Shown: positions 1 through 64,000 of the stretch, in pieces
Numbering within the stretch: position 1 is the stretch's first letter
How the letters are laid out: the number at the start of each line of letters is the position of its first letter
Virus genome (UHGV): UHGV-0371537
Reading direction: 5' to 3' (one strand)
Source of the DNA: a virus
DNA length: 64,000 nt
Made by a program: the position numbers and the translations under genes
Notes under the pieces: generated by a model
Told to the model about the DNA's origin: nothing
Database searches by the model: none
Seen by the model: only the letters and a program-made list of their open reading frames with translations

Positions 1-1
1 G

Positions 2-601
2 TCTGATCTTTCCTACTGTGCTGGGTTCTCCCAGGCAGTCGCCATCGACAAGTCTGGTTCCATAGAGAACTTTGCTGAACTCTGGAACACGGGCAACGTC
101 TCCACTGCTGTGGTCAATGCTGGGATTGAGTTCAACCGTTACAAACAGGGAGCCTATAACCTCAAGGGCTACCTCAATGACGATGAATTTAATCGAGGCG
201 GAATGGAGGCTGGCGATTTGATCATGACTGGCCGAATGGGCACCCAAGGCCGAATGACAGTCAGACAGTGCCGTTCGCTTCCTTCTCCGGCATTACAGAA
301 GGGTGTGCAGATAGGCCGCCGTCACCTGAACCTCATCAACGATGGCAACCAGTGCATCAAAGTATTCGAATACAGCGCTACACAGACCTCTGATCGCGTC
401 CTGAAGAAGGAATGGCGTACTCGCGCTCTTGGTCTCAGAGCCTGGCTGGTTGAGAACGATCATTATTTTGAGGATCGTGTTCAGAACGGTCTGAAAGACC
501 TGGCCACGAATCTGAGCGTGAACCTTGATGATCCTCGCATGTCGCGCGAACTTCAGCAGACTCGTGTTGACTGCGACAATATGATGAAGGAGAACGAGTG
601 A
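2..601 (+). CDS. hypothetical protein, 5'-partial (reading frame open to window start)
   Basis: Frame is open from position 2 with no stop; stop codon overlaps next start (ATGA at 598-601). No recognisable motif. Confidence 0.45.
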   Translation, partial: SDLSYCAGFSQAVAIDKSGSIENFAELWNTGNVSTAVVNAGIEFNRYKQGAYNLKGYLNDDEFNRGGMEAGDLIMTGRMGTQGRMTVRQCRSLPSPALQKGVQIGRRHLNLINDGNQCIKVFEYSATQTSDRVLKKEWRTRALGLRAWLVENDHYFEDRVQNGLKDLATNLSVNLDDPRMSRELQQTRVDCDNMMKENE

Positions 602-915
602 TGAAAGGTAAAATCCTACTCCTGCTGTTACTGATGACCGGGTGTGTAAACGCTACACCACCGTCTAAACTGAATACCTGCGCCGCCTGGATGGAGACGT
701 ATCAGCAGTTCCACCCAGATGACAAAGATACATCTATCCTCCTGTCTGACTTCGAGGGGGAGCTGAAGCGCCTTGATCTGTTCAGTGTTGATCAGATAGA
801 GAATGCGCTGGATCTTCCCATGATGCTGACTGCGGCTGATAACAGCCCACAGACGAAGAAAGATCTGATGTATTGCCGGGGGATTGCCCAAGACTTTGTT
901 GGCGTTTCAAAATAG
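598..915 (+). CDS. small lipoprotein (signal peptide with lipobox L-M-T-G-C)
   Basis: N-terminus MMKGKILLLLLLMTGCVNAT is a classic type II signal peptide/lipobox; start overlaps upstream stop. Confidence 0.5.
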   Translation: MMKGKILLLLLLMTGCVNATPPSKLNTCAAWMETYQQFHPDDKDTSILLSDFEGELKRLDLFSVDQIENALDLPMMLTAADNSPQTKKDLMYCRGIAQDFVGVSK

Positions 916-965
916 ATTTCAGGGTAAAATTTAACCCTCCATTGAAATTGAAGGAATACATTGTG

Positions 966-1913
966 ATGCTCCTGACGAAAACAATCGCTGCGGCGATCAT
1001 CGAAAAGAATAAATCATTCGCTCCAAACTCAGCGCGGGTGATGCTCGTACATGATGACGCCCGTGTCATCTTCGCCGAGAAGTTCGAGCAAGGCTCTACA
1101 TTCTGGTTCGCTGACACCATGCGTGAAAGCAAACTGCAGGGCATCATCCACAAACTGACTTTGGTTGCCAAGCGCAATGATCAGGGCGACTGGGTGGGTG
1201 TTTCCGACTTCAGTACGAAGATCACACCAAAGGCTCCGCTTTCTCGTCAAGAGCGCATTCTGGAAGCCCAGGAAAAGCTGCGTGCGGCTCGGAGCACACC
1301 GAAGGCGAAACCAGATGCAAGTCCGGTCATAACTCCTGCCACCAAACTGCCTCCCGTGAGCGAAAAGTCTGTTGAGCAATATGCGGAGAAGCGCAAGGGT
1401 GTGGTTGTGGAATCACAACGTCTGGTGAAAACAGAGAATGGTCACGCAGTTGTCAAGACCGAAAAGACTGTAGAACCCTTTAAGGATTCTTCAAAATCAG
1501 CTGTTGAAGTCGTGTCCGCAGTAACTGAAGTTGTCAGTAAAGTTCGCGAAGACATGATCGCCTTGGGTGCCTTGAGCGAACCCTCTGAATTCATTTCCCT
1601 GCGCGAACTTGAACCGCCTGCCCGCCGCCGGGTTGCCAATGAGATGTTTGTATCATTCAGGCCGGATGGAAAGATCATTCTGTGTAAAGCCCTGCGCGAT
1701 GCACTCCCTTGGACAACTCTGAACATGATGGTGACCCGCGACTTCAAACGTTTCGGTGTCTGTGCTGGAAAGGACTACAACGTCAACCAGAGCGGGACTT
1801 ATGTCAACCGCGCCATGTGCTCCAAGCTGACCTTCCCAGAAGATTCCGGAACTATCCGTGTCGTCGTAGAGTGGGATGACAAGCTGAACATGTATGTTGG
1901 CGATTTCCAATAA
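966..1913 (+). CDS. hypothetical protein
   Basis: Long ORF; ATG at 966 preceded by AAGGAA; track ORF begins earlier at an alternative start. Confidence 0.5.
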   Translation: MLLTKTIAAAIIEKNKSFAPNSARVMLVHDDARVIFAEKFEQGSTFWFADTMRESKLQGIIHKLTLVAKRNDQGDWVGVSDFSTKITPKAPLSRQERILEAQEKLRAARSTPKAKPDASPVITPATKLPPVSEKSVEQYAEKRKGVVVESQRLVKTENGHAVVKTEKTVEPFKDSSKSAVEVVSAVTEVVSKVREDMIALGALSEPSEFISLRELEPPARRRVANEMFVSFRPDGKIILCKALRDALPWTTLNMMVTRDFKRFGVCAGKDYNVNQSGTYVNRAMCSKLTFPEDSGTIRVVVEWDDKLNMYVGDFQ

Positions 1914-1969
1914 TCAATAACCTCGGGCGGCTTATCATAAAGTCGCCCTTTCATTTGAGAGACTATATC

Positions 1970-2632
1970 ATGGAAAAACTTTATTCTATTATCGTCGGTC
2001 CTGATCCCGACGGATTATTCTTCGCCCCGTTGTCCTATGTCGCCCACGCCCGTATCGGCAGTCATTACGCGTATTGCACACATGGTCACGACGGTTCCAA
2101 TGTGCTCCATTATAGTCGCCTGAACGATTTCCTGGCACTTCAACCAGAAGACGTTGTGCTGGCGCGTCGCGTGTTCATTGATTTCAACGCGATGCACAAC
2201 AACGAAATCGACGCTCGCTACCATGCCATGCGTTCTATGGAAGGGCGAGACTGCATTTATCGTATCGACCATTTTGGTGAGTTTACCCAATCGATCGATT
2301 GGTTCGTTTCGGACAAGACATTGGGCGAAAGAATTGTCACGACTCCGTGGGTGCATGCGGAACAACTTCGTGTGTCTACCGATGCGTACAAAGAAGTCGA
2401 CAATCTGTGCAACAAGTTCCGCATCTCGGTGACCTGTAATCAAGACCTGGGAGAAGAGATCCAATGGACAGCTGAGTCTCCTCATTTCAGTGACCTGGTG
2501 ATGACAGCAGAAACCCGTTCCCGCGCTGTCGTTCAGTTGGTTCTATGGGCGTTCTACCAGCGCACCCCGTTCTCCTACATGGGGCAGAAAGCGATTGACG
2601 AACTCCTGAAGTCTCACGCGGTGGAGGTATAA
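1970..2632 (+). CDS. hypothetical protein
   Basis: ORF with ATG at 1970 (track ORF begins at TTG 1955); no recognisable motif. Confidence 0.45.
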   Translation: MEKLYSIIVGPDPDGLFFAPLSYVAHARIGSHYAYCTHGHDGSNVLHYSRLNDFLALQPEDVVLARRVFIDFNAMHNNEIDARYHAMRSMEGRDCIYRIDHFGEFTQSIDWFVSDKTLGERIVTTPWVHAEQLRVSTDAYKEVDNLCNKFRISVTCNQDLGEEIQWTAESPHFSDLVMTAETRSRAVVQLVLWAFYQRTPFSYMGQKAIDELLKSHAVEV

Positions 2633-2633
2633 C

Positions 2634-2921
2634 ATGGCTGGCGTATGGTGTGATGTCTTGCTGGTTCGATACAGCGTAAATGGGTGCGCCCAAGTGCGTT
2701 CCACCTTCTATCCGGTTCCATTCTCTTCCGGCGGCCTGACAATTCAAAGAGTTCTCGACATAGAGTCAGAACTGAACAAACGATCTTGGGGTGTGCGTGG
2801 TGTACAAGTCCTGGGGTACGATCTTCTGAATGAAATGATGGTTGAAGAAGACAAAGTTGAGACTGTCATTGGTCGCCCGGAGATGGAATTGTTAATCTCC
2901 AAATCGGAGGTCAAATCATGA
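2634..2921 (+). CDS. hypothetical small protein
   Basis: Small ORF tightly packed between neighbours; no motif. Confidence 0.25.
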   Translation: MAGVWCDVLLVRYSVNGCAQVRSTFYPVPFSSGGLTIQRVLDIESELNKRSWGVRGVQVLGYDLLNEMMVEEDKVETVIGRPEMELLISKSEVKS

Positions 2922-3166
2922 GTCCCAACATGGCAATAATCTGGGTTGGTGAATCGTCAATACGTTGTCTTCACAAGACGATCACCTTCTTGGATGATGA
3001 GCGCCTGGCCGAACAACGGGTTGAAGTCCGCGAAATGCAGGTTTCTTCAAAGGCGGTGAACGTTCCTGTGTCTAATGTTCAGACTTTTAAGCCTTGCGTC
3101 AGAGTGATTTGTGAACGCTGTGGATGTTATGGCACGATGACGACTGAAGACGTGGCGAAAGGCTAA
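2918..3166 (+). CDS. hypothetical small protein
   Basis: Small ORF, start overlaps upstream stop; no motif. Confidence 0.25.
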   Translation: MSPNMAIIWVGESSIRCLHKTITFLDDERLAEQRVEVREMQVSSKAVNVPVSNVQTFKPCVRVICERCGCYGTMTTEDVAKG

Positions 3167-3259
3167 TAATTTCGCTTTATTCAATATGTTTTGTTAGGTA
3201 AGCTGTAGTCCTCTTGTAGTGAACATGAAAGTAAACATTAACCCAACGGAGAAATCCAG

Positions 3260-3538
3260 ATGAATCGTACTGAATTTGTTGCCCACATTGCTTCGACCCA
3301 GAACATCACCAAAGGCGAAGCGGAGAAAGTAGTGGCATCCTTTATCGACGGCGTTAAAACTGCAGTTGCTGCAGGTGCGTCTGTACAGCTGGTCGGCTTC
3401 GGCGCGTTCGAAGTTAAAGCGCAAGAAGCGCGTGAAGGTCGCAACCCTCTGAACGGCCAGACCATTCAGATCGCGGCGAAAAACGTTGTGAAATTCAAAG
3501 TGGGCGAAGGTCTGAAGAACGCTGCCAACGGCAAGTAA
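3260..3538 (+). CDS. HU/IHF-family DNA-binding protein
   Basis: 92 aa; ...GFGAFEVKAQEAREGRNPLNGQTIQIAAKNVVKFKVGEGLK matches the HU/IHF fold signature; SD GGAGAAA upstream; terminator follows. Confidence 0.85.
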   Translation: MNRTEFVAHIASTQNITKGEAEKVVASFIDGVKTAVAAGASVQLVGFGAFEVKAQEAREGRNPLNGQTIQIAAKNVVKFKVGEGLKNAANGK

Positions 3539-3589
3539 TTCTATCTGACGCGCGGCCTGGCTCTGCGACGCAGGGTATGGCAAAAGAGA

Positions 3590-3620
3590 AAGCCGGGGCA
3601 AACGCTCCGGCTTTTTCGTT
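3590..3620 (+). terminator. rho-independent terminator after HU gene
   Basis: Hairpin AGCCGGGG-caaacg-CTCCGGCT followed by TTTTCGTT. Confidence 0.6.
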
Positions 3621-3666
3621 CCTGGGAATCGGTTAAACTAAAGGCGAATCCCATAGGAGGAAGCAA

Positions 3667-5385
3667 GTGACAGCATTCAATCAATATACCAAGGCGCTTG
3701 ATGGCGTCGGACCAGTTAGCATAGACCGCATCAAGTCTCTTGCCACTGAGTTCTTCCCATACGACACCGCCAACCCCGGCCAGATGGAGTGCATCGTTGA
3801 AGCCGTTGATGCCCTTGTGAATAAGAAATTCAAACACGTGATCATCGAGGCTCCAACTGGTGTGGGCAAATCCCTCATTGGCACGACCATCCATAACGTG
3901 CTTCGCCATCTGGTTCTTGAGCGCAACCCATATGGTCAGTTCCGCACGTCTATCACGACGCCGACCAAAGGGCTACAGGATCAGTATGCGGCGGAGAAAG
4001 CCGTGGCGATAGACATCCTGAAGGGTAAGAAAAACTATCGTTGCCATATCAGTCCCGACCTGTACTACAACGCCATTCAGTGTCGTATGGCATGCCGTGA
4101 CGGCCACTGTAGTAAGAATCGTTGCCCATATGTTCAGGCTCGTCGTCTTTGGACGGATATCTCCTCCCTGCGCTGCACCAACGCCGCCATGATGGTGGAG
4201 ATGTGCACGACGATCTGTATGAAGCCCGAAAACCGCGCCGATATGCTGATCCTTGACGAGTGCCATAAGATGCCCTCTACGCTCCTAGAGCACACGATCA
4301 TGGAATACAGTATAAATGCTGTAAGAGGGTTGCTTACAATCCCCGAGGGAGTGCCTATCGTGGAGACCATCACGGATATCATCAGGCGCACAGAAAACTA
4401 TGAGCTGGGCAAGCTGTACTCACTAACAGGTGAGATGCATGCGATCTTTGACGACCTGCATGACAAGGTTGAAGCCCTCTTAGAAACCCTTGAGGAACTG
4501 GTAGAAGACGAGCGCCTGACGGAAGCTCAGGTGATGAAGCTGTCTGACATCATTGACACCCTTCACAACCTCAGCGACTACTGTGGCATCATGGGTCAGA
4601 CCAACGCCAGCACCTTCATCGTTCAGGAAAAAGACAAGGGTATGATCCAGTTCAAGCCTGTCATCGCATCTGATGTGTCTCAGTTCGGCCTGTTCCGCAA
4701 GGGCGATTACCATGTTCACATGTCAGCGACCATCTGCGGGATTGAGTCCTATGCTCGTTCTCTGGGTATCCGTGAGGGCGAATATCACAAGATTCAAATC
4801 GGCAACCCCATCCCGATTGAGAATCGTAAGGTCAACTACATGCCCGTCATGAAGATGTCGGCCAACATGGGCGACTACGAGATGAAGAAGCTGGCCGAGT
4901 ACGTGGATGAGATCATTGCATTCCATCCAGGACAGTCTGGCATCATTCACACAGTCAGTTATGACCGCGCTCTGGCTCTACAGAAGTTCAGCAAGTACCG
5001 GAATATGATTCACGTTCCTCGTACTCGTAAGGCTCTGATGGATATCATGGAGCAGGCGTTCAGGACGAAGACGCCTTGTGTCATCGCCAGTCCGGCTATG
5101 GAAGAGGGGTATGACTTCAAAGGCGATTACAGCCGCTTCCAGATCCTGATCAAGGTTCCATACGATTACCTTGGTGACCCGCTTGTGGCTCATGTAAACA
5201 GTGTAGACCCTTCGGCATACTTCAGGATGGCGGTACTGCGTATCGTGCAGATGTGCGGGCGCTCGGTCAGGGGTGTGAATGACTGGGCTGCGACATACAT
5301 CCTTGATTCTTCATTTGAATCATTAATGATGCGCAACCCAGAGTTCTTCCCCGCATGGTTCACCGATGCTGTGTTCGAGGTTTAG
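3667..5385 (+). CDS. SF2 helicase, DinG/Rad3(XPD)-like with Cys-rich putative Fe-S insert
   Basis: Walker A EAPTGVGKSL, DECH box (LILDECHK), Cys cluster between them (RCHISPDLYYNAIQCRMACRDGHCSKNRCPY); GTG start after TAGGAGGAAG. Confidence 0.7.
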   Translation: MTAFNQYTKALDGVGPVSIDRIKSLATEFFPYDTANPGQMECIVEAVDALVNKKFKHVIIEAPTGVGKSLIGTTIHNVLRHLVLERNPYGQFRTSITTPTKGLQDQYAAEKAVAIDILKGKKNYRCHISPDLYYNAIQCRMACRDGHCSKNRCPYVQARRLWTDISSLRCTNAAMMVEMCTTICMKPENRADMLILDECHKMPSTLLEHTIMEYSINAVRGLLTIPEGVPIVETITDIIRRTENYELGKLYSLTGEMHAIFDDLHDKVEALLETLEELVEDERLTEAQVMKLSDIIDTLHNLSDYCGIMGQTNASTFIVQEKDKGMIQFKPVIASDVSQFGLFRKGDYHVHMSATICGIESYARSLGIREGEYHKIQIGNPIPIENRKVNYMPVMKMSANMGDYEMKKLAEYVDEIIAFHPGQSGIIHTVSYDRALALQKFSKYRNMIHVPRTRKALMDIMEQAFRTKTPCVIASPAMEEGYDFKGDYSRFQILIKVPYDYLGDPLVAHVNSVDPSAYFRMAVLRIVQMCGRSVRGVNDWAATYILDSSFESLMMRNPEFFPAWFTDAVFEV

Positions 5386-6149
5386 TAACCCGCCACGAAG
5401 GACAGATGGCATTTGACATTAGGTTCCAATGATGTCACTGAAATTGTCATGCTGTCCGAATCTTGGCTGAAACTAATGTTGGCGAGAGGTTTGGTCTGTA
5501 TGTGATTGTAGATGCTGTAGAACAGATCCTCGCCACGATACCCGACCTTGCCATCGGTGTCCTGCCAATGCCCCAGGGTTTCATCGTATACATGCACACG
5601 AAACTCGATCATGTGGAAGAGTGCCTTGGGGATGTCTTTGAGTATACTGGTGCCAACCACCGGAATCTCAATAGCTGAATCATTAGAATTCCCTTCATAG
5701 ACCGAAGCCCATGCGAAGGTAGGATCACCGCCTGCAACAGGTGTACGCTTCCAGTATTGGAACTCAGGGTTGCCTGAAGTGTTCTTCTGAAGTAGAATGA
5801 CTTCGCCACCTGTGAAGTTCGTGGTGTCAATGTCATCTCTCTCAAGTACATCGGCCGGAGACCCAATAAATTTCCAGCCTTCGCGATCCAGAAGAGACTT
5901 ATAATAGTCGGTGAACACGTTGCTATCGCCAGCGGAGTTGATGGCGTCTTTGAGGCCTTGGCCTGTCACCATCTCATTCAGGCGAAGCCACATGTCCTTG
6001 ACGGCAGACGCAGCTGCGACCTGCCCGACAGTCCCACCTGCAGTGTAATCATAGATGATATCTTCGAACTTGATAGCATCATTGATGGACAAGAGCAGTT
6101 GCTCAATCTGCGGTGCGGTGAGACTGAAACGATATGCGCGGGGTGCCAT
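5382..6149 (-). CDS. hypothetical late protein (possible virion component)
   Basis: ATG at 6149 preceded by AGAGGAA SD and an exact TATAAATA about 35 nt upstream; track ORF extends further upstream. Confidence 0.5.
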   Translation of the reverse strand: MAPRAYRFSLTAPQIEQLLLSINDAIKFEDIIYDYTAGGTVGQVAAASAVKDMWLRLNEMVTGQGLKDAINSAGDSNVFTDYYKSLLDREGWKFIGSPADVLERDDIDTTNFTGGEVILLQKNTSGNPEFQYWKRTPVAGGDPTFAWASVYEGNSNDSAIEIPVVGTSILKDIPKALFHMIEFRVHVYDETLGHWQDTDGKVGYRGEDLFYSIYNHIQTKPLANISFSQDSDSMTISVTSLEPNVKCHLSFVAGY

Positions 6150-6184
6150 AGTTTCATTCCTCTTTCTATAAAACCAGTTTGGGA

Positions 6185-6192
6185 TATTTATA
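6185..6192 (-). promoter_or_regulatory. T4-type late promoter (TATAAATA) for gene 5382..6149
   Basis: Exact TATAAATA on minus strand about 35 nt upstream of the start codon. Confidence 0.55.
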
Positions 6193-6194
6193 TC

Positions 6195-6722
6195 ATGATA
6201 GAAATTTATTCTGACGGGGGTTCTAACCCGAAGACCAACCAGGCCGCAGGCTGGGCATTTGCCATTAAGCCGATGTCGGGTATGCAATGGAAAGTGTTCT
6301 TTGGGCACCTTCCGCCGCCATCGACGAATAATATCGCCGAGTTGTTGGGAGTCACGAACGCATTGAAATTACTGTGGGCATTCTCTAGAAAGGGTGAGCG
6401 CAGCATACCGGACGTCCGCATCTGGTCCGACAGCCAATACACCATCAATAGCGTACTGGAGTGGCGAGCGAAGTGGGAGTATCAGGGGTTCCCGGAAAAG
6501 AACGTTGAACTCATAAAAGATCTGTTCAGGATCTATGATCTCGTTAGTTCAATTTGTGAAGTTGAACTAAAATGGGTCAAAGGTCATGCGGGTGTTGAAG
6601 GTAACGAACTCGCAGACACGTGGGCTACTGCAGCCAAGAATGACAGCAACTTCCTGATTGAGAACGACAAGATCTCTGTGAAGAAAGTTGTTGGATCTTT
6701 TGATGAATTTATCGGTATCTGA
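6195..6722 (+). CDS. RNase H (RNase HI family)
   Basis: MIEIYSDGGS... aligns with the E. coli RNase HI N-terminus (catalytic D in SDGG), TNN.AEL, WSDSQY, KWVKGHAG..GNE.AD motifs. Confidence 0.75.
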   Translation: MIEIYSDGGSNPKTNQAAGWAFAIKPMSGMQWKVFFGHLPPPSTNNIAELLGVTNALKLLWAFSRKGERSIPDVRIWSDSQYTINSVLEWRAKWEYQGFPEKNVELIKDLFRIYDLVSSICEVELKWVKGHAGVEGNELADTWATAAKNDSNFLIENDKISVKKVVGSFDEFIGI

Positions 6723-6733
6723 GGGTTCCCACA

Positions 6734-7462
6734 ATGGGTATGAATTATGTTGATCGTGGCGAGAATGTCGTCAAATATTTTACGGACGAAGATAACGAGC
6801 GTGTCATCAGTATCCTTCGTGACTGGATCCCCGCCCGTAAGAAAGCACTGGCCGAAGGAACAAGACTTCCAAAGATCCCCAACTATGTTGCTGTCCAAGT
6901 CCAGCGCATCATCACCAAGATGAGCACCCGCTACAATTATCGTGACTATCCCTTCCGTGAGGACATGGTCTCTGAAGCCGTCGTGAACATCCTTCGTTAC
7001 CTCCACACGTTTGACGTCGGCCATGTGGGCAAGAAAGGCAAAATCAATTTCTTTTCCTGGGTGACCATGTGTGCTGATCGTTCCTTCGCTCGCAAACTGA
7101 ACATTGAAGAAGAACACACTTACATCAAGTTGCGCTCCTTTGAAGAGGCAGGCGGTTTCGCAGGGCTGGCTGATGACCCAGATTTCCAACAAGAGGTCTT
7201 CGTTGATGCTACTGGGATTGGTATGGACTTCCGCGAGCGCATCGGTAACTTCGAAAACAAGAAGGACGCCCAAAGACAGCGGGAACGCGAAAAGGTAGAG
7301 ACCGCCCGAGCCGCTGAATCGAACAAAAAGATAGCGAAAGGCATACTTCAATACATGTCTCAGGGTAAGAATACCCCAACAGCGCAGGCCGAAGACGATT
7401 CAGATCAGGACTTCGGTAATACCCAATTCGATCTGGAAGAAAACGAAGGAGAAACAGAATAA
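6734..7462 (+). CDS. late-transcription sigma factor, T4 gp55-like
   Basis: Region ...IITKMSTRYNYRDYPFREDMVSEAVVNILRYLHTFD resembles the gp55 core from memory; sits immediately before gp47/gp46 homologs. Confidence 0.65.
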   Translation: MGMNYVDRGENVVKYFTDEDNERVISILRDWIPARKKALAEGTRLPKIPNYVAVQVQRIITKMSTRYNYRDYPFREDMVSEAVVNILRYLHTFDVGHVGKKGKINFFSWVTMCADRSFARKLNIEEEHTYIKLRSFEEAGGFAGLADDPDFQQEVFVDATGIGMDFRERIGNFENKKDAQRQREREKVETARAAESNKKIAKGILQYMSQGKNTPTAQAEDDSDQDFGNTQFDLEENEGETE

Positions 7463-8577
7463 TGGCGATTGCTAAAATCGGCGATCTGCATATCGGGAGC
7501 CGTAATGGTTCCCGTTACGTTCGCGACTTCATTAAGAACTATCTCATCAATTATTTCATCCCCGAGCTGGTCGCCTCCGACATCTATGAGGTGTGGCAGT
7601 TCGGTGATACGTTTGATGTCCGTAAATTCATGTACGGGCGTGACAAAGACTGGATGAAGGATGAACTCACCCCTGCGTTGAAAGCGGCTGGTATCAAGTG
7701 GAATGGTATCGTGGGCAACCATGACATCACCCTGGAAGAGTCCAACCGCATCAACTGGCCATCCTACCTGAACGAACTCGACCCTGACGTCTACCACTAC
7801 TACAGTGAACCGACCGAAGTGATGATTGAGGGTGTTAAGACCCTGCTACTGCCGTGGATCAACAAGGAGAACTATGATGCGTCTATTAAGGCGATACAAA
7901 ATACAGACGCCAAGTACTGTTTTGCGCATTTGGAGTTGGCAGGGTTCAAAATGTACCAGTCCTCTACTTGTGATCACGGTCAGATCGACGTTACTCTCCT
8001 TTCCAAGTTTGACCGGGTCGATACGGGGCATTTCCATACCCGTTCGATGGAAGGTAACATTCAGTATATTGGGACTCCGTATCACCTGAACTGGGAAGAC
8101 TACAAAGACGGCACCAACCGTGGCTTCTATGTAGACGACATGCGTGGCGGTGAAGTCTTCATCCCTAATGCCGAGCACCAGACGCTGTTCCGCTACGTGG
8201 AATATGACTACACCAAATTGTCCTCCGATGACGAAGGCAATTGGATCGACCCGGAATGGCTGAACACAGGCTTGGGTATTGAAGGACAGATCGTTAAGGT
8301 AATCGTACAGAACCGCGACAACGCCAAGCATTATGAGAAGTTCTGTGATGCGATGAAGCGTTGCAAGTGTATTGACTACAACTTCATCGACCGGACGATT
8401 ACCGTGGCGGCCGAGAAGGTTGAGGTCACCGAAGAGATGGTGGCAACCGATGCGGTGGAAGTCCTGAAGAAGGATATCCGCGCCGGGAACAACATCCAGC
8501 GCCCAGAAAATGTCTGCAAGCTGGCTGAGTACTTCTACAACGCTGCCCAACAACGCCTGAACAAACTGGACGCATAA
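7462..8577 (+). CDS. recombination endonuclease subunit, gp47/SbcD/Mre11-like metallophosphatase
   Basis: Metallophosphoesterase motifs GDLHIG, GNHD, GHFH; followed directly by the Rad50-like gene. Confidence 0.8.
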   Translation: MAIAKIGDLHIGSRNGSRYVRDFIKNYLINYFIPELVASDIYEVWQFGDTFDVRKFMYGRDKDWMKDELTPALKAAGIKWNGIVGNHDITLEESNRINWPSYLNELDPDVYHYYSEPTEVMIEGVKTLLLPWINKENYDASIKAIQNTDAKYCFAHLELAGFKMYQSSTCDHGQIDVTLLSKFDRVDTGHFHTRSMEGNIQYIGTPYHLNWEDYKDGTNRGFYVDDMRGGEVFIPNAEHQTLFRYVEYDYTKLSSDDEGNWIDPEWLNTGLGIEGQIVKVIVQNRDNAKHYEKFCDAMKRCKCIDYNFIDRTITVAAEKVEVTEEMVATDAVEVLKKDIRAGNNIQRPENVCKLAEYFYNAAQQRLNKLDA

Positions 8578-8578
8578 C

Positions 8579-10915
8579 ATGACCCAAAGTACAGATATCC
8601 TGGCCAAATTTGGCAATCTTCTGAAGGAAGCTGACACCCCGGTAGAGGTGGAAGTCCCATTCGAAGTGCGTGATAACATTACGCACAAACTGACCTTCCG
8701 CAAAGGCCGCGCCAAGAACTTCCGCTCCATCGGCAATCAGTTCATGGAGATTGATTACCAGCGCAACCCGGCTACCCTCGTCACGTCCGATGACAACGGC
8801 GCGGGTAAATCCACGATGCTGGTGTGGCTGTTGTTCTTCGTATTGTACAACGACACGTACAGCAAGAAGGAGAAGAAGGCAGGTCTGGTGAACTCACAGA
8901 GCCGCAAGGAATGTGTGGGCGAGGTGGAGTTTGCCTGTCGCGGCAGCGAATGGAAGGTTCGCCGTGGCATTAAACCTGACTTTGTTGAAGTCTACCAGAT
9001 GGCGGACGGCAAATGGATGCAGATCGATAATGAAGCAGCCAAGGCCGACATGAACAAGTACATCGTGAACCTCATCGGCGTGGACCAGAAGATGTTTGAG
9101 AACTCTCTGGTTCTGGGTAAAGAGAAGTTCATTCCGTTTACGGAGATGTACACTGCCGACCGCCGCGCCATGGTGGAGACGATTTGGGACTTGGGCTTCT
9201 TCAGCCTGATGAACGAAGATGTCAAGGCCGCCATCAAGAAAGCAAACGAAAAGCTGGACACAATCGCAAATGAATGTGCTTTGAAGGTTGTTGACCACAC
9301 CAACAAGAAGACGCAGCTGCAGCAGATAGAGCAGTCCAATGCCCTTATCCAACAGCAGTCGGCTGATATTCTTGTGCAGCAACAGGAAGCACTGACTTCC
9401 CTGGACGCTGACATCGCCACCCAGAATGAAGAGCGCACCCGCCTCACAGCTGTGGAGTTTGAAGCCACCCAGGAAATGAAGACGGTGGAAAGCCGCCTGC
9501 ATGATGAATCCATGGTTGAGATCGAGGCTGTGAAGAAAGACTTTGAAGCCAAGATCCAAACCGTGAAGAATGCTGCTCAGGACAAGGCTGACGATTATGA
9601 ACGCATCGAAGTGTCTACCGCCGAGCATGATCTTCAGGTCTTGCGTGACCGCGCCTTTACAGTGGCCGAAAGCAAGAACACTCTACTCACCGAGCGCAAT
9701 GCAAACCTGGATGCCCTGAACGCTGCTATCCAACGCCGCCAGCAGGGTGAGAACTTCCGCATCAAGTTCCAGACCGAAATGGACGGACATCAGTCGGCCA
9801 TCAAGCGCTTCCACGACATGGGGACTTGCCCTACCTGTACCCAACTGGTCTCCGATGACACCAAGGCGCGGATTGAGAGTGAGTACAATCCTCAGATCCA
9901 GGAACTGCAGTCGAAGTTAGATCAACTGGACAAAGTTACCGCCGATATCAATGTCCTGATCGATGACCACAAGGCTCAGGACGATAAGTTGGTTGCCGAT
10001 ATTGCTGTGTTGGACGCTGAACTGGATGCAATGCGCAAGCAGGCCGACGAAATCGTTGACAACATCAAACAGCTGCGCCGTGACATTCAGGGGTTCCATG
10101 ACGCCGCCACGATCGAGTGTAACTCTCTGAACCGTGAATGTCAGCAGAAGATCCTTGACATCCGTAAGGCGTTGAACGTTCGTTTTGAAGACATCACTGC
10201 ATCGCTGCAACAGACGCGGGAGAACGCCGTTAGCGGGATTAAAGCCGTCGATGATAAGATCGCCGAGCTGAAAGCCCGTCGTGCTCCTCTCGTGGCGTCG
10301 ATTGCCGATCTGGAGCGTAAACTGTCTATACAGCCGACACCCACAGCCGACCTGGAGAATGCCATCTCCTCGATTGAGGGTGAACTGGAAGATCTATACC
10401 AGCGCCGCGAGGATGCTGACCAGGAACTTCAAGACTTACAGCACCTGTTGTTCTTCCTGAAGGATGACCAGACCAAGGCGCGCATCATCGCCCTGTACCT
10501 GCCATTCCTCAATAGCAAGATCAACGAGTATCTTGAAGCCCTTAACATGTTCCTGGACATCGTTGTTGACGATACCTTTGAGATCACCATGAGTGCAGCA
10601 GGTCGCAAGGGGCAGAGCATCTTTTCCTTGTCTACTGGCCAACGCAGTCGTCTGAACCTGGCTGTGACATTAGCCCTGCGTGATGTGGCTAACCTCAAGG
10701 CATCAGTGCAGTGCAACCTGTTCGTGCTGGATGAAATCCTTGAGAACATGAGCGAGCGCGGGGTGCAGGAATCGGTTGAGATGCTGAAGCATAAGTTCGG
10801 CGGGAACAACCTGTTTGTCATCAGTCAGCGTGAGCAGGAGTTCCAGGAATACTTCCAACACAACATCCGTTATGGCCTGCGAAACGGCCTGACCGAAGTT
10901 ATCAAGAAGGATTGA
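8579..10915 (+). CDS. recombination ATPase subunit, gp46/SbcC/Rad50-like
   Basis: Walker A DNGAGKST, long coiled-coil centre with CPTC zinc hook, Walker B LFVLDE at the C-terminus. Confidence 0.85.
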   Translation: MTQSTDILAKFGNLLKEADTPVEVEVPFEVRDNITHKLTFRKGRAKNFRSIGNQFMEIDYQRNPATLVTSDDNGAGKSTMLVWLLFFVLYNDTYSKKEKKAGLVNSQSRKECVGEVEFACRGSEWKVRRGIKPDFVEVYQMADGKWMQIDNEAAKADMNKYIVNLIGVDQKMFENSLVLGKEKFIPFTEMYTADRRAMVETIWDLGFFSLMNEDVKAAIKKANEKLDTIANECALKVVDHTNKKTQLQQIEQSNALIQQQSADILVQQQEALTSLDADIATQNEERTRLTAVEFEATQEMKTVESRLHDESMVEIEAVKKDFEAKIQTVKNAAQDKADDYERIEVSTAEHDLQVLRDRAFTVAESKNTLLTERNANLDALNAAIQRRQQGENFRIKFQTEMDGHQSAIKRFHDMGTCPTCTQLVSDDTKARIESEYNPQIQELQSKLDQLDKVTADINVLIDDHKAQDDKLVADIAVLDAELDAMRKQADEIVDNIKQLRRDIQGFHDAATIECNSLNRECQQKILDIRKALNVRFEDITASLQQTRENAVSGIKAVDDKIAELKARRAPLVASIADLERKLSIQPTPTADLENAISSIEGELEDLYQRREDADQELQDLQHLLFFLKDDQTKARIIALYLPFLNSKINEYLEALNMFLDIVVDDTFEITMSAAGRKGQSIFSLSTGQRSRLNLAVTLALRDVANLKASVQCNLFVLDEILENMSERGVQESVEMLKHKFGGNNLFVISQREQEFQEYFQHNIRYGLRNGLTEVIKKD

Positions 10916-10917
10916 TT

Positions 10918-11082
10918 ATGAACTACGAACAAATTAAACTGGCTATTCTGATCTTTGCATGCATCATTGACATCATTGCATTTTCTCGTGAAACCGAAAG
11001 GAAAAACTACCTGAAAGCACTGGGGTATCTCGGGTTCTCTGCCTGGTTCTGTTATCTACTTGCAGGTCAAATCCTGAAATGA
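10918..11082 (+). CDS. small hydrophobic protein (54 aa), not in ORF track
   Basis: ATG overlaps gp46 stop; MNYEQIKLAILIFACIIDIIAF...FSAWFCYLLAGQILK has two hydrophobic segments; stop overlaps next start. Confidence 0.3.
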   Translation: MNYEQIKLAILIFACIIDIIAFSRETERKNYLKALGYLGFSAWFCYLLAGQILK

Positions 11083-11408
11083 AAGTCGTCCACTTCAAGA
11101 AGGAGCCATATGACGTCTACATCGGGCGTCCCGGGAAATGGGGAAACCCGTTCGAGGTCAAAGACCACGGGCGGGGGAACTGCATCGAGTTGTTTGAAGA
11201 CTACTTGTATGTGCGCCTGATTGAAGGGGATATCACCGAGGATGAACTCCTTGAGCTTGATGGGAAGATCTTGGGGTGTTGGTGTAAGCCGCGCCCCTGT
11301 CACGGAGATGTTTACGTCAAAGTCATTGGTCGTATTAAACTATTCCGCAAGCTGGGTAAATCCTTTACTGAACACCTGAGACAAACATATGTCAGAATCA
11401 AAAGATGA
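11079..11408 (+). CDS. DUF4326-like protein
   Basis: GNPF ... CWCKPRPCHGDV pattern, as I recall it for DUF4326. Confidence 0.45.
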   Translation: MKVVHFKKEPYDVYIGRPGKWGNPFEVKDHGRGNCIELFEDYLYVRLIEGDITEDELLELDGKILGCWCKPRPCHGDVYVKVIGRIKLFRKLGKSFTEHLRQTYVRIKR

Positions 11409-11673
11409 AATCCAAGACTCCTGTGACATTGCGGTTGAAATCTGGAACCGTCGGAACCCGCATTACCAGGTGACCGTCACGCCAAATCGCTACCTTGAGC
11501 AGGGTGGTTTGATTGTTGTTGATGCTGTGGTTGCGTTCAACAAGTACGCCGACATGCAAATCCTGGACGGCAACTTCACTGTCGCGACCAAGACGGCTTG
11601 GGATGACCCGATGGAGTTTGTCTACGGCTGGCTGGAGTGTATCGAAGAATCCTACCACCTCATCTACGAATGA
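11389..11673 (+). CDS. hypothetical protein
   Basis: ORF overlapping the preceding gene end; terminator follows. Confidence 0.35.
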   Translation: MSESKDEIQDSCDIAVEIWNRRNPHYQVTVTPNRYLEQGGLIVVDAVVAFNKYADMQILDGNFTVATKTAWDDPMEFVYGWLECIEESYHLIYE

Positions 11674-11680
11674 GGCTGAA

Positions 11681-11713
11681 GGGCACTAAATATCACGTGC
11701 CCTTTATCTTTTA
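11681..11713 (+). terminator. rho-independent terminator
   Basis: GGGCAC-taaatatcac-GTGCCC hairpin followed by TTTATCTTTT. Confidence 0.6.
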
Positions 11714-11772
11714 ACCCCTGTCAGGAGGCTCAATCGAGCTGCAAGTCGACAAACCACATAAGGAACGCCATC

Positions 11773-12387
11773 ATGACGATGACAACGTTGAAGGCCATGG
11801 CCTTGTCCGTGACCTTTACCATTGCCAGCGGGAATGTGCACGCTTCCCAAAATACAAGTCAATGTGTTTATGATTTCTCTGAGCAACAACTTAATACGCT
11901 GGCAACTGCCTATCACATAGGCAAGACACAAGATCTTGGTTACACTCTGGCCGCCATATCTTGGCGAGAGAGCCGCGCTGGTGAAGATGTAGTGTCAATG
12001 CGCTATGGACTCAAGGCGGCCAACATGGGAGCCTTTCAGAACAAGGTGAAGACAGTTGGTGATCGCGAAGGTTGTAAGAATCGCAAGTGCTATGCCAATG
12101 TCGCCATAAAGTTGCTGACCGACCAAGAATATGCCGCGCAAGCCGCCCTCGAAGAGATGCAGTTCTGGCTGACCTATCACAAGCAGAATGTACGCAAATC
12201 CCTCTCCTCTTACAATGCTGGCTTCGCCCGTAATCCCGCATCGAACGCTTATGCCGCTGACGTCGTGAAGAAAGCTAAATATCTTCAGAAATGTGTGTCC
12301 TTCAAAGGCCGGACCATCTCCGAGGTAGATCCTCAGGTGATCGCCATGAACAAGCGCACGATAGAGAAACTGAAGAGGACAAGATAA
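11773..12387 (+). CDS. secreted protein with lytic-transglycosylase (SLT)-like motifs
   Basis: N-terminal signal peptide (MTMTTLKAMALSVTFTIASGNVHA); E-S (ISWRESRAGE), G-x-x-Q (MGAFQ) and YNAG (SSYNAGFARNP) in SLT-like order. Confidence 0.4.
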   Translation: MTMTTLKAMALSVTFTIASGNVHASQNTSQCVYDFSEQQLNTLATAYHIGKTQDLGYTLAAISWRESRAGEDVVSMRYGLKAANMGAFQNKVKTVGDREGCKNRKCYANVAIKLLTDQEYAAQAALEEMQFWLTYHKQNVRKSLSSYNAGFARNPASNAYAADVVKKAKYLQKCVSFKGRTISEVDPQVIAMNKRTIEKLKRTR

Positions 12388-13025
12388 TGAACATCACTCC
12401 ATCTCAGACCGGATATGAACATATCTTGGTCTTCATCGCTCTACAGGGCGCGAAGGAAGGCATCATCGTATCCGAGTACTCGGGGACTGTGCGCCTTGCC
12501 GATTACGTCGCACCCGAGGCGTTCATTAAGAAGTGTATTGATGCGTGGTGCCTCTATGCCCTCGGCACGTATCCTGCCCCTCCTGAGGGCGAGCTGTTGT
12601 TTACTGTACCGACTCCGGCTGCTGGCGATACGGACGCGATCTTTGCCGATATGCTGGCCAAGGGGTATCTGGTGTATGATATCACTCACGATGTCTACTC
12701 CTTCACCTCGCTGAACACCGTGTTTGGGTTCACCATCACGTCTGAAGCCAACATCCCTGACTGGGGCATCTTGGCGTGGGGCGTTGACGGCCTGGGCGCA
12801 ACCTATGCATCGTCCGATGTCGGTCCTGTGTTGATTGATGAGGGTGTAACCATGGAGCAGTACCTTGCTCAGTTCCCTCAGCACAATATCACAGGCAGCG
12901 ACATCATTTTAGTTCAGCCTGGTGCTATCGCTCTCCCCCGTTTGGTGGATGGATGGAAGCCTCAGCTGAAGGATATCATCGCCGGGATCAGATTCCATAT
13001 TCCTGTGGTGAACCCAACGCCGTAA
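12387..13025 (+). CDS. hypothetical protein
   Basis: ATG overlaps upstream stop (TAATGA); track ORF starts earlier in the same frame. Confidence 0.45.
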   Translation: MNITPSQTGYEHILVFIALQGAKEGIIVSEYSGTVRLADYVAPEAFIKKCIDAWCLYALGTYPAPPEGELLFTVPTPAAGDTDAIFADMLAKGYLVYDITHDVYSFTSLNTVFGFTITSEANIPDWGILAWGVDGLGATYASSDVGPVLIDEGVTMEQYLAQFPQHNITGSDIILVQPGAIALPRLVDGWKPQLKDIIAGIRFHIPVVNPTP

Positions 13026-13055
13026 AAATAATTCAATAAAAGGGGCTTTCGCCCC

Positions 13056-13084
13056 TTTACTTCTTCAATATCCTTCCCTATACT
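13056..13084 (+). promoter_or_regulatory. sigma70-like early promoter TTTACT-N17-TATACT
   Basis: -35 TTTACT (13056-13061), 17-bp spacer, -10 TATACT (13079-13084); directly after a hairpin. Confidence 0.55.
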
Positions 13085-13132
13085 TCATTCCATAAGCAGT
13101 ACGACACCAACTTGAAACGAAGGAACTATATT

Positions 13133-13492
13133 ATGGCTATCACCACAAAAACTGAATTGAACGCGATCCTGAAAGAAGCTGGCTTCGGTAGTATCAAACG
13201 CCAGGGCAAGGTTTTACGCGATGGCGGTAAAATCGTAAAGGGCATCATGTTGGGAAGTACTGGCCCGTTGAGCATCAGCTCCCCTCAGTATGACAATCTT
13301 CGTAAACTGGCGCGTGAACTTCTCCAAGAAGACCTCCATATCACGACGCAAGAAACCAATTATGTGGTTTTGGAATGCAACAAATTCATCGTCAGCCTTT
13401 ACATCTGCAGCACCCGCTCATATCCGGTGTCTGAAGGTTATGACCCAATGTATCTGACCCATTATGCTCAGGTTACTGTCAAAGCAAAATAA
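13133..13492 (+). CDS. hypothetical protein
   Basis: ATG at 13133 with GAAGGAA SD; conserved leader shared with genes at 19446 and 26876. Confidence 0.45.
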   Translation: MAITTKTELNAILKEAGFGSIKRQGKVLRDGGKIVKGIMLGSTGPLSISSPQYDNLRKLARELLQEDLHITTQETNYVVLECNKFIVSLYICSTRSYPVSEGYDPMYLTHYAQVTVKAK

Positions 13493-13503
13493 TCAAATTC
13501 AAC

Positions 13504-13530
13504 GGGGAGCTTCGGCTCCTCTTTTGTTTT
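13504..13530 (+). terminator. rho-independent terminator
   Basis: GGAGC-ttcg-GCTCC hairpin followed by TCTTTTGTTTT. Confidence 0.6.
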
Positions 13531-13576
13531 CGCTAATTAAGGAAAACCGCACCGATTTATTATCAGGAGAATTACA

Positions 13577-15565
13577 ATGGCCACCCCATCTTTCTTAAAT
13601 TTCCTTGAAGAGTCTAAACAATTAGACGAAGCGTTCAACTCCGCTCCGTATGAGCTGACCATGGGTAAGAAGAACGCAGGCGATGTGTTCTTCACCTTCA
13701 TCGACGAAGATGAAAAGGAATACCGTATTCAGTTCTATACCCCACAGGGGCTGGGCAAGAACGTTCGTCAGGTCTTCATCGGCCAGAAGCGCGGCTCCGT
13801 CTACCCTGATGCCATCGCTCGCTTCAAAAACCCAATGCGCGTCATCGCCTCCATGATCGAAGCGACCAAGCAGTTCCTGGCGACCCCTCTGGGCAAGACC
13901 ATCGATGGTTATGCTGTCAACTTCTCTAAGAAAGCGCTGGAACGCGGGATGACCCTGATTCCTAAGATCATCCGCCAGTCCGGCCTGAAGCAGAAACTGA
14001 ACGTCATGGACCTGACTTACGCGCCTGTCCCTGACCGTGGTTATGTGTGGTTGGTCCGCAAGGGCAAAGATCCGGCTCAGGTATTCGACGGTCCGAAGAT
14101 GCAGGGCATCACCTGGGATGATCCAGACAAGGTCGGTGACGTTCCGGTTCAGAACAATACCCCAGATGTGGGGACTTCATCTTCTGTTGATGATTCCAAC
14201 GGATGGAAATTAACTTCAAACGGGGATCAGCCTATGTTGATCTGGGTTGGCAAAGAGAGAGGCCGCATGAACACGGCAAATATCGCTCCCCACTACAATG
14301 AGCCAGGCGTGTATGTTGGCGCATACATGAATGAGAAATCTGTGCGTGGGCAAAGTGCTGATTTCATTGCTCGTCAGTTGAAATTACCGCAAGTCCCTAT
14401 CAGTATCCTGAATGATTTCACCACGGCGTCCACAAAATTTTGGAAAGGTTCTCAGCAGAAGTCTGCGCCAGCTGACTCCAACACCACTATTGGTGCTCGG
14501 GGTGTGGGAACTGGGTCTGGTTCTTCTGAAATCGAAATCAACCGCGACTGGTACAACAGCTCAGACACTGGTCTGGTGTTGAAGAGCGGGCGCGACCCGA
14601 TTCGCGGAAACTACACCCGCTTGATGAGCGGTTCGAGAGAAGTAGCCACATTCTATGGCTATGATTTTGACAAATACCCAGACGGAACTGAAGTATCTTG
14701 GAATATGAAGCGCGGCTTCACCAACCAAGACTTGGTCGGTGCGTCCATGACCAAACAGAAGAAAGGCATGTACGATCAGTACACTTTCAAGAAAGGTGCT
14801 CAGTTAATTCTGGTGGTGGACGTTGATACCAGCAACAATACCAACACCCTCAGTTCTAACGACCTAAAAATCCCGCGCAACGCCGAAGTATTCGGTGAAA
14901 CTGGTAGTGGTTTCTCCGTTCGGTGGGCTGTCAATTTCCCCGAAACGGGAAAATATGCCGGTACTTCTATGATAACCAACGTAACCTATTATCATGACAA
15001 AGGCAAAGTTGCATTCACCCCAATTGTCTCTCAGAAAGGGCGTACCCTGAACAATCCGAAGACATATGAACTTCCTTTGAACAAAGATTTGGTCCAGAGT
15101 GTGATTGATGAGATTTCATCAAAAATGGTATATCTTTCCAGAAACCTCCAACAGTTGAAAAGTCAGACATACAACCCAAACCAGGTTTTCTTGAATGATA
15201 TAACCATCACGGATAAAGGTGAAGTGATTTGGAACGATTACAACTTGTCTGACGGCAAAGTTACACAAATTATGCTGTCCATGATAAGCGCAGAAAATAA
15301 ACGCTTGGAGAAAGTGACAAACAGGCCGGATATCACATTACCAAAGAAACAAGCCGAAGTAGTAGAATTTATAAACCGGATGATTGATATTGATCTCGGA
15401 CCTTATTTGAGAGAACCCAAAAAACGTGATGTGGTATTATTCGACTCTTCTGAATTGTCGATAAACCAACTCAACAACATAGAACGCCTGGGAAGAGAAA
15501 CAGGAAAATGGTCTCTTCAGTCAAACGGCGGTATGGGTCATGCACTATTTCTGAATGTTTGGTGA
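13577..15565 (+). CDS. large hypothetical protein (662 aa)
   Basis: Long ORF with AGGAGAA SD; no motif recognised. Confidence 0.55.
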   Translation: MATPSFLNFLEESKQLDEAFNSAPYELTMGKKNAGDVFFTFIDEDEKEYRIQFYTPQGLGKNVRQVFIGQKRGSVYPDAIARFKNPMRVIASMIEATKQFLATPLGKTIDGYAVNFSKKALERGMTLIPKIIRQSGLKQKLNVMDLTYAPVPDRGYVWLVRKGKDPAQVFDGPKMQGITWDDPDKVGDVPVQNNTPDVGTSSSVDDSNGWKLTSNGDQPMLIWVGKERGRMNTANIAPHYNEPGVYVGAYMNEKSVRGQSADFIARQLKLPQVPISILNDFTTASTKFWKGSQQKSAPADSNTTIGARGVGTGSGSSEIEINRDWYNSSDTGLVLKSGRDPIRGNYTRLMSGSREVATFYGYDFDKYPDGTEVSWNMKRGFTNQDLVGASMTKQKKGMYDQYTFKKGAQLILVVDVDTSNNTNTLSSNDLKIPRNAEVFGETGSGFSVRWAVNFPETGKYAGTSMITNVTYYHDKGKVAFTPIVSQKGRTLNNPKTYELPLNKDLVQSVIDEISSKMVYLSRNLQQLKSQTYNPNQVFLNDITITDKGEVIWNDYNLSDGKVTQIMLSMISAENKRLEKVTNRPDITLPKKQAEVVEFINRMIDIDLGPYLREPKKRDVVLFDSSELSINQLNNIERLGRETGKWSLQSNGGMGHALFLNVW

Positions 15566-15637
15566 AACAAGCTGAACTTGAACAGAATAAAGCCCCTCCG
15601 GGGGCTAATTACATCTAAATCCCCGAGGAGAGATCCA

Positions 15638-16210
15638 ATGAAACCTTTTATCGAATATTTTAAAGAGCAAGCTGCACAGCCTCAGACCCATGCTGGTGTC
15701 CAGGGTAAGACCGTATCCATCACCAAGCAAGCTGACGGCACCCAGTGGTGTTCCGGCGCTACCGTGACCCAGATCACTCCTGACAATCAGGCGGATGTCT
15801 ACAACCTGGAGTTAACCAACGGCAACACCATCAAGGTGAAGCTGACCCCAGACCAGACTCACGGTATCTCCCAAGGTCAGGAAGTTGTTGCTGTCCACGA
15901 TGGCTTCGAATTCTTCTTCTTCGGCAAGTCCGCCGACAAAGGCCAGGTGACTGAAGCCTATGCCCAGGAACTGGCGAACATGGACAAGATGATCGGTAAA
16001 GCACTGGGTGTTGGCAAGTCCCGCAAGAGTGGTCGCACTGAGTTCGAATACTCTGGCATCCCTGGCATCGGCAAGGCGATCACCGTGAACTTCGGCGGCG
16101 AAGATGACCCATATGTGATCGTCACCTGCAACGGCAAAGAGCAGGACATCAGCAAGGGTAAAAACCTGGCTGCTGACATTGCCAAGTTCCTCGGTGTTAA
16201 GCCTGTGTAG
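15638..16210 (+). CDS. hypothetical protein
   Basis: ATG 15638 after GAGGAGAGA; followed by a bidirectional terminator. Confidence 0.5.
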   Translation: MKPFIEYFKEQAAQPQTHAGVQGKTVSITKQADGTQWCSGATVTQITPDNQADVYNLELTNGNTIKVKLTPDQTHGISQGQEVVAVHDGFEFFFFGKSADKGQVTEAYAQELANMDKMIGKALGVGKSRKSGRTEFEYSGIPGIGKAITVNFGGEDDPYVIVTCNGKEQDISKGKNLAADIAKFLGVKPV

Positions 16211-16244
16211 AAGGGTGAACTTTGCAACCGGGTGAGTCGTAAAA

Positions 16245-16272
16245 TAAACCCCGCTTTTCGCGGGGTTTTGTT
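16245..16272. terminator. bidirectional rho-independent terminator
   Basis: AAACCCCGC-ttttc-GCGGGGTTT hairpin flanked by A-run and T-run, between convergent genes. Confidence 0.65.
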
Positions 16273-16876
16273 ATTTCACATACATACTGACTTGTACTTT
16301 CTTACCTTTTTCGTTTTTGACGTCCATCAGCTTGGATGCACCATTCAGTTTCATGACGGTTCCGCGTTCTTTGCCGCCATTCGGTAACTCGTATTCAATA
16401 TCTTCCCCAGGAGATGGCATACCCGCATGAGGTCCCATAACCATGGCGATCTTATAACGAGCCAAGCCGGGGCGACCGCCTTTATACGCATACCAACCAC
16501 CTTCAGTCATTTCTTTCCATTGCTTGTTACCGTCAATGGAGATAAAGGAATTGCCCATACCTGATTTGACATCCAACAAGTCAATATATTTGCCTGATTT
16601 GTTGTACTTGACAGCGGTGTCAGTATCAACCTTGTCAATCATCTGGGCGCTGGCAAACTGTCCATCTTTCAATCCAGATGCTGAGATGATGTCTTTGGCA
16701 TTGGCCAGGATTATCTTGCGACCGTCAGGGGTTTCAAAGGTGGCTTTGTCGCCACTAACACTAACTCGCAAGAAAGTGCCGATATTGTCTTCGGTGGACT
16801 TGCCGATCTTGTCTGACTTGATATGAACAGACATCGGTGGCGCGGCTTCGGTCAAAAAGTCTTGAAAAGTTTTCAT
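16271..16876 (-). CDS. hypothetical protein
   Basis: Isolated minus-strand ORF between convergent terminator and divergent promoter region; GGAG SD. Confidence 0.5.
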   Translation of the reverse strand: MKTFQDFLTEAAPPMSVHIKSDKIGKSTEDNIGTFLRVSVSGDKATFETPDGRKIILANAKDIISASGLKDGQFASAQMIDKVDTDTAVKYNKSGKYIDLLDVKSGMGNSFISIDGNKQWKEMTEGGWYAYKGGRPGLARYKIAMVMGPHAGMPSPGEDIEYELPNGGKERGTVMKLNGASKLMDVKNEKGKKVQVSMYVK

Positions 16877-16965
16877 TTTCGTTCTCCAGTTATATTATTC
16901 TATATAGTACCTCATGGACCCATTAACACTAAATACTAGATGGTTCACAATACAGGAAACAAATC

Positions 16966-17319
16966 ATGGTTAACGCGAGTATTTTCATCAACCGTGGACT
17001 GCTTGCTATAGCCCACTCTCATGCCCTGCACTTCGTTACAACGTCCTATGCCAAGCACAAAGCTCTCGGGGAGTTCTACGGGGAACTGGAGGACTTGCTG
17101 GACACGTTTACCGAAGCATACATCGGTGCGGGTGGCCAGTACGTTCCGTCGTTTGAGAACATCAAGCTCTATAACCCAGACCCTATCTCCTATGTCAACA
17201 GCGTGGTGATAGACGTCGATGGCATCTACAGGCAGTGCGACTCCCACCTTCAGAACACGCTTGATGAAATCAAGACGCTGTGCTATCAGACGATCTACAA
17301 ACTGAAGCAGCTGTCGTAA
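16966..17319 (+). CDS. hypothetical protein
   Basis: ORF with TAAATA element about 31 nt upstream. Confidence 0.4.
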   Translation: MVNASIFINRGLLAIAHSHALHFVTTSYAKHKALGEFYGELEDLLDTFTEAYIGAGGQYVPSFENIKLYNPDPISYVNSVVIDVDGIYRQCDSHLQNTLDEIKTLCYQTIYKLKQLS

Positions 17320-17376
17320 GTCAATACGAAATAAAGGCATATAATTTTGCTCATTATTCACCGAAAGGAAAGGACA

Positions 17377-17988
17377 ATGAGCAAAATCTTTACCCCGACA
17401 CATCGTGAAGGATGTGAGATCGCGGCCAACTACCTGCGCGGTCGCATGAACTGCGGCGCAGTCTTCATCGAACCAAACTCCTTCGACAACAAAGAATCGC
17501 CAGATGCCATCGGGTTTCGTTCAGGCGGGTGCTCTGTCCTGATGGAAGTGAAGGTGTCCCGCGCCGACTTCCTCACCGACAAGAAGAAGCCCCATCGGAT
17601 GGACCCCACAACAGGGATGGGCGCATACCGCTTTTATGTCTGCCCTCAGGATGTGATCAGGGTTGAAGACCTGCCACCAAAGTGGGGGTTGTTCTACTTC
17701 ACACCTCGCAAGTCCCTGATGCCCGTTCATGTGCCGGACATGCAATACTCCTCGTTGTCATCACCAGAGCATTATCAGAAGTATCTTGATGAACAGATCA
17801 AGAGAGGAAGAACCGTCACCCGGCATATGCGCAGCTACATGGAACTTCTCGACGGCTTCGCCCACTTTGAGCGCAACACGGCTGGAGAACAGAATATCCT
17901 GTATGGGGCTTGGCGGCAACTGTGTATAGCTCAAAGTCGTGGTGTAGACTATACTGTGACCGAAGTGTTCCAGAGGCCGAAGATCTAA
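17377..17988 (+). CDS. PD-(D/E)XK nuclease-like protein
   Basis: Core ...PDAIGF...SVLMEVKVSRADF... fits a PD-(D/E)xK pattern; AAAGGAAAGGA SD. Confidence 0.4.
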   Translation: MSKIFTPTHREGCEIAANYLRGRMNCGAVFIEPNSFDNKESPDAIGFRSGGCSVLMEVKVSRADFLTDKKKPHRMDPTTGMGAYRFYVCPQDVIRVEDLPPKWGLFYFTPRKSLMPVHVPDMQYSSLSSPEHYQKYLDEQIKRGRTVTRHMRSYMELLDGFAHFERNTAGEQNILYGAWRQLCIAQSRGVDYTVTEVFQRPKI

Positions 17989-19046
17989 TGAAATTTCTTG
18001 ACGAGCAATTTATCAACAACGTGTCGCCCCGCCTTGACAAGTTCAAGTGGGAGCGCGTTGGTACTGTCGCAAACTTCCGTTGTCCCCTGTGTGGTGACTC
18101 CACGAAGTCTGCCAACAAGCGCCGTGGATACTTCTTCTATGATCGGGATCATGACTGCTTCCGGTTCAAGTGCCACAACTGCAACCAGATGAATGGCTGG
18201 TCATTTGAGTTCTGGCTGAAGAAGTTCGATGAGCGCCTCTCAACCGAATACAACATGGAGAAGTTCCGTCTGCTGGGCGATACATCAGGCAGACCGCTTC
18301 CTTCCCTGAAGCCGTTACCAAAGCTGACACAGACCGCCCGTATTGGATCAGTGGCGGCGAAACGCGACGAGAGCCTCCTCGGCAATATGCTGCGCCTTGA
18401 TCTGCTACCGCCTGACCATAAGGCTCGACAGTACGTACAGTGGCGAGGACTACCGGAGAGCACGTGGTCTTTGCTGTATTACACGCAGCACTTCCGACAG
18501 GATCTAAAACAGTTCGAAACAGATCCTGAAAAGCAGCTGAAGATCCCTGATGATGAACGGCTGGTGATTCCATTCTGGACGCAAGACGGGCGCATGAAGA
18601 TCGTCCAGGGGCGCGCATTCGACGAAACAGCCACATTGCGTTATGCAACAGTCAAACCCAAGGACGAAGACACGAAGGTGTACGGTGAAGACCGGGTTAA
18701 CTTTCACAAGACCAAGCTGGTCGTGGAAGGTCCGATTGACAGCCTCTTCCTACCCAATTGCATGGCATCAGCTGATGCGGATTTGCTGAGTGTGAAGGGT
18801 GACATCTATATCCCTGATAACCAGTACCGGAACCCGCAGGTGTGTGACGGCATTCAGAAGATGATAGATAAAGGTGTCAAGGTCGTGTTGTTCCCGCCGA
18901 GTATGCCATGGAAAGATATCAACGACATGGTCATGCCATCGAAGGGTAACATGGCCATACGAGACCTCCTGAAGCTGATTGCCCAGAACGTCTACCAGGG
19001 GATGGCCGCATCACTGCAATTTGCCGAACTGAGGAAAGTGAAATGA
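17988..19046 (+). CDS. DNA primase, T4 gp61-like (zinc ribbon)
   Basis: N-terminal zinc ribbon CPLCGDS...CHNC; ATG overlaps upstream stop; replication-gene context. Confidence 0.6.
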   Translation: MKFLDEQFINNVSPRLDKFKWERVGTVANFRCPLCGDSTKSANKRRGYFFYDRDHDCFRFKCHNCNQMNGWSFEFWLKKFDERLSTEYNMEKFRLLGDTSGRPLPSLKPLPKLTQTARIGSVAAKRDESLLGNMLRLDLLPPDHKARQYVQWRGLPESTWSLLYYTQHFRQDLKQFETDPEKQLKIPDDERLVIPFWTQDGRMKIVQGRAFDETATLRYATVKPKDEDTKVYGEDRVNFHKTKLVVEGPIDSLFLPNCMASADADLLSVKGDIYIPDNQYRNPQVCDGIQKMIDKGVKVVLFPPSMPWKDINDMVMPSKGNMAIRDLLKLIAQNVYQGMAASLQFAELRKVK

Positions 19047-19249
19047 CGTTAGAAGAACTGAACAAGCTGGACGACGGGGAGATCGTGCGGGGGTACTTGA
19101 AATCCCGTGAGGGTTATGTCCTATCTGGGGAAGAGTCTCCGAGTTTCATCCACGGCTGGAAGAATGGTCAGGTGGACTTCCATGGTGTTCCCATCAGTCC
19201 TGAGCAGGCCGAATTGGCTCGCGAGTTTGTAAGATTTCGCCCGAGCTAA
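19043..19249 (+). CDS. hypothetical small protein
   Basis: Start overlaps primase stop; terminator follows. Confidence 0.35.
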   Translation: MTLEELNKLDDGEIVRGYLKSREGYVLSGEESPSFIHGWKNGQVDFHGVPISPEQAELAREFVRFRPS

Positions 19250-19278
19250 AACTTTTTACTTCACATCACCCTCCCTCC

Positions 19279-19306
19279 AGGCCTCGTCGAATGAGGCCTT
19301 TTAAAA
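19279..19306 (+). terminator. rho-independent terminator
   Basis: GGCCTC-gtcgaat-GAGGCC hairpin followed by TTTTAAAA. Confidence 0.6.
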
Positions 19307-19343
19307 TACTTCAAAAATATTTTAAAAATTTATTGAAAAAGAC

Positions 19344-19372
19344 TTTACTCTTCAATAATGATGCACTATTAT
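19344..19372 (+). promoter_or_regulatory. sigma70-like early promoter TTTACT-N17-TATTAT with AT-rich upstream region
   Basis: -35 TTTACT (19344-19349), 17-bp spacer, -10 TATTAT (19367-19372); preceded by TTTTAAAA repeats (UP-element-like). Confidence 0.55.
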
Positions 19373-19445
19373 AGTTCACATAGGGCGGTAACACACCGCC
19401 GAATGAAAAGTGAAACGAACCAACTACATTATGAGGAATTACATC

Positions 19446-19934
19446 ATGGCTACTACCAAAACTCTGATCACCAACGGCACCATCTCTTTCGAACTGAACA
19501 CCGAAGTTGCTAAAGTTGAAATGTTCCGCATCGCTCAGGCAGCTGGCTTCACTGGTGGCAAAACTTCCTTCATGAACCTGCTGAACGGCAAAGTGGAAGC
19601 GACTAACGGCTTCACCCTGGTAGAGCAGACTGTGGTTGACAAAGCCGTGGTTGCTAAGGCTGCTGACAAAGTTGGCATGCTGAAAGACCTGGGTCACGAC
19701 ATCCACGTTGTCGAAGCGAATACCGAAACTTACGGCACCATCGTAGTCGGTAAAGGTCGCATCCAGCTGAACCCACTGAACAACGGTTCCTTCTCTGTGA
19801 TGGTCTTCCCTAAGAAGGGCTATGACAACACAGACATCGTGAAAGCTGCTGGCGGCGAAGCGAAAGCTCAGTATGTCAAAATGGGTAAACTGAGCGCCAA
19901 AGACGTTCAGACCCTGGTGAGCAAACTGGCTTAA
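19446..19934 (+). CDS. hypothetical protein (promoter-gene-terminator unit)
   Basis: ATG 19446 with GAGGAA SD; strong promoter upstream and hairpin downstream. Confidence 0.5.
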   Translation: MATTKTLITNGTISFELNTEVAKVEMFRIAQAAGFTGGKTSFMNLLNGKVEATNGFTLVEQTVVDKAVVAKAADKVGMLKDLGHDIHVVEANTETYGTIVVGKGRIQLNPLNNGSFSVMVFPKKGYDNTDIVKAAGGEAKAQYVKMGKLSAKDVQTLVSKLA

Positions 19935-19988
19935 TCGAAAGGGGGAGGAAACTCCCCTCCTTATTCAGATTTTTGGTAGGAGACCATC

Positions 19989-20177
19989 ATGTCCCGCGCT
20001 GTCATTCAAGCCTCTCCAGGCGCTCTCTGGGTTGTCAACCGCATTCCGAACAAAGTCTTTCCTCAGTTTCAAGAGGAACTCGAGCAGGCGATGTTAGCAG
20101 TCCTGGAAAAATACGGGTACGACACTGAAGTTCGTACGTCCTTCAACGAAGTCATGCCAGTGGTGGTAGCAAGATGA
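19989..20177 (+). CDS. hypothetical small protein
   Basis: Small ORF with GGAGA SD. Confidence 0.3.
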   Translation: MSRAVIQASPGALWVVNRIPNKVFPQFQEELEQAMLAVLEKYGYDTEVRTSFNEVMPVVVAR

Positions 20178-20473
20178 AACTGAGCAGCTCAGAAGCGACC
20201 AAGATTGCGGAAGAATCAGCACAACTGCTGGCTTCACATACTTCAAAACCCTGGGTAATAGACACATGTTCTTTCTCCCAAGTTATCCTTTCTTGCGGGG
20301 ATGTTTACGTTCAGCATCTACTAACCACGGGATCTTGGTTTGCTGGTTTTAAAGAATATGATGATAGTATTACCAGTCGTTATGTTGGTTCTGCAATAAT
20401 GGCATATGAAGGTTTAAAGTCCGCTGTCGAAGATTACATTACCCAGTTGAAAGAAATCCACGATAATATGTGA
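20174..20473 (+). CDS. hypothetical protein
   Basis: Start overlaps upstream stop. Confidence 0.35.
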   Translation: MKLSSSEATKIAEESAQLLASHTSKPWVIDTCSFSQVILSCGDVYVQHLLTTGSWFAGFKEYDDSITSRYVGSAIMAYEGLKSAVEDYITQLKEIHDNM

Positions 20474-20504
20474 CACGGCAGTTCCTCAAGTAGTTCACTT
20501 TCAC

Positions 20505-20512
20505 TTTAAATA
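20505..20512 (+). promoter_or_regulatory. T4-type late promoter variant (TTTAAATA) upstream of endolysin
   Basis: TAAATA core about 30 nt upstream of ATG 20543. Confidence 0.45.
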
Positions 20513-20542
20513 CCTTCGCATTCATTGCGGAGGTATTTTCTT

Positions 20543-21337
20543 ATGGCCATTCTAAAACTTGGCAACCGTGGCACTGAAGTGAAGGCACTTCAGGATAGCC
20601 TCAACAAAATCGGCTTCACCCTCGTCGCCGACGGCATCTTTGGTAAGGCAACAGAGAACGCTGTCAAGACTGTTCAGGCGGGTGCGGGGCTTGTCATCGA
20701 CGGTATCGTGGGTCCAAAGACCTCCTATGCTATTCGCAACGCTGGAGACGCCCATCAAGATCACCTGACCGAGGCTGACCTTATCGATGCGGCTAATCAG
20801 CTTGGAGTTGATCTCGCCTCTGTAAAGGCGGTCAACCAGGTGGAATCCCGTGGCACTGGCTTCACCAAGTCAGGTAAGATCAAGACATTGTTCGAACGCC
20901 ACATCATGTACAAGAAGCTCATGGCGAAGTTCGGCCAGGCTCGGGCGAATGCTATAGGGCAGATGTACCCGACGTTGGTCAGTCCTTCTGCAGGTGGGTA
21001 CACGGGCGGCGATGCAGAACTGGATCGACTTCATGCGGCCATCAACATCGACGAGGATTGTGCGTACGAGAGTGCCTCATACGGTCTCTTCCAGATCATG
21101 GGCTTCAACTGCCAGGTCTGTGGGTATGCCAATGCCAAGGAGATGTTCAATGACTTCCTGACAGGCGAACGTGCTCATCTGATGGCATTCGTGAAGTTCA
21201 TCAAGGCCGATGCCAAGCTCTGGCAGGCTCTGAAGGACAAGAACTGGGCTGAGTTTGCGCGGCGCTATAATGGTCCGGCGTATGCCAAGAACCAGTACGA
21301 CACGAAGCTCGCTGCTGCATACAAGAGTTTCAGTTAA
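20543..21337 (+). CDS. endolysin: N-terminal peptidoglycan-binding domain + C-terminal muramidase-like domain
   Basis: N-terminus LKLGNRGTEVKALQDSLNKIGF...DGIFGKATENAV (PG_binding_1-like); C-terminus ...YGLFQIMGFN...FARRYNGPAYAKNQYDTKLAAAY (DUF3380-like). Confidence 0.7.
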   Translation: MAILKLGNRGTEVKALQDSLNKIGFTLVADGIFGKATENAVKTVQAGAGLVIDGIVGPKTSYAIRNAGDAHQDHLTEADLIDAANQLGVDLASVKAVNQVESRGTGFTKSGKIKTLFERHIMYKKLMAKFGQARANAIGQMYPTLVSPSAGGYTGGDAELDRLHAAINIDEDCAYESASYGLFQIMGFNCQVCGYANAKEMFNDFLTGERAHLMAFVKFIKADAKLWQALKDKNWAEFARRYNGPAYAKNQYDTKLAAAYKSFS

Positions 21338-21340
21338 CTC

Positions 21341-21368
21341 AAAGGCCGGAAACGGCCTTTTTCTTTAT
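21341..21368 (+). terminator. rho-independent terminator
   Basis: AGGCCG-gaaa-CGGCCT hairpin followed by TTTTCTTTAT. Confidence 0.6.
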
Positions 21369-21441
21369 CCGCCCCTCGGGTATGCTGGGTGTGTCGCCTT
21401 AATTAAGGTTGATGACACCCCTGAGATATAGGAAGGTTCCC

Positions 21442-22284
21442 ATGCAATCTGCCACCAAAGTTGTAAGTATGAAGCCAGCGGGCAAGACCAAGTCAGCACG
21501 TAAGAAGGAGACTGTTCAGAAAGAAGATGACTGGATGAAGTTCTCCAAAGGCGACTTTAGAATCGCTCCGTTCAATGGCCTCTCAGAGAATCAGAACCTC
21601 GCATATCAATCTGCTCTTGAAGAAAACCTCACCATCGCGATTGGTCCGGCAGGCACGGGTAAATCGTACTGCGGTGCCTCAGCCGCCGCCAAGCTCCTGA
21701 TCGATAAAGTTGTCAGTAAGATCGTCATCACACGCTCTCCGCTGCCAACAGGCCAGACAGCAGGCTTCCGTCCTGGCGACACTTACGAAAAGCTCATGCC
21801 ATACCTGATGCCCCTGATTCAGACGCTGAAAAAGGTGCTGAAGACCGATACTGGCAGCGACGGGTTCTTCAACTATCTGTGGGAGAAACGGATCATCGAG
21901 ATCCAGGATCTGGAGACCATCAAGGGGATGACCTTTGACGACACCTTCCTGATTATCGAAGAAGCGCAGGAATGCGATATGGAGCAGCTGAAGAACCTGC
22001 TGACCCGCGCATCCGACTCGACTTACATCTTTGTCAACGGTGACATCAAGCAATCCAACAAGCGCCTGCGCGACAGCGCTCTGGAAAAGTACGTCGGTTC
22101 CTTCCGCGACTTCAACGCCAAGCTGGAGGCCGGAACTCTGAAGATCGATGGTGTTGGAGTCGGTGATGAATACCCTGAATGGGTACAACCGTTCAGTATC
22201 ATCGAATTCAACAAGACCGACCGCAACGGGCGCGGCGACTTCACTCGCCTGATGCTGGAAGTCAACGATCTGTACGACATTTAA
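21442..22284 (+). CDS. phoH: PhoH-like ATPase
   Basis: Walker A GPAGTGKSY and PhoH-like downstream region; ATG 21442 after AGGAAGG. Confidence 0.8.
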   Translation: MQSATKVVSMKPAGKTKSARKKETVQKEDDWMKFSKGDFRIAPFNGLSENQNLAYQSALEENLTIAIGPAGTGKSYCGASAAAKLLIDKVVSKIVITRSPLPTGQTAGFRPGDTYEKLMPYLMPLIQTLKKVLKTDTGSDGFFNYLWEKRIIEIQDLETIKGMTFDDTFLIIEEAQECDMEQLKNLLTRASDSTYIFVNGDIKQSNKRLRDSALEKYVGSFRDFNAKLEAGTLKIDGVGVGDEYPEWVQPFSIIEFNKTDRNGRGDFTRLMLEVNDLYDI

Positions 22285-22353
22285 GTAACTCACCAACACT
22301 CCCCGCCGCCTTCAATCTACGAGGGCGGCGTATAATATGTTCCGAGACTAATC

Positions 22354-23013
22354 ATGAATTATCAAAATATCTATGACTCTCTGATACAAAGAGCCAAGAC
22401 CCGTTCATTGGTTGGTTATTCTGAAACCCACCATATTATCCCTAGATGTATGGGAGGGAAAGATGACAAACATAATCTGGTGGAGTTGACACCAGAAGAA
22501 CATTATTTAGCACATCAATTGTTAGTCAAAATATATCCCAAAAATTTCAAATTAGCATTTGCAGCTAATGCTATGTGCGTAAACAATGAATTCTCCGGTA
22601 GATCTTGTAACAAATTATTCGGTTGGTTGCGGAGAAAACTTTCTCATTCCAATAAACAGATGTACAAAGACAACCCTAATTTGAGGAAAATTCGTTCCGA
22701 TCAAATGAAACAGACACATGTAAAGTATTCTCATTTGCGGGAAATACAGTCTAAACGTTTGAAGGAAAACAATATATGCGTGATAAAACAACCTTGGGAA
22801 AGTAACCATGCCACCAAAGAGTCTTTGGATATATGGAAACGCGCCGACGAATATTATGATTGGTGGTTGTGCAACCAAAAAGGTTGCACGTTCATGGCGA
22901 AAGCGTTTGGGTTCAAAAACAAGACGACTCCGCATTTCACAATGATTAATAAATTTAAATCTGGGTGGAATCCCAAAGCCGACCCAGAGTGGTTAGAGTT
23001 TGTAAGTCAATAA
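22354..23013 (+). CDS. free-standing HNH homing endonuclease
   Basis: HNH core ETHHIIPRCMGGKDDKHNLVELTPEEHYLAH; inserted between phoH and nrdA. Confidence 0.75.
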   Translation: MNYQNIYDSLIQRAKTRSLVGYSETHHIIPRCMGGKDDKHNLVELTPEEHYLAHQLLVKIYPKNFKLAFAANAMCVNNEFSGRSCNKLFGWLRRKLSHSNKQMYKDNPNLRKIRSDQMKQTHVKYSHLREIQSKRLKENNICVIKQPWESNHATKESLDIWKRADEYYDWWLCNQKGCTFMAKAFGFKNKTTPHFTMINKFKSGWNPKADPEWLEFVSQ

Positions 23014-23072
23014 GCCCCGAAGAGTTTATTATTGGGGTGGAGTTCATTCACCAATAAATCCAGGAAATATAA

Positions 23073-25361
23073 ATGAGCGAAATTAACGTCATTAAGCGGG
23101 ACGGATCTTCTGTCCCCTTTGATATTGAGAAACTACACGCAGTCGTAGACCGCGCATGTGACGGCCTGCCTGGTGTATCAATGTCAGAGGTGATCGCTGC
23201 ATCGAAGATTCAGTTCACCGACAACATGAGAACAGATCGCATTCAGGATATCCTCATCCAGGCTGCGGCTTCGCTGATCTCTGTAGACAAACCCAATTAC
23301 CAGTATGTGGCTGCTCGCCTGAAGTCATATGATCTGCGCAAGGCTGTCTATGGCCAGTACAAGCCGCCTCACCTGCTGGATATCTTCGTCAAGAACATCA
23401 AACAGCGTGTGTATGATCGTGAGTTCCTTGATCTCTACACGACCGAAGAGTTCAACGAGCTGAACGATGTTATCAACCACAAACGTGACAAGAACTTCAC
23501 CTGGGCGGCCATGGGTCAGCTGACAGAGAAGTATCTGCTGCGTGACCGTTCCAAGAAGGACAGCAAGATCTTCTATGAAACCCCACAGGTCATGTACATG
23601 GGCATCGCCATGGCGTTGTTCTCCAACTGGGACAAAGACAGCCGCCTGGATATGGTGAAGAAGTTCTATGAATATGCCAGCACAGGCAAGTTCAGTCTTC
23701 CAACCCCGATTATGGCAGGCGTTCGTACTCCTACCCGTCAGTTCAGTTCCTGCGTGTTGATCAAAACTGGTGACACCCTGGACTCTATCAACGCAACAGC
23801 CAAGACCATCGTTGACTATGTGTCCAAACGTGCGGGTATCGGCTTCGACATCGGGGCGATACGTGGGATTGGTAGTCCTATTCGCGGCGGAGAGATGGTT
23901 CACACAGGCCTGATCCCATTCATCAAGTATCTCACTGGGGCGCTCAAGTCTTGCTCCCAGGGCGGCATTCGTGGTGGTGCAGCAACAGCTTATATCCCTC
24001 TGTGGCATTACCAGTTCGATGACGTCGTTGTACTGAAGAATAACCGTGGCACTGAAGAAAACCGCGAACGCCGTATCGACTACGGTATTCAGATCAACCG
24101 CGTGATGTTTGAGCGCCTGGTTGCCAAGCAGCCTCTGTATCTGTTCGACCCGAAAGACAACCGCGAAATGTACGAAGCATACTTCTCCGACGTCGACAAG
24201 TTCCGTACTCTGTATGAGAACATGATCAAGGCCGCCGATGCTGGTCTGGTACGTTCTAAGAAGCTGCAGGCTGAAGAAGTGTTCCAGATGCTGTTAGACC
24301 AGCGTTCAGACACAGGCCGCATCTACATCGCATTTGTCGATCACATGAATGAATACAGCCCATTCAACCTCGACACGATCTACAGCTCCAACCTGTGTCT
24401 TGAAATCGCCCTGCCGACCCGTGAGTTTGAGCAGTACAACGATGAAAACGGGCGCGTGGCTCTGTGCACCCTGGCTTCCTTTAACCTGACGGCGTTCGAA
24501 GACCCGACTGAGATGGAAGACGTGGCGTTTGTGTTGGTGTCTGCGCTGGACATGCTGTTGGAATATCAGGACTATCCGGCAATCCAGGCTCGTAAGGCTG
24601 TTGAGGATTATCGCCCTCTGGGTGTTGGTATCGTGAACGTGGCTCACTTCTTGGCCAAGAACTTCACAGGCTATGGTTCTCCGGCTGGTCTTGAGATGTT
24701 GGATGCGTGGATGGCACACCTGCACTACTATCTGGTCAAGGCATCCAACCGTCTGGCGATGAAGTTCGGTGCATGCAAACGTGGAACCATCCACAATAAT
24801 GGGCAGGTCACTGCCGATCTTCAGCCGCTTCCACTTGATATCCTGCCGAATGGTAAGAAACCGGAAGGCATGGCATACGGCCTGGATTGGGAAGAACTGA
24901 AGGATGATCTGAAGACCTATGGTATCCGCAATGCCACCCTGCTGGCAGTAGCCCCTACCGAAAGCTCCTCACAAGTCCTCAACGCAACGAACGGCATTGA
25001 GCCACCGAAGGGCTTGGTAAGCATTAAGGGCAGCAAGGACGGCACGTACAAGCAGGTCGTTCCGGATGTAGAGACCCTTGGACCGCTGTATGACCTGAAG
25101 TGGGACCTGGAATGCATCGAGTACCTGAAGACCGCTGCTGTCATCCAGCGCTGGGTTGACCAGTCCATCAGTACCAACACATGGTATGACCCAGAGAAGT
25201 ACCCTGACGGCAAGATCCCTCGTGCTAAGATGATGCAGGATATCCTGTCGTTCTATATGTGGGGTGGTAAGACTCTGTATTACAACACGAACAAGGACGC
25301 CAAGGAAGACGAAGAGCTGAAACAGGCTGATGCCGTGGAATGTGAAAGTTGTATCGTGTAG
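23073..25361 (+). CDS. nrdA: ribonucleotide reductase large subunit (class Ia NrdA)
   Basis: N-terminal ATP cone (VIKRDGSSVPFDIEKL), active-site region NLCLEI ... CTLAS, 762 aa. Confidence 0.9.
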   Translation: MSEINVIKRDGSSVPFDIEKLHAVVDRACDGLPGVSMSEVIAASKIQFTDNMRTDRIQDILIQAAASLISVDKPNYQYVAARLKSYDLRKAVYGQYKPPHLLDIFVKNIKQRVYDREFLDLYTTEEFNELNDVINHKRDKNFTWAAMGQLTEKYLLRDRSKKDSKIFYETPQVMYMGIAMALFSNWDKDSRLDMVKKFYEYASTGKFSLPTPIMAGVRTPTRQFSSCVLIKTGDTLDSINATAKTIVDYVSKRAGIGFDIGAIRGIGSPIRGGEMVHTGLIPFIKYLTGALKSCSQGGIRGGAATAYIPLWHYQFDDVVVLKNNRGTEENRERRIDYGIQINRVMFERLVAKQPLYLFDPKDNREMYEAYFSDVDKFRTLYENMIKAADAGLVRSKKLQAEEVFQMLLDQRSDTGRIYIAFVDHMNEYSPFNLDTIYSSNLCLEIALPTREFEQYNDENGRVALCTLASFNLTAFEDPTEMEDVAFVLVSALDMLLEYQDYPAIQARKAVEDYRPLGVGIVNVAHFLAKNFTGYGSPAGLEMLDAWMAHLHYYLVKASNRLAMKFGACKRGTIHNNGQVTADLQPLPLDILPNGKKPEGMAYGLDWEELKDDLKTYGIRNATLLAVAPTESSSQVLNATNGIEPPKGLVSIKGSKDGTYKQVVPDVETLGPLYDLKWDLECIEYLKTAAVIQRWVDQSISTNTWYDPEKYPDGKIPRAKMMQDILSFYMWGGKTLYYNTNKDAKEDEELKQADAVECESCIV

Positions 25362-25432
25362 GTTAGGTCTAAACCTGCTACCGTTATATCATCAGGGGTG
25401 AGAGATCACCCCTTATTCATCAGGAAAGAAAC

Positions 25433-26536
25433 ATGAGCGAACAGAAACAATTTTCCGTATTCGACCCAAGCTCGGACAACACTGGCCTGCCGTTCTTCGG
25501 CGACCCAGTGAGCATCCAGCGCTATGACATCGTGGCTTGGCCATTCGTACAGAAGTGGTATGAGAAAGGCCTCAGCCAGTTCTGGCGTCCGGAAGAAGTA
25601 GACATCACCAAGGACAAGGCCGACTATGCCACCCTCACACCTGCTGAAAAGCGCATCTATGAGAGCAACCTGAAGCGCCAGACCATGCTGGATTCTATCC
25701 AGGGCGCGGCTCCGTTCGAGGCGTTTGGTCCATGGGCGTCTACCCCTGAAATGCAGTTCGCCGTCCTTGAGTGGACGCGCCAGGAAGCCATTCACTCCCT
25801 GTCGTACACCCACATCCTGCGAAACACTGTGAACGATCCTGGTATCGTGTTTGACCACGTGTTGGACGTTGCAGAGATCGTGGATTGTGCTCATCAGATT
25901 AGTACTCACTATGACGATATGGTTCGTTACAGTGGCATGCGTATGGCTGGTCGCGCCTTTACCCGTGAAGACATGATGAATGCCAAACGTGCATTCTGGC
26001 GTGCTCTGTTTGCTGCCAACACACTGGAAGGCATCCGCTTCTACGTGTCCTTTGCATGCTCTTGGGCGTTCACGCAGTTCCAGAAGAAGATGGAAGGTAA
26101 TGCTAAAATCATTCGCCAGATCGCCCGTGATGAGCAAGATCACCTGATCCTGACTCAGACGCTGCTGAACCGTCTGCCTGGCATGGACCCTGACTTCGAA
26201 ATCATCCGTGAGGAACTGCGTGGTGAGATGACCCAGATGTTCTTGGACGTGGGTAATCAGGAGAAGCAATGGGCTGACTATCTGTTCCAGGACGGCTCCA
26301 TGCTTGGCCTGAACGCGAAGATCCTACACCATATGGTAGACTGGTTGCTCACCCACCGCATGGGCGCTATCGGACACCCATATCCTGGGGAACCACGTAA
26401 GGAATGCCCAGTGCCATGGATCAACGAGTGGCTAAATAATAAGACAATGCAGTACGCGTTGCAGGAAGCTGAAGCTCCTGATTATCTTATGGGTGTACTG
26501 ACTGGTTCAGTATCCGACGGCCTCAAATTCGCTTAA
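25433..26536 (+). CDS. nrdB: ribonucleotide reductase small subunit (NrdB)
   Basis: Ferritin-like diiron protein (EAIHS..., DEQDH); immediately downstream of nrdA. Confidence 0.9.
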   Translation: MSEQKQFSVFDPSSDNTGLPFFGDPVSIQRYDIVAWPFVQKWYEKGLSQFWRPEEVDITKDKADYATLTPAEKRIYESNLKRQTMLDSIQGAAPFEAFGPWASTPEMQFAVLEWTRQEAIHSLSYTHILRNTVNDPGIVFDHVLDVAEIVDCAHQISTHYDDMVRYSGMRMAGRAFTREDMMNAKRAFWRALFAANTLEGIRFYVSFACSWAFTQFQKKMEGNAKIIRQIARDEQDHLILTQTLLNRLPGMDPDFEIIREELRGEMTQMFLDVGNQEKQWADYLFQDGSMLGLNAKILHHMVDWLLTHRMGAIGHPYPGEPRKECPVPWINEWLNNKTMQYALQEAEAPDYLMGVLTGSVSDGLKFA

Positions 26537-26545
26537 AGGTGAGAA

Positions 26546-26770
26546 ATGATTACGATCTATTCCAAACAAGGTTGCGCTCAGTGTGTTACAGCTGAAAATC
26601 TGTGTAAGATGAAAGGGCTGGAACACAAGATCCTCAAGCTGGACAAAGACTACCAGCTGGAAGAACTTCAGAAGTTGACGGGTAAGCAGCGCATGTCTAT
26701 GCCTGTAATCGTCCTCGCTGACCAGACCGTGACCGACGTTACTGGACTCGCCGCCAGCCTCAAGCGCTGA
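26546..26770 (+). CDS. glutaredoxin/NrdC-like thiol-disulfide protein
   Basis: 74 aa with CxxC (GCAQC) near N-terminus, downstream of nrdAB. Confidence 0.75.
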   Translation: MITIYSKQGCAQCVTAENLCKMKGLEHKILKLDKDYQLEELQKLTGKQRMSMPVIVLADQTVTDVTGLAASLKR

Positions 26771-26777
26771 TCTGTCA

Positions 26778-26804
26778 AAGCCCCTCAATGAGGGGCTTTA
26801 CTTT
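26778..26804 (+). terminator. rho-independent terminator
   Basis: GCCCCTC-aat-GAGGGGC hairpin followed by TTTACTTTTG. Confidence 0.6.
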
Positions 26805-26825
26805 TGAAACACCCTCCCCTATACT
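26797..26825 (+). promoter_or_regulatory. sigma70-like early promoter TTTACT-N17-TATACT
   Basis: -35 TTTACT (26797-26802), 17-bp spacer, -10 TATACT (26820-26825); same architecture as 13056..13084. Confidence 0.55.
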
Positions 26826-26875
26826 TCCCAATAATTCATTGGCATTCGCCACAAATTGAAAGCGGGAACTATATC

Positions 26876-27337
26876 ATGACAAACAAAGTGCTCACCAACC
26901 CACTGCACAACTTCGGTTACATTCAGCTTCCTCTGGTGATTGATACCCTATACGCTGATGACAAAGAGGAGATCTGTTGGTCTCCAACCGCTCTGATTGA
27001 ACGCGAAATCTTCAAGTCTGTTGTTGATGTTATGTTCCGTATCGGTCGCAATGCACCTCTGGTCTACCTCGGCAAAGCAACTGAACTGAAGACAAGCCAC
27101 AACGAACGCTTCCTGCGCATTGATACTACCGGGTGCTCCCAGCAAGACTTCAACACACTGCGCAATTATGTTCTGGTCAACCGCCCGGTATCCCAGCATC
27201 GTCCTTACCTGACGTCAATGCACATAGACAGTTTCATCACTGACGTACACCTGCAGGCTGAAACCCTCCATGAAGAGGAAACAGGCCGAGCTATCGACAC
27301 TGTCTTAAATATGGTTGTGATCACCCTCGCGGAGTAG
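26876..27337 (+). CDS. hypothetical protein
   Basis: ATG 26876 preceded by the conserved TTGAAA..GGAACTATAT leader; track ORF starts earlier. Confidence 0.45.
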   Translation: MTNKVLTNPLHNFGYIQLPLVIDTLYADDKEEICWSPTALIEREIFKSVVDVMFRIGRNAPLVYLGKATELKTSHNERFLRIDTTGCSQQDFNTLRNYVLVNRPVSQHRPYLTSMHIDSFITDVHLQAETLHEEETGRAIDTVLNMVVITLAE

Positions 27338-27342
27338 CCATC

Positions 27343-27732
27343 ATGAACTATCCTCTTGACGCGAAATTTATTCTTCCAAGGAAGGAACTAGACACCTTCC
27401 GGGTTCTGCATCAACTTTTGGCCGCCGGGGAAACAATCCCGCTATACGAAGGTGGAAAGAAGGTAGGAAAAGGAATTTCGTGTGCGATCGATGACAGTGA
27501 ATACTGGGCATTTGATTTCAATCGCACCGAGAATTTCAAGCCAAGGGATTCATCAATGATGATGAGGTTCATGATTGACAAACCAATTGACCTACAGAAG
27601 TATGATCTGTTCTTGGACGCGATCCCATACGAATTCAGGGAGGAGGGTCTGAAGTACAGATTTGCGTTGTTGGTGTGCTTCAAAATGACTATCGTCCTGA
27701 AGCCTATGTTCACACCGCCCAACGCAAGTTAA
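27343..27732 (+). CDS. hypothetical protein
   Basis: ORF immediately downstream of the previous gene. Confidence 0.45.
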   Translation: MNYPLDAKFILPRKELDTFRVLHQLLAAGETIPLYEGGKKVGKGISCAIDDSEYWAFDFNRTENFKPRDSSMMMRFMIDKPIDLQKYDLFLDAIPYEFREEGLKYRFALLVCFKMTIVLKPMFTPPNAS

Positions 27733-28113
27733 TCAGTTCGTCCTTTTCAACCACACGGTGTCTGTTATTGGATCTGGGTTGTTGACCACATAGAAAGTGA
27801 TGGTCACGCCCAGAGAGTGGTAATCTTCCGACAGACTGACCGTGACTTCCTCCACCTCGGCTCGTGGTTCATACAGAGCAATAGCATCTTCAACTTTGTT
27901 CTTCACATCTACCTGAATCGTCGGGTTCGTGTTCTCCCCGAGTAGATTGTAAAGCCCCGCTCCGATCCCAGGGTATGTCGGCCAATCTCCAACCGACGAC
28001 ATGACGATATTCCTCACAGATTGTAGGACAGCGTAAATCCCAGATTTCATGGTGACATCTTTGGTCACAGGGTGCATGCCGAACTTCAGATCGACATCTT
28101 TGTATTCTTTCAT
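27733..28113 (-). CDS. baseplate wedge protein, gp25/GPW-like
   Basis: 126 aa, gp25/GPW-like size and pattern; directly downstream of the spike gene on the same strand. Confidence 0.65.
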   Translation of the reverse strand: MKEYKDVDLKFGMHPVTKDVTMKSGIYAVLQSVRNIVMSSVGDWPTYPGIGAGLYNLLGENTNPTIQVDVKNKVEDAIALYEPRAEVEEVTVSLSEDYHSLGVTITFYVVNNPDPITDTVWLKRTN

Positions 28114-28187
28114 TACAACACTCCTCTCAGGGTGCCTAGAAGGAGCAGAGAGGAGCGTTGCCCCTCTGCCACTAAACTTATACCAAC

Positions 28188-29798
28188 TTACTCTTCGGTG
28201 CCGAAATTACCACCATTGTCTTTTAATTCTGCCTTGATATCAATCTCACCTGGACCCGTAGGGGATGCAGGGGTTGCACCTGACAGAGAAGAGGCGCGAC
28301 CAGCACCTTCCGCATATTTGATGTTGCCATTAATCGTCTGGGCCACAGTCAGTTTGTCGGCGATGATCTCTGTTGCCAGAATCTTAGGAACCTTCAACGT
28401 CCCGCCGACCTCCAGAGTCTCACAGATAATACGCAAAATATTCTGCGCCTGCAACTCAGCCAGGTTGCTGAATTTCATCAACGCTGTGCCAGCAACAACA
28501 TTAGAATAGTTGTTGGAATGCAAATGATAGACTTCACCAGTCTTGCGCTGCACTTCCGTTCCTTTGATCGTCAGGTTGTGATCGCCGCCAACATAATAAC
28601 GTTTGTTGAACATCGTCAGATCATAATGATCTTTCACAGACTTGTTCACAACGTCACCGTCTGGCAGCATTTGTTTGTACGACCCGGACATGTGCATCCA
28701 GTGAAGACGTTCGCCCCCCGGTGTGTCATCCACTTCCATGATGTGGCCAGCCCGAGAAGCCATGACGTTGTTGTACGGATACTTGGACCCACCCGCAGCC
28801 GGAACCATAGTTTCGCCAGTGTTGTCAATGTCCTGAACACGGCCTGTTGGTGCTGGCGTTGCCTGCTCTTTCGGAGTCCGATCTGGAATTGGTTCTGACC
28901 ATTTACCGTTCTGTTGGGCGGGGGCAGCCGCAGCTGTGTTTGCAGGTCCAGGCCAGCGATAGCCCAAGACCGAAGAACGGCTGAAACGACTGACCTTCAC
29001 TGAATCGGATTGGTTGCCCCCGATACACCAGACATAGTTGGCATCGAACTTCTGCACGAACGCCACATGGCCGAATGTCGGGTTGTTACCGCGCCGGAAG
29101 ACCACGATAGCGCCATACTGAGGTGCCGACAATGGACTACCCCACGTCAGGTAAGATCGGGCAAGAGCGGAGCGTGTGGAAGTGTATCCGGCCTTTAACA
29201 TAACCCAACCAACAAACGCAGCGCACCAGGATACTTCATCTTCAGATGCACCAAGCGAGGTTGTCTTGTGATACTCAACGATGCGGGGGTTGTTGTTGAA
29301 CTTGCCAGCATATTCTTTGACGCCAAGTTCACCACGGGCGATAGTCATCCATTTTTCAGGATCATACCCACCCACAGGAGGCTGAGGGTCTGGCTGAGGT
29401 TCGTCTTCTTGCTTTACAGGTACATCAGTGACAGCATTGTACGCCTGACGTTCAACAGACATGACGACCTGCCCCAGAGCCAGGGGGTTTGTGTCCGCCC
29501 CATCAGTCGGGGTCGCACCCGGCCAGGTCCATGCGATTCTGAGATTCTGGTATGCGTCATCCAGCGCGAACCCCATGACTTCCGTGCCGACAATGATACC
29601 CGTAGGGGACCAACCTAAACCTGCCGAGGAGGCATTCGACGCAGGCATCATCACTTTTGCCCATGGGAGTTTATCCGTAGGCAAGAGGACGGGATCATCT
29701 GTATGTATGCCGTGTATGCGAACGGCCACGCGCCCGTTTTCATCAGGATCATTGACGTCTTCAACGGTGCCATAAAACCATCTCATTTTGTCTAACAT
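28188..29798 (-). CDS. baseplate central spike (gp5-like) with internal cell-wall hydrolase-like domain
   Basis: N-terminal gp5/VgrG-like OB segment (GTVEDVNDPDENGRVAVRIHGIHTDD...LPWA); middle CHAP/NlpC-like region (WCAAFVGW ... GHVAFV); C-terminal repetitive beta-rich tail. Confidence 0.6.
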   Translation of the reverse strand: MLDKMRWFYGTVEDVNDPDENGRVAVRIHGIHTDDPVLLPTDKLPWAKVMMPASNASSAGLGWSPTGIIVGTEVMGFALDDAYQNLRIAWTWPGATPTDGADTNPLALGQVVMSVERQAYNAVTDVPVKQEDEPQPDPQPPVGGYDPEKWMTIARGELGVKEYAGKFNNNPRIVEYHKTTSLGASEDEVSWCAAFVGWVMLKAGYTSTRSALARSYLTWGSPLSAPQYGAIVVFRRGNNPTFGHVAFVQKFDANYVWCIGGNQSDSVKVSRFSRSSVLGYRWPGPANTAAAAPAQQNGKWSEPIPDRTPKEQATPAPTGRVQDIDNTGETMVPAAGGSKYPYNNVMASRAGHIMEVDDTPGGERLHWMHMSGSYKQMLPDGDVVNKSVKDHYDLTMFNKRYYVGGDHNLTIKGTEVQRKTGEVYHLHSNNYSNVVAGTALMKFSNLAELQAQNILRIICETLEVGGTLKVPKILATEIIADKLTVAQTINGNIKYAEGAGRASSLSGATPASPTGPGEIDIKAELKDNGGNFGTEE

Positions 29799-29832
29799 AT
29801 TGAGTTCCGGTTGTCAAACAAGGATTTGAAGG

Positions 29833-29840
29833 TATTTATG
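29833..29840 (-). promoter_or_regulatory. possible late promoter variant (CATAAATA) for spike gene
   Basis: TAAATA core about 34 nt upstream of ATG at 29798. Confidence 0.3.
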
Positions 29841-30136
29841 CGCAGCGGATTTTGCCTTATATACTATAGGAAGCTCTGCTTCCGTTCAGTTATTGTCTTA
29901 TTCGATCTTATTCGCTTCGCTCATCACACCGCCTTATGCAGGCAGCACCATTCCAATGCCATGGAGGCATAAGGGCGAGGCAATAACTGTACACCTCAGA
30001 ACATCCCTTGAAAAATGGTTTTTAATTGACAATCTGATTCAAAATAGACGATCCCCAACAATGACTCAGGAACAAGCCCATTATAACAATTTCAGGTAAA
30101 GAGAGCGCGTGTTAACCTGTTTTGCAGTTAAGCCAA

Positions 30137-30165
30137 TAAAAATCCCGCCGAAGCGGGATTATGGT
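30137..30165 (-). terminator. rho-independent terminator (minus strand)
   Basis: On minus strand AATCCCGC-TTCG-GCGGGATT followed by TTTTATT, downstream of gene 30308..31114. Confidence 0.65.
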
Positions 30166-30307
30166 TTCTTAGACAACCTGACCTTGAGGGCTTCAGTTAA
30201 CAAGTCAAGGTGCCATGGCATCGATTCATTGATTTCAAATATGTTATAGCCGTGTAACTTCAATTCATCACACATCACGAAATAGGATAATAAATCAGTT
30301 TCAAACA

Positions 30308-31114
30308 TTAAATGAAAATTTCATTAATGCTATTGAACTCAATAGGATGCTCTTTACCACATTTAGGGCATTTGATTTTGTTCTTGTAGTGGATGCGAGG
30401 AATTTTATGGAAGAAGTTCTTCGTAATATCCTCGATAACATCCGATTCAAGATTGTCTTTTACCCATTCAATGAAAGCGTCTTTGACACGACGACGCTCA
30501 ATAGATTCTTCGGGCGTGATGCCCGGTTCATCCGGGTTCTCTACACGCCATACTTGTCCATCGTCATCATACAGACAATCAATGAAAGTCGCCAGCATTT
30601 CTTCAATGCTAGATGATTCAGACAGAGCCGTGGCATCGGCAAAGGAGGGCTGGCGCATCTTCAGATGATAACCACCCGGCAGGTCAAAGATTTCTTTAAA
30701 CCCTTCCTTCGCTACACACTTGACATTCAGTAGAGGGATAGGCAGCACCAGTTCCTGCTTACAAGGAACCATGGTTTTCTTCTCGATTCCTTCCCCGACG
30801 TCTGTCGTTTCTTCGATTTGGTTGTTGCATTCATAGCGGATTTTCATCAATTCGCCAATAGCGATGCTACGCATGCGGATGAACACTTCTTCAACAACAC
30901 CGATCGGCAGTTTGTTAAACGGTGCCCCGGCTTCAACACAATCTGCAAACAGGCTTTCCATAATCGCAGCACGCTCTTCAACCGGAGTCTGAGGATCCGC
31001 GACCTGTAGCATGAGAGTTTGTTGCCCGGCAGTGAAAGCGCGATATCTGATGACACTCGGCCAAAAATCGCTTTTGAATGTCTTTTCTGTTCTGGGCAAT
31101 GAAGGTAATTTCAT
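30308..31114 (-). CDS. late protein, possible baseplate hub component (C-terminal zinc ribbon)
   Basis: Start MKLPSLPRTEK after SD; exact TATAAATA about 28 nt upstream; C-terminal CPKCGKEH. Confidence 0.5.
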   Translation of the reverse strand: MKLPSLPRTEKTFKSDFWPSVIRYRAFTAGQQTLMLQVADPQTPVEERAAIMESLFADCVEAGAPFNKLPIGVVEEVFIRMRSIAIGELMKIRYECNNQIEETTDVGEGIEKKTMVPCKQELVLPIPLLNVKCVAKEGFKEIFDLPGGYHLKMRQPSFADATALSESSSIEEMLATFIDCLYDDDGQVWRVENPDEPGITPEESIERRRVKDAFIEWVKDNLESDVIEDITKNFFHKIPRIHYKNKIKCPKCGKEHPIEFNSINEIFI

Positions 31115-31142
31115 AATGTATCTCCATGGTATATTGTAAGGA

Positions 31143-31150
31143 TATTTATA
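31143..31150 (-). promoter_or_regulatory. T4-type late promoter TATAAATA
   Basis: Exact TATAAATA on minus strand upstream of start at 31114. Confidence 0.6.
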
Positions 31151-31163
31151 ACGAGGAATGAAA

Positions 31164-31688
31164 ATGCGCGGATTCTGTTTTAGCGAAATTGGCAAAGAAC
31201 TGTCGATACAATATCCAGACCCCAATACAGACTTCTTTATTTTCTTGTCTGACTATGCCCAGAAAGAGAATATTAGTCACATTGCGATGAAGTACGAAGA
31301 TTATAAATTTTGTCGATTGGGTGTTAAGGATCTCTTGCGCTTCGGACTGTGTGTCATTATCGTAGATCAAACCTATAGCCCCATTGATGATGAAGAAGTC
31401 CTTCCTGTTTTCGTACATCGCAATATCAACACTCTGGATACACATTTTCCTGGGTGTGTGGTCGTTGGTGAGCTGGTTCCTTATTTCCACCGTTTGCGGA
31501 AGTTGGAACAAATTAAAAGTTATTTTCAAGATGGCGTGGGTCAATATAAGATGAACGTCCTCGGTAGTGGATGGAAAGTGTTGTCAACAGCTGGTGGCAC
31601 CGACTATATCAAAATGCGGGTCTATGGTTATGACGTGGACCGCGATTATGAACTGGAGAAAAGTAATGCAAAAAGAAAACGCCGTTGA
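31164..31688 (+). CDS. hypothetical protein
   Basis: ATG 31164 with GAGGAA SD (alternative ATG at 31158). Confidence 0.4.
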   Translation: MRGFCFSEIGKELSIQYPDPNTDFFIFLSDYAQKENISHIAMKYEDYKFCRLGVKDLLRFGLCVIIVDQTYSPIDDEEVLPVFVHRNINTLDTHFPGCVVVGELVPYFHRLRKLEQIKSYFQDGVGQYKMNVLGSGWKVLSTAGGTDYIKMRVYGYDVDRDYELEKSNAKRKRR

Positions 31689-32157
31689 ACGTACTCCTAT
31701 TGAGGAAGTACAACAATATGTGTTGGATCTGTTGAAACACACCGTATCCGACGCCGACGGTAAAGTACCGGATGAGTTTGTCGGTGCATTCGAAGAAGTC
31801 GCTCACGATACCGAAGGTGTTCCTCTGATCCAGACGATTGGTGGCCTGTTAATGTTTGATGAAAAAGCACTGGCTGATGGCGCTGTGCTGTACTCTGCAA
31901 ACATTGGGGTTGATGGTGAGTCATTGTCTATCGAAGTGTGTAACCTCGCCAAGTACCTGCTGCAATGCGGCTATGATCTGCGTGTCGTTACAGCTCATTA
32001 CATCGATCCTCAGGGGCAGATCTCATATGGCGATGAAGGTCGCAAAGTAAAACGTCATATCGAAACGTCGTTCATTTTGCAGAACATTCAGCAAATGCAG
32101 AAGAATTTGGACCACCCGGCGTTGATCCTGCCTGAAGGCAAAATCATCACCCGTTAA
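31666..32157 (+). CDS. hypothetical protein
   Basis: ATG 31666 after GGAGAAAAG, overlapping upstream gene end. Confidence 0.4.
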   Translation: MQKENAVERTPIEEVQQYVLDLLKHTVSDADGKVPDEFVGAFEEVAHDTEGVPLIQTIGGLLMFDEKALADGAVLYSANIGVDGESLSIEVCNLAKYLLQCGYDLRVVTAHYIDPQGQISYGDEGRKVKRHIETSFILQNIQQMQKNLDHPALILPEGKIITR

Positions 32158-32208
32158 TCCGGCGTAAATAGCCCATACACCAATGAAACTTCGTTATGGG
32201 CTATTTAC

Positions 32209-32799
32209 ATGAAATATTGCGGAATCGACTACTCATATGGTTGTCCATCCCTGTGCTTCTGGGATGACAAAGACCCTCTTGATTTTGACCACCTGCGCTT
32301 CTACGCATATTACACTGTGGAGAAGTACTGCTCTCAAATCCGTCAGAACATCCTTATCATGAAACAGCCGAAGTGGGAGACTCCAGAAGAGCGCTTCTAC
32401 AACATCTGTAAATGGGCTGAGGCTGTCCTGTTGACCGAGAAACCGGATGTGATCACTCTTGAGGGGTATGCTATGGGCAACTCCAAGAACTCCAACAACA
32501 TCTGCCAGACAGCAGAGAACACTTCTCTATTGAAGCAAGTTCTGCGTCGCCATAACCTGGAGTTTCAGATTGTGACACCTTCTCATGTTAAGAAGATGTT
32601 TACAGACAAAGGCAACGCCGATAAGATCGCCATGATCGCCCACTTCGAAACCCTGTTCAATGTTAATATGCGCGGTATAATGGATATGTTGGAAGTTAAG
32701 GATCCCAAGCCTATCGATGACCTCGTGGATTCGTTTGCAATCATGTCTTGCGGTTCTTACTTCATTGAGAATAATCCAGACTTCAACAGAGGTGTATGA
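32209..32799 (+). CDS. putative RuvC-like (RNase H-fold) Holliday junction resolvase
   Basis: Acidic residues in RuvC-like order: CGIDYS near N-terminus, ITLEGYAMG, DDLVDSFAIM near C-terminus. Confidence 0.35.
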   Translation: MKYCGIDYSYGCPSLCFWDDKDPLDFDHLRFYAYYTVEKYCSQIRQNILIMKQPKWETPEERFYNICKWAEAVLLTEKPDVITLEGYAMGNSKNSNNICQTAENTSLLKQVLRRHNLEFQIVTPSHVKKMFTDKGNADKIAMIAHFETLFNVNMRGIMDMLEVKDPKPIDDLVDSFAIMSCGSYFIENNPDFNRGV

Positions 32800-33110
32800 T
32801 GGTCGATTACTGGTTGTTGGCGAATTTCTTCACATTCGCTTTGTTGTTGGTGTTTGTACTGATATGGGTGAAGTCATTGTTGACTCTCGTCCATGCGTAC
32901 ATGTATCAGATCAACTTCTATACGTTGTCTCCCCACCGGGACACAAACGTCCGTGCGGATCAACAGGCCGAAGCCATCATTTCATACCAGTTCATTCACA
33001 TTCGCGATAAAATGATCAAGCGAGTTGTGTTTTCTACAGCAGTGTTACTGGCTATCATTATGGTTCGTTTTGTGCTGACAACTGTGGGGGTGTTCCATGC
33101 CGCTGTATGA
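32796..33110 (+). CDS. small membrane protein (two predicted TM segments)
   Basis: Hydrophobic N- and C-terminal segments. Confidence 0.4.
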   Translation: MMVDYWLLANFFTFALLLVFVLIWVKSLLTLVHAYMYQINFYTLSPHRDTNVRADQQAEAIISYQFIHIRDKMIKRVVFSTAVLLAIIMVRFVLTTVGVFHAAV

Positions 33111-33342
33111 TTATCAGTGCGGGGAATGCGGGAATGCGATGACGCTGCGGAAATCAATTGCAGACCGCCATGAACCAGAATCTAACCCTTGCGCTGAGTG
33201 CGGAGGGGAGATTAAAATGGTGGTGGGCGCTCCTAAGATCGTGTCTGGGGTTAAGGGACCACAATCTGCACCGGATGGTTTCAAGGACGTTCTGCGCACG
33301 ATTAAGAAAGGCTCTGGTAAGGGGAACACAATCGATGTCTGA
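33097..33342 (+). CDS. FmdB-family zinc-ribbon protein
   Basis: MPLYDYQCGECG ... CAECGG pattern (CxxC...CxxC). Confidence 0.5.
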   Translation: MPLYDYQCGECGNAMTLRKSIADRHEPESNPCAECGGEIKMVVGAPKIVSGVKGPQSAPDGFKDVLRTIKKGSGKGNTIDV

Positions 33343-33580
33343 TGATAAATCACCCACACAGGTGCTGACTGCAGACTCCTTCTCAGAAGCCGTTCTGCTC
33401 CGCGCCGCCCGTACCAGAGAAACTATCCTTGAGACACTCGTGGCTGTCTGTGAAGAAAACGACATAGATGAAACGAAGGTCAGAAAAATGATCACAGCAC
33501 CTCTACTGTCCCGACTAACAGCAGAGTGCTCCGATGCGCGTCTTATCAAAGACGTTCTGAAGTCGAAGAAATTAGTGTAG
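33335..33580 (+). CDS. hypothetical small protein
   Basis: ATG 33335 overlapping upstream stop. Confidence 0.35.
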   Translation: MSDDKSPTQVLTADSFSEAVLLRAARTRETILETLVAVCEENDIDETKVRKMITAPLLSRLTAECSDARLIKDVLKSKKLV

Positions 33581-33587
33581 GTCTATT

Positions 33588-33827
33588 ATGAGCAAAGAAT
33601 CAATTTACAGTGCAATGAAAGCCCAAGAGTTTCTGCCAGGCTCAATGCGCTGGCGTGTGGGTAGTCTGAACGAACATGCCGATCAGACGGATCGTATTCG
33701 TTATGTCACCCCTGATGGTCGCTCATATGTTGTTGAGTACCACACCCACGTAGAGAGCAAGAAGACGTTCTCCGACGTGTACGATATTATTGAAATTGAC
33801 CCAGCATTACAAATGCTTAAAGGTTAA
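33588..33827 (+). CDS. hypothetical small protein
   Basis: Small ORF; palindrome/terminator follows. Confidence 0.35.
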   Translation: MSKESIYSAMKAQEFLPGSMRWRVGSLNEHADQTDRIRYVTPDGRSYVVEYHTHVESKKTFSDVYDIIEIDPALQMLKG

Positions 33828-33840
33828 TTCAGTGCAGTAA

Positions 33841-33858
33841 CGGGGTATAATTACCCCG
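33841..33858 (+). repeat. TATAAT-containing palindrome (CGGGGTA-taat-TACCCCG) upstream of gp32
   Basis: Perfect 7-bp inverted repeat around TAAT, followed by CTTTAAAG; member of a recurring class. Confidence 0.5.
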
Positions 33859-33924
33859 CTTTAAAGTAAATCGATAATACATGCAACAGAATAGCCCTGA
33901 GGGGCGGAAACAGAGGAATTAGAA

Positions 33925-34962
33925 ATGGGTAATTTATTTGATCGTCTGAAGCAGTCCCGTGGTCAACAGGCCGACGCAATGCAGGCGCGTCTGGCACAGC
34001 AAGGCCAGAAGTCCGGCTTCCAGAAGGATCCTCGCATCTGGAAATGGACTTGGAATAAGGAAGGTATTTCTCAGAACACCATCCGCTTCCTGCCAGTTCC
34101 GCTGGTAGACGTCAAGGCACAAGAAGAAGGAACGATCGATAAAGATCAGATCCTGACTCCTTGCGCCATGATCATGAAGCATCAGTTCCAGGGACCTGGT
34201 GGTTGGTACATCGAAAACTCACCTCAGACGTTCGGCAACGACGACCCGGTGCGTGACCATGACCGTCCGCTGTGGGCGCAACAGAAAGAAACGAACGACG
34301 AAAAGCTGAAGGACGTGCTGAAGAAACGTCTGCCAGACACCAAATACTACGCCAACATCCTGGTGATCGAAGATGTCAACGTACCGGAAAACAACGGCAA
34401 GGTCTTCCTGCTGGAGTTTGGTAACGCCATCAAGAAAATCTTGGACCAGGCGCAGAATCCTAAGTTCCCGACCGACCCTAAATTCGACCCGTTCGATCTG
34501 TGGGAAGGTGCCAACCTGAACCTCAAGCTCTTCGGTGAGCAGAAGAAGTTCGGCAACTGGGAAGGTCTGGTGGCTAACTTCTCCAACGTCAGCTGGGCGG
34601 CTCCGGCTCCGCTGAGCGAAGACGAAGCCTACATGGAAGACGTGTGGTCTCGTGAACATAGCCTGTTTGAATTCTTCAACCCGGCGAATTTCAAGAGCTA
34701 CGATGACCTGGAGAAACGCCTGCGCAAAGTGCTGGCGATTCCTGATGGTCAGCCTCTGGTTGAAGGTGGTGCGGCTACTATGGCGCATGCCCCTACGAAC
34801 CAGGCTCCAGCACAACAGCCTGTTAAACAACAGCCAACTGCTCAAGACAGCCTGAACCAACAGCAATCACAACCTTCGCAGTCTGCTGTTAATCATCAGA
34901 CGCCGGATCCTAAAGCAACAGGGTCTATCGAAGACTTTGAGCAGTTCCTCAAAGATAACTGA
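33925..34962 (+). CDS. single-stranded DNA-binding protein, T4 gp32-like
   Basis: IRFLPVP, YYANILVIEDVNVPENNGKVFLLEFG, DLWEGANLNLKLFG resemble gp32 core; acidic C-terminus. Confidence 0.8.
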   Translation: MGNLFDRLKQSRGQQADAMQARLAQQGQKSGFQKDPRIWKWTWNKEGISQNTIRFLPVPLVDVKAQEEGTIDKDQILTPCAMIMKHQFQGPGGWYIENSPQTFGNDDPVRDHDRPLWAQQKETNDEKLKDVLKKRLPDTKYYANILVIEDVNVPENNGKVFLLEFGNAIKKILDQAQNPKFPTDPKFDPFDLWEGANLNLKLFGEQKKFGNWEGLVANFSNVSWAAPAPLSEDEAYMEDVWSREHSLFEFFNPANFKSYDDLEKRLRKVLAIPDGQPLVEGGAATMAHAPTNQAPAQQPVKQQPTAQDSLNQQQSQPSQSAVNHQTPDPKATGSIEDFEQFLKDN

Positions 34963-34965
34963 TTC

Positions 34966-34992
34966 AAAAGCCCTCTTCGGAGGGCTTTTTAT
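34966..34992. terminator. bidirectional rho-independent terminator
   Basis: GCCCTC-ttcg-GAGGGC hairpin flanked by AAAA and TTTTT between convergent genes. Confidence 0.65.
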
Positions 34993-35933
34993 TTCCCCAT
35001 CACGTCGCGCAAAATGCCGAGCAGATTTGTCTTTTCGGCTGCTGTCAAATTGTCATTTCCCATGATGTCTCGTGAGATACCAACTGAGATGCGCTCGAAG
35101 TCCTGGAGACTGATTCCAGCAAGGTTGTTCACCAATTGGTCCAGTTGTTTGTAAGCCAGGAGAGCCTCTCCTGTGAAGTTCCCTTCCTTCACCTTGCGAT
35201 AAAGCTGTCCGGCTTTGGAGGCCGCAGTTTCCCAGTCACCACTGGCAAGAGCATCAGCAATCCCAAGAGGAAGAAAATCGCTGGCAAGGCTGCGTGTTTC
35301 ATATTCTGTCTCCGATAAGACTTTGTTGTAAGAGAATGTGATGTTGTATTGGTTGAACTGGTCTGTGGCTCCCTTGTCCAGTTCGATTGTACTGAAGTTG
35401 ATCGGATGCGCTTCAACGATGTAGACGCGATGGACAACCTGATCTTCCGTATCCATCTGCTCGATACAGATATCGGTTACGAAATCTTCGTAATAACCCA
35501 TCTTGGTCGTGTACGGATCAAAGATCAGATTCTTCCACTTGTCCATCACAGACTTTTCATAATAATCGTTTGCCAAGAGGAATGTCAGATCCAAGTCCAC
35601 GTTGGACTTGTTGTTCGGCATCTTGATGTGGTTGCCGTTGTTGGTCATTGGAGTCGTGTCGATACCAACCCCTGGCATTCCAGCAACCATACACATCATT
35701 TGCAAGGAACGGGACGTTTGGTTTGTCCCTCCAAAGAAAGCGTTTACAATACGGGCTGTCTGTTTGAACAAATCACCAAACGAAGATCCGGTTGCATATG
35801 CCTTCCCGTCGTTGGCGAGAGTGGCATTGCTGTCGAATATGCCTGGTGGCAGGGGGATGGTGACCCGGAATCGGTTCTTCCGTGATATCCCGCGCTGTAA
35901 TAATTCGGTGATGAAATTGCGATAGTCTTCCAC
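34989..35933 (-). CDS. late structural protein, possibly tail-tube/baseplate associated (gp48/gp54-like)
   Basis: GTG start with AAGTGGAGT SD; minus-strand late orientation; weak resemblance only. Confidence 0.35.
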   Translation of the reverse strand: MEDYRNFITELLQRGISRKNRFRVTIPLPPGIFDSNATLANDGKAYATGSSFGDLFKQTARIVNAFFGGTNQTSRSLQMMCMVAGMPGVGIDTTPMTNNGNHIKMPNNKSNVDLDLTFLLANDYYEKSVMDKWKNLIFDPYTTKMGYYEDFVTDICIEQMDTEDQVVHRVYIVEAHPINFSTIELDKGATDQFNQYNITFSYNKVLSETEYETRSLASDFLPLGIADALASGDWETAASKAGQLYRKVKEGNFTGEALLAYKQLDQLVNNLAGISLQDFERISVGISRDIMGNDNLTAAEKTNLLGILRDVMGK

Positions 35934-35947
35934 GATGAGGACTCCAC

Positions 35948-35955
35948 TTAAATAT
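35948..35955 (+). promoter_or_regulatory. T4-type late promoter variant (TTAAATAT)
   Basis: TAAATA core about 32 nt upstream of ATG 35988. Confidence 0.45.
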
Positions 35956-35987
35956 GATATCTGTTGTTACTTATAAGGAGTTGACAA

Positions 35988-36689
35988 ATGGCAAAGAACA
36001 CAGCTGGTGAAGAAGATCCGTTGCTGTTCCCGGCCGAGATGGACGCCCCCGAGCTGGTCAAGCGTTACATCCGCAAGTACCGTCAACACTTCGGTCCAGA
36101 GGCGAAGCGTAACATTCGTCGTTCCCATACGTGGTTCATGGAGCGTGTGTCCAAAGACGCCAACTTGTCTCCGAACCATATGAAGCAGGCGTTTGCCGAC
36201 CATAAACGCCCGGTACAGGGTGTGAGATATGTGGTGGGGCGTATGTTCTATTTCAAATATGACGCCCTGACCAAGAATGAACTTCCGTACTGGGATATGT
36301 ACCCTCTTGTGTTCTTCTTCAACTTTGCCAAGGGTGATGGTATTACATTCGGGGAGAAGGGTGTAACTTATCTGTGGGGATTGAACATGCATTACTTGCC
36401 ACCGAAGCTCAGGCTGCTGGTGTTCGAAGATCTGATTAAGTTACGTAACGAAAGAGCGTATCGTTCAAAGACGCGCCTGAAACTCACTTGGGCTGCTCTG
36501 AAGCGTTTCGCCAACCACCCATTGTACAATCACTGCGTGAAGTTGTACCGTGCTGACCAGTTCCGTTCACAGTTGTATGAGATCGAACCACAGTACTGGG
36601 AAATCGTTCTCTTCATGCGCACTGCCCGCTTCCAGAAACAGAGTCAGATGTCTGTCTGGAAAGATGCCCGCCGAGTACACAAGAAATAG
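35988..36689 (+). CDS. hypothetical late protein
   Basis: ORF with AAGGAG SD downstream of late-promoter-like element. Confidence 0.45.
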   Translation: MAKNTAGEEDPLLFPAEMDAPELVKRYIRKYRQHFGPEAKRNIRRSHTWFMERVSKDANLSPNHMKQAFADHKRPVQGVRYVVGRMFYFKYDALTKNELPYWDMYPLVFFFNFAKGDGITFGEKGVTYLWGLNMHYLPPKLRLLVFEDLIKLRNERAYRSKTRLKLTWAALKRFANHPLYNHCVKLYRADQFRSQLYEIEPQYWEIVLFMRTARFQKQSQMSVWKDARRVHKK

Positions 36690-36697
36690 TTCTATAA

Positions 36698-36726
36698 CCC
36701 GTTCCGGGTGATAATTCGCGAACGGG
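36698..36726 (+). repeat. palindrome CCCGTTC-N15-GAACGGG containing GATAAT
   Basis: 7-bp inverted repeat with 15-nt loop upstream of gene 36754. Confidence 0.4.
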
Positions 36727-36753
36727 TAATTCCTTCAACAATGAGGCTATATC

Positions 36754-37497
36754 ATGTCACAAATCTATCGTCTGTTTGGGCTGGATTTCACACCAGCTCG
36801 TCTTGATGTGAAACTGACCACCTTCGAACCAACCGGATTTGAAGTGGGGTGCGCTCTGGGGTTTAATCGCCAGGGTAAATCTGTCCGTGAACAAAACATC
36901 TTGGATGTCTTGGGCGTTGAGTGGGATAGCCCTACCGCCTTGGATTTAGAAGATCAGGTCAAGTATGGGAATCAAGAAATCGCAGACTTCTTGCGTGATG
37001 TCTTGGCTGGCTACGAACACGCAAAATCCCATGTGAAAATGGCACAAGAAGCGTGTCTCAGACTATCACATTGCCTGTATTACCTTGGCCGCCACCGCAG
37101 TGATATGCAAATCGATTTCCCTGTCAATGTTCTGGAGCAATTCTCCAAGACTGAGTTTTACCTGGCGCAGGCTGATGGTGTGGTCATGAAAGCGAGTGAT
37201 GTGTTCAAGCACACCGCGAACGTGTCCAACGGGCATTTGCTGGTTGGGTGTGATCAGGTTGAACTGAAGATTGACCCAGACATGGAATATGACCAGAACA
37301 CCTGTCGGGCGATTCACAATTACATCAGCGTGATTGTTGAAACTCTGTACAGTGCGATTGAAGAAGTCATGGCCACTGAACAAAGGGAAGAAGTGATTCG
37401 CAGAGTTCGGGAAAACGTCGAAGCCAGAGTGAAACTGCAGTTCACACCATCTGAATATTCAGAAGACATCCCCAACTTCTACTTGCTGGATAAGTGA
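36754..37497 (+). CDS. hypothetical protein
   Basis: ATG 36754 after TGAGG SD. Confidence 0.45.
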   Translation: MSQIYRLFGLDFTPARLDVKLTTFEPTGFEVGCALGFNRQGKSVREQNILDVLGVEWDSPTALDLEDQVKYGNQEIADFLRDVLAGYEHAKSHVKMAQEACLRLSHCLYYLGRHRSDMQIDFPVNVLEQFSKTEFYLAQADGVVMKASDVFKHTANVSNGHLLVGCDQVELKIDPDMEYDQNTCRAIHNYISVIVETLYSAIEEVMATEQREEVIRRVRENVEARVKLQFTPSEYSEDIPNFYLLDK

Positions 37498-37547
37498 ATA
37501 AAACTTGTTTTCAATACTGACGTTGAAAGTTAATATTCACGCAAGTT

Positions 37548-37575
37548 CGCGCTCCGCTTGGCGGGGCGCTGTTTA
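37548..37575 (+). terminator. rho-independent terminator
   Basis: CGCGCTCCGC-ttg-GCGGGGCGC hairpin (one G-U) followed by TGTTT. Confidence 0.5.
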
Positions 37576-37611
37576 ACATGAAGGTGTTAACTTCTTTTCA
37601 ATAAAAAGTGG

Positions 37612-37639
37612 TTTACATCTATGAAAAATGCAGTATATT
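37612..37639 (+). promoter_or_regulatory. sigma70-like promoter TTTACA-N16-TATATT
   Basis: -35 TTTACA (37612-37617), 16-bp spacer, -10 TATATT (37634-37639), AT-rich upstream. Confidence 0.5.
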
Positions 37640-37709
37640 ATGTTCTCACTACACAGTCAGAACAGCAATATGCCGCGAAGACGGTCTTAATAACGAAAGG
37701 GTTTTTATT

Positions 37710-38606
37710 ATGTCATATATTCTTCATGTAGAATCTGGTTCTAAATTTGATATTGAAGGCAAAGACGTTGCGGCTATCCAGGCCGAGATCAAGGCCGCAG
37801 GCCTGCTGATTGGCAACGTTACCCTGCGCCGTATGGTTGAAGGTGCTCTTGAATCTGCTAACGGCTTCGAACTCATCGAAGGTCTGAGCGAAGAAGAGCG
37901 ACAGGAAACTCAGGAAGCTCTGGCGCAAGCACAAGAGCAGGCTGAAGCCGTGGAAGCACTGAACGTAGCCGACACCGTAGCCGATGAAGCGCCGATTTCT
38001 GCTGACGCCACTTCTGGTATCGTTGTCGATTCTCAGGACGTGAAACCTGCCGAAGGTGATCAGGCGGCTGACACTGGCGCAACCACCGCATCCTCCGATG
38101 CTATCAAAGATGCCGTTGCCGAAGCCCTGAAAGAAGGCGATCAACCGTCCGACGCGAAAGTGAGTTCCCTGGCGTCTTCTATGCTGAAAGAAGCGGCGAA
38201 GGGTAAAACCCTGACACCTATGGCATCACAGGAAGAGCGTAAGCGCCGTCACACCAAACGCGAAGAAATGGTAGAAGCCGCTCGTGCGTCCAACCACGGT
38301 CCAATCCTGGCTGCCATTGAAGCAGGCGTCGTGCCGGGTGTGTTCCTCAGCTATGTTAACCCTGATATGCGCTGGTTCCAATTCCCAGTCACAGAACTGG
38401 CAGACCCAGAGAACCTGCATGCCCGCACTAACACATACGTTGACGTCGCGCCTATCGTTTCCGGCGGCTGGGGCTTCAGTCTGTACGTGAACGGCAAATC
38501 CTTCACTAAGCGTCAGAAAATCAAAGAGGCCGATGCCGAGTCTCTGGTGAACGCAATCAATGCCTGGTTGCCTCAGGCGCTGGCCGAAGCGAAAGCTGCT
38601 GCTTAA
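37710..38606 (+). CDS. acidic Ala/Glu-rich protein of unknown function
   Basis: ATG 37710 (MSYILHVESG...); long low-complexity A/E/D-rich centre. Confidence 0.45.
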   Translation: MSYILHVESGSKFDIEGKDVAAIQAEIKAAGLLIGNVTLRRMVEGALESANGFELIEGLSEEERQETQEALAQAQEQAEAVEALNVADTVADEAPISADATSGIVVDSQDVKPAEGDQAADTGATTASSDAIKDAVAEALKEGDQPSDAKVSSLASSMLKEAAKGKTLTPMASQEERKRRHTKREEMVEAARASNHGPILAAIEAGVVPGVFLSYVNPDMRWFQFPVTELADPENLHARTNTYVDVAPIVSGGWGFSLYVNGKSFTKRQKIKEADAESLVNAINAWLPQALAEAKAAA

Positions 38607-38636
38607 TTTAAGTTCAGAATCTGTTCAATAGATGAA

Positions 38637-38668
38637 GGGGCTGCTATAATAGCAGCTCCTTTTGTTTA
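38637..38668 (+). terminator. rho-independent terminator with TATAAT in the hairpin
   Basis: GGGCTGCTAT-A-ATAGCAGCTCC hairpin followed by TTTTGTTTATT; TGcTATAAT (extended -10-like) inside the stem. Confidence 0.6.
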
Positions 38669-38680
38669 TTGGAGCAGTCT

Positions 38681-39346
38681 ATGTCCTACTCCCTCAAGGG
38701 GTTGCTCAAGCGCCCCGTCCACACATTCATTAAACCGCCTGTCGTAAAGGGGATATACCCGGCACGAGGGCAAATCTATTACGTCAAAGGCTCGAATGGT
38801 AGCGGTAAATCTACCGTGCCTTCCCAGCTGGCGGAGAGGGATCCTCAGGCGTATGTCGTGACGCATGATAGCAAGATCATGCTGACGGTCTGTCCGTCAT
38901 TCAACGTGGTCTGCATTGGCAAATATGATAAGTCAAAGTCCAAGGGGGTTGATTCTCTGAAGGATACTGAACAAATGCTATTCGCCCTGAGCATCGCCGA
39001 TCTACCTGAATATCAGGTATACGATGTGATCTTTGAAGGCATCATCCCGTCAACACTGCTGAGTTCCTGGATTCCCCGCCTGACGCGCCCACCGCGCGAA
39101 CTGGTTGTCCTCTTCATGGACACCCCTCTTGAAACCTGCATCGCCCGTGTTAAATCACGTAACGGCGGTGCGGACTTCAATGAGAGCCTCGTGGTAGAGA
39201 AGTGGGGGCGCGTTCAAGACCACCGCCAGCGCCATAAGGGCTTGTTCCCTACGGTGGCCGCAGGTATGATGAAGTCTCACGGTCTAACAGTAGACCAGGC
39301 TGTAATGGCATTCCTCTGTCGTGATTTTGGGGATATTGATGACTAA
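38681..39346 (+). CDS. P-loop kinase (candidate nucleotide/nucleic-acid kinase of the base-modification module)
   Basis: Walker A GSNGSGKST near N-terminus; ATG 38681 with GGAG SD; adjacent to TS-family and dNMP kinase genes. Confidence 0.55.
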   Translation: MSYSLKGLLKRPVHTFIKPPVVKGIYPARGQIYYVKGSNGSGKSTVPSQLAERDPQAYVVTHDSKIMLTVCPSFNVVCIGKYDKSKSKGVDSLKDTEQMLFALSIADLPEYQVYDVIFEGIIPSTLLSSWIPRLTRPPRELVVLFMDTPLETCIARVKSRNGGADFNESLVVEKWGRVQDHRQRHKGLFPTVAAGMMKSHGLTVDQAVMAFLCRDFGDIDD

Positions 39347-39911
39347 GAAATTGGTCTATGGGGTTGGTCACAACGACATGCCCTATGGCACAGCTACGGT
39401 AAATGGAAAGGCAACCGACGAATATTCTGCTTGGTCGGGGTTGTTACAAAGGGCGTATGATCCAAAATACCATGCCAGAAATCCGACTTATGTTGGTTGC
39501 TCTGTCGTGGAAGAGTGGCATTTTCGATCGAAATTCGTTAAGTGGTTTGGTGTGAACTACGTTAAAGGATGGTGTCTAGACAAGGATATTTTGAATCCTG
39601 GAAACAAAGTTTATGGCCCAGACACATGCATCTATGTGCCCGTTTGGATCAATACATTTGCCAATGATAGCGGCGCAATAAGGGGTGGTCTCCCAATAGG
39701 AGTTTCATTAAACAAGACAACCGGAAAATATCTTTCTCAGTGTAAATCCGGTGGTAAAGTGATAAATCTGGGTTATTACGACGACCCCAAAGAAGCGCAC
39801 GAGGTTTGGTTGAGATTTAAGCTAAACCTGGTTTTGGAAAGGAAGAAAGACATGGATAGTATAGACCATCGTATTTATCCAAATCTGGTTCATATTTTGC
39901 AAAGTAAATGA
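39339..39911 (+). CDS. homing-endonuclease-like protein with AP2-type DNA-binding domain
   Basis: AP2-like segment TGKYLSQCKSGGKVINLGYYDDPKEAHEVW; N-terminal region resembles the HNH-associated module of phage homing endonucleases. Confidence 0.45.
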   Translation: MTKKLVYGVGHNDMPYGTATVNGKATDEYSAWSGLLQRAYDPKYHARNPTYVGCSVVEEWHFRSKFVKWFGVNYVKGWCLDKDILNPGNKVYGPDTCIYVPVWINTFANDSGAIRGGLPIGVSLNKTTGKYLSQCKSGGKVINLGYYDDPKEAHEVWLRFKLNLVLERKKDMDSIDHRIYPNLVHILQSK

Positions 39912-39927
39912 TTATTGGAGACCAATT

Positions 39928-40974
39928 ATGGAAATCAAAGCAATTAACAACAATGACATGCTGAAAAAGGCTGTCTTGGCTATCCGCGAATACGGGATTG
40001 AGTCAGACCCTGGCAACGCGGAGATTAACACGGACGGCACCCGCTTCCTTGATGGTGTGACGATTACCGTGGATGATATCCGTGACCGCTGGCTGTCTGT
40101 TGAAGGTCGTAACTCATCGGCTATCGCTGCCATCGGCGAGACCTTCTGGGTTCTGTCCGGGCGCGATGACGTTCGCTTCCTGTCCCGTGTGTTGCCCCGC
40201 GCCGCCAACTTTTCCGACAACGGCCACACATGGCGAGCCGCTTATGGTCCGCGTCTGTACGCCCATGGCCAGCTGGATAGCGTCATCAACCGCCTGCGTA
40301 AGAACCCAAACACTCGCCAGGCGTACCTCACCATCTATGACCCGGCTCTGGATTCAGATGCTGGCCTGGCGAAGTTCAGCGAGAGTGGCGAAGCGAAGAC
40401 TAAAGACATGGTGTGTAACCTGGCTCTGTTGTTCGCCATCGTTGAAGGTCGTCTGAACCTGACGGTCATCAACCGCTCGCAAGATGTTCTGTGGGGTATG
40501 AGTTCAATCAATTTCATTGAGTTCTCTATCCTTCAGGAAGTGATTGCTCAGGTGCTGGATGTTGATGTCGGTCAGTACAAGCTCTTCTCCAACAATCTTC
40601 ATTACTACAACAATGAAGTCAGCCAGAAGCAGCTGGGCAAGATCACGAAGGACACCAAAGTAGAAGCTGGGTTCATCAACTCCATGATTCACTTCAAGAA
40701 CGTGACCAACCAGAACCATATCCGGAATCTGTTCACTGGTGTGCTTCATCATTGTGATATCGGTAGCCCTTGGGAAACTGTGGTCGCCCACCTGAAGGAA
40801 TATGATGCTGATCGCGGCCTGATTGTACAGATGGCATACTGCCTGTATTGTAAGCTGAACGACAAGCTCATCAACATGAACCTGATTCAGGATCATGGTC
40901 TGAACATCGCGCTCACCCATTCCCCGGTTGACCGCAAGATCGTTGATCCTAAGTTCCTGGAAGGTGCAGCATGA
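39928..40974 (+). CDS. thymidylate synthase-family enzyme (candidate pyrimidine hydroxymethylase; non-canonical motifs)
   Basis: TS-fold motifs: TFWVLSGRDDVRFL (cf. ELLWFLQGDTNIAYL), catalytic Cys in MVCN (PCH in ThyA), GRLNLTVINRSQDV (cf. GKLSCQLYQRSCDV); about 100-aa C-terminal extension. Confidence 0.7.
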   Translation: MEIKAINNNDMLKKAVLAIREYGIESDPGNAEINTDGTRFLDGVTITVDDIRDRWLSVEGRNSSAIAAIGETFWVLSGRDDVRFLSRVLPRAANFSDNGHTWRAAYGPRLYAHGQLDSVINRLRKNPNTRQAYLTIYDPALDSDAGLAKFSESGEAKTKDMVCNLALLFAIVEGRLNLTVINRSQDVLWGMSSINFIEFSILQEVIAQVLDVDVGQYKLFSNNLHYYNNEVSQKQLGKITKDTKVEAGFINSMIHFKNVTNQNHIRNLFTGVLHHCDIGSPWETVVAHLKEYDADRGLIVQMAYCLYCKLNDKLINMNLIQDHGLNIALTHSPVDRKIVDPKFLEGAA

Positions 40975-41540
40975 TGTACCCAAACCTTGAATTCTTTACG
41001 GGGCGCAAGCGCTCTGGTAAGGACTTCTGTTTGGAGTCCCTCATCAGCTATCACCATCTACAGGGCGATATGGATATCCAACGCCTTTCGTTCTCGGACG
41101 AACTGCGCCGGGTTGCCAACTACATCTACCCATGGCTGCCAGCGGAGGTAGAGGATGCCGTGAAGGACGTTCCTTACGTCCACCCTGATAACCCCAAGGG
41201 CTTAACCCCAAGGCAGATCTGGCTCCATCTCGGCAGCGATACGGGCTTGCGTTACGTACAGCCTGATCTGTTCCTGGCGTTCTTCAAGCGCTTCCAGCTT
41301 CCTCTGGTAGAGCAGAACCCTCACGTCCATTATATCGTGAGTGATCTGCGCACCCCTCAGGAATATGAATGGGCGCTGAGTACGAAATGTCCTATCACCC
41401 GCATTTCAAAGGCCGACCGCGCTGGTATCATAGAGGACGATATAGAGGCTTTCATTGACAAGATGGAAGTCGACTACGAATTCCTCAATCCATTTGATGG
41501 TTGGGCACCGTTCGTTAAATTCTACGGAGAACGTAAATGA
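40971..41540 (+). CDS. deoxynucleoside monophosphate kinase, T4 gp1-like
   Basis: P-loop GRKRSGKD near N-terminus as in gp1 (GxKRSGKD); overlaps upstream stop (ATGA). Confidence 0.6.
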   Translation: MMYPNLEFFTGRKRSGKDFCLESLISYHHLQGDMDIQRLSFSDELRRVANYIYPWLPAEVEDAVKDVPYVHPDNPKGLTPRQIWLHLGSDTGLRYVQPDLFLAFFKRFQLPLVEQNPHVHYIVSDLRTPQEYEWALSTKCPITRISKADRAGIIEDDIEAFIDKMEVDYEFLNPFDGWAPFVKFYGERK

Positions 41541-42076
41541 TCACAGCAGGGCATATCAAAAGCCTGCTCGAACTCCAAAAGGCCACTAATGTGGCCTACT
41601 TTGGCGACGAGTGGCGAAACCACTGGACTGAAGTCGCGGTGGTGAACTCTGTATACCGCGAGTGGGCTGAGTTCCTTGACGAAGTATCCAGCAGCTGGAA
41701 GATATATGGCAGCGACCAGAAATGGCACCAGGTGAACGCGATTTACGAATTGGTGGACGTTGTTCACTTCATGCTGTCGCGTTTGCTACTGTCCAATCAG
41801 GCCATAGAAATTGAAATGCGTGACGAATACTTTGGTGTGGAAATTACTAAAGTCAATAACTTCAATGTCGTCACCACTATGTTCACAACGTTCATGACAG
41901 CACCGACCTGTCAGAATCTGGCGTACTTTATTGCGTATGCTTGTCCCTATTTGGGTATCGACTTTGAAACCTACATGCTGGCACACAAGCGCAAGAACGA
42001 TCGCAATCGTCTGCGTGCTGCTGGCGGTGCGGATTACGATAAGTCCGCCGAAACCCCTCTGACCCTGGAGTTCTAA
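41537..42076 (+). CDS. all-alpha NTP pyrophosphohydrolase (gp56 dCTPase/MazG-like)
   Basis: ELVDVVHFML motif and acidic EWAEFLDEV region resemble gp56/MazG-type pyrophosphatases. Confidence 0.5.
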   Translation: MITAGHIKSLLELQKATNVAYFGDEWRNHWTEVAVVNSVYREWAEFLDEVSSSWKIYGSDQKWHQVNAIYELVDVVHFMLSRLLLSNQAIEIEMRDEYFGVEITKVNNFNVVTTMFTTFMTAPTCQNLAYFIAYACPYLGIDFETYMLAHKRKNDRNRLRAAGGADYDKSAETPLTLEF

Positions 42077-42618
42077 TGTTTACAGTCGTCGTTTCATATC
42101 ATGCAGACAACGCGGCGAACGCATCCGCTAATTTCACCGAGCACATCATCGGCGGCGGCCATAATGTATTCCTCACCGAATACACCAGGCCTGTTAAACC
42201 GGGCGACGGTCTTTCGGCGACTGTTACACACAAGATCGCCAGCGAAGAACCTGAATCTCTGTTCCGGATGATCGAAGAGTATGCAGGCGGCGGGGTAGAA
42301 ATACCCGAAGCGCTGCTGGACGTGTACTTCGAAGGAGCGATCTATTACATCCACGCCATACCGAAGGATGTATCTACGGAGCAGTTGATGTATATCCTGA
42401 ACATTGCGCTGAATTGTGCCTGCATCAACCGCACGAACTACAACAATCTGCGCAATATGTACCTAACCGACCGACATAATGAAGCGGCTTCGCCTGTTGA
42501 GATGATGTCTCTGAAGAGCATCCAAGAGGCGGTCAACATTTTGTCCCAGAAGGTTATGGGTGTAGAATTATTAACGACGATCAACAATAAAGAGGAAGTG
42601 AAATGGCCAGTTCATTAA
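42076..42618 (+). CDS. hypothetical protein
   Basis: ORF in operon-like array. Confidence 0.4.
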   Translation: MFTVVVSYHADNAANASANFTEHIIGGGHNVFLTEYTRPVKPGDGLSATVTHKIASEEPESLFRMIEEYAGGGVEIPEALLDVYFEGAIYYIHAIPKDVSTEQLMYILNIALNCACINRTNYNNLRNMYLTDRHNEAASPVEMMSLKSIQEAVNILSQKVMGVELLTTINNKEEVKWPVH

Positions 42619-43688
42619 TGGACCGCATGCTGAAGGTTGCCAAGAAACATGACGACCAGGCTTCAGTGCTGTCTCAATCCGAAGCCCTGGAACCAAAGAT
42701 CATTTGTTCAACTGGTATTCCCCTGATTGACATCGCCTGGTCTGGACGCGTCGATGGTGGGCTGATCTCCGGCATCAAGATGATGGTGGGCGACTCCCGT
42801 ACATTTAAAACGATGTTTGGTCTGGTAGACGTCAAGGCGTATATGGACAAGTTCTCTGATGCCCTGTGTATCTTCGCGGACTCCGAGAAGGGTGCCAACG
42901 CCGACTACTGGACGTCCATGGGGATCGATATGGACCGCGTACTGTACGTGCCGATTGACAACGTTGAGCAGACCAAGATCCGCCTGCTGCAAATCCTTCA
43001 AGAAGTTAAGAAGGGTGACCATGTCATCATCTTTATTGACTCTATCAGTCAGCTTCCCTCCACCAAGGAAGTTGAAGATGCGATCAAAGGCAATGACACC
43101 CAAGACATGACCCGCGCCCGTGCCCTCAACAGCTTCTGGCGCGTTATGACTCCTGAAATCAACAGCAAAGAACTCGTGTGTGTTTGGATCAACTCATATT
43201 ACGACGAGATCGGAAACCAGTATGCCGAGCCTAACATCAAAGGCGGCAAGCAGGGCTTCTTATCCTCCAACCTGATCTGGTTCATCACCCGTTCGCAGGT
43301 GAAGGAAGACAAAGATCTGCTAGGTTGGAACTTCAACATCGGCATCATGAAAGGCCGCCATGTGAAAGAGAAAGCCAAGCTCCCTGTGACAGTGCTGTAC
43401 GACGGTGGTATCGACCGTTGGAGTGGCTTGCTTGAGATCGCTCGTGCTCTGGGTTACGTTGATATGCCGTCTTCCGGCTGGTATGTGCGTACAGCCAAGG
43501 GTGGCTTCGATCCTGAGAAGGAAAAGAAATACCAGAAGCGTCAGATGGATGATGATTTCTGGTATCCACTTCTGGAGAATGCCGACTTCGCCGATGACGT
43601 GAAGAAGATGTTTGGTGTTTCTAACGGTACTGTTATGCCTGCAAACATGCTGGAGCAGATGGACCATGTTATCAACACATCCGAGTGA
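42603..43688 (+). CDS. uvsX: recombinase UvsX (RecA-like)
   Basis: RecA-fold layout with P-loop region GLISGIKMMVGDSRTFKT; 361 aa; adjacent to helicase and ssDNA-binding genes. Confidence 0.8.
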   Translation: MASSLMDRMLKVAKKHDDQASVLSQSEALEPKIICSTGIPLIDIAWSGRVDGGLISGIKMMVGDSRTFKTMFGLVDVKAYMDKFSDALCIFADSEKGANADYWTSMGIDMDRVLYVPIDNVEQTKIRLLQILQEVKKGDHVIIFIDSISQLPSTKEVEDAIKGNDTQDMTRARALNSFWRVMTPEINSKELVCVWINSYYDEIGNQYAEPNIKGGKQGFLSSNLIWFITRSQVKEDKDLLGWNFNIGIMKGRHVKEKAKLPVTVLYDGGIDRWSGLLEIARALGYVDMPSSGWYVRTAKGGFDPEKEKKYQKRQMDDDFWYPLLENADFADDVKKMFGVSNGTVMPANMLEQMDHVINTSE

Positions 43689-43995
43689 CAATGGAGGGGG
43701 AGGCAACTCCCCCAATAACTACACACTCATCGACCTTGGTCCTGATCAGCTGGCGATCGTCAAGATCACTTCTGGCAAATTCCGTGGTGTTCAATTCCGG
43801 TTCGGCAAGGTTGCCATCAACGAAGTGGACGGTGAACCCCGTTTGTCTTTCGTGACTGATATATTGAAGAAACCATTGCGTCTGATGTTTGTGAATTTGA
43901 AAGAAAATGACTTGTTCACTGAGGTGTCAGGGGATATCCTTGTAGACCTTATGCAGCGTAATGCTCAGGAATACAATAAATTTTTGGTGGGGTAG
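43666..43995 (+). CDS. hypothetical protein (start inside 3' end of uvsX in another frame)
   Basis: Protein-like frame with ATG 43666 preceded by GGAG at 9-nt spacing; ends at helicase start. Confidence 0.35.
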   Translation: MLSTHPSDNGGGGNSPNNYTLIDLGPDQLAIVKITSGKFRGVQFRFGKVAINEVDGEPRLSFVTDILKKPLRLMFVNLKENDLFTEVSGDILVDLMQRNAQEYNKFLVG

Positions 43996-45425
43996 TGCCA
44001 ATGTTACTCGAATCTGTCGTGCTTTCACAGTTGATTTACAATGAAGATTACCAAAGAAAGATCCTGCCGTATCTGAAAGCCGATTATTTTGACAACGAAG
44101 GCGAAAAGGTCATATTTGGCCTGATTGACAGTTATGCCGCAGAGTACAATGCCCGCCCGTCTATCGAAGCGCTGTCTATCATTCTTGAACGGACAAAGCT
44201 GAACGAATATGTGTTTGACCAGGCAGTATCTGCCCTGGAGAACATCAACGACAACACCTTCAATGAAGAGTGGCTGGCGAAGGAAACGGAGACCTGGGCG
44301 CGGCAAAAGGCCGTACACAATGCTATCAAGACCGCCGTCAACATCTATGGGGACGAAAAGCGCAAGGATGAGATGAACAACATCCCGACCTTGTTGCAGG
44401 AAGCCCTGGCTATCCGGTTCGATTCATACCTCGGACACATCTATTGGGAGATGGCGGCTGAGCAGTATGACCATATGAACTCCAACGAGGCCAAGATCCC
44501 GTTTGCTGTTGAGATATTCAACAAGGCGACCCGTGGTGGTGTTGGCAAGAAGACCCTGAACATCGTGACAGGTGCGATCAACGCAGGTAAGACAACAACT
44601 CTGATCGACCTGACTGCAGGATATGCTGAGCAGGGTTTAAACGTCTTTGTATTCACGCTCGAAGTGGCCGAGAACGTCTGGCGTCATCGCCTTGATGCCC
44701 GTATCATGCGCAGAGACTTTGAGTCCTTGGAGAAGCTCCCAAGGCACGAGTACATCGCCACGATAGAGAAGCTCCGACACAAACAGGACGGCTCTCCCAA
44801 GGGTGATATCGTCATCAAGGAATATCCGTCTGGCGCAGGCCATACAGGTTTGTTCCGCCGCGACATCCTTGAGTACATTCAGGCAACCGGGCGCTCCCCA
44901 GATGTTATCGTTATCGACTATCTTGGTGAAGCTGCTTCCTCGCGCTTGCCTGCTCACCTGATGCAGAACACGAACGTCTATTACACGTCTGTGGCTCGTG
45001 AGTTTCGCGCTCTGGGTTTCGAATTTGACGTTCCTGTTTGGACTGGTATGCAGTTCAATCGCGAGAACCAGAACACAACAGATGGTAGTATCAGTGACCT
45101 GGCAGATGCTATCGGTATCCCAAAGGTCGCAGATTTCATCATGGCATTTTATGCTCCTGATGAATTGGCGGCGGTCAAGAAAGCCCGAGCCTCAATCCTC
45201 AAGAACCGTTATGCCAACAAGCAGAAGCTCAAGTCATTCCTGTTTGGTATGGACCAAGACAAGCAGATCCTGTTTGATCTTGACTGGAACGAAGTGAAGA
45301 AGGACCTGACTGAAACCGAGGCGAAGTATGTTGAGAATGTCCATATCAAACATGACCTCAACAAGTCCGGGTCCACTGTCAGTGATGAGCAGAAAGCCCA
45401 AACAGTTAATAACTGGAAATTCTAA
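43995..45425 (+). CDS. replicative DNA helicase, gp41/DnaB family
   Basis: Walker A GAINAGKTT, DnaB-like C-terminal domain, 476 aa. Confidence 0.8.
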   Translation: MPMLLESVVLSQLIYNEDYQRKILPYLKADYFDNEGEKVIFGLIDSYAAEYNARPSIEALSIILERTKLNEYVFDQAVSALENINDNTFNEEWLAKETETWARQKAVHNAIKTAVNIYGDEKRKDEMNNIPTLLQEALAIRFDSYLGHIYWEMAAEQYDHMNSNEAKIPFAVEIFNKATRGGVGKKTLNIVTGAINAGKTTTLIDLTAGYAEQGLNVFVFTLEVAENVWRHRLDARIMRRDFESLEKLPRHEYIATIEKLRHKQDGSPKGDIVIKEYPSGAGHTGLFRRDILEYIQATGRSPDVIVIDYLGEAASSRLPAHLMQNTNVYYTSVAREFRALGFEFDVPVWTGMQFNRENQNTTDGSISDLADAIGIPKVADFIMAFYAPDELAAVKKARASILKNRYANKQKLKSFLFGMDQDKQILFDLDWNEVKKDLTETEAKYVENVHIKHDLNKSGSTVSDEQKAQTVNNWKF

Positions 45426-45429
45426 GTAA

Positions 45430-45458
45430 TTCAATAAAGCAGATCATAGGGTATAATT
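45430..45458 (+). promoter_or_regulatory. sigma70-like promoter TTCAAT-N17-TATAAT inside a palindrome
   Basis: -10 TATAAT (45453-45458) lies in the loop of palindrome AGATCATAG/CTATGATCT (45441-45467). Confidence 0.45.
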
Positions 45459-45490
45459 CTATGATCTGAATGTTAAACCAGGAGCACATC

Positions 45491-45826
45491 ATGTTACACA
45501 ATGATTTTATGGCTGGCCTGGTGCAGGCCGCCAAACAGGTGTGCCACACCAAACAAGCGATTGAGCTGAGTCCGGAGCAGACTCTGGAGTTCTTTGACAA
45601 TCGTAAAATCTGGGAGGAATATGGCATCGGCATGATCTGCCAAGAGGGTGAACTCGTACAGCTGGATCTGCCGTCATTCCCCCTTCCAGTGCGCACCAAC
45701 ACAGTGGAATGGTATACGACGGAAGACGGTGTTGAGATCATCCCGAAGTTCCAGTATCACTCCATCGTAAACTTCTTTTTACGCCGTCGTGGGGCTAATC
45801 TGATCCCACAAGGCATGAGATCTTAA
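45491..45826 (+). CDS. hypothetical protein
   Basis: ATG 45491 with AGGAG SD. Confidence 0.4.
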   Translation: MLHNDFMAGLVQAAKQVCHTKQAIELSPEQTLEFFDNRKIWEEYGIGMICQEGELVQLDLPSFPLPVRTNTVEWYTTEDGVEIIPKFQYHSIVNFFLRRRGANLIPQGMRS

Positions 45827-45841
45827 CAAGAGGAACAACAA

Positions 45842-46162
45842 ATGTCTGTAGAACAAATCGGCTTTTATGCACTACCGTCTGATCCTGAGTCTCGCCGCAA
45901 GCTGATGGGCGCGATTGAAAACTGCCGCGCCGCCCAGGTCCGCATCAAATCGGAACAGACCTTCATTACAGAAACCCTGGCCGAACTGGCGAAAGATACT
46001 GGCATCAAAGCCTCCGACCTGCGCAAGGTTGTGTCTGACCGTGCCAATGGCACCTACCAGAAAACGATCGAAACGAGCGAGAAGTATCAGGATCTTTACG
46101 AATCCCTGTTCCCGAACGCCAAGCCTGATCGTGATCCAAACGTTACAACGTCTGACGAATAA
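45842..46162 (+). CDS. hypothetical protein
   Basis: ORF with GAGGAA SD; terminator follows. Confidence 0.4.
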   Translation: MSVEQIGFYALPSDPESRRKLMGAIENCRAAQVRIKSEQTFITETLAELAKDTGIKASDLRKVVSDRANGTYQKTIETSEKYQDLYESLFPNAKPDRDPNVTTSDE

Positions 46163-46179
46163 GTTGACCAAACACCAAG

Positions 46180-46208
46180 AAGCCCAGTCAAGTACTGGGC
46201 TTTTTAAT
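46180..46208 (+). terminator. rho-independent terminator
   Basis: GCCCAGT-caagt-ACTGGGC hairpin followed by TTTTT. Confidence 0.65.
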
Positions 46209-46217
46209 TTCAATAAC

Positions 46218-46246
46218 TTTACTTTCAAGAATAAAGCGCCTATTAT
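46218..46246 (+). promoter_or_regulatory. sigma70-like early promoter TTTACT-N17-TATTAT
   Basis: -35 TTTACT (46218-46223), 17-bp spacer, -10 TATTAT (46241-46246). Confidence 0.55.
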
Positions 46247-46289
46247 TTAATCTCTATTGAAGAGTTGTTACTAAATCATGAGGCTGGAA

Positions 46290-47483
46290 ATGAACGCCAA
46301 AACATTCAACATTCCGATCGACAATGAAGGGCTAGTGGTTGAGCGACTGAAAAAGCTCGAGCGCACTGCTGTCCGTCTGGGTGTACCATTCCCGACTGTG
46401 ACTTATGGTGAACCCTTCAAGACCCACACCCGTGACTTCACTGGTGAGATCCTCACTCACTGGTGGAAGCCCGTCACCCTCGAAGGTGAAGGCATTGACC
46501 GCCCGGTGTCATACGGTGGTTGGAAAATCATTGGTCAGTTCAATCACGAATACCCAAAGGTCATTCTGAACCGACTGTCCGACAATATCAATGCTGACTT
46601 CATCCGTCGCTTCGAGACAGAGAATGTCTCTTGGTGCCAGCATTGCAACCTGCTCATCAATCGCAAGAACACATATGTGATTGAAAACGAGGAAACGCAC
46701 ACTCAGATGCTGATCGGCAGCACCTGCATGCATCATTATGTGCCTCATCAGAAGTCCCTTGACGCGATCATGTCTTACTATCTGGGAATCCAGGAGTTCT
46801 TCATGCCGGATGAAGATGATCCAGAGGGCATCTATCGCGTTCGTAACGAACAATTCACAGATACCCACAATTACCTGCGTGCGTGCTTCCAGGTGATGCT
46901 GTCTGGCGTAGACATCAAGTCTGAACTATTTGACAAAGTCCTGGGCTATGTCCGGTCTTATCAGAAACCAAAAGCAGGTTCCGATGAAGAGCATTTCGTA
47001 TACAAGGCACACGAGTACCGTGAAGACGCCGAGTCAGAAATGTACCACATGAAGCTCTTCATCAGTGCGCTGTCTGAATCCAATGAATTCAACGTTCGCC
47101 TGAAACGCATGTGTGAACCGGGCTACCACCTGATCAAGGACGATAACACAGTCCGCTGGGGTGCCAAGAAGTATTACGATTACATCCATCGCCCTCGCGC
47201 CGACCGCAAGACAGAGAACAAATGGGTGGGCGAAGTCGGGGAGATGCTGGAAGTACAAGTCAGGTTCGACAAGCGCGTCTTCCTCTTCTCCAATGAATAC
47301 GGTGACAGCTACCTGTTTACTTTCAAAACAGTAGAAGGCAATACAATTACCTGGAAGACCTCTTGTATGGATACAGAGTTCTTGCAGGGCGATATGATCA
47401 TCCGTGGTCGTGTCAAAGAACTGACTGAGTACAACGGTGTTAAACAAACTCAGGTCACCCGAGCCAAATTGAGGAAATTATGA
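46290..47483 (+). CDS. hypothetical protein (Cys/His-rich centre)
   Basis: ATG 46290 (MNAKTF...); no confident family. Confidence 0.5.
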   Translation: MNAKTFNIPIDNEGLVVERLKKLERTAVRLGVPFPTVTYGEPFKTHTRDFTGEILTHWWKPVTLEGEGIDRPVSYGGWKIIGQFNHEYPKVILNRLSDNINADFIRRFETENVSWCQHCNLLINRKNTYVIENEETHTQMLIGSTCMHHYVPHQKSLDAIMSYYLGIQEFFMPDEDDPEGIYRVRNEQFTDTHNYLRACFQVMLSGVDIKSELFDKVLGYVRSYQKPKAGSDEEHFVYKAHEYREDAESEMYHMKLFISALSESNEFNVRLKRMCEPGYHLIKDDNTVRWGAKKYYDYIHRPRADRKTENKWVGEVGEMLEVQVRFDKRVFLFSNEYGDSYLFTFKTVEGNTITWKTSCMDTEFLQGDMIIRGRVKELTEYNGVKQTQVTRAKLRKL

Positions 47484-47593
47484 ATTTGATTGAGTTTGTT
47501 CTGAAGTCGTTCGCCTTTGGTCTGATAGCATGCGGAGTGATTACAGCTATGCTTGTCATCATAGCTCTGATCATCCCCTTTAAGAGGAAATAG
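47480..47593 (+). CDS. small hydrophobic peptide (37 aa), not in ORF track
   Basis: ATGA overlap with upstream stop; MNLIEFVLKSFAFGLIACGVITAMLVIIALIIPFKRK is a single TM helix. Confidence 0.3.
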   Translation: MNLIEFVLKSFAFGLIACGVITAMLVIIALIIPFKRK

Positions 47594-47595
47594 AG

Positions 47596-47757
47596 ATGAA
47601 ACGTGAAATCATGGATGTGTATGATCCAGGGTCTTGTTGTCCCGGTCATGACAAGTATCCATCCGATACTTACAAGAATCGACGTTCCAAAGCGCAACGC
47701 TCCAAGAGTATTAAGAAGGAGCATCGCCACGCTCGTCGTGTAAGCGTCTGGGGCTGA
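47596..47757 (+). CDS. small basic protein (53 aa), not in ORF track
   Basis: AAGAGGAAA SD; MKREIMDVYDPGSCCPGHDKY... with Arg/Lys-rich tail. Confidence 0.3.
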   Translation: MKREIMDVYDPGSCCPGHDKYPSDTYKNRRSKAQRSKSIKKEHRHARRVSVWG

Positions 47758-47794
47758 AAGCTGGCCTGAATACCATTACGTGGGAGGACTTTTG

Positions 47795-48007
47795 ATGGAA
47801 TGTTCATGCGGAGGGCAGGGCACAAGTGCTTACCTGCCATTTACCACCGTGAAGGAAGCCGAAGCCGCCGGGTTTGCCGTGGACAAGGCTCCCTGTGTAA
47901 TCGCCACGAAGGATTGCCCGTGCTGTAAGAGGCACTCTCAGGACGTCTTCTACGCCCCTGACGCGCGCCCAGCTACGGTCAACCTGCTTTCACTGATGAG
48001 GAAGTGA
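47795..48007 (+). CDS. small Cys-rich protein
   Basis: GGGAGGA SD; MECSCGG...CVIATKDCPCCKRH (putative metal-binding). Confidence 0.3.
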   Translation: MECSCGGQGTSAYLPFTTVKEAEAAGFAVDKAPCVIATKDCPCCKRHSQDVFYAPDARPATVNLLSLMRK

Positions 48008-48069
48008 AATGCGCAAGTATTTCAACTGGTTGTTGGCAAGATCCCGCAGCCAATAATCTATTGAAGTCC

Positions 48070-48102
48070 CCAGGGTTATAATAGCAACACATATAACCCT
48101 GG
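48070..48102 (+). repeat. palindrome CCAGGGTTATA-N11-TATAACCCTGG overlapping ligase SD
   Basis: 11-bp perfect inverted repeat; left arm contains TATAAT (48077-48082), right arm abuts SD GGAG (48101-48104). Confidence 0.5.
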
Positions 48103-48111
48103 AGACATTAC

Positions 48112-49536
48112 ATGATCCCTATCCTTGCAACAGTTCACCGACTTCGAGAAGCCAAAGGCAGCAATGCGAAGAAATCTGTGTTGACCGAAGCGTTCAAGAA
48201 TTGTCCAGACATGGCAGACTTCCTGCAATACGTCTATGACCCAATGACGTCGTTCTATCGGACCGAGTTGAAGCTCAGCGCGTATCCTCGCATGCTCGTC
48301 CGTGAGAAGACTGATGACATCAGCGAAGTCTATGACGTCCTCGATCAGATGGCGCAGCGTCTTGTCGGTGGTCAAAAGGCTGATGCCCTGCTGGCCTCTG
48401 TTGCTCTGAAGATGGACCCACAGTACCACGAACTCATTCAGATGATCCTGGACCGTGATATCAAGGCGGGTATTGCTGAGAAGGGCATCAACGCTGCATT
48501 CAACGCTGCTGGGGGTACAGGTCGCCTGATCAACATTCTTCCGTATCATCGTTATGACAACATGACGATTGACCTGCTGAAGAAGATGGACTTCAAGCGC
48601 GGTGTCTACAGCCAGCTGAAGTCAGACGGTATGTTCGCCAACATCATCTGTCGGTACAACAAAGAGCCTGAGATTCGCTCACGCTCCGGTTCCCTTATCG
48701 CAGGCGGTTCGGTCGACAATCTGTCACTGGTGTTCAAGGACATCATCTATGATACGGGGATTGGTGAGAGTGTATTCCATGGTGAACTGCTCGTTGTTGA
48801 CCTCAAGTCGAATTCTATCCTACCTCGCGCTGTCGGCAACGGTAAACTCAATAGCGTGATTCAGACTGGCGAACCCCTGGAAGATCGTTATCAGGTGATC
48901 TACCGGGTGTGGGATGTCGTACCTTATGAGAAGTGGTTCAACGCCGAGCGCGTGGGCACCCCGTATGAGCGCCGCTTCGATATCATCCAGCAACTGTTTT
49001 ACGAAGACGATGGTCTGGTGCAGGTGCAGGAAACTCGTGTTGTTCACTCATTTGCCGAAGCCGTCGACCACTTCAAAGACGCGCTGGCTCGTAAAGAAGA
49101 AGGCACGATCTGTAAGGCTGCTGACATGCCGTGGGAAGACGGGACTTCCTCGGAAGGTCTGAAGCTGAAGATGGAAGTGGAGTGCGACCTTGAAATTGTT
49201 GGTTTCAACGAGGCCGACAAGAAAGGCAAACACGCCAAGACCTTTGGCTCACTGCTTTGTAAGACTTCCGATGGCTTGCTTGTTGTTGGCGTCTCAGGGA
49301 TCTCAGATGAGCTGAGACTCCGTATGTGGGAGAACCAAGGCGACTACATTGGCAAGATCGCCGCAGTGCTCTCCAATGGCGTGCAGGATAAGACAGACGA
49401 TGCACTGAAGTCGCTGTTCCTGCCTCGCCTTGCTGAAATTCGTATTGACAAGAAAGTGGCCAACACGCTGGATGAAGTCTATGCGATTCAGAAAGCATAC
49501 ATCGAAAACATCGTATTCCTGTTGGAGTCTGCATAA
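48112..49536 (+). CDS. ATP-dependent DNA ligase (T4 gp30-like)
   Basis: Adenylation motif KSDG (QLKSDGMF), 474 aa. Confidence 0.8.
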   Translation: MIPILATVHRLREAKGSNAKKSVLTEAFKNCPDMADFLQYVYDPMTSFYRTELKLSAYPRMLVREKTDDISEVYDVLDQMAQRLVGGQKADALLASVALKMDPQYHELIQMILDRDIKAGIAEKGINAAFNAAGGTGRLINILPYHRYDNMTIDLLKKMDFKRGVYSQLKSDGMFANIICRYNKEPEIRSRSGSLIAGGSVDNLSLVFKDIIYDTGIGESVFHGELLVVDLKSNSILPRAVGNGKLNSVIQTGEPLEDRYQVIYRVWDVVPYEKWFNAERVGTPYERRFDIIQQLFYEDDGLVQVQETRVVHSFAEAVDHFKDALARKEEGTICKAADMPWEDGTSSEGLKLKMEVECDLEIVGFNEADKKGKHAKTFGSLLCKTSDGLLVVGVSGISDELRLRMWENQGDYIGKIAAVLSNGVQDKTDDALKSLFLPRLAEIRIDKKVANTLDEVYAIQKAYIENIVFLLESA

Positions 49537-49751
49537 TGAAAGTGTATTTGCTGCAGTATCATGATGGGTGTGACGGTCTACAGGTTCAATCCGTGTCCGG
49601 GACGCCAGAGGCCGCCCAAAACTCCTTTCTTGAGAAAGCAGAGGCCTGGGGATTTACCCCAAAAGTGGCGACCCAGCATTTCAGTATTGAGATCTGGGAC
49701 ACAGAGACGGGTTGTTATGTTGATGACCTGAAAATCGAACTGAAGGGGTGA
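49536..49751 (+). CDS. hypothetical small protein
   Basis: Start overlaps ligase stop. Confidence 0.35.
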   Translation: MKVYLLQYHDGCDGLQVQSVSGTPEAAQNSFLEKAEAWGFTPKVATQHFSIEIWDTETGCYVDDLKIELKG

Positions 49752-49755
49752 TCTG

Positions 49756-50013
49756 ATGGACGAGCTATTCGCATTGGTGTGGTCATTAACGTTCTTGCTG
49801 TCCCTGGTTGTCAGCTCGCTTGTGATGGTGCTGGTGTGGATAGCTATTCCCGACATTAAGAACCACAGGGTGCTCATTGCCGTGATGATCCTCGGCCTGA
49901 GCACTTCCCTTACTCTTCACTATTCCAAACAGGAGTATAATCCTGACAAACATTACAAGACATTAGCGGAACGATATCATGATTTCAAAACTTCGAGAAG
50001 TCAAGGAAAATAA
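49756..50013 (+). CDS. small membrane protein
   Basis: Two hydrophobic segments. Confidence 0.35.
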   Translation: MDELFALVWSLTFLLSLVVSSLVMVLVWIAIPDIKNHRVLIAVMILGLSTSLTLHYSKQEYNPDKHYKTLAERYHDFKTSRSQGK

Positions 50014-50320
50014 TGACTCTCTGTTCCTATTGAAATTCTTGAAGATGATGGGGATGAACCAGAGCGCATTGACCAGGGCGTTGTCGTGCTCTAACGTGGT
50101 GAACCATTGGGCGATGGGTTATCGCCAGATTCCTGTTTCCTTCAAGCGGTTCATGCTGGTGTTGCGGTTTATTCACGAACTGGACCTCATGCCAGAGTTG
50201 ATGAAATACATCAAACACCATGAATCCGAGGGCTGGGGGTCTTCTGATATCAAGGAGACCAACTGGCTGAAACTAAACGATGTAGACACTGGGCGAAATA
50301 AGAGGAAGCGCGAATGCTGA
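49979..50320 (+). CDS. hypothetical protein
   Basis: ORF overlapping neighbours. Confidence 0.35.
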   Translation: MISKLREVKENNDSLFLLKFLKMMGMNQSALTRALSCSNVVNHWAMGYRQIPVSFKRFMLVLRFIHELDLMPELMKYIKHHESEGWGSSDIKETNWLKLNDVDTGRNKRKREC

Positions 50321-50973
50321 CAGAGTGGCAGAAGATGGAATATGAACGGGCATTCAACGTTTACTGCGTCTTCATGGCGATCAAGCTACACTTCACCACC
50401 AAGGACTTCGACTACAGCTTGTATGGACCGATGAACTACAAGTTCGAGACGTTCTTGGCGAAGGAAGCCGTGTGCAAACAGTTTGCTCGCCTTGCCCGTC
50501 GGTTCGAGTCATCACAGGGTGAGGTGGTGGAGAACTACATCATTGCCAACTTCATCAAATCACCCAAGACCTGGGTCACGACATTGCTTACCCGCCAGGC
50601 GCAATCGAATTATGATGAATACCGCAAGTTGTATGAAAACTTCACGTATAACTTCCTTGAGGAGTTCGAGCGGGAGATGATCCCGGCTATCAAAGAGCGC
50701 AACCTGACGTTCATTGATTATGTAAAGGGTACAGGCCAGGGGCACCCGGCGCTGCTAACAGACATCATCACCAAGCGATTCCCGATGTGGTTCCTGGTAG
50801 GGCTGAATAAGATCGTGGGGTTCATCCATCTGTATGACACAAATCTGCGGGAGGATATCTACTGGAACTCTAAGGCATTCCTGCTCAGGAAGACTAATGC
50901 TGTGGTTCCTGATGATGACACAACATACTCGAAAGTGAAACTCCGTGAGCTAATCCAAGCCCACGGAATCTAA
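50314..50973 (+). CDS. hypothetical protein, possibly gp59-like helicase loader
   Basis: 219 aa, similar in size to gp59 (217 aa) with weak N-terminal resemblance; tentative. Confidence 0.3.
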   Translation: MLTEWQKMEYERAFNVYCVFMAIKLHFTTKDFDYSLYGPMNYKFETFLAKEAVCKQFARLARRFESSQGEVVENYIIANFIKSPKTWVTTLLTRQAQSNYDEYRKLYENFTYNFLEEFEREMIPAIKERNLTFIDYVKGTGQGHPALLTDIITKRFPMWFLVGLNKIVGFIHLYDTNLREDIYWNSKAFLLRKTNAVVPDDDTTYSKVKLRELIQAHGI

Positions 50974-52926
50974 TCACCATTCCCAGAGGATTCGACCAGT
51001 GTCTGTCTTATTGGTCGGCTCCAGGCTGTTGCTGTTGAAGTTGTTTGTCGTGCTGACCTTCTTGGATGCATCGACGTTCTGTTGCACAGGCATGACAACG
51101 CTTGCCGGAGGCGGAGCGTATCCACCCTGAACCTGCTCAATGTTGGATAGCGCTCTGCCTTGTGTTGGCATGGCCGCCCCCAGGGAACCCCCGCCGATGG
51201 ACCCATACGCTTCTTTCAACTGCGAGGTGCGATCATCAGTCACATTCTTGTAATCTGAGGACACAACAGATGGCATCGGGGTCAGCGTTTGTGGATCGAT
51301 GTTTGGCTGAGGCGGAATTTGCGGCTGGCTCTCAGCAGGTGTGTTCGGTGAAGGATTTTCATCCACACCAATCTGCATCGACTTGCGCGCTTCATCCATC
51401 TTCTGCTTCGCCGCCTGGCCGCCGAGAGCGTCTGGAATAATACCGACAAACTTGTCCACTATGTCAAACATGGCGTTTGTGATAGCATTCAGCATATTGA
51501 AGAACGGTTTCTTCACGTTCTCGGCGAATCCTTTTTTGATATCATCAATCACTTTGTTGGCGACACCGATACCTTCGTCAACAAAAGAACTGATACCTCC
51601 AGATATCCAATCCACGAGTTTCATCAGTTCTGATTGAAGATTGTCCGCCAGTTTACCAGGAATATCCGTGAGCGACGTATTCCTGGTAATACCCGCAAAG
51701 AGATCGTTACTAATCCAGTCTACAATACCATTCAGCCAGCGAGCGGGAGCCTCAGTAAGCATGAGAGTGTATTTCCGCAGGGTTTCTCCAGCCTCTGTGT
51801 CGAAGCCAAAGATCTTGGACACCCAATCAAATAGGTCACCAAATCCGCCCACCAGTTCTGATATCCCAGCCCGGACGCGGTCAACTATGGTCACAGCACC
51901 CTTACCCAAGATCTCTTTAGCATTGATGAACCCTTTGCCGAAGTCCCAGATCATAGAGAGTAGAGCTAATGGACCAACTTTCAGGAATTTGAACACCTTC
52001 CCAAATGGACCCAGCAGTTTGGTGATACCTTCTCCCAGCTTGCCAAACATGCCGAAGAACACTCCGAGAACTTTGCCGATAGCCGAGAATGGCTTTAGCA
52101 GAAATCCTTTCAGAGCGTTCAGGCCGAGCATTGCGGCCACTGCCGCGCCAATCCCGGAAGAATCATCTTTCTGGTCATCATCTTTCGGGATGACGGATCC
52201 AGCCTGTGGATGCCCGCCAATCTCTTTATCTGTTTCACCCCGGCGCATTTCTTCTTTTTCTCGTGACTTCTCATCACCTTCAAAAATGCGAGTCAGAGCG
52301 CTAACGATGTGACCGCCGACGCGACCGATTTTACTCTCAATGCTGGATAAGCGGACGAGACTCTCTTCAGAATTCTTCTTGACATCGGCAGTGTCATCTC
52401 GTATCTCTATGAGTACGCCGTCCATCATATTCAAGAATGAACCCACACGTACCAAAGACAACCCCTGTTCATCCATACGCTTCAAAGAATCGTCATTCGC
52501 CGACTTGAGCTGGTCTGAAATCAGGTTCAGGTATTCCAGAGACGTGTCATCCGTAGGCATGCGTGTGATATCACCCAGGCGATCAATCTTGCCTGCAATG
52601 TTCTCCAGTTCGCGATTACCTTCGGCACTGAGGTCTGTGGTGTCTTTCATCCACACACCGAAGTCCCTGGTGAAGATAGGAGACATGCGCGAGAAACCCG
52701 ACACAATCTCAGCGACAGTCGGGATACGGATCTCAAACGGTTTTTCAGCCGCTTTCTTATCCTGTTTGGAGGCCGACTCCAGCTTGGAGAGATTCTTGTT
52801 CATCCTCTCCAGTTGTTTGTTGGTCTCGTTCTGAGCACGGAGTTGCTTGCGCTGCATCATCTCCGTTTTGATTTTGTCCAGAACTTTGACCACATCGGCC
52901 TGTGAGTTCTCTGCCGGATCTGCCAT
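50974..52926 (-). CDS. tail tape-measure/baseplate hub protein (gp29-like)
   Basis: 650 aa, coiled-coil-rich with Gly-rich hydrophobic segment (GIGAAVAAMLGLNALKG...FGMFGKLGEG); in baseplate operon. Confidence 0.5.
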   Translation of the reverse strand: MADPAENSQADVVKVLDKIKTEMMQRKQLRAQNETNKQLERMNKNLSKLESASKQDKKAAEKPFEIRIPTVAEIVSGFSRMSPIFTRDFGVWMKDTTDLSAEGNRELENIAGKIDRLGDITRMPTDDTSLEYLNLISDQLKSANDDSLKRMDEQGLSLVRVGSFLNMMDGVLIEIRDDTADVKKNSEESLVRLSSIESKIGRVGGHIVSALTRIFEGDEKSREKEEMRRGETDKEIGGHPQAGSVIPKDDDQKDDSSGIGAAVAAMLGLNALKGFLLKPFSAIGKVLGVFFGMFGKLGEGITKLLGPFGKVFKFLKVGPLALLSMIWDFGKGFINAKEILGKGAVTIVDRVRAGISELVGGFGDLFDWVSKIFGFDTEAGETLRKYTLMLTEAPARWLNGIVDWISNDLFAGITRNTSLTDIPGKLADNLQSELMKLVDWISGGISSFVDEGIGVANKVIDDIKKGFAENVKKPFFNMLNAITNAMFDIVDKFVGIIPDALGGQAAKQKMDEARKSMQIGVDENPSPNTPAESQPQIPPQPNIDPQTLTPMPSVVSSDYKNVTDDRTSQLKEAYGSIGGGSLGAAMPTQGRALSNIEQVQGGYAPPPASVVMPVQQNVDASKKVSTTNNFNSNSLEPTNKTDTGRILWEW

Positions 52927-52939
52927 GATTCACCTCATA

Positions 52940-54328
52940 TTAAACTTTCTGAGACTGCCCTTTTTCAATCGGCTTGGGAGTCGTTGTTGAAGCGGTGGTC
53001 TGATTTGTTTGTGGTGGTAGCACCTGCTCCAACATACTGTCTTTGGCGATTTCAGCGATGCACTGATAATCTTTGGTCAGTCTAGATATCTTGTGACGAA
53101 CCTTGGTCACGATATAATGACCTGTCGATAGCTTACTTAACTCTGCCAGGTTTTCATTCTTCTTGGGGCGATTAGACTGGTCTTCGATATAGAATACACG
53201 ACCAACATTCAGGCGGTTGTCTCCCACTAACAACAGACGCATCGCAGTACTGCCAAGGCTGAAGTTTATCACCCGGCGCGCATAATCAATCTGCTCTGCG
53301 CCGTCCGGTTGGGCTTCAATATAACGAACGTTTTGGCGATCAAATTCGTCAGAGAACATTGGATATGGGTCCAGGTGGGCTGTCTCTGCAAACCACTCAG
53401 TGTAGATGCGCTGTGTCGGCGTTACTGTCTTGGTCTCAAAATCATAGACGCGTTCGTTTACCGCCAAGATGTCGCGGTAGTTGGCCATGTACTGGTCACG
53501 CGCCAGCTTCTTCTCTGCCTTGATGATCGTGCGCATGAAGCGCTCAGAGTTGAAGTTGTTATCCTGCATGAGTGGGGCGTCTTGAGGATCACGGAATAAT
53601 TTGTTCTGTTGAGCCAGCTCTTGCTTCTCTTCGGCCGTCAATGACTGGCTGCCCTGATTGAACAGAGTGGTCAGGCTCTTGAAGTGGTAGCCGTTGAAGT
53701 CTTCATAGAACACAAATGGCATGAACAACTCATCATAGGAACGGCTGGCCATGTAGTCGATAGAACGTAGCACAGGCCAGAGAGGGGTTGCGAATCTCTC
53801 TTGAATACCATATGTTGGGTCTATGTCTTCGAACTTCGTGCGCGACTCCAGCTGATTGAAGATGGTGAGCGCCATCTCGGAGTAGGAACCACTCAGCCCA
53901 ATAGAACAACGGATCATGCTGTCCTTGTAGGCATCAGTTGTCACGAGGTGAAGCCAGAATGCCTTCTTGGACGAACTGTTGGATTCATCGGCCACGCGCC
54001 CTACCCGGCTGACTCGCAGGGAGAGAGTAGTGTACTCGGAAGCTGCTGGGCTCTTGAACGACACCACAACTTCTTCCCCACCCAGGATAGGCATTGTGTC
54101 CAGGATATCCCAACCTTCTTTGATCAGAATGTTGGCTGTCAGAGAAGGAGAGGCCTGACCCTCAAGACCCAGATCCTGGAAGACGTTGAATTCTTCAAAC
54201 AGCGCCGTCAGGTCATACGGCGTGGGTGTGCCGCCCTGTGGGGTGTGAGGAAGGATCGCCATGTACTTCAGGTCAAATGTTGTCGACGGTGTTACGATAC
54301 CGTCTTGGGTCTCTCTGTTTTCGATCAT
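52940..54328 (-). CDS. baseplate hub protein (gp27-like), putative
   Basis: 462 aa late-strand gene between gp28-like and gp29-like ORFs; weak resemblance. Confidence 0.4.
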   Translation of the reverse strand: MIENRETQDGIVTPSTTFDLKYMAILPHTPQGGTPTPYDLTALFEEFNVFQDLGLEGQASPSLTANILIKEGWDILDTMPILGGEEVVVSFKSPAASEYTTLSLRVSRVGRVADESNSSSKKAFWLHLVTTDAYKDSMIRCSIGLSGSYSEMALTIFNQLESRTKFEDIDPTYGIQERFATPLWPVLRSIDYMASRSYDELFMPFVFYEDFNGYHFKSLTTLFNQGSQSLTAEEKQELAQQNKLFRDPQDAPLMQDNNFNSERFMRTIIKAEKKLARDQYMANYRDILAVNERVYDFETKTVTPTQRIYTEWFAETAHLDPYPMFSDEFDRQNVRYIEAQPDGAEQIDYARRVINFSLGSTAMRLLLVGDNRLNVGRVFYIEDQSNRPKKNENLAELSKLSTGHYIVTKVRHKISRLTKDYQCIAEIAKDSMLEQVLPPQTNQTTASTTTPKPIEKGQSQKV

Positions 54329-54879
54329 TTCGCCAACTCCTGCTCAAGCTGATTCACGAAGCTGGATACATAATCCGGATCCAGAACTTTGATGGATCTC
54401 TTGGCTTCGTTCTTGCTGATTGCGTCATCATGATATGAAACTGCCGTCAGACCATAGTTAGCAATGATGGACGGCTCATCCAGATCAAGTCCATATGCGA
54501 ATTTGATCGCTCGAGCGTCAGTTACGTTGTTGAACTGGTCTACATAATAGGCAGTATCCCACATTCCATCAATGCCATAATCTGCCATCAATTCTTCAAC
54601 GATGCGCTGTTCTGGTTTTGGCCAATCCTTGTTGATATCCATAATGCCATTGATCAGGCATGGTATCCAAAACAGCTCGAAGGAACCGTAGACACGCTCT
54701 GCAAATGACCTTGGGGTTTCCCCCTCTTGGACAGTATAAGGCAGGAGAAGTCCTTCGATGTCCTTAATTTTCTGTATGATCATGACCCGCCGAGTTAAGT
54801 TCTGCAGCAGTATAGTGTCTTGTTTCTGTGCATCCACCAACTGATGCCATACGAGCGGGAATTTCTCAAAATATTTCAT
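54325..54879 (-). CDS. baseplate component (gp28-like), putative
   Basis: 184 aa, translationally coupled within the baseplate operon. Confidence 0.3.
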   Translation of the reverse strand: MKYFEKFPLVWHQLVDAQKQDTILLQNLTRRVMIIQKIKDIEGLLLPYTVQEGETPRSFAERVYGSFELFWIPCLINGIMDINKDWPKPEQRIVEELMADYGIDGMWDTAYYVDQFNNVTDARAIKFAYGLDLDEPSIIANYGLTAVSYHDDAISKNEAKRSIKVLDPDYVSSFVNQLEQELAK

Positions 54880-54890
54880 GGCATCCTCTC

Positions 54891-55859
54891 TTAGAAGCTA
54901 TCACCTTCGGTGTCAAAGCGCCCTTTGTGCAGAGGCTCCAGTTCGATGAACGTCATGTCAACCTGTGTGGACACGATTCCATCGTCCTTGTGAACGGCGT
55001 ATGAACTGTCTGGTGTTTCGTTCACAAACATGTTCGACAGAACGCAGGTAGAAATGCGATGCAGCCATTGGTTACGTTCGCCATTGACCATGAAGGTGAT
55101 GTCAAATGTCGATGGGTGCAGATAGAACGCGCTGGAGTTCTTGTTGTACTTGTACTCTGGGTACATGTGCATCTTGAACAACCGGATGATCTCACGGACC
55201 ATCTTGGCTTCCTTTTGAGAGCGCGGTGTGAATTTAAACGTGAATGGGATCTCACGGTTGCGAACCCCCTGGAAGATCATCTCAACATAGGGGTTGGTCA
55301 TCGTGCCCGTGAACAACTCAAGGGTGTCATGGGCGTTAATGGTCGGTAGGAACGGGATAGACTCCGAAGCGGACTGGATTGCCTTGGTTGCCGCGAATCG
55401 ACCCATCTCCTTTCCGACGTTCAGAGCATCACCCAGCTTGAACTGAGTCATGTCCTGGGCGGCACGTGAAAGGAATTGTGCTCCCATACCAGCCAGTCCC
55501 AGCTCGCTGCCGTTCCAGCCAACACCATAGTTGGTTGTAATAGACTCTGGCATACACAGGACTATGGATTCGTTTGAACGAACGTGACGCGCCCAGGCAT
55601 ACTTGGTGATAGAACCGGACTTGGCTCCATAGACCACAGGAGTGTTCCCAATCGGGTTCTTGATCGGGTTCTCAACAGTCTGGGTAGCCGTGTCACCGTA
55701 AGATGAACCGGAGATGCGGTTGATGTTGAATAGGACATAGTGTCCGAGCGTTTTACCGCCCGTGACGTCCAGGGGATAAGCCAATTGCTTCTGAGCCTGG
55801 GACAATCCCTTCGTGTTCAGAACTTTGATCTTATCGATTGTCTTCTTGAAGTCGGCCAT
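54891..55859 (-). CDS. baseplate/tail-tube associated protein (gp48/gp54-like), putative
   Basis: 322 aa first gene of minus-strand late operon; late-promoter-like element upstream. Confidence 0.4.
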   Translation of the reverse strand: MADFKKTIDKIKVLNTKGLSQAQKQLAYPLDVTGGKTLGHYVLFNINRISGSSYGDTATQTVENPIKNPIGNTPVVYGAKSGSITKYAWARHVRSNESIVLCMPESITTNYGVGWNGSELGLAGMGAQFLSRAAQDMTQFKLGDALNVGKEMGRFAATKAIQSASESIPFLPTINAHDTLELFTGTMTNPYVEMIFQGVRNREIPFTFKFTPRSQKEAKMVREIIRLFKMHMYPEYKYNKNSSAFYLHPSTFDITFMVNGERNQWLHRISTCVLSNMFVNETPDSSYAVHKDDGIVSTQVDMTFIELEPLHKGRFDTEGDSF

Positions 55860-55870
55860 GGTCTCAGCCC

Positions 55871-55878
55871 TTAAATAG
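55871..55878 (+). promoter_or_regulatory. late promoter variant (TTAAATAG), plus strand
   Basis: TAAATA core about 31 nt upstream of ATG 55910. Confidence 0.45.
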
Positions 55879-55892
55879 ATAGAGTGTTATGG

Positions 55893-55900
55893 CTATTTAG
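55893..55900 (-). promoter_or_regulatory. late promoter variant (CTAAATAG), minus strand
   Basis: Reverse complement of CTATTTAG; about 33 nt upstream of start 55859; inverted-repeat partner of the plus-strand element. Confidence 0.45.
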
Positions 55901-55909
55901 GACTAAATT

Positions 55910-56524
55910 ATGAGCAACTATCTTCAGGGGAAATACACCCCGGTTAATCCCAAGAAGTACCAGGGGAATGTGAACAACATCATCTTCCGCTCTTCGCTGG
56001 AGTTGGTGGCTTTCAAGTTCTGTGATATGAACTCCGCGATAGTGAAGTGGTCGTCTGAAGAGACTGTAATCCCTTACGTGTCTCCGGTTGACGGTCGGAC
56101 CCATCGTTACTTCATGGACCTCAAGGTGTGGACACACCGTGAAGGACAGGAAGAACTCCAGGTCACCCTCATTGAGATCAAGCCCAAAGACCAGATTAAG
56201 CAGCCGAAGAAGACTCCGTCTATGAAGGAATCAACCTTCAACAATGCGATGCGAACCTGGCTGGTCAACTCCGCCAAATGGGAAGCCACCCGCGAACTGT
56301 GTGCCAAGAAGAACTGGAAGTTCATTATCTGGACTGAAGAGCATCTTGTCCCAGGCGAAGATCCCGATGTTCGCAAACAGTTCGAACTGAAGTCGAAGAA
56401 GAAACGGGATATGGAGATGGAAGACCGCCGTCGTGCCGAACGCGTCAGATTCTTGAAAGAACAGATGCGGAAGGAGATTCATCCCGCCCCAACGGAACGG
56501 GATGATGGGCTGTTGCTTCCCTAA
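55910..56524 (+). CDS. late protein, possibly head-completion (gp4-like)
   Basis: FRSSLELVAF ... DLKVW ... IEIKPK pattern; recalled resemblance only. Confidence 0.3.
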   Translation: MSNYLQGKYTPVNPKKYQGNVNNIIFRSSLELVAFKFCDMNSAIVKWSSEETVIPYVSPVDGRTHRYFMDLKVWTHREGQEELQVTLIEIKPKDQIKQPKKTPSMKESTFNNAMRTWLVNSAKWEATRELCAKKNWKFIIWTEEHLVPGEDPDVRKQFELKSKKKRDMEMEDRRRAERVRFLKEQMRKEIHPAPTERDDGLLLP

Positions 56525-56733
56525 CTTCTTTTGTGCCCAGGGGCGTAACAGGTATGTCTGTCGCGCCCAATTTGCCAACCATCAGCCCGAGCCAATCTGA
56601 CACACTCACCCCAAGTCTCACCAGTGTACTGTTTGAATCCACATTTGGGGTGATGCTCTTCCCAAGCCCAACTGCATGATTTACAGTCAGAGCATTCACA
56701 ATACAGGTCGATGGTGTAGCCTGAAGTAATCAT
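56521..56733 (-). CDS. small Cys-rich (zinc-ribbon-like) protein
   Basis: 70 aa with CECSDCKSC ... HHPKCG ... C...C. Confidence 0.35.
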   Translation of the reverse strand: MITSGYTIDLYCECSDCKSCSWAWEEHHPKCGFKQYTGETWGECVRLARADGWQIGRDRHTCYAPGHKRS

Positions 56734-56735
56734 GA

Positions 56736-57095
56736 TCAGTCACCAACCAAATGAAGGTCCGGGGGTAATTTCTTCAACATGGACTCCACATCTTCCACTT
56801 TAAAGAAATCCGTTTTCTCTCCATCTTGAATTCTTATCATTTCCCCTCTGATGTTGGGCACATTGATATAAACATCAGATCCTTCTATTTTGAAAGCCAC
56901 GGTGTAGAATATAGCATCTGCATCGAATCTGGCTCCGGTGATGATGCCCTTCAACCACACGTCTTCTTCAGAATCGGAGGTTGGGTCACCCAATTTCAGT
57001 TTGATGGCGTCACCAGGGTTAAATTGGGTGCTTGGGACTTCGTTCCGGCGTCTGGCTTCCATTTCCGTGAGGAATGTTCTATTTTGCCAGCTCAT
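56736..57095 (-). CDS. hypothetical protein
   Basis: ORF in early minus-strand cluster. Confidence 0.4.
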   Translation of the reverse strand: MSWQNRTFLTEMEARRRNEVPSTQFNPGDAIKLKLGDPTSDSEEDVWLKGIITGARFDADAIFYTVAFKIEGSDVYINVPNIRGEMIRIQDGEKTDFFKVEDVESMLKKLPPDLHLVGD

Positions 57096-57097
57096 GA

Positions 57098-57505
57098 TCA
57101 GTCGTCCAGGTGGTCGTAGATCTTCTGACGGAATGCATTACCGCCAGCACAGCCCGTGGCCAGCAGGCGAGTGCCGCCTGTACCGATGACACTGATGGTA
57201 GAGAAGCCCAGGATGCGGCCTGTGATGGACTGGTCGACCTTCACTGTTTCCACCTTGCCGATGCGCAACTCATCAGCATCACGACGGATGAATCCGCGCT
57301 TGACGATGACACGTTTGTTGGTCACAGCGAATTCAGTGGTCAACACGTTCAGCACAGTCGGGATCAGGAACAACAGACTGACACCGAAGGTCGGAACAAA
57401 CAGCAGTACAACCAGCACATACATCCAGAAACCACTCCACCAGGTCGGGCGGGTGAAGGCAATAACGTGCTCGTCTTTGCCGAGCATACGATCTACATAA
57501 CGCAT
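57098..57505 (-). CDS. membrane-anchored bacterial PH-domain (DUF304-like) protein
   Basis: Two N-terminal TM helices then EFAVTNKRVIVKRGFIRRDADELRIGKVETVKVDQSITGRILGFSTISV. Confidence 0.5.
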   Translation of the reverse strand: MRYVDRMLGKDEHVIAFTRPTWWSGFWMYVLVVLLFVPTFGVSLLFLIPTVLNVLTTEFAVTNKRVIVKRGFIRRDADELRIGKVETVKVDQSITGRILGFSTISVIGTGGTRLLATGCAGGNAFRQKIYDHLDD

Positions 57506-57515
57506 GATAAATTCC

Positions 57516-58025
57516 TTACTTGTCAGGGTTCACTAAAACAGGGTTAGATACCAGTTCGCCGTTCTTCACAGAATGCTGAACCACAGCAAACTGATCGACC
57601 ATGCGATACACTTCAATCCCAGCAGCCAACATTTCAATAATACCGTCTGTGATCCGGTACGGTACATTGTATATGACCTTACCAATCTTGCCACTGTCGA
57701 TAATACGACGGGTGCATTCCGGACACGGACTGTGGGTGACAAACATCACCAGACCACACCAGTCTTCAGCCCACTGGGGGAGTTTGTTTAAGGCATTCTC
57801 CTCAGCGTGGATAACGCCCACCGATACCAGTTGACCGTCCACTTCTTTCTCGCAAACATTTGGAGCGCCGGGGGCTGTCCCGTTCCAGCCGATAGATAGG
57901 GGCTGGTCAACACGTGGGTCAACGATAACACAGCCGACCTTCAGGCGCTGGGCATAGCTGGACAGAGCGTATGCATGAGCAGAGCGCATATGCGCAAACA
58001 TCATACGGGGTTTGATAGCCATCAC
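57516..58025 (-). CDS. dCMP deaminase
   Basis: Zinc-binding motifs HAEENAL and PCPEC (cytidine/dCMP deaminase signature). Confidence 0.8.
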   Translation of the reverse strand: MMAIKPRMMFAHMRSAHAYALSSYAQRLKVGCVIVDPRVDQPLSIGWNGTAPGAPNVCEKEVDGQLVSVGVIHAEENALNKLPQWAEDWCGLVMFVTHSPCPECTRRIIDSGKIGKVIYNVPYRITDGIIEMLAAGIEVYRMVDQFAVVQHSVKNGELVSNPVLVNPDK

Positions 58026-58336
58026 ATCACCAGTTTCTTTTCAAGGAGGAAGATCATGTCGTCCTGGTCTGCGCGACCGAAGATCTGACCCATGGCGACC
58101 ATCTGGTGAACTTCTCTGGTAATGATTTCTTTGCCAGGAGTAACTTCATCCAGGTCCATGATAGTGCTGACGCGGTCTACCATGCGCGGCGGGTGATTAA
58201 TGTAGCGCTGCAGGTACTTCTCACGAGTGGCAATCAGGTTGTTCAGCTCGGCGATTTCAGACTCTTCTTCTGAGAAGCGCTTTTCCTTCGCCTGTAGTTC
58301 AGCCAGACGCTCATACATTTCTTTTAATGGGGTCAT
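58022..58336 (-). CDS. hypothetical coiled-coil protein
   Basis: ORF with AAGAGGAA SD, overlapping deaminase start. Confidence 0.4.
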   Translation of the reverse strand: MTPLKEMYERLAELQAKEKRFSEEESEIAELNNLIATREKYLQRYINHPPRMVDRVSTIMDLDEVTPGKEIITREVHQMVAMGQIFGRADQDDMIFLLEKKLVM

Positions 58337-58406
58337 TTCCGGTTCCTCTTAATAAACTAAGGGGAAGTATATACTCCCCCTTCTTCAATAACCGCTGAAT
58401 CTTTAT

Positions 58407-58745
58407 TCAGAGATAAGATTTACCGAGTTCGGTCAGGCGATAGAACGTCACCTCAGTGTTCGGCCAGTTCACGTAAGAACCGTCATGAACCATTGAGCCA
58501 GCTGGTTCGATCAACCCCTTGGCGAGCAGGGAAGCCCCTGTGCGGGTGTCCCATGGGTCGCCTTTGACGGAGGTGAAACCACCAGCGTTCGGGCATACCT
58601 GGAACGTCCAGACGGTGTTGCCCTTGTCATTTGTCCAGGATTTGGGTTGCAAGTACCGTTCACCATAACGGCAATGACCTTTCTCAAAGTTCTCTATCCC
58701 GTAGAGAACTAAGAGTTGGTGTCCTGTAATACGCGGCTTTTTCAT
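58407..58745 (-). CDS. hypothetical protein
   Basis: ATG at 58745 with AAAGGAGT SD (track ORF extends to an alternative upstream start). Confidence 0.4.
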   Translation of the reverse strand: MKKPRITGHQLLVLYGIENFEKGHCRYGERYLQPKSWTNDKGNTVWTFQVCPNAGGFTSVKGDPWDTRTGASLLAKGLIEPAGSMVHDGSYVNWPNTEVTFYRLTELGKSYL

Positions 58746-59059
58746 GACAATACTCCTTTCAGAGCTAAAACGGAAAGCACACCAATAATCAACCATGTCG
58801 GGATAATCGGCTTGCAGTTCATGTGGGTTTCTCCACCTTCGATGTTTGGACTTCCTTGTATAAGAACGTGTTCACAGGAAGCTCTGAACGTCATTACACA
58901 GCCCATCAACACAATCGGCCTGATATAATAACCCGTTTTAGTTTGCTTCACGATACATGGAGAGGAGAAGCGCAGATATGGATCCCCTTTCCGGTAGCCT
59001 GTGATTGTGACCTTCTGCACTTCAGAAGGCACCTTTTGGCCAGGAAAATAAATTTTCAT
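58742..59059 (-). CDS. hypothetical protein with C-terminal hydrophobic segment
   Basis: ORF overlapping neighbours. Confidence 0.35.
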
Positions 59060-59634
59060 ATTTCAATCCCCAGATTGGTGTATAACAACTCAGACAGGGT
59101 TACAGGACGCTTGAATTGTTCCCAACTACAGTTCAGGTATTCACGTTCTTCACGCATTTCACTGTGAAGATGACCATGGATATTATACGCCCAGCGGTCC
59201 AATTGATAAGGAACGTGAGTGGTCAGCACACGACCAACCGGAGTATCACGCTCATACATCGCACCAAAGGAGCTAATCCATCCCTCTTGATACAGCTGCA
59301 TCAACATCTTGAATCTGTCATGGTTGCCTTGCGCCACCCTGATGATAAAGTTCGGTCGCCAGTCATCGGGAACCGGGCGGCGCTTGAACTCATCAATATT
59401 CCTCTTGGCACCCTCGCGCATCAGGCGAATGAACCCCTCAGCCCCGATGAAGCAGATGTCCCCAGCCAGTTCAAGGACGTCTCGGGACTTCAGCCCCTGA
59501 AAGATACTGTCGATAACTGCAGCATCATGCGCCTCTTGGGTATCGAACCCACGGGGCTTGAAGACCTTCTTGTGTCCGAGGTGGGTGTCGCCCAGATATT
59601 TTACAATTCCTGCCATTATGGTCTCCTCAACCAT
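59056..59634 (-). CDS. calcineurin-like metallophosphoesterase
   Basis: Motifs GDTHLG, GNHD, GHLH in canonical order. Confidence 0.65.
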
Positions 59635-60044
59635 TCTAAAATCGATACGTTCACAAACCCCTTATGCCAGCGATGGGGTTTATGGCCTCTGTTGTGTTCG
59701 AGCAAACACGTGTCCGGTGGGACACTGAAGTGGATGCCGTCGATGTCGTAGTAATGCCCATCAATCAGAGTATACACATGACCTTCGGTCTGACTGTAAT
59801 GGATCTCTGCTTGAGGGTACACGTGCTTCAACAACAGAGCGACCTGGTAACACTTCCCGTTCTTCCCCACGTACTCGACATCCACCTGTTGTGGAAACAC
59901 ATCTTTGACAAGGTTTATCAATCTCGTGATGTCATTTACAACAACCGAACGTTTCATATCGCCTCTCCCGAGGATTCGTTGGTGAACCAATGATACTCTA
60001 TCCCGGATATAGAAAAGCCCCTCACGGGGCTTGATCATCTTCAT
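59616..60044 (-). CDS. hypothetical protein
   Basis: ORF overlapping neighbours; start uncertain. Confidence 0.3.
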
Positions 60045-60324
60045 CAGGGAATATACGCCATCGACCTATTCCATACCACTCACCGATAGAGTTCCATGTC
60101 CTTTCCCCAGGCCAGCCACCGACCGAGTAGTAATGCGCCACCAGCCGCCAGTAAGGAAGAGAGGCCGTGTTCACGCCGCCGTCGGCCTTTAGGCAGGCCA
60201 AGTACCAATTCGTGAGACTGAACGCCTGAAATAACGGATGAAGGAACATGAAGTACAGGTAGCCCAATATGGCTGTGAACACCCCAGCTGTTACGATCAC
60301 ACCGATGACAGTGAATACAATCAT
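60022..60324 (-). CDS. small membrane protein
   Basis: Hydrophobic N-terminal TM segment. Confidence 0.35.
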   Translation of the reverse strand: MIVFTVIGVIVTAGVFTAILGYLYFMFLHPLFQAFSLTNWYLACLKADGGVNTASLPYWRLVAHYYSVGGWPGERTWNSIGEWYGIGRWRIFPDEDDQAP

Positions 60325-60953
60325 CCCACAACCTCCAGCCCCATCAGATCTTCCATGGTCTTCTGAATACGCAGCCAGTCAAGCGCAGCGTCATAACGAG
60401 GGTCATGATAGACCATACCTTCCAGTTCCCACGCCTTGATACCAGCATACCGATCCTGCTGTCCAACACCCTTCAGCCAACTCACGATGTCGAAGGTGTG
60501 GTGGTAATCCCAAGGCTCGTTGGAATCCTGCTTACACGTCACCTCAATGATGTGCTGAGCCTTGCGCAGATCGAACAGGTTGCGATCACACCAGTCAACC
60601 GAGCGCGGGTCTACCCCAAGACGATGACAACCCTTGCGGATTTCATCGGCCAGCTGGAAGATAGAGATGTCATCTTCCTTGGGGTACAGACTGACTGCGC
60701 GAGCCGCATCACACGGGTTACGTTTACCCGCCCCCAACCACCATTCTACCGTCCCAGCGTCCTTCACGCGACCAAGTTCGAGCTGCTCTTTGACATTCAG
60801 CTTAATGAACGTCGTGTGCTCCTCAACCAGCTGCTGAAGAGTATAACGCTTGGTCAGGTCGGCGATGGTGTGCGCCCAAGACAGCATGACTGCATCATCC
60901 CAGCGCCCCAAGGTTTCACTGTCGGCCACAGCCAAAAAATTTGATTTATACAT
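60321..60953 (-). CDS. DEDD-family 3'-5' exonuclease (DexA/DnaQ-like)
   Basis: Exo motifs AVADSETLG (DxE), H..D region, YHDPRYDAALD. Confidence 0.5.
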   Translation of the reverse strand: MYKSNFLAVADSETLGRWDDAVMLSWAHTIADLTKRYTLQQLVEEHTTFIKLNVKEQLELGRVKDAGTVEWWLGAGKRNPCDAARAVSLYPKEDDISIFQLADEIRKGCHRLGVDPRSVDWCDRNLFDLRKAQHIIEVTCKQDSNEPWDYHHTFDIVSWLKGVGQQDRYAGIKAWELEGMVYHDPRYDAALDWLRIQKTMEDLMGLEVVG

Positions 60954-61197
60954 GCTTATTCTCCCAACACTTTATTTTGGCTTTTACTGTATAATAATTT
61001 TCATCAATGAACTTTTTGTTGACGCGCTTAATTTCTATCTCTGGGCAAAGTAACCCTATAGTTTCCCTCAAAATCTGGCTCACCCTGGCCTGTGAAATAC
61101 AATAAATTTCTGATACTTCTTTCGAACTAGTTCCAGACATGACAAGTTTTAGAATATTGACCTTTTTATAAAATTCTTGATCAAACGCGCATATCAT
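60946..61197 (-). CDS. small helix-turn-helix protein (sigma region-4-like HTH)
   Basis: SSKEVSEIYCISQARVSQILRE resembles a region 4.2/LuxR-type HTH. Confidence 0.45.
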   Translation of the reverse strand: MICAFDQEFYKKVNILKLVMSGTSSKEVSEIYCISQARVSQILRETIGLLCPEIEIKRVNKKFIDENYYTVKAKIKCWENKHV

Positions 61198-61200
61198 TAT

Positions 61201-61815
61201 TCACCCCTCCTCGTCGATGATTTCTTGCTCATCTTCGACAATCATGATACCTTCTGTGTCCAGATGAGAAAGTTCCATCAGATCATCATCGAATCCGTCT
61301 CCTTCCCTGATATAGAAGACTGGGACGACACGACGGCGGGTCTCTTCATACACGCTTTCAGAGATTCGATTGATATGGCGCACTACACTGTAGAGGTTCA
61401 GGCCACCAATACCACAGCCGATAGCAGGCAGGCCGACATAGACAGTTTCGTCTTTAGTTGCTTCCACAATTTCATGCACCTGCTCAAACAGGGTCTGAAC
61501 AGAACTGATGACTGACGGCATGCGAGCGTTCGGACCTGGATAAAACTGAGTGTAGAGATTCGCACCCCAAACGCCCTTGCTGTGGTCAAATGCATAGGAC
61601 ATACCACCCAGGCGTTGCTCTGGACCACGAGGGTCGTTCGCATCGACTTCGCGCAGCGCTGGGAAGTTGTTGCCGATGTGCAGGGCAATACCCGCGCCCA
61701 TGGTGGACCAGCAGTTGGCACCGTGGGCAAAGATGTTTATCAGATTGAAGCTGCAGGCGGCTTTCAGTAAATCACCGCCATTGATTACATAAGTGGTCAT
61801 GCGTACTGTCTCCAT
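61201..61815 (-). CDS. macro domain (ADP-ribose-binding/hydrolase) protein
   Basis: LINIFAHGANCWSTMGAGIALHIG (cf. macro VVNAAN..GGGV) and LPAIGCGIGGLN glycine-rich loop. Confidence 0.55.
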   Translation of the reverse strand: METVRMTTYVINGGDLLKAACSFNLINIFAHGANCWSTMGAGIALHIGNNFPALREVDANDPRGPEQRLGGMSYAFDHSKGVWGANLYTQFYPGPNARMPSVISSVQTLFEQVHEIVEATKDETVYVGLPAIGCGIGGLNLYSVVRHINRISESVYEETRRRVVPVFYIREGDGFDDDLMELSHLDTEGIMIVEDEQEIIDEEG

Positions 61816-62039
61816 TCAATAATGCTGTTGTCAACACACAACACCTGAAAGATGCCCGTGCGGTGGCGATAATCGGTTATCTGCAGGATAAAGTTGTTCC
61901 CATTGCGGATAATGGTGTTGACAACGATACCCTTGGCAGCAAGGCGTGTTACTATCTCAGTGCAAAGGCGGTCCATATAACCGGACACAGAACCTGGTTC
62001 AAAGCAGCGCTCGAACAGATTTTCAAATTCTGGATTCAT
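61797..62039 (-). CDS. hypothetical small protein
   Basis: ORF overlapping macro gene start. Confidence 0.3.
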   Translation of the reverse strand: MNPEFENLFERCFEPGSVSGYMDRLCTEIVTRLAAKGIVVNTIIRNGNNFILQITDYRHRTGIFQVLCVDNSIIEWRQYA

Positions 62040-62089
62040 TTGTTGTTACCAAACAAGGGGTCGAGGCGGTAATAATACCGCCTTTTTCT

Positions 62090-62473
62090 TCAATAGAGGT
62101 CTTCGGAAAAGAGTTCACGGAAAGGATTGGTTTTGAGGCGGACCTGGTTGATCTGTCCGGCTTCACGGGCTACGACGCAAGCCTCTTCACGAGTGAGGAA
62201 GTTCCCCTGATTGTCGATGAAGCCCTGCTCACGAGTATGAGTAGATTTAATGACGCCAGCCTCCTTCAGAATCTTGAGCTGGCTGTTCATGAATCGGCTA
62301 TGGTGTCGGTCAGCAACAACGATTACATCACCATATTTGTTTGCAGCAGCGACCACACGGCGCTCCCAAGCCCCTTCCGCAGGGAGGTCACGGGTGTACA
62401 GGGGAATCACAGTATCACCGATGGAGTCGCCATTCACCTGGGAGAATAATTTACCATCAGTGCCTGTTGGCAT
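62090..62473 (-). CDS. hypothetical protein
   Basis: ORF; hairpin GGCGGTA-ataa-TACCGCC just downstream. Confidence 0.4.
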   Translation of the reverse strand: MPTGTDGKLFSQVNGDSIGDTVIPLYTRDLPAEGAWERRVVAAANKYGDVIVVADRHHSRFMNSQLKILKEAGVIKSTHTREQGFIDNQGNFLTREEACVVAREAGQINQVRLKTNPFRELFSEDLY

Positions 62474-62502
62474 TCACGAAAATAACCAAGTAATTTCATA
62501 AT

Positions 62503-62823
62503 CTAGTCAATCCATATTTCAGGTTCAGGAATGTCGACCATATCCACTGTCTGGTTCTTCAGATCATGGAAACAGTCGCCGAGGAATTGTATTTTGCCGT
62601 CGGTCAGGAACAGATGGCAACGTGACGCTGGGTCAGATGCATTCACAAGCAGGCTCGGCGTGAACGTAGGCTCAACAACATTGTTGTTCCACGTCCACAC
62701 TGGACCTTGTTCTGGAGATCCCTTCACGCGGTATGGGTGAAGCATATCACACCCAGGACAATGAAAATACAGGGAATCACCCATGGACAGAAGTTTAGGA
62801 CTCAGAAGATGCGACATGATCAA
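62503..62823 (-). CDS. hypothetical protein with HCPGC...H motif
   Basis: Possible small metal-binding protein. Confidence 0.35.
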   Translation of the reverse strand: MIMSHLLSPKLLSMGDSLYFHCPGCDMLHPYRVKGSPEQGPVWTWNNNVVEPTFTPSLLVNASDPASRCHLFLTDGKIQFLGDCFHDLKNQTVDMVDIPEPEIWID

Positions 62824-63107
62824 CCCTCCACGCTTGCTTCAGGATCGTATGGGCGCAGTTCACCAATCAGTTTCGGGAAAAGAGCGAACCCAAACAAGTT
62901 GAAAGAACGCATGGTGCCGACCATTGCAACATCTTCCCCTTCCTCGATATCTTTCAGGGCGCACATTGGGTAATATTCATCGACCTCCGGGTCTTCGGTT
63001 TCACCATAGAGGCCAAACGCCACCTCTTCTTTGATAAAGCGAGGAACCAGGAAATCAAATAGGAAAATGATGAATACCACAGGCGCTGCAGAACGGAGAT
63101 AGAACAT
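62820..63107 (-). CDS. hypothetical small protein with N-terminal hydrophobic segment
   Basis: Overlaps upstream gene by 4 nt. Confidence 0.3.
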   Translation of the reverse strand: MFYLRSAAPVVFIIFLFDFLVPRFIKEEVAFGLYGETEDPEVDEYYPMCALKDIEEGEDVAMVGTMRSFNLFGFALFPKLIGELRPYDPEASVEG

Positions 63108-63149
63108 AGCACAATCCTCGCAGGTGAGGAGGGGCGAACCCCTCCGATG

Positions 63150-64000
63150 TTATAGGCCAAGAGCCTTTTCAAGGTCATCAAGATCTTCAGCGTACAGATC
63201 AATGTCCTCTTTCTTACTTAATTCCTTGTGTTGTGCTTCAAGGTTCTCAATCTGCTTGAGTAGGCGCTCACGGGCATCCAAGGTGATGGATGATAGAGGC
63301 ATCTTGAACAATTCGTCAAGGTCACCATCAAAGTCTGGGTAGTCTGTCTGGAACAATGCCTTCAGCTCATCAAGACTGCGTCGTAGGTCAGTCACCACAG
63401 CCCATGCAATAAACAGGGCACGATTGTTCAGCTTACGAATTCTGTCGGCCATATCCTTCAACAGATACTGGCGACGGTCTTCATACCGTGACAGGCGATA
63501 GTTGAAGAACGGCAACAACATATCCTGCCAACCAGCATAACGATGGATTACCCCGTCTTCATCCCATGCTGTCCAAACAGGCTTGTTGGCAGAGTACAAC
63601 TTGAACATCTGCTCAACCTGTTCATCACTCAGCTTAGAGAGTTCACCCCGCTTGAATACAACCGTGATATCCCAGCCGTCTTCGGTCGTGTCGTTGGCGT
63701 ACTCGGTCAGGATACCAGCCTTGTACAGAGGCAGCAACACCTTGGTCTCATAGGTCTTGGCAAACCAACCCACTGGGACTTCGGTGATATGCAGGGTGGT
63801 GGCATTGACGCGACGGAAGATGCCGCGACTGTATGCCCTTCCTTCCTCAGTATAGCCTGTCTCCCCTTTGTAGCCGTTCCAGTACGGTTTTAAGTCTTTC
63901 GGGTCTTCGCCACGGAGAAGCGCTCTCAGGGCACTGAGCACGGACTTAACGCAATGACAAGGGGTGTCGGTGGAATATCCGGTGCCGATACCATTGATCC
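63150..64000 (-). CDS. type II DNA topoisomerase subunit, 5'-partial (continues beyond window end)
   Basis: Frame open from window end; translation upstream of the track start contains GIGTGYST, resembling the topo II GIGTGW motif; C-terminal coiled-coil. Confidence 0.5.
   Translation of the reverse strand, partial: INGIGTGYSTDTPCHCVKSVLSALRALLRGEDPKDLKPYWNGYKGETGYTEEGRAYSRGIFRRVNATTLHITEVPVGWFAKTYETKVLLPLYKAGILTEYANDTTEDGWDITVVFKRGELSKLSDEQVEQMFKLYSANKPVWTAWDEDGVIHRYAGWQDMLLPFFNYRLSRYEDRRQYLLKDMADRIRKLNNRALFIAWAVVTDLRRSLDELKALFQTDYPDFDGDLDELFKMPLSSITLDARERLLKQIENLEAQHKELSKKEDIDLYAEDLDDLEKALGL

What the first reader, a model, noticed from the sequence alone, without database searches (positions are those of the whole stretch)
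13112..13135. Conserved 5' leader element shared by three unrelated genes
The ~22 nt immediately upstream of and including the start codon are near-identical for three genes with unrelated products: CTTGAAACGAAGGAACTATATTATG (13133), GTGAAACGAACCAACTACATTATG (19409..19433, then AGGAATTACATCATG to the 19446 start) and TTGAAAGCGGGAACTATATCATG (26856..26878). Two of them also share the same TTTACT-N17-TATACT promoter after a terminator. Conservation extends past the Shine-Dalgarno into the spacer and start codon, suggesting a common translational operator or a duplicated expression cassette.
Basis: seen in the sequence. Interest (0 to 1): 0.55.

Follow-up and report, generated by a model that had tools for sequence, protein, structure and literature searches.

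The report
Shared ribosome-binding module of phage early-gene cassettes
The near-identical ~22 bases in front of three unrelated genes are real and are one copy-type of a standard "start-associated" ribosome-binding module that ViI-like (Ackermannviridae) phages place behind a stereotyped early promoter, and behind which different small genes are swapped between related phages.

Summary
The window comes from an Ackermannviridae (Agtrevirus/Limestonevirus-like) phage.

**The motif.** TTGAAM-N3-4-AGGAACTAYATY-ATG sits in fixed register at the start codons of 13133, 19446 and 26876. It also occurs at 1970, and in weaker form at 49979, 36754, 57505(-) and 11773. That is 8 hits against 0.7 expected.

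**In the related complete genome Ag3:**
- 16 of 213 annotated starts carry the motif, and 16 of its 22 genomic occurrences lie exactly at a start.
- All 16 genes are of unknown function.
- 7 of the 8 genes behind a T4-type early promoter (TTTACT-N17-TAYWMT) have it.
- These initiation regions are predicted to be unusually unstructured.

**The site-1 cassette.** This 110-nt unit (AT-rich box, GC stem-loop, promoter, leader, motif) is present about twice per genome in 274 family genomes. In different phages the same leader is followed by five mutually unrelated ORFs, and homology ends at the ATG.

**Best reading.** The motif is the translation-initiation end of a PeSL-like mobile early-expression cassette. 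It is analogous to the start-associated sequences of cluster K mycobacteriophages, and it doubles as a recombination joint.

**What remains open.** A RegA homolog exists in relatives, outside the window, so a translational-operator role is possible but untested. This is a new member of known kinds and of moderate interest.

The parts
13026..13041 (+). AT-rich region after the stop codon of the upstream gene (12291..13025). It includes a TTCAATAA box at 13032-13039.
   Evidence: Sequence. TTCAATAA is enriched (10 in the window against 2.5 expected) and concentrated at promoter cassettes. The region is conserved in 20 related genomes.
13042..13055 (+). GC stem-loop GGGGC-tttc-GCCCC that abuts the -35 hexamer. 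It is terminator-like, and its T tract is the -35 element.
   Evidence: The stem is invariant and the loop varies among relatives (tttc, aaac, aaaa, tttt, gaaa, ttcg).
13056..13084 (+). T4-type early promoter: TTTACT (13056-13061), 17-nt spacer, TATACT (13079-13084).
   Evidence: It is conserved in relatives and matches the PeSL promoter consensus TTTACW-N17-TAYWAT of the T4/PST pair (PMC4122927). Activity was not tested.
13112..13135 (+). Start-associated motif, copy 1: TTGAAA (13112-13117), Shine-Dalgarno AAGGA (13120-13124), spacer ACTATATT (13125-13132), ATG (13133-13135).
   Evidence: 15.3 bits. The mRNA is predicted to be unstructured here (z = +1.29).
13133..13492 (+). Variable ORFan (119 aa) behind cassette 1. 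In other family genomes this position holds any of four other, mutually unrelated ORF families.
13504..13521 (+). Stem-loop terminator that closes the variable slot. It is followed by the conserved leader of the next gene (13577..15565).
19279..19299 (+). Terminator stem-loop AGGCCTC-gtcgaat-GAGGCCT followed by TTTT, upstream of cassette 2.
19344..19372 (+). Early promoter TTTACT-N17-TATTAT. It is flanked by an 8-bp inverted repeat, TTATTGAA (19330-19337) and TTCAATAA (19351-19358).
   Evidence: It is conserved in 21 loci.
19383..19400 (+). Hairpin GGGCGG-taacaca-CCGCC near the 5' end of the predicted mRNA.
   Evidence: The stem is kept and the loop length varies across the family.
19410..19433 (+). 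Motif copy 2a, which lacks a Shine-Dalgarno (CC in place of GG): GTGAAACGAACCAACTACATTATG. Its ATG overlaps the Shine-Dalgarno (GAGGA) of the real start.
   Evidence: It is conserved across the family, including loci where this ATG is out of frame or followed by a stop.
19433..19448 (+). Motif copy 2b: GAGGA, spacer ATTACATC, ATG (19446-19448). This is the working initiation region of gene 19446..19934.
   Evidence: 16.0 bits.
26780..26796 (+). GC stem-loop GCCCCTC-aat-GAGGGGC that abuts the -35 hexamer.
26797..26825 (+). Early promoter TTTACT-N17-TATACT.
   Evidence: Both hexamers are invariant in the 20-sequence family alignment.
26856..26878 (+). Start-associated motif, copy 3: TTGAAA, GGGAA, spacer ACTATATC, ATG, in front of gene 26876..27337.
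   Evidence: 17.0 bits. The motif is kept in distant relatives although the middle of the leader is replaced.
1925..1948 (+). Stem-loop GGGCGGCTT-atcata-AAGTCGCCC directly upstream of motif copy 4. There is no promoter between them.
1954..1972 (+).
   Evidence: (18.1 bits, the best hit in the window).
49968..49981 (+). Weaker copy GGAACGATATCATG in front of gene 49979..50320.
   Evidence: 12.0 bits.
36743..36756 (+). Weak copy GAGGCTATATCATG in front of gene 36754..37497.
   Evidence: 8.2 bits.
46218..46292 (+). A second example of the Shine-Dalgarno-less arrangement: promoter TTTACT-N17-TATTAT (46218-46246), TTGAAG (46257-46262), then ACTAAATCATGAGGCTGGAAATG (46270-46292).
   Evidence: Ag3 annotates the second ATG as the start.

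Best explanation
The element is a start-associated sequence: a standard translation-initiation module.

**Anatomy.** It has an A-rich TTGAAM box at about -21 and a Shine-Dalgarno AGGA at -12 to -9. A fixed, G-free 8-nt spacer ACTAYATY follows, and then an ATG.

**Context.** It forms the 3' end of a multi-copy, family-wide early-gene expression cassette of Ackermannviridae phages. The cassette consists of an AT-rich box, a GC stem-loop, a T4-type early promoter (TTTACT-N17-TAYWMT) and a leader of roughly 40 nt. The module also occurs without a promoter, as a 22-25-nt linker between small ORFs.

**Proposed mechanism.** The cassette stops incoming transcription at the stem-loop and restarts it from a strong host-sigma70-type promoter. 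It then presents whichever ORF follows on an unstructured, well-spaced ribosome-binding site. The module is the only sequence that otherwise unrelated cassettes and ORFs share. It therefore also serves as the homology patch where the phage recombination system exchanges ORFs precisely at the ATG. The other end of the exchanged slot is the downstream terminator together with the leader of the next gene.

**What is shown:**
- the sequence, its fixed register at start codons and its enrichment over chance;
- family-wide conservation;
- linkage to the promoter class and to genes of unknown function;
- low predicted RNA structure;
- ORF replacement with the boundary at the ATG.

**What is inferred:**
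- promoter activity and early timing;
- high translation efficiency;
- recombination as the cause of the swaps;
- the absence of any need for a dedicated trans-acting factor.
For: **Register and enrichment.**
- In Ag3, (ACTAYATC with up to 1 mismatch)+ATG occurs 22 times on both strands, and 16 of these lie exactly at annotated starts. Shuffled genomes give 4.0.
- The window has 8 weight-matrix hits against 0.7 expected, all at ORF starts.
- ACTATATC is the commonest 8-mer before starts, 8 times against 3 for the runner-up.

**Link to the promoter class.**
- 7 of 8 Ag3 genes with TTTAC[TA]-N16-18-TAYWNT within 130 nt upstream carry the motif, against 9 of 205 other genes (Fisher 2.5e-8).
- In the window, 3 of the 5 such promoters are the three reported sites, and a fourth has the Shine-Dalgarno-less variant.

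**Link to genes of unknown function.** None of the 16 motif genes has a named function, against 71 of 197 others (p = 0.0016).

**Low structure.**
- Median folding energy over -30..+30 is -4.55 kcal/mol for motif genes against -8.0 for the others (p = 1.7e-5).
- The window leaders fold no better than shuffles, and the motif itself is unpaired in the centroid fold of sites 1 and 3.

**Cassette nature and ORF swapping.**
- The same ~110-nt unit precedes five mutually unrelated ORF families in 20 genomes, and homology ends at the ATG.
- The 3' edge of the slot is a terminator plus a conserved downstream leader.
- One ORF family occurs with different motif variants, and one motif variant occurs with different ORFs.
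- The cassette is found in 274 phage records at 559 places.
- The linker TAATTTGAACCGAAGGAACTATATCATG joins different ORF pairs in Ag3 and in L003.

**Purifying selection.** In the site-3 alignment the motif is as invariant as the promoter hexamers, while the middle of the leader is replaced in distant genera.

**Precedents.**
- PeSL cassettes end in a Shine-Dalgarno and a start codon. Their crossovers map between the -10 element and the ATG (PMC2839356; PMC4122927).
- The strong T7 gene 10 site has the same layout, AAGGAG-ATATACAT-ATG.
Against: - A generic need for a good ribosome-binding site does not explain near-invariant spacer bases. Variation is limited to C/T changes at -4, -2 and -1.
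- It also does not explain conservation of copies that lack a Shine-Dalgarno. These are site 2a, the 46270 copy, gp44 of LIMEstone-like phages and the gp45 leader. Such copies hint at sequence-specific recognition by something other than the anti-Shine-Dalgarno.
- Two motif genes (19446 and 26876) are conserved core-like genes, not swapped ORFans.
- Promoter activity, timing, translation strength and recombination at the motif are all inferred from sequence.
- Gene starts in the window are my own calls, guided by the Ag3 and SKML-39 annotation.
Confidence: 0.58

Rival explanations
1. The motif is a translational operator. It would be the RNA binding site of a phage-encoded repressor, most plausibly the family's RegA homolog. 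The repressor would compete with the 30S subunit and shut off this set of early mRNAs together later in infection. This reading can coexist with the cassette explanation.
For: - Ag3 encodes a RegA family protein next to gp62/gp44/gp45. It scores 118.7 bits against PF01818 and E = 3.8e-26 against T4 RegA, PDB 1REG.
- RNA-binding residues T18, R21 and W81 are conserved.
- RegA is present in eight further family loci.
- T4 and RB69 RegA sites lie on or just 5' of the AUG, are A+U-rich and are unstructured (PMC3014915). The motif fits all three properties.
- The spacer is more constrained than ribosome binding alone requires.
- Shine-Dalgarno-less copies are conserved directly upstream of the real Shine-Dalgarno at 19446. 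Similar copies sit at gp45 and, in LIMEstone-like phages, at gp44, and genes 44 and 45 are classical RegA targets in T4.
- rIIB of Ag3 has a partial match, GGGAACTACAAGATG.
Against: - The regA start itself lacks the motif, as do gp62, dexA and Ag3 gp44. In T4, regA, 44, 62 and dexA are repressed.
- There is no sequence similarity to the T4 SELEX site aaAAUUGUUAUGUAA or to the RB69 UAA-repeat sites.
- K14 and F106 of T4 RegA are not conserved.
- The 16 clear motif genes are all of unknown function rather than replication genes.
- regA is not in the window.
- No binding or repression data exist.
Confidence: 0.22
2. The similarity is passive homology. The copies would be remnants of duplication and gene conversion among cassettes (concerted evolution). 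The specific spacer and TTGAA sequence would have no function beyond an ordinary Shine-Dalgarno and start.
For: - Leaders share more than the motif in some paralogous cassettes. The string aagcagtacgaca recurs in window site 1 and in Ag3 orf112 and orf178.
- Motif variants are reshuffled among ORFs.
- T4-type recombination needs only short homology (PMC2839356).
Against: - Cassettes with otherwise unrelated leaders share only the motif. Compare site 1, site 3 and the hairpin-type leaders of Ag3 orf137-139.
- The motif stays constant at orthologous site 3 in genera whose protein identity is 28-72%, and the rest of the leader is replaced in the more distant of them.
- Motif-bearing initiation regions are significantly less structured than others.
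Confidence: 0.1
3. The element acts on DNA. It would be a promoter-like site (the family's late promoters read CTAAATA) or an operator half-site related to the TTCAATAA/TTATTGAA boxes around the early promoters. In that role it would control transcription rather than translation.
For: - CTAYATC resembles the CTAAATA late-promoter core seen upstream of late genes in Ag3.
- TTGAA is the reverse complement of the TTCAA core of an enriched promoter-associated box.
- At site 2 the box forms an inverted repeat around the -35 hexamer.
Against: - The motif ends exactly at the ATG in 16 of 22 genomic occurrences. A transcript started from it would lack the Shine-Dalgarno and the start codon.
- TTGAA and ACTATAT lie only 6-8 nt apart, which is too close for -35/-10 spacing.
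- The motif also occurs as a linker inside operons, overlapping the upstream coding sequence.
Confidence: 0.05
4. The spacer and upstream box act as a translational enhancer through extended base pairing with 16S rRNA beyond the anti-Shine-Dalgarno.
For: - Only C/T variation is tolerated at three spacer positions. That pattern would fit pairing with G.
- CUAYAUC can pair with 16S rRNA 682-688, GGUGUAG.
Against: The longest complementary run to E. coli 16S rRNA is 9 nt including 2-3 G-U pairs. That length is reached by 189 of 300 shuffled motifs, and the candidate partner segments are not known to be free single strands.
Confidence: 0.03

Closest known systems
Start-associated sequences (SAS) of cluster K mycobacteriophages (Pope et al. 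2011, PMC3203893), and the 26-bp SAS-like repeat of the Felix O1-like phage Mordin (PMC4611695)
   Same: - A short asymmetric repeat with 11-19 copies per genome, in one orientation, within a few bases of start codons.
- ATG-biased, contains the Shine-Dalgarno core, and has conserved positions that rRNA pairing cannot explain.
- Confined to non-structural genes, mostly hypothetical ones, and found in front of genes of different families.
- Function still untested (PMC12699233).
- The Mordin repeat CCAACAATCCTAAACTGGAGAATCTA has a similar layout to CCAACTTGAAACGAAGGAACTATATC and lies upstream of 8 hypothetical genes in a lytic enterobacterial myophage.
   Different: - There is no sequence homology to GGGATAGGAGCCC.
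- Here the conserved part runs through the spacer right up to the ATG, whereas an SAS ends 3-7 bp before it.
- There are no 17-bp inverted repeats of the extended-SAS type.
- The host and phage family differ.
- Here the motif is tied to a defined promoter class and to ORF replacement.
PeSL (promoter-early stem-loop) cassettes of T4-like phages (Arbiol et al. 2010, PMC2839356; Comeau et al. 2014, PMC4122927)
   Same: - A composite repeat with an AT-rich stretch holding the upstream stop codon, a GC stem-loop and a sigma70/T4-type early promoter. The T4/PST type reads TTTACW-N17-TAYWAT.
- A Shine-Dalgarno and a start codon at the 3' end.
- Association with ORFans.
- Unrelated ORFs exchanged at the element between close relatives, with crossovers mapped between the -10 element and the ATG.
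   Different: - PeSLs were described in Tevenvirinae-type phages (RB49/phi1, T4/PST, KVP40/nt-1), not in ViI-like phages.
- In PeSLs the 3' end is only a generic Shine-Dalgarno plus start. Here a specific 21-nt initiation consensus is conserved, and it also stands alone as an intercistronic linker without a promoter or stem-loop.
- Mini-circle formation has not been examined here.
RegA translational operators of T4 and RB69 (review PMC3014915)
   Same: - Sites on many early mRNAs at, or just 5' of, the AUG.
- A+U-rich and unstructured.
- A RegA homolog is encoded by relatives of this phage.
   Different: - T4 and RB69 sites have no strong consensus and no resemblance to ACUAYAUC.
- Classical targets, including regA itself, mostly lack the motif here.
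- Binding has not been tested.
T7 gene 10 translation initiation region (the pET-vector ribosome-binding site)
   Same: AAGGAG-ATATACAT-ATG-GCT compared with AAGGAA-CTATATT-ATG-GCT. Both have the same Shine-Dalgarno core, a G-free alternating pyrimidine/A spacer of 7-8 nt, and an A/U-rich upstream stretch.
   Different: The T7 site is a single-gene leader, not a repeated element. Its upstream enhancer (TTAACTTTA) differs from TTGAAM. The resemblance is in layout only, with no homology implied.

Membership tests
Start-associated sequence (SAS-type element) | A short asymmetric repeat present in many copies per genome | tested here: met
   There are 22 copies in Ag3 against 4.0 in shuffles, and 8 weight-matrix hits in the 64-kb window against 0.7.
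Start-associated sequence (SAS-type element) | Located in one orientation within a few bases of start codons, with a bias to ATG | tested here: met
   16 of 22 Ag3 copies end exactly at an annotated ATG. All window hits are at ATG starts of ORFs of 112-246 aa.
Start-associated sequence (SAS-type element) | Contains the Shine-Dalgarno core plus conserved positions not explained by 16S rRNA pairing | tested here: met
   AGGA sits at -12..-9, and both the TTGAA box and the spacer ACTAYATY are conserved. Complementarity to 16S rRNA beyond the Shine-Dalgarno is at chance level.
Start-associated sequence (SAS-type element) | Restricted to non-structural genes and found in front of unrelated gene families | tested here: met
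   None of the 16 Ag3 motif genes has a named function, and none is structural. Five unrelated ORF families follow the same leader.
Start-associated sequence (SAS-type element) | Sequence homology to the cluster K consensus GGGATAGGAGCCC | tested here: not met
   The consensus here is TTGAAM-N3-4-AGGAACTAYATC. This element is an analogue, not a homologue.
PeSL cassette | A GC-rich stem-loop next to or within an early promoter, preceded by an AT-rich stretch that holds the upstream stop codon | tested here: met
   At sites 1 and 3 the stem-loops abut the -35 hexamer. At site 2 the terminator lies 45 nt upstream in an AT-rich stretch. Site 3 lacks a clear AT-rich stretch.
PeSL cassette | A sigma70-like or T4-early-like promoter consensus | tested here: met
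   TTTACT-N17-TATACT or TATTAT matches TTTACW-N17-TAYWAT. This is a sequence match only, and activity was not measured.
PeSL cassette | A Shine-Dalgarno and start codon of the downstream gene at the 3' extremity | tested here: met
PeSL cassette | Repeated in the genome and associated with ORFans that differ between related phages | tested here: met
   The cassette occurs at 559 places in 274 records. Seven of 8 promoter-proximal genes carry the motif. Five ORF families occupy the site-1 slot.
PeSL cassette | Demonstrated promoter and terminator activity, and recombination between copies (mini-circles) | not testable with these tools
   This needs reporter assays and inverse PCR on infected cells.
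RegA operator | The phage encodes a RegA family protein | tested here: inconclusive
   RegA is present in Ag3 and in eight related loci. It is absent from the 64-kb window. The syntenic position lies outside the window.
RegA operator | The site overlaps or lies just 5' of the AUG, is A+U-rich and is unstructured | tested here: met
RegA operator | Similarity to known RegA ligands (T4 aaAAUUGUUAUGUAA, RB69 UAA repeats) | tested here: not met
   No resemblance on direct comparison with the sequences quoted in PMC3014915.
RegA operator | Present on regA itself and on replication genes (44, 45, 62, rIIB, dexA) | tested here: not met
   regA, gp62, dexA and Ag3 gp44 lack it. gp45, rIIB and LIMEstone-type gp44 have only partial or displaced copies.
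RegA operator | RegA binding and translational repression | not testable with these tools
   This needs gel-shift or footprinting assays and regA mutants.

The most novel reading that the evidence does not exclude
The motif is a high-information operator of the start-associated type. Through it a phage RNA-binding protein (the divergent RegA homolog or an unknown factor) would switch off a whole regulon of immediate-early ORFan genes. The same 21 nt would double as the homology joint that lets ORFs be exchanged precisely at the ATG, so any newly acquired gene would be plugged at once into both the promoter and the translational shut-off circuit. If so, it would give the first defined consensus for a RegA-type regulon. 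It would also give a testable function for start-associated sequences, which have been unexplained since 2011.
Probability: 0.2. Interest if true: 0.6.

Novelty: new member of a known kind. Interest (0 to 1): 0.36.

Why it matters
- **An accessible test system.** Start-associated sequences have been catalogued in mycobacteriophages since 2011, and their role was still described as unverified in 2025 (PMC12699233). Finding an analogous, well-delimited element in ViI-like phages places the question in easily handled hosts such as E. coli, Salmonella and Shigella. These phages also carry a candidate regulator (RegA) and a clear reporter design.
- **Genome plasticity in therapy phages.** The result extends the PeSL idea of mobile regulatory cassettes from T4-like phages to Ackermannviridae. 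It marks the places where accessory genes are swapped, for example five alternative ORFs at the 13.1-kb slot. These are natural places to look for host-takeover or anti-defence genes.
- **Practical uses.** The motif helps choose start codons in annotation. The cassette is a compact natural expression unit.
- **If it is only a good ribosome-binding site inherited with a cassette,** the finding is useful but ordinary.

Tried and rejected
- **Related loci for gene 13133.** A protein-seeded search of IMG/VR confirmed no relative, because the gene is a variable ORFan. I used the conserved gene 19446 as the anchor instead.
- **Exact 14-mer scan of IMG/VR.** A 14-mer is too short for a collection of that size, so this was uninformative.
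- **Known RNA families.** Rfam found nothing in the window at gathering thresholds. At E <= 1 the only match was a chance hit to CrcZ on the terminator at 13486-13529.
- **RNA structure in the leaders.** There is no significant fold around the motif (z = +1.29, -0.73 and -0.11). Only the 5' hairpins of sites 2 and 3 form.
- **Extended 16S rRNA pairing.** Complementarity is at chance level.
- **Function of the proteins.** The three reported proteins and 1970 have no Pfam match even at E <= 5; 49979 has none at E <= 0.01. PHROG families for all five have unknown function. The alternative ORFs at site 1 also have no real match.
- **A RegB-type nuclease as the reader of the motif.** The gene that some records annotate as RegB (window 16966..17319) matches only DUF5856. 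The motif also lacks the GGAG target of RegB.
- **The motif as a promoter.** This was rejected on register and spacing.
- **Literature.** The Ag3 and LIMEstone genome papers do not mention the motif. No transcriptome of an enterobacterial Ackermannviridae phage was found in the library. No paper in the library describes start-associated sequences in this family.
Full report
**1. What the window is.** The region is 82-95% identical at the DNA level to Ackermannviridae (ViI-like) phages of the Aglimvirinae, such as SKML-39, Ag3, SW16-7 and the Dickeya LIMEstone group. Window 1-64000 runs colinear with, and reversed relative to, about 78-14 kb of Shigella phage Ag3 (FJ373894). I fetched that genome whole, with its annotation, as a full-genome reference.

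**2. The observation.** All three quoted sequences are present.
- Site 1 is at 13112-13135, ending in the ATG of a 119-aa ORF.
- Site 2 is at 19410-19433, followed by a second half-unit, AGGAATTACATCATG, that ends in the ATG at 19446.
- Site 3 is at 26856-26878.

The promoter claim also holds. TTTACT-N17-TATACT lies directly after a GC stem-loop at 13056-13084 and at 26797-26825, and TTTACT-N17-TATTAT lies at 19344-19372.

The match is not chance. AACTAYATYATG with up to one mismatch gives 7 hits against 0.87 expected, and the 23-nt pattern gives 6 against 0.47. The three proteins are unrelated to one another. They have no Pfam domain, and their PHROG families have no known function.

**3. The element is far more widespread than three genes.** I used the 213 usable annotated starts of Ag3.
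- The three bases before the start are ATC in 37 genes.
- The six bases before the start are TAYATC in 15 genes.
- ACTATATC is the commonest 8-mer before starts, 8 times against 3 for the next.
- Sixteen genes have ACTAYATC (up to 1 mismatch) abutting the ATG.
- Genome-wide on both strands that pattern plus ATG occurs 22 times, with 16 exactly at annotated starts. Shuffled genomes give 4.0.
- A TGAAM box lies within -28..-12 in 11 of these 16 genes, against 38 of 197 others.

A weight matrix from these sites finds 8 ATG-anchored hits in the window against 0.7 in shuffles. They are 1970 (the best), 26876, 19446, 13133, 49979, 57505(-), 11773 and 36754, each at an ORF of 112-246 aa.

Pooling 52 distinct instances from the window, Ag3 and 29 related loci gives this consensus: TTGAA at -21..-17, AGGA at -12..-9, and ACTAYATC at -8..-1. 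The spacing between TTGAA and the Shine-Dalgarno varies by 1-2 nt. The information content of the spacer in that set is partly circular, because those positions were used to select the instances.

**4. Which genes carry it, and how their starts look.**
- None of the 16 Ag3 motif genes has an assigned function, against 71 of 197 others (Fisher p = 0.0016).
- Their initiation regions are predicted to be much less structured. Median folding energy over -30..+30 is -4.55 against -8.0 kcal/mol (p = 1.7e-5).
- The three window leaders fold no better than shuffled controls, and the motif itself is unpaired in the centroid fold of sites 1 and 3. Only 5' hairpins form, at sites 2 and 3.
- Nothing matches Rfam.

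**5. The motif is the end of a promoter cassette.** Of 8 Ag3 genes with TTTAC[TA]-N16-18-TAYWNT within 130 nt upstream, 7 carry the motif, against 9 of 205 others (Fisher 2.5e-8). In the window five such promoters exist. Three are the reported sites, and a fourth (46218-46246) is followed by a variant of the motif.

At site 1 the unit has five parts:
- an AT-rich stretch with a TTCAATAA box;
- the stem-loop GGGGC-N4-GCCCC;
- the promoter TTTACTTCTTCAATA...TATACT;
- the leader CATAAGCAGTACGACACCAAC;
- the motif.

This unit is nearly identical in 20 related genomes. The stem is kept and the loop varies. BLAST finds it in 274 phage records, almost all from enterobacterial hosts typical of the family, at 559 places, or about two per genome.

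The motif also occurs without any promoter.
- It follows a stem-loop directly at window 1925-1972.
- The same arrangement is seen at Ag3 orf130, orf137 and orf230.
- It forms a 22-25-nt linker between ORFs. TAATTTGAACCGAAGGAACTATATCATG joins different ORF pairs in Ag3 and in L003.

**6. ORFs are swapped behind it.** The same site-1 leader is followed in different phages by five ORF families that are mutually unrelated by BLASTP:
- MAITTKTE.../MTKTELNN...
- MNAIKTDF...
- MTQLKNFT...
- MKIILDAY...
- MTTVTGFY...

Homology stops at the ATG. One ORF family occurs with different motif variants (cgaaGGAACTATATC against agcaGGAACTACATT), and one variant occurs with different ORFs. This places exchanges within or at the motif.

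The other edge of the slot is a stem-loop terminator (13504-13521 in the window) plus the conserved leader of the next gene.

At site 3 the same leader precedes one of two genes, depending on the phage. One is the 26876 orthologue. The other is an extra 76-aa ORF, after which the 26876 orthologue either has the motif again (L003) or an ordinary site (Kuttervirus-like loci).

**7. Conservation.** In a 20-sequence alignment of site-3 leaders, the downstream protein drops to 28-72% identity. The invariant blocks are the -35 and -10 hexamers, TTGAA, and GG(A/T)ACTA(Y)A(Y)CATG. The middle of the leader is replaced in the distant genera. The site-2 leader is almost invariant over its whole length in 21 loci.

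**8. A second arrangement.** At site 2 the first unit has CC where the Shine-Dalgarno GG should be, and its ATG overlaps the real Shine-Dalgarno: ACTACATTATGAGGAATTACATCATG. The same layout recurs in three other places:
- window 46270-46292 (ACTAAATCATGAGGCTGGAAATG);
- gp44 of LIMEstone-type phages (ACTATATCATGGGAATTCATAATG);
- in displaced form, the conserved gp45 leader (TTGAAC-ccc-ACTATAT-ttt-GAGGA-N7-ATG).

These copies cannot work as ordinary initiation sites. This is the main reason for keeping a sequence-specific reader on the table.

**9. Explanation.** The best-supported reading is that the element is the translation-initiation module of a mobile early-expression cassette. Its features fit an efficient, unstructured ribosome-binding site:
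- an AGGA Shine-Dalgarno, 8 nt from the ATG;
- a G-free spacer alternating pyrimidine and A;
- A at -3;
- an A-rich upstream stretch.

From general knowledge, the 8-nt distance corresponds to the roughly 5-nt aligned spacing reported as optimal in E. coli.

The layout is that of the strong T7 gene 10 site, AAGGAG-ATATACAT-ATG (checked). Because it is the one sequence shared by otherwise different cassettes and ORFs, it is also the natural crossover point for the phage's recombination system. This is what the ORF replacements show.

Promoter activity, early timing, translation strength and the recombination mechanism are all inferences from sequence.

**10. Rivals.**
- **RegA-type operator.** A genuine RegA homolog is encoded by relatives next to gp62/44/45, outside the window. 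The motif has the general properties of RegA sites (PMC3014915). However, regA's own start and most classical targets lack it, and it does not resemble known RegA ligands. I give this about 0.2. It is compatible with the cassette reading.
- **Passive homology through gene conversion.** This is possible. It is disfavoured by conservation at orthologous sites where the flanking leader is replaced, and by the structural bias.
- **A DNA-level promoter or operator role.** This conflicts with the exact register at the ATG.
- **Extended 16S rRNA pairing.** Complementarity is at chance level.

**11. Comparison with what is known.** The closest functional analogues are the start-associated sequences of cluster K mycobacteriophages. 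These are 13-bp repeats with 11-19 copies, found just upstream of ATG starts of non-structural genes of different families, and their function is unknown (PMC3203893). They were still untested in 2025 (PMC12699233). A 26-bp SAS-like repeat has also been reported in the Felix O1-like phage Mordin (PMC4611695).

The closest architectural relatives are the PeSL cassettes of T4-like phages. Their T4/PST promoter consensus, TTTACW-N17-TAYWAT, matches these promoters. They end in a Shine-Dalgarno and a start codon and mediate ORFan shuffling (PMC2839356, PMC4122927).

Every sequence-testable PeSL feature is met. The SAS features are met except sequence homology, so this element is an analogue. Neither element type is mentioned in the Ag3 or LIMEstone genome papers, and no paper in the held library reports start-associated sequences in this family.

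**12. Verdict.** The element is a new member of known kinds (a PeSL-like cassette with an SAS-like initiation module) in a phage family where it does not appear to have been described. Interest is moderate.

Noticed in passing
window 13032-13039, 19330-19337(-)/19351-19358, 37597, 45430, 46209, 58384; Ag3 (L022-L025) 26 sites: The octamer TTCAATAA (and its complement TTATTGAA) is 4-5 times enriched: 10 in the window against 2.5 expected, and 26 in Ag3 against 4.7. Most copies lie at intergenic promoter cassettes, in varying register relative to the -35/-10 hexamers. At site 2 it forms a perfect 8-bp inverted repeat around the -35 hexamer, which could be an UP-like element or a protein binding site. 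Its core is the reverse complement of the TTGAA box of the start motif.
   Followed up: partly
window 19255-19299: Just after the stop codon of gene 19043..19249 there is a half cassette, TTTACTTCACATCACCCTCCCTCC. It has the -35 hexamer and a C-rich spacer like the site 1 and site 3 promoters, but a terminator stem (AGGCCTC...GAGGCCT) sits where the -10 hexamer should be. It looks like a degraded or recombined promoter cassette.
   Followed up: no
window 19344-19448; L001-L021 equivalents: The whole ~100-nt promoter and leader of gene 19446 is almost invariant in 21 family loci. This includes the 5' hairpin GGGCGG...CCGCC and the Shine-Dalgarno-less motif copy. The encoded protein meanwhile drops to 52-72% identity in the more distant loci, so the leader is more conserved than the gene. 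The protein (162 aa, PHROG 3764) has no known function.
   Followed up: partly
window 13133-13521 and the same slot in L001-L020: This slot is a gene-replacement hot spot. Five unrelated small ORFs (76-123 aa), and sometimes two in tandem, occupy it in different phages. It lies between a fixed promoter cassette and a terminator, and none of the ORFs has a known function. They are candidates for accessory host-interaction or anti-defence genes.
   Followed up: partly
window 16966-17319: Several GenBank and RefSeq records annotate this gene as 'RegB' or 'starvation-inducible transcriptional regulator', and Ag3 calls it MobD.6. It matches only Pfam DUF5856 (104 bits). The RegB label is not supported by this search.
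   Followed up: partly
Ag3 (L022-L025) upstream regions, e.g. gp14, gp22 and uvsW; window about 55860-55910: Late genes are preceded by CTAAATA(cc) rather than the T4 late promoter TATAAATA. In the window, the divergent gp48/gp4 intergenic region carries TAAATAG-like boxes on both strands. The Ag3 paper searched with the T4 consensus and found few late promoters.
   Followed up: no
Ag3 record FJ373894, CDS 63481-63621 and 66087-66221: These two small annotated CDS start with CTG. The second has a good Shine-Dalgarno (AGGAGG) upstream. They were left out of the start-site statistics.
   Followed up: no
L147 and L153 (LIMEstone-like loci), gp44 start: In LIMEstone-type phages the clamp-loader gene 44 is preceded by a Shine-Dalgarno-less motif copy, AAACTATATCATG, whose ATG overlaps the real Shine-Dalgarno. 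Ag3-type phages have a different gp44 leader that keeps only TTGAAA. Gene 44 is the classical RegA target in T4.
   Followed up: partly

What the first reader, a model, noticed from the sequence alone, without database searches (positions are those of the whole stretch)
28188..29798. Baseplate central spike with CHAP/NlpC-like hydrolase module instead of a T4-type lysozyme domain
The protein has a gp5/VgrG-like N-terminal OB segment (GTVEDVNDPDENGRVAVRIHGIHTDD) and a repetitive C-terminal tail. The central enzymatic domain shows a Cys/His arrangement (WCAAFVGW ... GHVAFV) typical of CHAP or NlpC/P60 peptidoglycan peptidases rather than a lysozyme fold. This implies a different cell-wall bond is cut during injection.
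Basis: partly seen in the sequence, partly recalled or inferred. Interest (0 to 1): 0.45.

Follow-up and report, generated by a model that had tools for sequence, protein, structure and literature searches.

The report
Phage tail spike carrying cysteine peptidase

Summary
ORF 28188..29798 (minus strand, 536 aa) is the gp5-type baseplate central spike of a ViI-like phage. It is 96-97% identical in protein to the Limestonevirus and Agtrevirus orthologs. It has three modules: a Gp5 OB domain (aa 1-110), a TIGR02594/CHAP papain-like cysteine peptidase (aa 149-284) and a region homologous to the T4 gp5C beta-helix (aa 337-536). P/A/Q-rich linkers flank the enzyme. No lysozyme signal was found by HMM or by fold search. 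The domain model (pLDDT 95.6) matches only NlpC/P60 and CHAP peptidases. Cys192, His244 and Asn262 are invariant in 46 diverse homologs and in the spike orthologs. An experimentally lytic Proteus phage endolysin, LysPM2, belongs to the same family, and its proposed triad aligns residue for residue. The phage's own endolysin is an unrelated muramidase. The C-terminus is not overtly repetitive. The bond that is cut cannot be told from sequence or fold. The finding is not new: a 2011 paper on phage PhiSH19 lists the ortholog as "Gp5 OB family & CHAP domain", and 282 phage records carry the full-length protein. What remains untested is the enzyme's activity and specificity in the spike. Interest is low.

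The parts
28188..29798 (-). gp5-type baseplate central spike gene, 536 aa plus stop codon
   Evidence: ORF listing. [quoted passage not shown] 96-97% aa identity to the LIMEstone1 and EspM4VN orthologs. LIMEstone1 ORF061 is annotated 'confirmed structural protein'.
29469..29798 (-). N-terminal OB domain (aa 1-110), the part that in T4 docks onto the gp27 hub
   Evidence: Pfam Gp5_OB E=5e-13 and a weak Phage_base_V match. phmmer to T4 gp5 structures 1k28/1pdl covers aa 4-94, and a T4-like central spike (9f4a) covers aa 2-82. Invariant columns are shared with RB18 gp5.
29355..29468 (-). Linker 1 (aa 111-148), rich in Pro/Gln/Glu
   Evidence: Composition analysis. The region is conserved among orthologs, with dN/dS 0.011.
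28947..29354 (-). TIGR02594 / CHAP / NlpC-P60-like cysteine peptidase module (aa 149-284)
   Evidence: TIGR02594 E=1.5e-38 over the full model and CHAP E=1.6e-10. The AF2 model has pLDDT 95.6. Fold matches are only to NlpC/P60 and CHAP structures. 37% identity to the experimentally lytic endolysin LysPM2.
29223..29225 (-). Codon for Cys192, the predicted catalytic nucleophile
   Evidence: Invariant in alignment A1 and in all spike orthologs. Aligns with LysPM2 C47, which that paper predicts as catalytic. Coordinates verified.
29067..29069 (-). Codon for His244, the predicted general base
   Evidence: Invariant. Aligns with LysPM2 H96. Coordinates verified.
29013..29015 (-). Codon for Asn262 in the invariant GGNQ motif, the predicted third triad residue
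   Evidence: Invariant and conserved even in OLIVR5, where Gln263 is not. Aligns with LysPM2 N115. Coordinates verified.
28791..28946 (-). Linker 2 (aa 285-336), rich in Pro/Ala/Thr/Gln; occupies the position of the T4 gp5 linker that holds the S351/A352 maturation cleavage site
   Evidence: Composition is 67% P/A/Q/E/T/G. T4-type S351 aligns near residue 288, NTAAAA, but alignment through low-complexity sequence is unreliable. Cleavage is not shown.
28191..28790 (-). gp5C-homologous C-terminal region (aa 337-536), the presumed trimeric beta-helical needle
   Evidence: phmmer to T4 gp5 aligns aa 338-440 with T4 385-487. The alignment with RB18 gp5 is colinear to the C-terminus. Periodicity is only weak. 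The fold was not predicted: the full-length single-sequence model failed with pLDDT 32.
29833..29840 (-). CATAAATA, a T4-late-promoter-like element 34 nt upstream of the ATG
   Evidence: Read directly from the sequence. LIMEstone1 has a late-promoter -10 signal annotated at the equivalent place. The first 100 nt upstream of the gene (29797-29895) are 99% identical to LIMEstone1 against a background of about 83%. Promoter function is inferred.
27733..28113 (-). gp25-type baseplate wedge gene immediately downstream (context)
   Evidence: Pfam GPW_gp25 E=5e-9. PHROG 261/43 baseplate wedge subunit.
30308..31225 (-). gp26-type baseplate hub gene upstream (context)
   Evidence: Pfam T4_baseplate E=1.8e-43. 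PHROG 150 baseplate hub.
20525..21337 (+). The phage's own endolysin (PG_binding_1 + N-acetylmuramidase), not part of the spike and unrelated to the spike enzyme
   Evidence: Pfam Muramidase PF11860 E=2e-59 and PG_binding_1 E=1.4e-14. PHROG endolysin families.

Best explanation
This is the central spike (gp5 ortholog) of the contractile-tail baseplate of a ViI-like phage (Ackermannviridae, Aglimvirinae-like). The protein is modular. An N-terminal OB domain seats it on the baseplate hub. A C-terminal region homologous to T4 gp5C forms the trimeric needle. Between them, on flexible Pro/Ala/Gln-rich linkers, sits a TIGR02594-family papain-like cysteine peptidase with predicted triad Cys192-His244-Asn262. 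It occupies the place where T4 has a GH24 lysozyme. When the sheath contracts, the needle is driven through the outer membrane and carries three copies of the enzyme into the periplasm. There they locally cleave peptide or amide bonds of the peptidoglycan stem peptides, opening a hole for the tail tube. The most likely activity is an endopeptidase acting within the stem, for example gamma-D-Glu-meso-DAP, as in the closest structural neighbours. Shown here: the domain identities, the fold, conservation of the catalytic residues, purifying selection, the baseplate gene context, and family membership shared with an experimentally lytic endolysin. Inferred: trimer assembly, delivery to the periplasm, catalytic activity of this particular protein, bond specificity, and any T4-like proteolytic maturation in linker 2. 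The module was probably exchanged with phage endolysin genes, in which the same family is common.
Confidence: 0.85

Rival explanations
1. The architecture and role are the same, but the enzyme is an N-acetylmuramoyl-L-alanine amidase that strips stem peptides from the glycan, rather than an endopeptidase cutting inside the stem peptide.
Confidence: 0.25
2. The peptidase module is dispensable or mainly structural in the spike. Penetration is mechanical, and the enzyme matters only under special conditions such as stationary-phase or highly cross-linked walls, or not at all.
For: A review notes that virion-associated lysins are often non-essential in laboratory conditions and help mainly with thick or highly cross-linked peptidoglycan. 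Some contractile phages lack enzymatic domains altogether, according to the abstract of PMC11948020.
Against: The catalytic residues are invariant, and dN/dS is 0.011 across saturated synonymous divergence. The module is retained in four Ackermannviridae genera and in Pootjesviridae.
Confidence: 0.1
3. The cysteine peptidase acts on a periplasmic amide bond other than the canonical stem-peptide bonds. Examples are the Braun lipoprotein-mDAP link, 3-3 cross-links, or a non-murein substrate such as glutathionylspermidine-type amides.
For: The CHAP superfamily includes the Gsp amidase, which appears among weaker fold hits. A T6SS paper labelled a TIGR02594 effector by that similarity. The family's specificity has never been mapped.
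Against: Family members are fused to PG_binding_1, SH3 and LysM domains. They sit in holin-spanin lysis cassettes. LysPM2 lyses cells. All of this points to bulk murein as the substrate.
Confidence: 0.05
4. The ORF is the phage's endolysin, or a lysis protein mislabelled as a spike.
For: Standalone TIGR02594 proteins are endolysins, and annotation in this family is demonstrably muddled.
Against: The protein has a Gp5 OB domain and a gp5C region. It lies between gp25 and gp26 baseplate genes behind a late-promoter-like element. The ortholog is annotated as a virion protein. The phage has a separate muramidase endolysin at 20525..21337.
Confidence: 0.02

Closest known systems
gp5 orthologs of ViI-like phages (Ackermannviridae: Limestonevirus LIMEstone1 ORF061, Agtrevirus EspM4VN/Ag3, Kuttervirus PhiSH19/SS9, Taipeivirus-like Klebsiella phages)
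   Same: The three-module architecture and the length (536-541 aa) are identical. Amino-acid identity is 85-97%. The gp25 and gp26 neighbours are the same. The catalytic Cys/His/Asn are the same. PhiSH19's ortholog was described in 2011 as 'Gp5 OB family & CHAP domain'.
   Different: Only sequence-level divergence: the gene is 86% identical in nucleotides to LIMEstone1, and this 3.6-kb region is 86% identical to the best phage record. There is no architectural difference.
Bacteriophage T4 gp5 (PDB 1k28, 1pdl, 5iv5)
   Same: The N-terminal OB domain and the C-terminal gp5C region are homologous and colinear. An enzyme module is inserted between them on linkers. Overall length is similar, 536 against 575 aa.
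   Different: T4 carries a GH24 lysozyme that is a paralog of its own endolysin. Here the module is a TIGR02594 cysteine peptidase unrelated to the phage's muramidase endolysin. The 8-residue beta-helix repeat is strong in T4-type gp5 and nearly erased here. The gene sits next to gp25/gp26 rather than gp53/gp5.1.
LysPM2, endolysin of Proteus phage PM-CJR (TIGR02594 family; PMC13461873)
   Same: It belongs to the same enzyme family (TIGR02594 E=3.4e-37). It is 37% identical over 137 aa, and its proposed triad C47/H96/N115 aligns with C192/H244/N262. It was shown by experiment to lyse outer-membrane-permeabilised Gram-negative cells.
   Different: It is a standalone 158-aa lysis-cassette protein acting from within at the end of infection, not a virion-borne module acting from without at entry.
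Agrobacterium phage OLIVR5 gp214 (Pootjesviridae)
   Same: Gp5_OB plus TIGR02594 in one protein, 38-40% identical, with Cys/His/Asn conserved.
   Different: It is only 304 aa and has no gp5C region. The needle, if there is one, must be a separate protein.
Hub-fused NlpC/P60 or CHAP peptidases of Gram-positive-targeting contractile machines (diffocin Hub-Hydrolase CD1368, PDB 8v3w; phage phi812 hub protein, PDB 9euf/9eum)
   Different: The fusion partner there is labelled a hub protein, not a gp5-type OB/beta-helix spike. The targets are Gram-positive walls. There is no detectable sequence relationship (best PDB sequence match E=0.2).
T6SS peptidoglycan amidase effectors (Tae1/Tse1, Tae2, Tae3, Tae4) and VgrG-associated TIGR02594 effectors of Stenotrophomonas
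   Different: Those are separate cargo proteins paired with immunity proteins, and they are used to kill rather than to open a local entry port.

Membership tests
T4 gp5-type baseplate central spike | N-terminal gp5/VgrG-type OB domain | tested here: met
   Pfam Gp5_OB E=5e-13 at 49.9 bits against a cutoff of 25. phmmer to T4 gp5 covers aa 4-94.
T4 gp5-type baseplate central spike | C-terminal gp5C triple-stranded beta-helix | tested here: inconclusive
   Sequence homology to T4 gp5 385-487 is clear (per-stretch E about 1e-13), and the alignment is colinear to the end. The octapeptide periodicity is weak, and no usable structure model was obtained.
T4 gp5-type baseplate central spike | Central GH24 (T4-type) lysozyme domain | tested here: not met
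   No lysozyme family at E<=0.1. T4 gp5 structures do not match aa 95-337. Fold searches return only cysteine peptidases.
T4 gp5-type baseplate central spike | Encoded among baseplate genes and expressed late | tested here: met
   Flanked by gp25 and gp26 homologs. CATAAATA lies 34 nt upstream, where LIMEstone1 has an annotated late promoter. Expression timing itself is inferred.
T4 gp5-type baseplate central spike | Physical component of the virion, trimeric, bound to a gp27-type hub | not testable with these tools
   The LIMEstone1 ortholog is annotated 'confirmed structural protein'. The gp27 partner was not recognised in the window.
TIGR02594 (CHAP / NlpC-P60 superfamily, Pfam clan Peptidase_CA) | Full-length match above the curated cutoff | tested here: met
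   132.1 bits against a cutoff of 70.55, covering model positions 2-132 of 132.
TIGR02594 (CHAP / NlpC-P60 superfamily, Pfam clan Peptidase_CA) | Conserved catalytic Cys and His, plus a polar third residue | tested here: met
   C192, H244 and G260-G261-N262-Q263 are invariant in 46 sequences, conserved in the spike orthologs, and aligned with the LysPM2 triad.
TIGR02594 (CHAP / NlpC-P60 superfamily, Pfam clan Peptidase_CA) | Papain-like alpha+beta fold, with the Cys-bearing helix packed on a beta-sheet | tested here: met
TIGR02594 (CHAP / NlpC-P60 superfamily, Pfam clan Peptidase_CA) | Peptidoglycan-degrading activity and a defined bond specificity | not testable with these tools
   Family member LysPM2 is lytic in vitro. 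No cleavage-site mapping was found for any member.

The most novel reading that the evidence does not exclude
The swap from lysozyme to cysteine peptidase is adaptive, and the spike enzyme has an unusual specificity. It might cut a bond that bypasses glycan modifications or periplasmic lysozyme inhibitors of Enterobacterales, or it might cut the lipoprotein-murein tether. In that case ViI-like phages would open the wall by a chemistry not yet described for any Gram-negative phage virion enzyme. No cleavage site has been mapped for any TIGR02594 protein in the literature searched, so this is not excluded.
Probability: 0.08. Interest if true: 0.5.

Novelty: already known. Interest (0 to 1): 0.2.

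Why it matters
The finding matters little as a discovery. The architecture is conserved across Ackermannviridae, with 282 phage records carrying the full-length protein, and it has been listed in the literature since 2011. It has modest value in three ways. First, a review states that peptidase-type virion lysins are found almost exclusively in phages of Gram-positive bacteria, so this large family of Enterobacterales phages is a clear and under-noticed exception. Second, the spike enzyme has never been tested biochemically, and no solved structure of a TIGR02594 protein was detected in the PDB. Third, the routine label 'tail lysozyme' is chemically wrong for these proteins. It has also spread by annotation transfer onto true endolysins (Kopi gp29, ICP1 gp207), which misleads users of those records.

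Tried and rejected
1. Full-length single-sequence AlphaFold2 gave pLDDT 32.5 and was unusable. This used one of the two structure jobs, so the fold of aa 337-536 and the trimer could not be modelled.
2. A PDB profile search with the TIGR02594 alignment found no relative by sequence; the best E-value was 0.2.
3. The gp27-type hub partner was sought among the nearby baseplate ORFs 52940..54328 and 50974..52926. Pfam and PDB sequence searches found nothing.
4. A crude regex scan for a PAAR/gp5.4 tip protein found nothing credible. This does not exclude one, because only 64 kb of the genome is in view and the scan was not HMM-based.
5. Tandem Repeats Finder on the gene found only a trivial 19-nt match.
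6. Literature searches found no structural or biochemical work on the ViI-like central spike. The 2024 Ackermannviridae review does not mention the protein.
7. I considered that the ORF could be an endolysin. I rejected this on domain architecture, gene context and the presence of a separate muramidase endolysin.
8. I considered a T4-like maturation cleavage. The T4 S351/A352 position aligns to NTAAAA at about residue 288, but alignment through low-complexity linkers is not evidence, so this is left as speculation.

Full report
OBSERVATION. The quoted motifs are at aa 10-35 (GTVEDVNDPDENGRVAVRIHGIHTDD), 191-198 (WCAAFVGW) and 243-248 (GHVAFV). Pfam gives Gp5_OB (aa 39-97, E=5e-13) and CHAP (aa 187-262, E=1.6e-10), and no lysozyme family at E<=0.1. 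NCBIfam gives a full-length TIGR02594 match (aa 150-282, E=1.5e-38, 132 bits against a cutoff of 70.55). [quoted passage not shown] The flanking genes on the same strand are a gp25-type wedge gene (27733..28113) and a gp26-type hub gene (30308..31225).

WHAT THE WINDOW IS. The 3.6-kb region is 84-86% identical in DNA to ViI-like phages (Ackermannviridae): Enterobacter phage EspM4VN, Dickeya phage LIMEstone1 and relatives, and Shigella phage Ag3. By tblastn, 282 phage records carry at least 80% of the protein. Identities are 97% to Dickeya phage phiD3 and about 85% to Kuttervirus and Klebsiella ViI-like phages. Direct alignment gives 96-97% to LIMEstone1 and EspM4VN, 85% to SS9 and a Klebsiella phage, 40% to Agrobacterium phage OLIVR5 gp214, and 26% to T4-type gp5 from RB18. 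In LIMEstone1 the ortholog (ORF061) is annotated 'confirmed structural protein' and has a late-promoter -10 signal upstream. Here a CATAAATA element lies 34 nt upstream of the ATG.

ANATOMY. The protein has five segments: OB domain (aa 1-110), Pro/Gln/Glu-rich linker (111-148), TIGR02594 module (149-284), Pro/Ala/Thr/Gln-rich linker (285-336) and gp5C-homologous region (337-536). Solved T4 gp5 structures (1k28, 1pdl and others) match only aa 2-94 and 338-440. Nothing in the PDB matches the middle by sequence. The multiple alignment shows that the OB and C-terminal regions are colinear with T4-type gp5 to the very end, while the central module is cleanly replaced.

T4-type gp5 has strong 8-residue periodicity (z = 6-8 at offsets 8, 16, 24 and 32). 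This protein shows z about 3 at offset 32 and nothing at offset 8. No meaningful DNA tandem repeat is present.

THE ENZYME MODULE. A search with aa 143-287 found 1305 homologs. Most are small standalone proteins of 135-225 aa, up to 59% identical, and often fused to PG_binding_1, SH3 or LysM domains. In an alignment of 46 of them, Cys192, His244 and G260-G261-N262-Q263 are invariant in full-length numbering. The same Cys/His/Asn are present in spike orthologs from four Ackermannviridae lineages and in OLIVR5.

FUNCTIONAL ANCHOR. LysPM2 of Proteus phage PM-CJR was reported in 2026 as the first experimentally characterised single-CHAP endolysin of a Gram-negative phage. It lyses outer-membrane-permeabilised Proteus cells, and its predicted triad is C47/H96/N115 (PMC13461873). 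I fetched its gene. It is a full-length TIGR02594 member (E=3.4e-37) and is 37% identical to aa 149-283 of the spike. C47, H96 and N115 align to C192, H244 and N262.

In Pseudomonas phage Kopi the family member lies between the holin and the Rz-like spanin. In ICP1 it is PG_binding_1 plus TIGR02594. [quoted passage not shown] The closest standalone metagenomic homologs sit on phage-like contigs just after tail genes. TIGR02594 domains are also reported in effectors encoded next to vgrG genes in Stenotrophomonas T6SS clusters. The family is therefore a general-purpose murein peptidase module used by endolysins, T6SS effectors and this spike.

SELECTION. Against LIMEstone1 the gene is 86% identical in nucleotides but 96% in protein. 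dN/dS is 0.02 overall and 0.011 for the enzyme module, with dS about 0.9. The module is being maintained and is not decaying.

CONTRAST WITH T4. By established knowledge, in T4 the spike lysozyme is a paralog of the endolysin. Here the phage's endolysin (20525..21337) is PG_binding_1 plus an N-acetylmuramidase (PF11860), so entry and exit use different chemistries.

MECHANISM (inferred). Three copies of the protein form the needle through the C-terminal region and sit on the hub through the OB domains. Sheath contraction drives the needle through the outer membrane. The tethered peptidases then cut stem-peptide bonds locally so that the tube can pass. The exact bond is unknown. The fold neighbours favour a DL-endopeptidase acting at gamma-D-Glu-mDAP. 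The Pfam CHAP assignment and the 18-residue His-Asn spacing keep an amidase in play. Whether linker 2 is cleaved as in T4 (S351/A352) is untested. The T4 site aligns near NTAAAA at residue 288, but that alignment runs through low-complexity sequence.

NOVELTY. Hooton et al. [quoted passage not shown] The architecture is therefore already on record, and this protein is a 96-97% identical ortholog.

I found no biochemical or structural study of it, and the 2024 family review does not mention it. One review states that endopeptidase-type virion lysins occur almost exclusively in phages of Gram-positive bacteria. These phages are an under-noticed exception to that statement.

VERDICT. The finding is ordinary for this phage family and already known at the annotation level. 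Open points are the enzyme's bond specificity, the structure of the C-terminal needle, the tip and hub partners, and any maturation cleavage.

Noticed in passing
window 27497-27796, 28197-28296, 29797-29995, 30095-30394: Nucleotide identity to LIMEstone1 is mosaic. The background is about 80-85%, but these patches reach 93-99%. The last 86 codons of gp5 have dS 0.27 against about 1 elsewhere. The 29797-29995 patch covers the gp5 upstream and late-promoter region. These could be embedded regulatory signals or recent recombination patches.
   Followed up: partly
L006:2983-3528 (Pseudomonas phage Kopi gp29); L005:2752-3468 (Vibrio phage ICP1 gp207): [quoted passage not shown] Kopi gp29 (181 aa, TIGR02594) lies between holin and spanin. 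ICP1 gp207 (238 aa) is PG_binding_1 plus TIGR02594. Both look like endolysins mislabelled by annotation transfer from ViI-like gp5.
   Followed up: yes
window 22354-23013 (+) and nrdA 23073-25361 (+): A 219-aa ORF with a weak HNH-endonuclease hit sits between phoH and nrdA. LIMEstone1 has no gene there, but its nrdA is 3303 nt against 2289 nt here. The two phages appear to carry different mobile-element or intein loads around the nrd genes.
   Followed up: no
window 50974-52926 (-) and 52940-54328 (-): Two large ORFs lie next to the gp53- and gp48-type baseplate genes: 650 aa (phrog_3799, unknown function) and 462 aa (phrog_350, 'tail protein'). Neither has a Pfam or PDB sequence match. They are candidates for the unrecognised gp27-type hub or other inner-baseplate parts.
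   Followed up: partly
window 20525-21337 (+): The phage's endolysin is PG_binding_1 plus N-acetylmuramidase (PF11860), unrelated to the spike enzyme. Unlike T4, this phage uses different enzyme families for entry and exit.
   Followed up: yes
L004:2465-3379 (Agrobacterium phage OLIVR5 gp214): This is a 304-aa 'short spike' made of Gp5_OB plus TIGR02594 with no gp5C region. The same enzyme-on-OB fusion therefore exists in Pootjesviridae without a built-in needle.
   Followed up: partly

What the first reader, a model, noticed from the sequence alone, without database searches (positions are those of the whole stretch)
29799..30307. About 500-bp coding-poor gap upstream of the baseplate spike gene with long-range inverted repeats
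This is the largest gap in a tightly packed genome. It holds a long-range inverted repeat CCTTATGC (29930..29938) / GCATAAGG (29967..29975) around a 27-nt loop, a short hairpin GAAGC-tct-GCTTC (29868..29882) and a tandem CTTATTCG repeat (29896..29913). The only track ORF (29893..30099) has a TTG start and no SD. The region lies between a minus-strand terminator (30137..30165) and the spike gene start (29798), so it could encode a structured 5' leader or a small RNA.
Basis: seen in the sequence. Interest (0 to 1): 0.45.

Follow-up and report, generated by a model that had tools for sequence, protein, structure and literature searches.

The report
Conserved structured RNA upstream of spike gene
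The gap before the tail-spike gene of this ViI-like (Ackermannviridae) phage is not junk or a hidden protein gene: it holds a strongly conserved, folded non-coding element, apparently undescribed, with sister copies in front of two other genes in related phages, and its function is unknown.

Summary
However, 150 nt of the "gap" is a real 49-aa gene (30159-30308, minus strand), so the non-coding gap is 29799-30158.

What is real is a conserved element of about 230 nt on the gp5-sense (minus) strand. Its core (29906-30012) varies about six times less than synonymous sites in flanking genes. It shows no codon periodicity and has 1-nt indels, so it is not coding.

Compensatory substitutions support five helices:
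- a small hairpin
- an H-type pseudoknot (29948-29970)
- hairpin Ha (29928-29946)
- a tandem-G·A hairpin Hd (29910-29924)
- hairpin Hc (29869-29883)

G·U pairs favour the minus strand. A conserved extended -10 (30080-30088) lies upstream and the late promoter (29833-40) lies downstream.

Paralogous copies sit upstream of gp6 and gp45 in relatives, and Hd recurs in distant Vibrio phages. There was no Rfam match and I found no description in the papers I could search. Function is inferred only. Most likely it is a cis-acting leader or ncRNA bound by a shared factor. Rivals are a trans-acting sRNA and an R-loop replication origin.

The parts
30159..30308 (-). 49-aa gene (ORF060 homologue; weak resemblance to a baseplate hub assembly catalyst). 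It is not part of the element and bounds it upstream.
   Evidence: phrog_9633 E = 8e-38 and phrog_634 E = 7e-4. Annotated in LIMEstone1, Ag3 and AV101. Substitutions show codon periodicity, 11/29/7.
30133..30160 (-). Intrinsic terminator of the gp26-ORF060 operon: AATCCCGC-TTCG-GCGGGATT followed by a T run.
   Evidence: Terminator scan. Annotated as a terminator in LIMEstone1, May and Magnus. The stem differs between genera but is retained.
30080..30088 (-). Extended -10 TGTTATAAT, the candidate sigma70-type promoter of the element. No -35 hexamer is present.
   Evidence: One of only 3 TGNTATAAT matches in 64 kb. AAATTG(T/C)TATAA(T/C) is near-invariant in 21 distinct sequences. TATAAT/TATATG occupies the same place in Ea2809 and MAM1. 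Function is inferred.
30013..30075 (-). 5' domain, which varies between lineages. It is conserved within Aglimvirinae, shared with Miltonvirus, and differs in Kuttervirus and Taipeivirus.
   Evidence: 84-94% identity within Aglimvirinae and about 50% to Kuttervirus/Taipeivirus. MAM1 shares UUGUUGGGGA..UUUUGAA...
30010..30023 (-). A5-N3-U5 box AAAAACCAUUUUUC, shared by all paralogous copies. No role assigned.
   Evidence: Present in gp5-, gp6- and gp45-upstream copies of LIMEstone1, AV101, May, Maynard and MAM1.
29987..29999 (-). Small hairpin CUG-N7-CAG.
   Evidence: 3 pairs, 33/33 cells paired. Taipeivirus has U-G and G-U, which are valid only on this strand. The gp6 copy has ACUG..CAGU at the same place.
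29948..29970 (-). H-type pseudoknot. Stem 1 is AUGCC/GGCAU (29966-70 with 29956-60). Stem 2 is CCAU/AUGG (29961-64 with 29948-51).
   Evidence: Stem 1 has two compensatory pairs against the gp6 paralogue (CAGCC/GGCUG). Stem 2 changes A-U to C-G in Taipeivirus. All cells are paired.
29928..29946 (-). Hairpin Ha, GCUGCCU-GCAUA-AGGCGGU.
   Evidence: 7 pairs. C-G changes to U-A in Taipeivirus. One pair shows the series U-A / U-G / C-G. Two pairs are constant G-U.
29910..29924 (-). Hairpin Hd, A-U-G-A-G-C-GAA-G-C-G-A-A-U, with inferred tandem sheared G.A pairs. It is the universal core of the family.
   Evidence: The closing pair is U-A here and C-G elsewhere, a compensatory change. The loop is replaced by a 7-bp stem in the AV101 and Maynard gp6 copies. 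The motif is present in MAM1, Ea2809 and distant Vibrio phages.
29884..29909 (-). AT-rich and poorly conserved.
   Evidence: 54-92% identity. The long-range pairing of this segment with 29978-29992 is not conserved.
29861..29888 (-). Hairpin Hc, GGAAGC-AGA-GCUUCC (29869-29883), with invariant flanks GAAC (29884-87) and UAUAGUAU (29861-68).
   Evidence: 6 pairs, 72/72 cells paired, 2 compensatory pairs including GGCGGC/GCCGCC in Ea2809. The flanks resemble -35/-10 hexamers; this is my reading and was not tested.
29833..29840 (-). Late promoter CATAAATA of gp5.
   Evidence: Annotated as a late promoter in LIMEstone1. Named as Porf084 (gp5) in the AG3 paper. ATAAATA is invariant in all sequences.
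28188..29798 (-). gp5 baseplate hub / tail lysozyme gene, the gene downstream of the element.
   Evidence: ORF list. 97% amino-acid identity to Dickeya phage gp5.

Best explanation
The 360-nt gap holds one copy of a family of conserved, strand-specific, structured non-coding elements found in ViI-like (Ackermannviridae) phages.

The element reads on the minus strand, the same sense as gp5. In order it contains:
- the terminator of the upstream operon
- an extended -10 promoter (30080-30088)
- a lineage-variable 5' domain
- an A5N3U5 box
- a small hairpin
- an H-type pseudoknot
- hairpin Ha
- the tandem-G.A hairpin Hd
- an A-rich linker
- hairpin Hc
- the late promoter and gp5

Sister copies lie upstream of gp6 and gp45 in relatives.

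Most likely mechanism (inferred, not shown): host RNA polymerase starts near 30072-30075 before late transcription begins and makes a folded RNA of at least 210 nt. This RNA acts in cis as the leader of a pre-late transcript and/or as a processed stable RNA. A shared trans-acting factor, phage or host protein, recognises the invariant Hd hairpin and the pseudoknot-Ha module. That would couple or time the expression of the downstream genes (gp5, gp6, gp45). Late transcripts starting at 29833-40 would escape this control.

Confidence by part: about 0.8 that this is a selected, structured, non-coding element in this strand; about 0.35-0.4 for the cis-leader/factor-binding mechanism specifically.
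For: Conservation:
- The gap alone is 95.6% identical to Ag3, against 89.5% for the gap plus flanks.
- The core 29906-30012 is 92-96% identical within Aglimvirinae, against 84% for gp5 and 75-78% for gp26. It is 75-77% identical to Kuttervirus/Taipeivirus, against 74-76% and 65-67%.
- Among four Aglimvirinae sequences, 10% of core positions vary, against 61% of gp5 third-codon positions.

Not coding:
- Variable sites by codon phase are 12/15/11 in the + strand ORF, against 27/204/6 in gp5.
- 1-nt indels occur inside the core.
- No PHROG or Pfam hit for any gap ORF.

Structure:
- 209/209 and 228/228 cells form standard pairs, with 3 and 6 compensatory pairs. Slid controls give 27-54%.
- Hc has 72/72 cells paired with 2 compensatory pairs.
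- The window fold has z = -2.7.

Strand:
- 29 of 209 cells are G-U and would be A-C on the plus strand.
- Helix Ha is fully canonical only on the minus strand.
- Alifold energy is -30.8 against -24.8.

Promoter:
- TGTTATAAT is conserved.
- LIMEstone1's authors annotated a host-type -10 in the sense strand upstream of the gp45 copy.

Family:
- Paralogues lie upstream of gp6 (AV101, May, Maynard, MAM1, LIMEstone1) and gp45 (LIMEstone1 and an Erwinia-type phage).
- nhmmer links gp5up to gp6up at E = 1.7e-9 and gp45up to gp6up at E = 3e-4.
- The covariance model gives one 90-bit hit in the window and two full hits in LIMEstone1.
- Two of the three copies lie in divergent intergenic regions, so they need a promoter of their own.
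- Hd recurs next to gp5 and gp6 in distant Vibrio phages.
Against: - There are no transcript data, so the start, the end and even the transcribed strand are inferred.
- The promoter has no -35, and the consensus scan found no sigma70 promoter in 29500-30600.
- No terminator follows the element, and the late promoter downstream means late mRNAs would lack it. A cis role requires a pre-late read-through transcript of late genes, which is unproven.
- Covariation rests on only 3-4 independent lineages plus paralogues that show signs of concerted evolution. The tool warns that related sequences can beat shuffles without any structure.
- Folding energy does not discriminate between strands (z = -2.70 against -2.76).
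- Loop 3 of the pseudoknot (4 nt across a 5-bp stem) is sterically tight. Stems 1 and 2 could be alternative conformers rather than simultaneous.
- G-U pairs would be G-T in single-stranded DNA of the same strand, so RNA is not formally distinguished from displaced DNA.
- No complementarity to the gp5 ribosome-binding site is conserved.
Confidence: 0.5

Rival explanations
1. A trans-acting small RNA gene. The element is transcribed from the extended -10 promoter and ends or is processed at hairpin Hc. The stable RNA of about 210 nt acts elsewhere, by base-pairing or as a protein sponge. The gp6- and gp45-upstream copies would be sibling sRNAs with shared protein-binding modules and variable targeting modules.
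For: It has its own conserved promoter-like -10. A conserved covarying 3' hairpin, Hc, is present. The paralogues are modular, with invariant and variable parts, as in sibling sRNAs. The 5' domain varies between lineages.
Against: Hc is followed by UAUAGUAU rather than a U tract, and the terminator scan finds nothing there. All copies sit immediately upstream of a late promoter and a specific gene, in the same orientation, which a free-standing sRNA gene does not require. No significant complementarity to the rest of the 64-kb window was found.
Confidence: 0.2
2. A T4-style R-loop replication origin, or primer RNA locus. A pre-late promoter drives a transcript that forms a persistent RNA-DNA hybrid over the AT-rich linker. 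The conserved hairpins fold in the RNA and/or in the displaced non-template DNA strand, which has the same sequence, and stabilise the open structure. The two to three copies per genome would be the phage's multiple origins.
For: T4 oriF and oriG are a promoter plus an AT-rich downstream unwinding element. oriE, mapped near repEA, which in phage T2 is annotated beside gene 5, depends on an early promoter. The most active T4 origins lie near points of transcriptional divergence (T2 annotation). Here there are 2-3 copies per genome, two of them in divergent intergenic regions. A promoter-like -10 is followed by an AT-rich stretch before a GC box. Hd contains GCGAAGC, which from memory is the very stable GNA mini-hairpin reported for DNA, including phage origins. 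G-T wobble is tolerated in DNA. A local cumulative GC-skew minimum lies about 1.2 kb away, at the strand switch.
Against: T4 origins share no sequence motif, and R-loop formation there does not depend on specific sequence, whereas this element is under tight sequence and structure constraint. A pseudoknot with compensatory changes is more typical of RNA than of DNA. No MotA-type middle promoter is present, and no MotA/AsiA homologues are reported in this family. The direct repeats are not conserved, so they are not iterons. The skew minimum coincides with the change in gene orientation and is not specific.
Confidence: 0.12
3. A purely DNA-level regulatory cassette: stacked promoters, terminator-like hairpins and protein-binding sites, analogous to the promoter/stem-loop (PeSL) cassettes of T4-type phages. 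On this view there is no function for a folded RNA, and hairpin conservation reflects termination/insulation or recombination.
For: The invariant flanks of Hc look like -35/-10 hexamers (TTGAAC-N15/17-TATAAT in Kuttervirus) around a covarying spacer. A hairpin followed by (U/C)AUA(A/G)U recurs in Vibrio phages next to TATAAT. The element is multi-copy and always precedes a late promoter. PeSLs are composite promoter/terminator motifs.
Against: PeSLs are small (about 50 bp from memory; the paper says only 'small'), occur as series of copies (many per genome, from memory), lie preferentially in hyperplastic regions and are tied to variable ORFs. This element is 230-330 nt, has 2-3 copies, sits at fixed positions next to core genes in every genus, and includes a pseudoknot and tandem-G.A helices with compensatory changes and G-U asymmetry. 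Insulation does not explain these. A canonical terminator already precedes the element.
Confidence: 0.1
4. A missed small protein gene: the TTG ORF 29893-30099, the ATG ORF from 29956 that ChubbyThor annotates as gp110, or a minus-strand ORF.
For: The ORF is open in the window and in Kuttervirus by my reading of the alignment. One GenBank record annotates it.
Against: Substitutions show no codon periodicity (12/15/11 and 36/34/36). 1-nt indels lie within the most conserved stretch and truncate the ORF in Taipeivirus. The C-terminal half is unrelated between genera. No PHROG or Pfam hit. There is no Shine-Dalgarno sequence.
Confidence: 0.02

Closest known systems
T4 gene 32 mRNA autoregulatory leader (5' H-type pseudoknot followed by an unstructured A/U-rich tract; recalled from established T4 literature)
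   Same: It is also in a T4-related myovirus. A compact H-type pseudoknot lies upstream of an A-rich, poorly structured stretch in the sense strand of the downstream gene. A protein-nucleated control mechanism is plausible.
   Different: There is no sequence or Rfam similarity. Here a late promoter lies between the element and the gene. The downstream products (gp5, gp6, gp45) are not known RNA-binding autoregulators. The element has four further helices and exists in 2-3 paralogous copies.
PeSL / PmSL promoter-stem-loop cassettes of T4-type phages (Arbiol 2010; Comeau 2014, PMC4122927)
   Same: Both are repeated intergenic modules in T4-related genomes that combine promoter-like hexamers with stem-loops. 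The Hc-plus-flanks portion resembles such a unit.
   Different: PeSLs are small (about 50 bp from memory), occur as series of copies (many per genome, from memory), lie preferentially in hyperplastic regions and are linked to gene shuffling. This element is 230-330 nt, has 2-3 copies, is positionally fixed next to core genes across genera, and carries a pseudoknot and tandem-G.A helices with covariation.
T4 replication origins oriF/oriG (promoter plus DUE, R-loop) and oriE, mapped near repEA (beside gene 5 in the T2 annotation) (PMC3016281)
   Same: Several copies per genome, a pre-late promoter followed by an AT-rich stretch, location at or near transcriptional divergence, and one copy next to gp5.
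   Different: T4 origins share no motif and need no specific RNA sequence. This family is sequence- and structure-constrained. No origin activity has been tested.
HK022 put RNAs (putL/putR; recalled from memory)
   Same: Both are paralogous, cis-acting, two-hairpin RNAs encoded just downstream of early promoters and acting on the transcribing polymerase. They set a precedent for sibling structured leader RNAs in one phage genome.
   Different: There is no sequence or structure similarity. No downstream terminators to be overridden are evident here. The idea is untested.
GNA-triloop mini-hairpin GCGAAGC (recalled from memory: Hirao et al., NAR 1992/1994)
   Same: The tip of Hd in Aglimvirinae and in the Vibrio phages is exactly GCGAAGC. 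Other genera have GCGUAGC, which is also a GNA loop.
   Different: Kuttervirus (UUCA), Magnus (AAC), IME250 (AUA) and the 7-bp insertion in gp6 copies show that the loop is not the conserved part. The flanking G.A/A.G layer and its closing pair are.

Membership tests
Any Rfam 15 family | Covariance-model score at or near the family's gathering threshold | tested here: not met
   For the window 29000-31000 the best hits fall outside the element or far below gathering (rsmX 23 bits against 56, in ORF060). The gp6 and gp45 copies have best E = 1.1 and 2.5. No tRNA or tmRNA was found.
PeSL promoter/terminator cassette | Near-consensus sigma70 -35/-10 promoter joined to a terminator stem-loop in a small composite motif (about 50 bp from memory) | tested here: not met
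   The consensus scan finds no sigma70 promoter in 29500-30600. The only terminator belongs to ORF060. The element is about 230-300 nt.
PeSL promoter/terminator cassette | Series of copies (many per genome, from memory), preferentially in hyperplastic regions and often beside variable ORFs | tested here: not met
   There are 3 copies in about 147 of the 152 kb of LIMEstone1. They lie at the same core genes (gp5, gp6, gp45) in all genera examined.
T4-type R-loop origin (oriF/oriG) | MotA-dependent middle promoter (MotA box at -30 plus -10) | tested here: not met
   Only an extended -10 is present. No TGCTT box is seen upstream by reading. The CBA120 paper reports no MotA/AsiA homologues in this family.
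T4-type R-loop origin (oriF/oriG) | AT-rich DNA unwinding element downstream of the promoter | tested here: inconclusive
   An A/T-rich linker of 25-60 nt follows Hd in every copy, but it lies 150-200 nt from the putative start and its unwinding was not tested.
T4-type R-loop origin (oriF/oriG) | Persistent R-loop and origin activity early in infection | not testable with these tools
   This needs DRIP, 2D gels or marker-frequency data.
Gene 32-type autoregulatory leader | H-type pseudoknot in the 5' leader | tested here: met
   Both stems are 100% paired, with compensatory changes in each. Whether they form at the same time was not shown.
Gene 32-type autoregulatory leader | The leader is part of the regulated mRNA and is bound by that gene's own product | not testable with these tools
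   A late promoter lies between the element and gp5, and no binding data exist.
T4 lysozyme (e)/soc-type RBS sequestration in early read-through transcripts | Conserved pairing between an upstream segment and the ribosome-binding site, with the late promoter inside the hairpin | tested here: not met
   The complementarity of 29806-29817 with 30026-30037 is 83% (I5). The partner segment is unrelated in Kuttervirus and Taipeivirus.
Trans-acting sRNA gene of enterobacterial type | Own promoter plus a Rho-independent terminator | tested here: inconclusive
   A promoter-like -10 is present, but no U-tract terminator lies at the 3' end.
MITE | Terminal inverted repeats and target-site duplication, with recent mobility | tested here: not met
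   There are no terminal inverted repeats at the element ends. The only long inverted repeat (I1, 79%) lies in the gp5 leader and in ORF060. The copies are old and divergent (E = 1e-9 over 140 nt) and positionally fixed.
Protein-coding gene | Codon-periodic substitution pattern, an intact frame in relatives, and family hits | tested here: not met
   

The most novel reading that the evidence does not exclude
The element family (upstream of gp5, gp6 and gp45) marks the replication origins of ViI-like phages. A pre-late transcript folds, together with the displaced non-template strand, into a defined pseudoknot/hairpin architecture that locks an R-loop next to a late promoter. This would give a sequence-specified origin and possibly a built-in site where the replication machinery and the gp45 clamp assemble. 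It would physically couple origin firing to late transcription of baseplate and clamp genes.
Probability: 0.1. Interest if true: 0.85.

Novelty: new variant of a known kind. Interest (0 to 1): 0.6.

Why it matters
Gene regulation in ViI-like/Ackermannviridae phages is largely unmapped. These phages are widely used as Salmonella, E. coli O157, Klebsiella and Dickeya biocontrol agents. The CBA120 genome paper states that early promoters could not be identified and that no homologues of T4's early/middle regulators exist.

A family of conserved structured elements, two to three copies per genome, sitting in front of the spike (gp5), wedge (gp6) and sliding-clamp (gp45) genes is a concrete, testable handle on that problem. 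Its core hairpin is shared with distant Vibrio phages.

If it is an RNA regulator, it is a new phage RNA class with a defined pseudoknot and a tandem-G·A protein-binding candidate. If it is an origin, it would be a case of T4-type origins sharing a defined structural motif, which the T4 review says T4's own origins lack. Either way it should be annotated rather than left as a gap or as a spurious "hypothetical protein".

Tried and rejected
- **Rfam and tRNA scans.** E-value scans of the window region and of the gp6 and gp45 paralogues, plus a tRNA/tmRNA scan, found nothing.
- **Metagenome pattern scan.** TTCCAATGCCNNGGAGGCAT gave 30 hits, all chance matches with no flanking similarity.
It is at chance level, is restricted to Aglimvirinae, and is mutually exclusive with the conserved pseudoknot and Ha.
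- **Long-range helix 29884-98 / 29978-92** (in the window's minimum-free-energy fold). It is no better than shuffles in most relatives.
- **Candidate closing helix CCUCGC/GCGAGU.** It shows no covariation and is broken by a deletion in IME250. GCGAG is better explained as the 3' half of Hd.
- **Hammerhead-like reading of GUGAUGAGCGAAGCGAA.** It is specific to Aglimvirinae and gives no Rfam hit.
- **Anti-Shine-Dalgarno role for the CCUCC loop.** The loop is used in pseudoknot stem 2. gp5 has no GGAGG. In May, the change in the gp6 ribosome-binding site is not compensatory.
- **RBS sequestration by the 5' domain.** The pairing is not conserved.
- **Small-ORF hypothesis.** Rejected.
- **Second copy inside the window.** None found.
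- **MITE reading.** Rejected.
- **Clamp-loading "enhancer" idea.** The published polarity rule says a primer-template junction must lie downstream of its target promoter. That does not fit an upstream R-loop, so I did not adopt it.
- **Literature searches.** Searches for transcriptomes, sRNAs or conserved intergenic elements in this family returned nothing relevant. One of these was badly framed and wasted.
- **Fold energy as a strand discriminator.** It does not discriminate.
Full report
**Context**

The window belongs to a ViI-like myovirus of the family Ackermannviridae, subfamily Aglimvirinae.
- The 901 nt around the finding are about 90% identical to Dickeya phage LIMEstone1, Shigella phage Ag3 and their relatives.
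- The spike protein is 97% identical to that of Dickeya phages.
- On the minus strand the order is: gp26 hub (30308-31225 from the TTG start, or to 31114 from the ATG start that LIMEstone1 uses), a 49-aa gene (30159-30308), an intrinsic terminator (30141-30160), the gap, a late promoter, then gp5 (28188-29798).

**Checking the observation**

Three corrections are needed.
- The upper 150 nt of the "gap" are a genuine gene. It matches phrog_9633 at E = 8e-38, has a weak match to a baseplate hub assembly catalyst, shows codon-periodic substitutions, and is annotated in several relatives. The non-coding gap is therefore 29799-30158.
- The 8-bp inverted repeat is what chance gives: 26% of shuffles contain one.
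- The tandem 9-mer is mildly unusual (3% of shuffles) but is not conserved.

**The gap is under selection and is not coding**
- The gap alone is more conserved than its coding flanks: 95.6% identity to Ag3, against 89.5% for gap plus flanks.
- blastn recovers it at 70-75% identity in Kuttervirus and Taipeivirus, in 272 records in all.
- By segment, the core 29906-30012 is 92-96% identical within Aglimvirinae, against 84% for gp5 and 75-78% for gp26. Against the other genera it is 75-77% identical, equal to gp5 and above gp26.
- Among four Aglimvirinae sequences, 10% of core positions vary, against 61% of gp5 third-codon positions.
- Variable sites show no three-base periodicity: 12/15/11 in the frame of the TTG ORF, against 27/204/6 in gp5.
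- Single-base indels sit inside the most conserved stretch.
- No gap ORF hits PHROGs or Pfam.
- The + strand CDS annotated in phage ChubbyThor is therefore spurious.

**Structure**

I aligned 26 distinct sequences from GenBank phages and IMG/VR and scanned for helices that pair in every sequence. On tool alignments A2, A3 and A4 the following helices pair in 100% of cells, while slid controls give 27-57%.
- **Small hairpin**: 29997-99 with 29987-89.
- **Stem 1**: AUGCC/GGCAU, 29966-70 with 29956-60.
- **Stem 2**: CCAU/AUGG, 29961-64 with 29948-51. With stem 1 it makes an H-type pseudoknot.
- **Ha**: 29940-46 with 29928-34.
- **Hd**: 29910-29924.
- **Hc**: 29869-74 with 29878-83.

Compensatory changes occur in stem 1 (two pairs, against the gp6 paralogue), stem 2 (A-U to C-G in Taipeivirus), Ha (C-G to U-A, and the series U-A/U-G/C-G), the Hd closing pair (U-A against C-G) and Hc (A-U/U-A/G-C and A-U/C-G, including GGCGGC/GCCGCC in Erwinia phage Ea2809).

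Hd reads [A][C/U]-G-A-G-C-loop-G-C-G-A-[G/A][U]. I interpret this as two Watson-Crick pairs, tandem sheared G·A pairs, and two more pairs. Three observations support it:
- the mirror symmetry of the motif;
- the covarying closing pair;
- replacement of the loop by a 7-bp stem in the gp6 copies of AV101 and Maynard.

The G·A pairs themselves are an inference.

**Strand**

Twenty-nine of 209 paired cells are G-U and would be A-C mismatches on the plus strand. Ha is fully canonical only on the minus strand. The alignment fold is better on the minus strand, -30.8 against -24.8. Single-sequence folding does not discriminate, with z about -2.7 on both strands.

**Caveats on the structure**
- The sequences represent only three or four independent lineages plus paralogues.
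- Lineage-specific variants are sometimes shared by both copies in one genome, which suggests concerted evolution.
- The counting tool warns that relatedness alone can beat its shuffles.
- The same pairing could form in single-stranded DNA of that strand.

**Flanking signals**

An extended -10, TGTTATAAT (30080-30088), is one of only three in the 64 kb. It is nearly invariant as AAATTG(T/C)TATAA(T/C), with TATAAT/TATATG at the equivalent place in Ea2809 and MAM1. There is no -35, and the consensus scan calls no promoter.

Downstream, ATAAATA (29833-40) is invariant. LIMEstone1 annotates it as a late promoter and the AG3 paper names it as the gp5 late promoter.

Hc has invariant flanks, GAAC and UAUA(A/G)UAU, that resemble -35/-10 hexamers. 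I could not test this.

**The element is multi-copy**

The 16-mer GAGCGTAGCGAGTGAT, which is Hd plus its flank in Miltonvirus and Nezavisimistyvirus, occurs at two sites in phiMAM1 and three in an Erwinia-type phage.

Following these sites showed paralogues in two further places.
- **Upstream of the gp6 wedge gene**: in MAM1, AV101, May, Maynard and LIMEstone1.
- **Upstream of the gp45 sliding clamp**: in LIMEstone1 and the Erwinia-type phage.

The copies are mosaics of shared modules:
- the A5N3U5 box;
- a CUG/CAG-type hairpin;
- a second tandem-G·A helix, in the gp6 and gp45 copies;
- the pseudoknot plus Ha, in the gp5 and gp6 copies of Aglimvirinae, Kuttervirus and Taipeivirus;
- Hd, in all copies;
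- an AT-rich stretch with a hairpin;
- a CGCGCGAG box;
- a TAAATA-type late promoter.

nhmmer links gp5up to gp6up at E = 1.7e-9 and gp45up to gp6up at E = 3e-4. A covariance model of the pseudoknot-Ha-Hd module finds exactly one hit in the window (29908-29973, 90 bits). It finds two full hits in the roughly 147 kb of LIMEstone1 that I held. The gp6 and gp45 genes are not in this window.

Two of the three copies lie in divergent intergenic regions, so they must have their own promoter. LIMEstone1's authors placed a host-type -10 in the sense strand upstream of the gp45 copy.

**Phylogenetic range**
- Pseudomonas phage Cygsa01 has only 54 nt between the hub genes and gp5, and no element.
- Distant 157-kb Vibrio phages (gp5 44% and gp6 40% amino-acid identity) have large gaps upstream of both gp5 and gp6. 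Each contains GGGG-UGAGCGAAGCGAA-CCCC. This is the same 13-mer as Hd in this window, inside a longer hairpin, preceded by TATAAT and followed by AUAAUCCCCUUU.
- Hd is thus the ancient core of the family.
- Hairpins tipped by this 15-mer are also somewhat over-represented in unrelated viral contigs: 13 have at least 3 extra pairs against about 2 expected.

**Mechanism**

Shown: selection, non-coding status, strand-biased conserved pairing, paralogy, and a fixed position between a promoter-like -10 and a late promoter.

Inferred: transcription by host polymerase before late transcription, and folding into the modules above.

I judge a cis-acting leader or processed ncRNA, recognised by a shared factor through Hd and the pseudoknot-Ha module, to be the most likely mechanism. 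It fits best with three observations:
- the fixed orientation of every copy relative to its downstream gene;
- sequence invariance beyond what pairing alone requires;
- variants shared between copies in one genome.

The rivals are a trans-acting sRNA family, a T4-style R-loop origin, and a DNA-only regulatory cassette.
- **R-loop origin.** T4 origins are a promoter plus an AT-rich element, are multiple, and lie near transcriptional divergence; oriE is mapped near repEA, which the T2 record annotates beside gene 5. However, T4 origins share no motif.
- **DNA-only cassette.** PeSL-type cassettes do not match on size, copy number or location.

**Comparison with known families and novelty**

There is no Rfam 15 match for any of the three copies. 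The genome papers for LIMEstone1, AG3 and CBA120 describe only late promoters and terminators here. CBA120's authors state that early regulation is unidentified. Full-text searches found no transcriptome or ncRNA study for the family.

I therefore regard it as an undescribed RNA or structured-element family of a familiar general kind. My literature search was limited to open-access text.

Noticed in passing
window 30159-30308 (-): A conserved 49-aa gene (phrog_9633, with a weak match to a baseplate hub assembly catalyst) overlaps the gp26 stop codon by one base. It is left unannotated in several relatives (Vi01, EspM4VN, May, IME250).
   Followed up: partly
window 30308-31225 (-): The gp26 start is ambiguous. 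The longest ORF starts at TTG 31225 (305 aa), LIMEstone1 uses the ATG equivalent to 31114 (268 aa), and other records differ (657-921 nt).
   Followed up: no
L085 1436-1800, L086 1446-1800, L087 1438-1800, L088 27138-27469 (-), L077 ~5180-5565: A paralogous structured element lies upstream of the gp6 baseplate wedge gene. It carries an extra tandem-G.A helix (CUUCGAG...CGAGAAG) that itself covaries: CUUU/AAAG in LIMEstone1 and AUAC/GUAU in the gp45 copy.
   Followed up: partly
L089 36398-36740 (-); L076 ~3250-3600 (-): A third family member lies upstream of the sliding-clamp gene gp45. It lacks the pseudoknot/Ha module but keeps the A5N3U5 box, the long tandem-G.A helix and Hd. A late-promoter-like CATAAATG is embedded in a 9-bp hairpin.
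   Followed up: partly
L091 716-1497 (Vibrio phage D532): A non-coding region of about 780 nt lies upstream of gp6. It holds two hairpin-plus-AUA(A/G)UCCC units and a direct repeat, two copies about 170 nt apart sharing at least ~60 nt (CCTCTCCTTGCCTCAGAGCTGTTT.AGTACACAACCAGTTAAATCGTGTACAGCAACA...). The tiny annotated ORFs there look spurious.
   Followed up: no
IMG/VR loci L095, L107, L139, L165/L192, L142/L175: Long hairpins in unrelated viral contigs are tipped by GTGAGCGAAGCGAAC. L139 has two adjacent Hd-type hairpins. Extended stems are more frequent than chance (13 against about 2 expected).
   Followed up: partly
window 38642-38650 (+): A second extended -10 (TGCTATAAT) lies in the 74-nt gap just upstream of the ORF starting at 38681. 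It is a candidate host-type promoter.
   Followed up: no
window 29799-29844: The gp5 leader plus late promoter is 100% identical across Aglimvirinae, although gp5 itself is only 84% identical. In Kuttervirus the late promoter is followed by a local hairpin (ACCCAU...AUGGGU) next to the start codon.
   Followed up: no
GenBank records OR844944.1 and MN871475.1: Records labelled Enterococcus phage Efm 3-10 (38.5 kb) and Pseudomonas phage Pa-sanjiao carry Kuttervirus-type sequence for this gap. They are probably mislabelled or contaminated entries.
   Followed up: no
window 6309-6733 and 59752-60021: These are apparent gaps in my crude ATG/GTG ORF calling, but they read like coding sequence (for example ...GHAGVEGNELADTWATAAK..., which is RNase H-like). 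They are probably genes with unusual starts, not real gaps.
   Followed up: no
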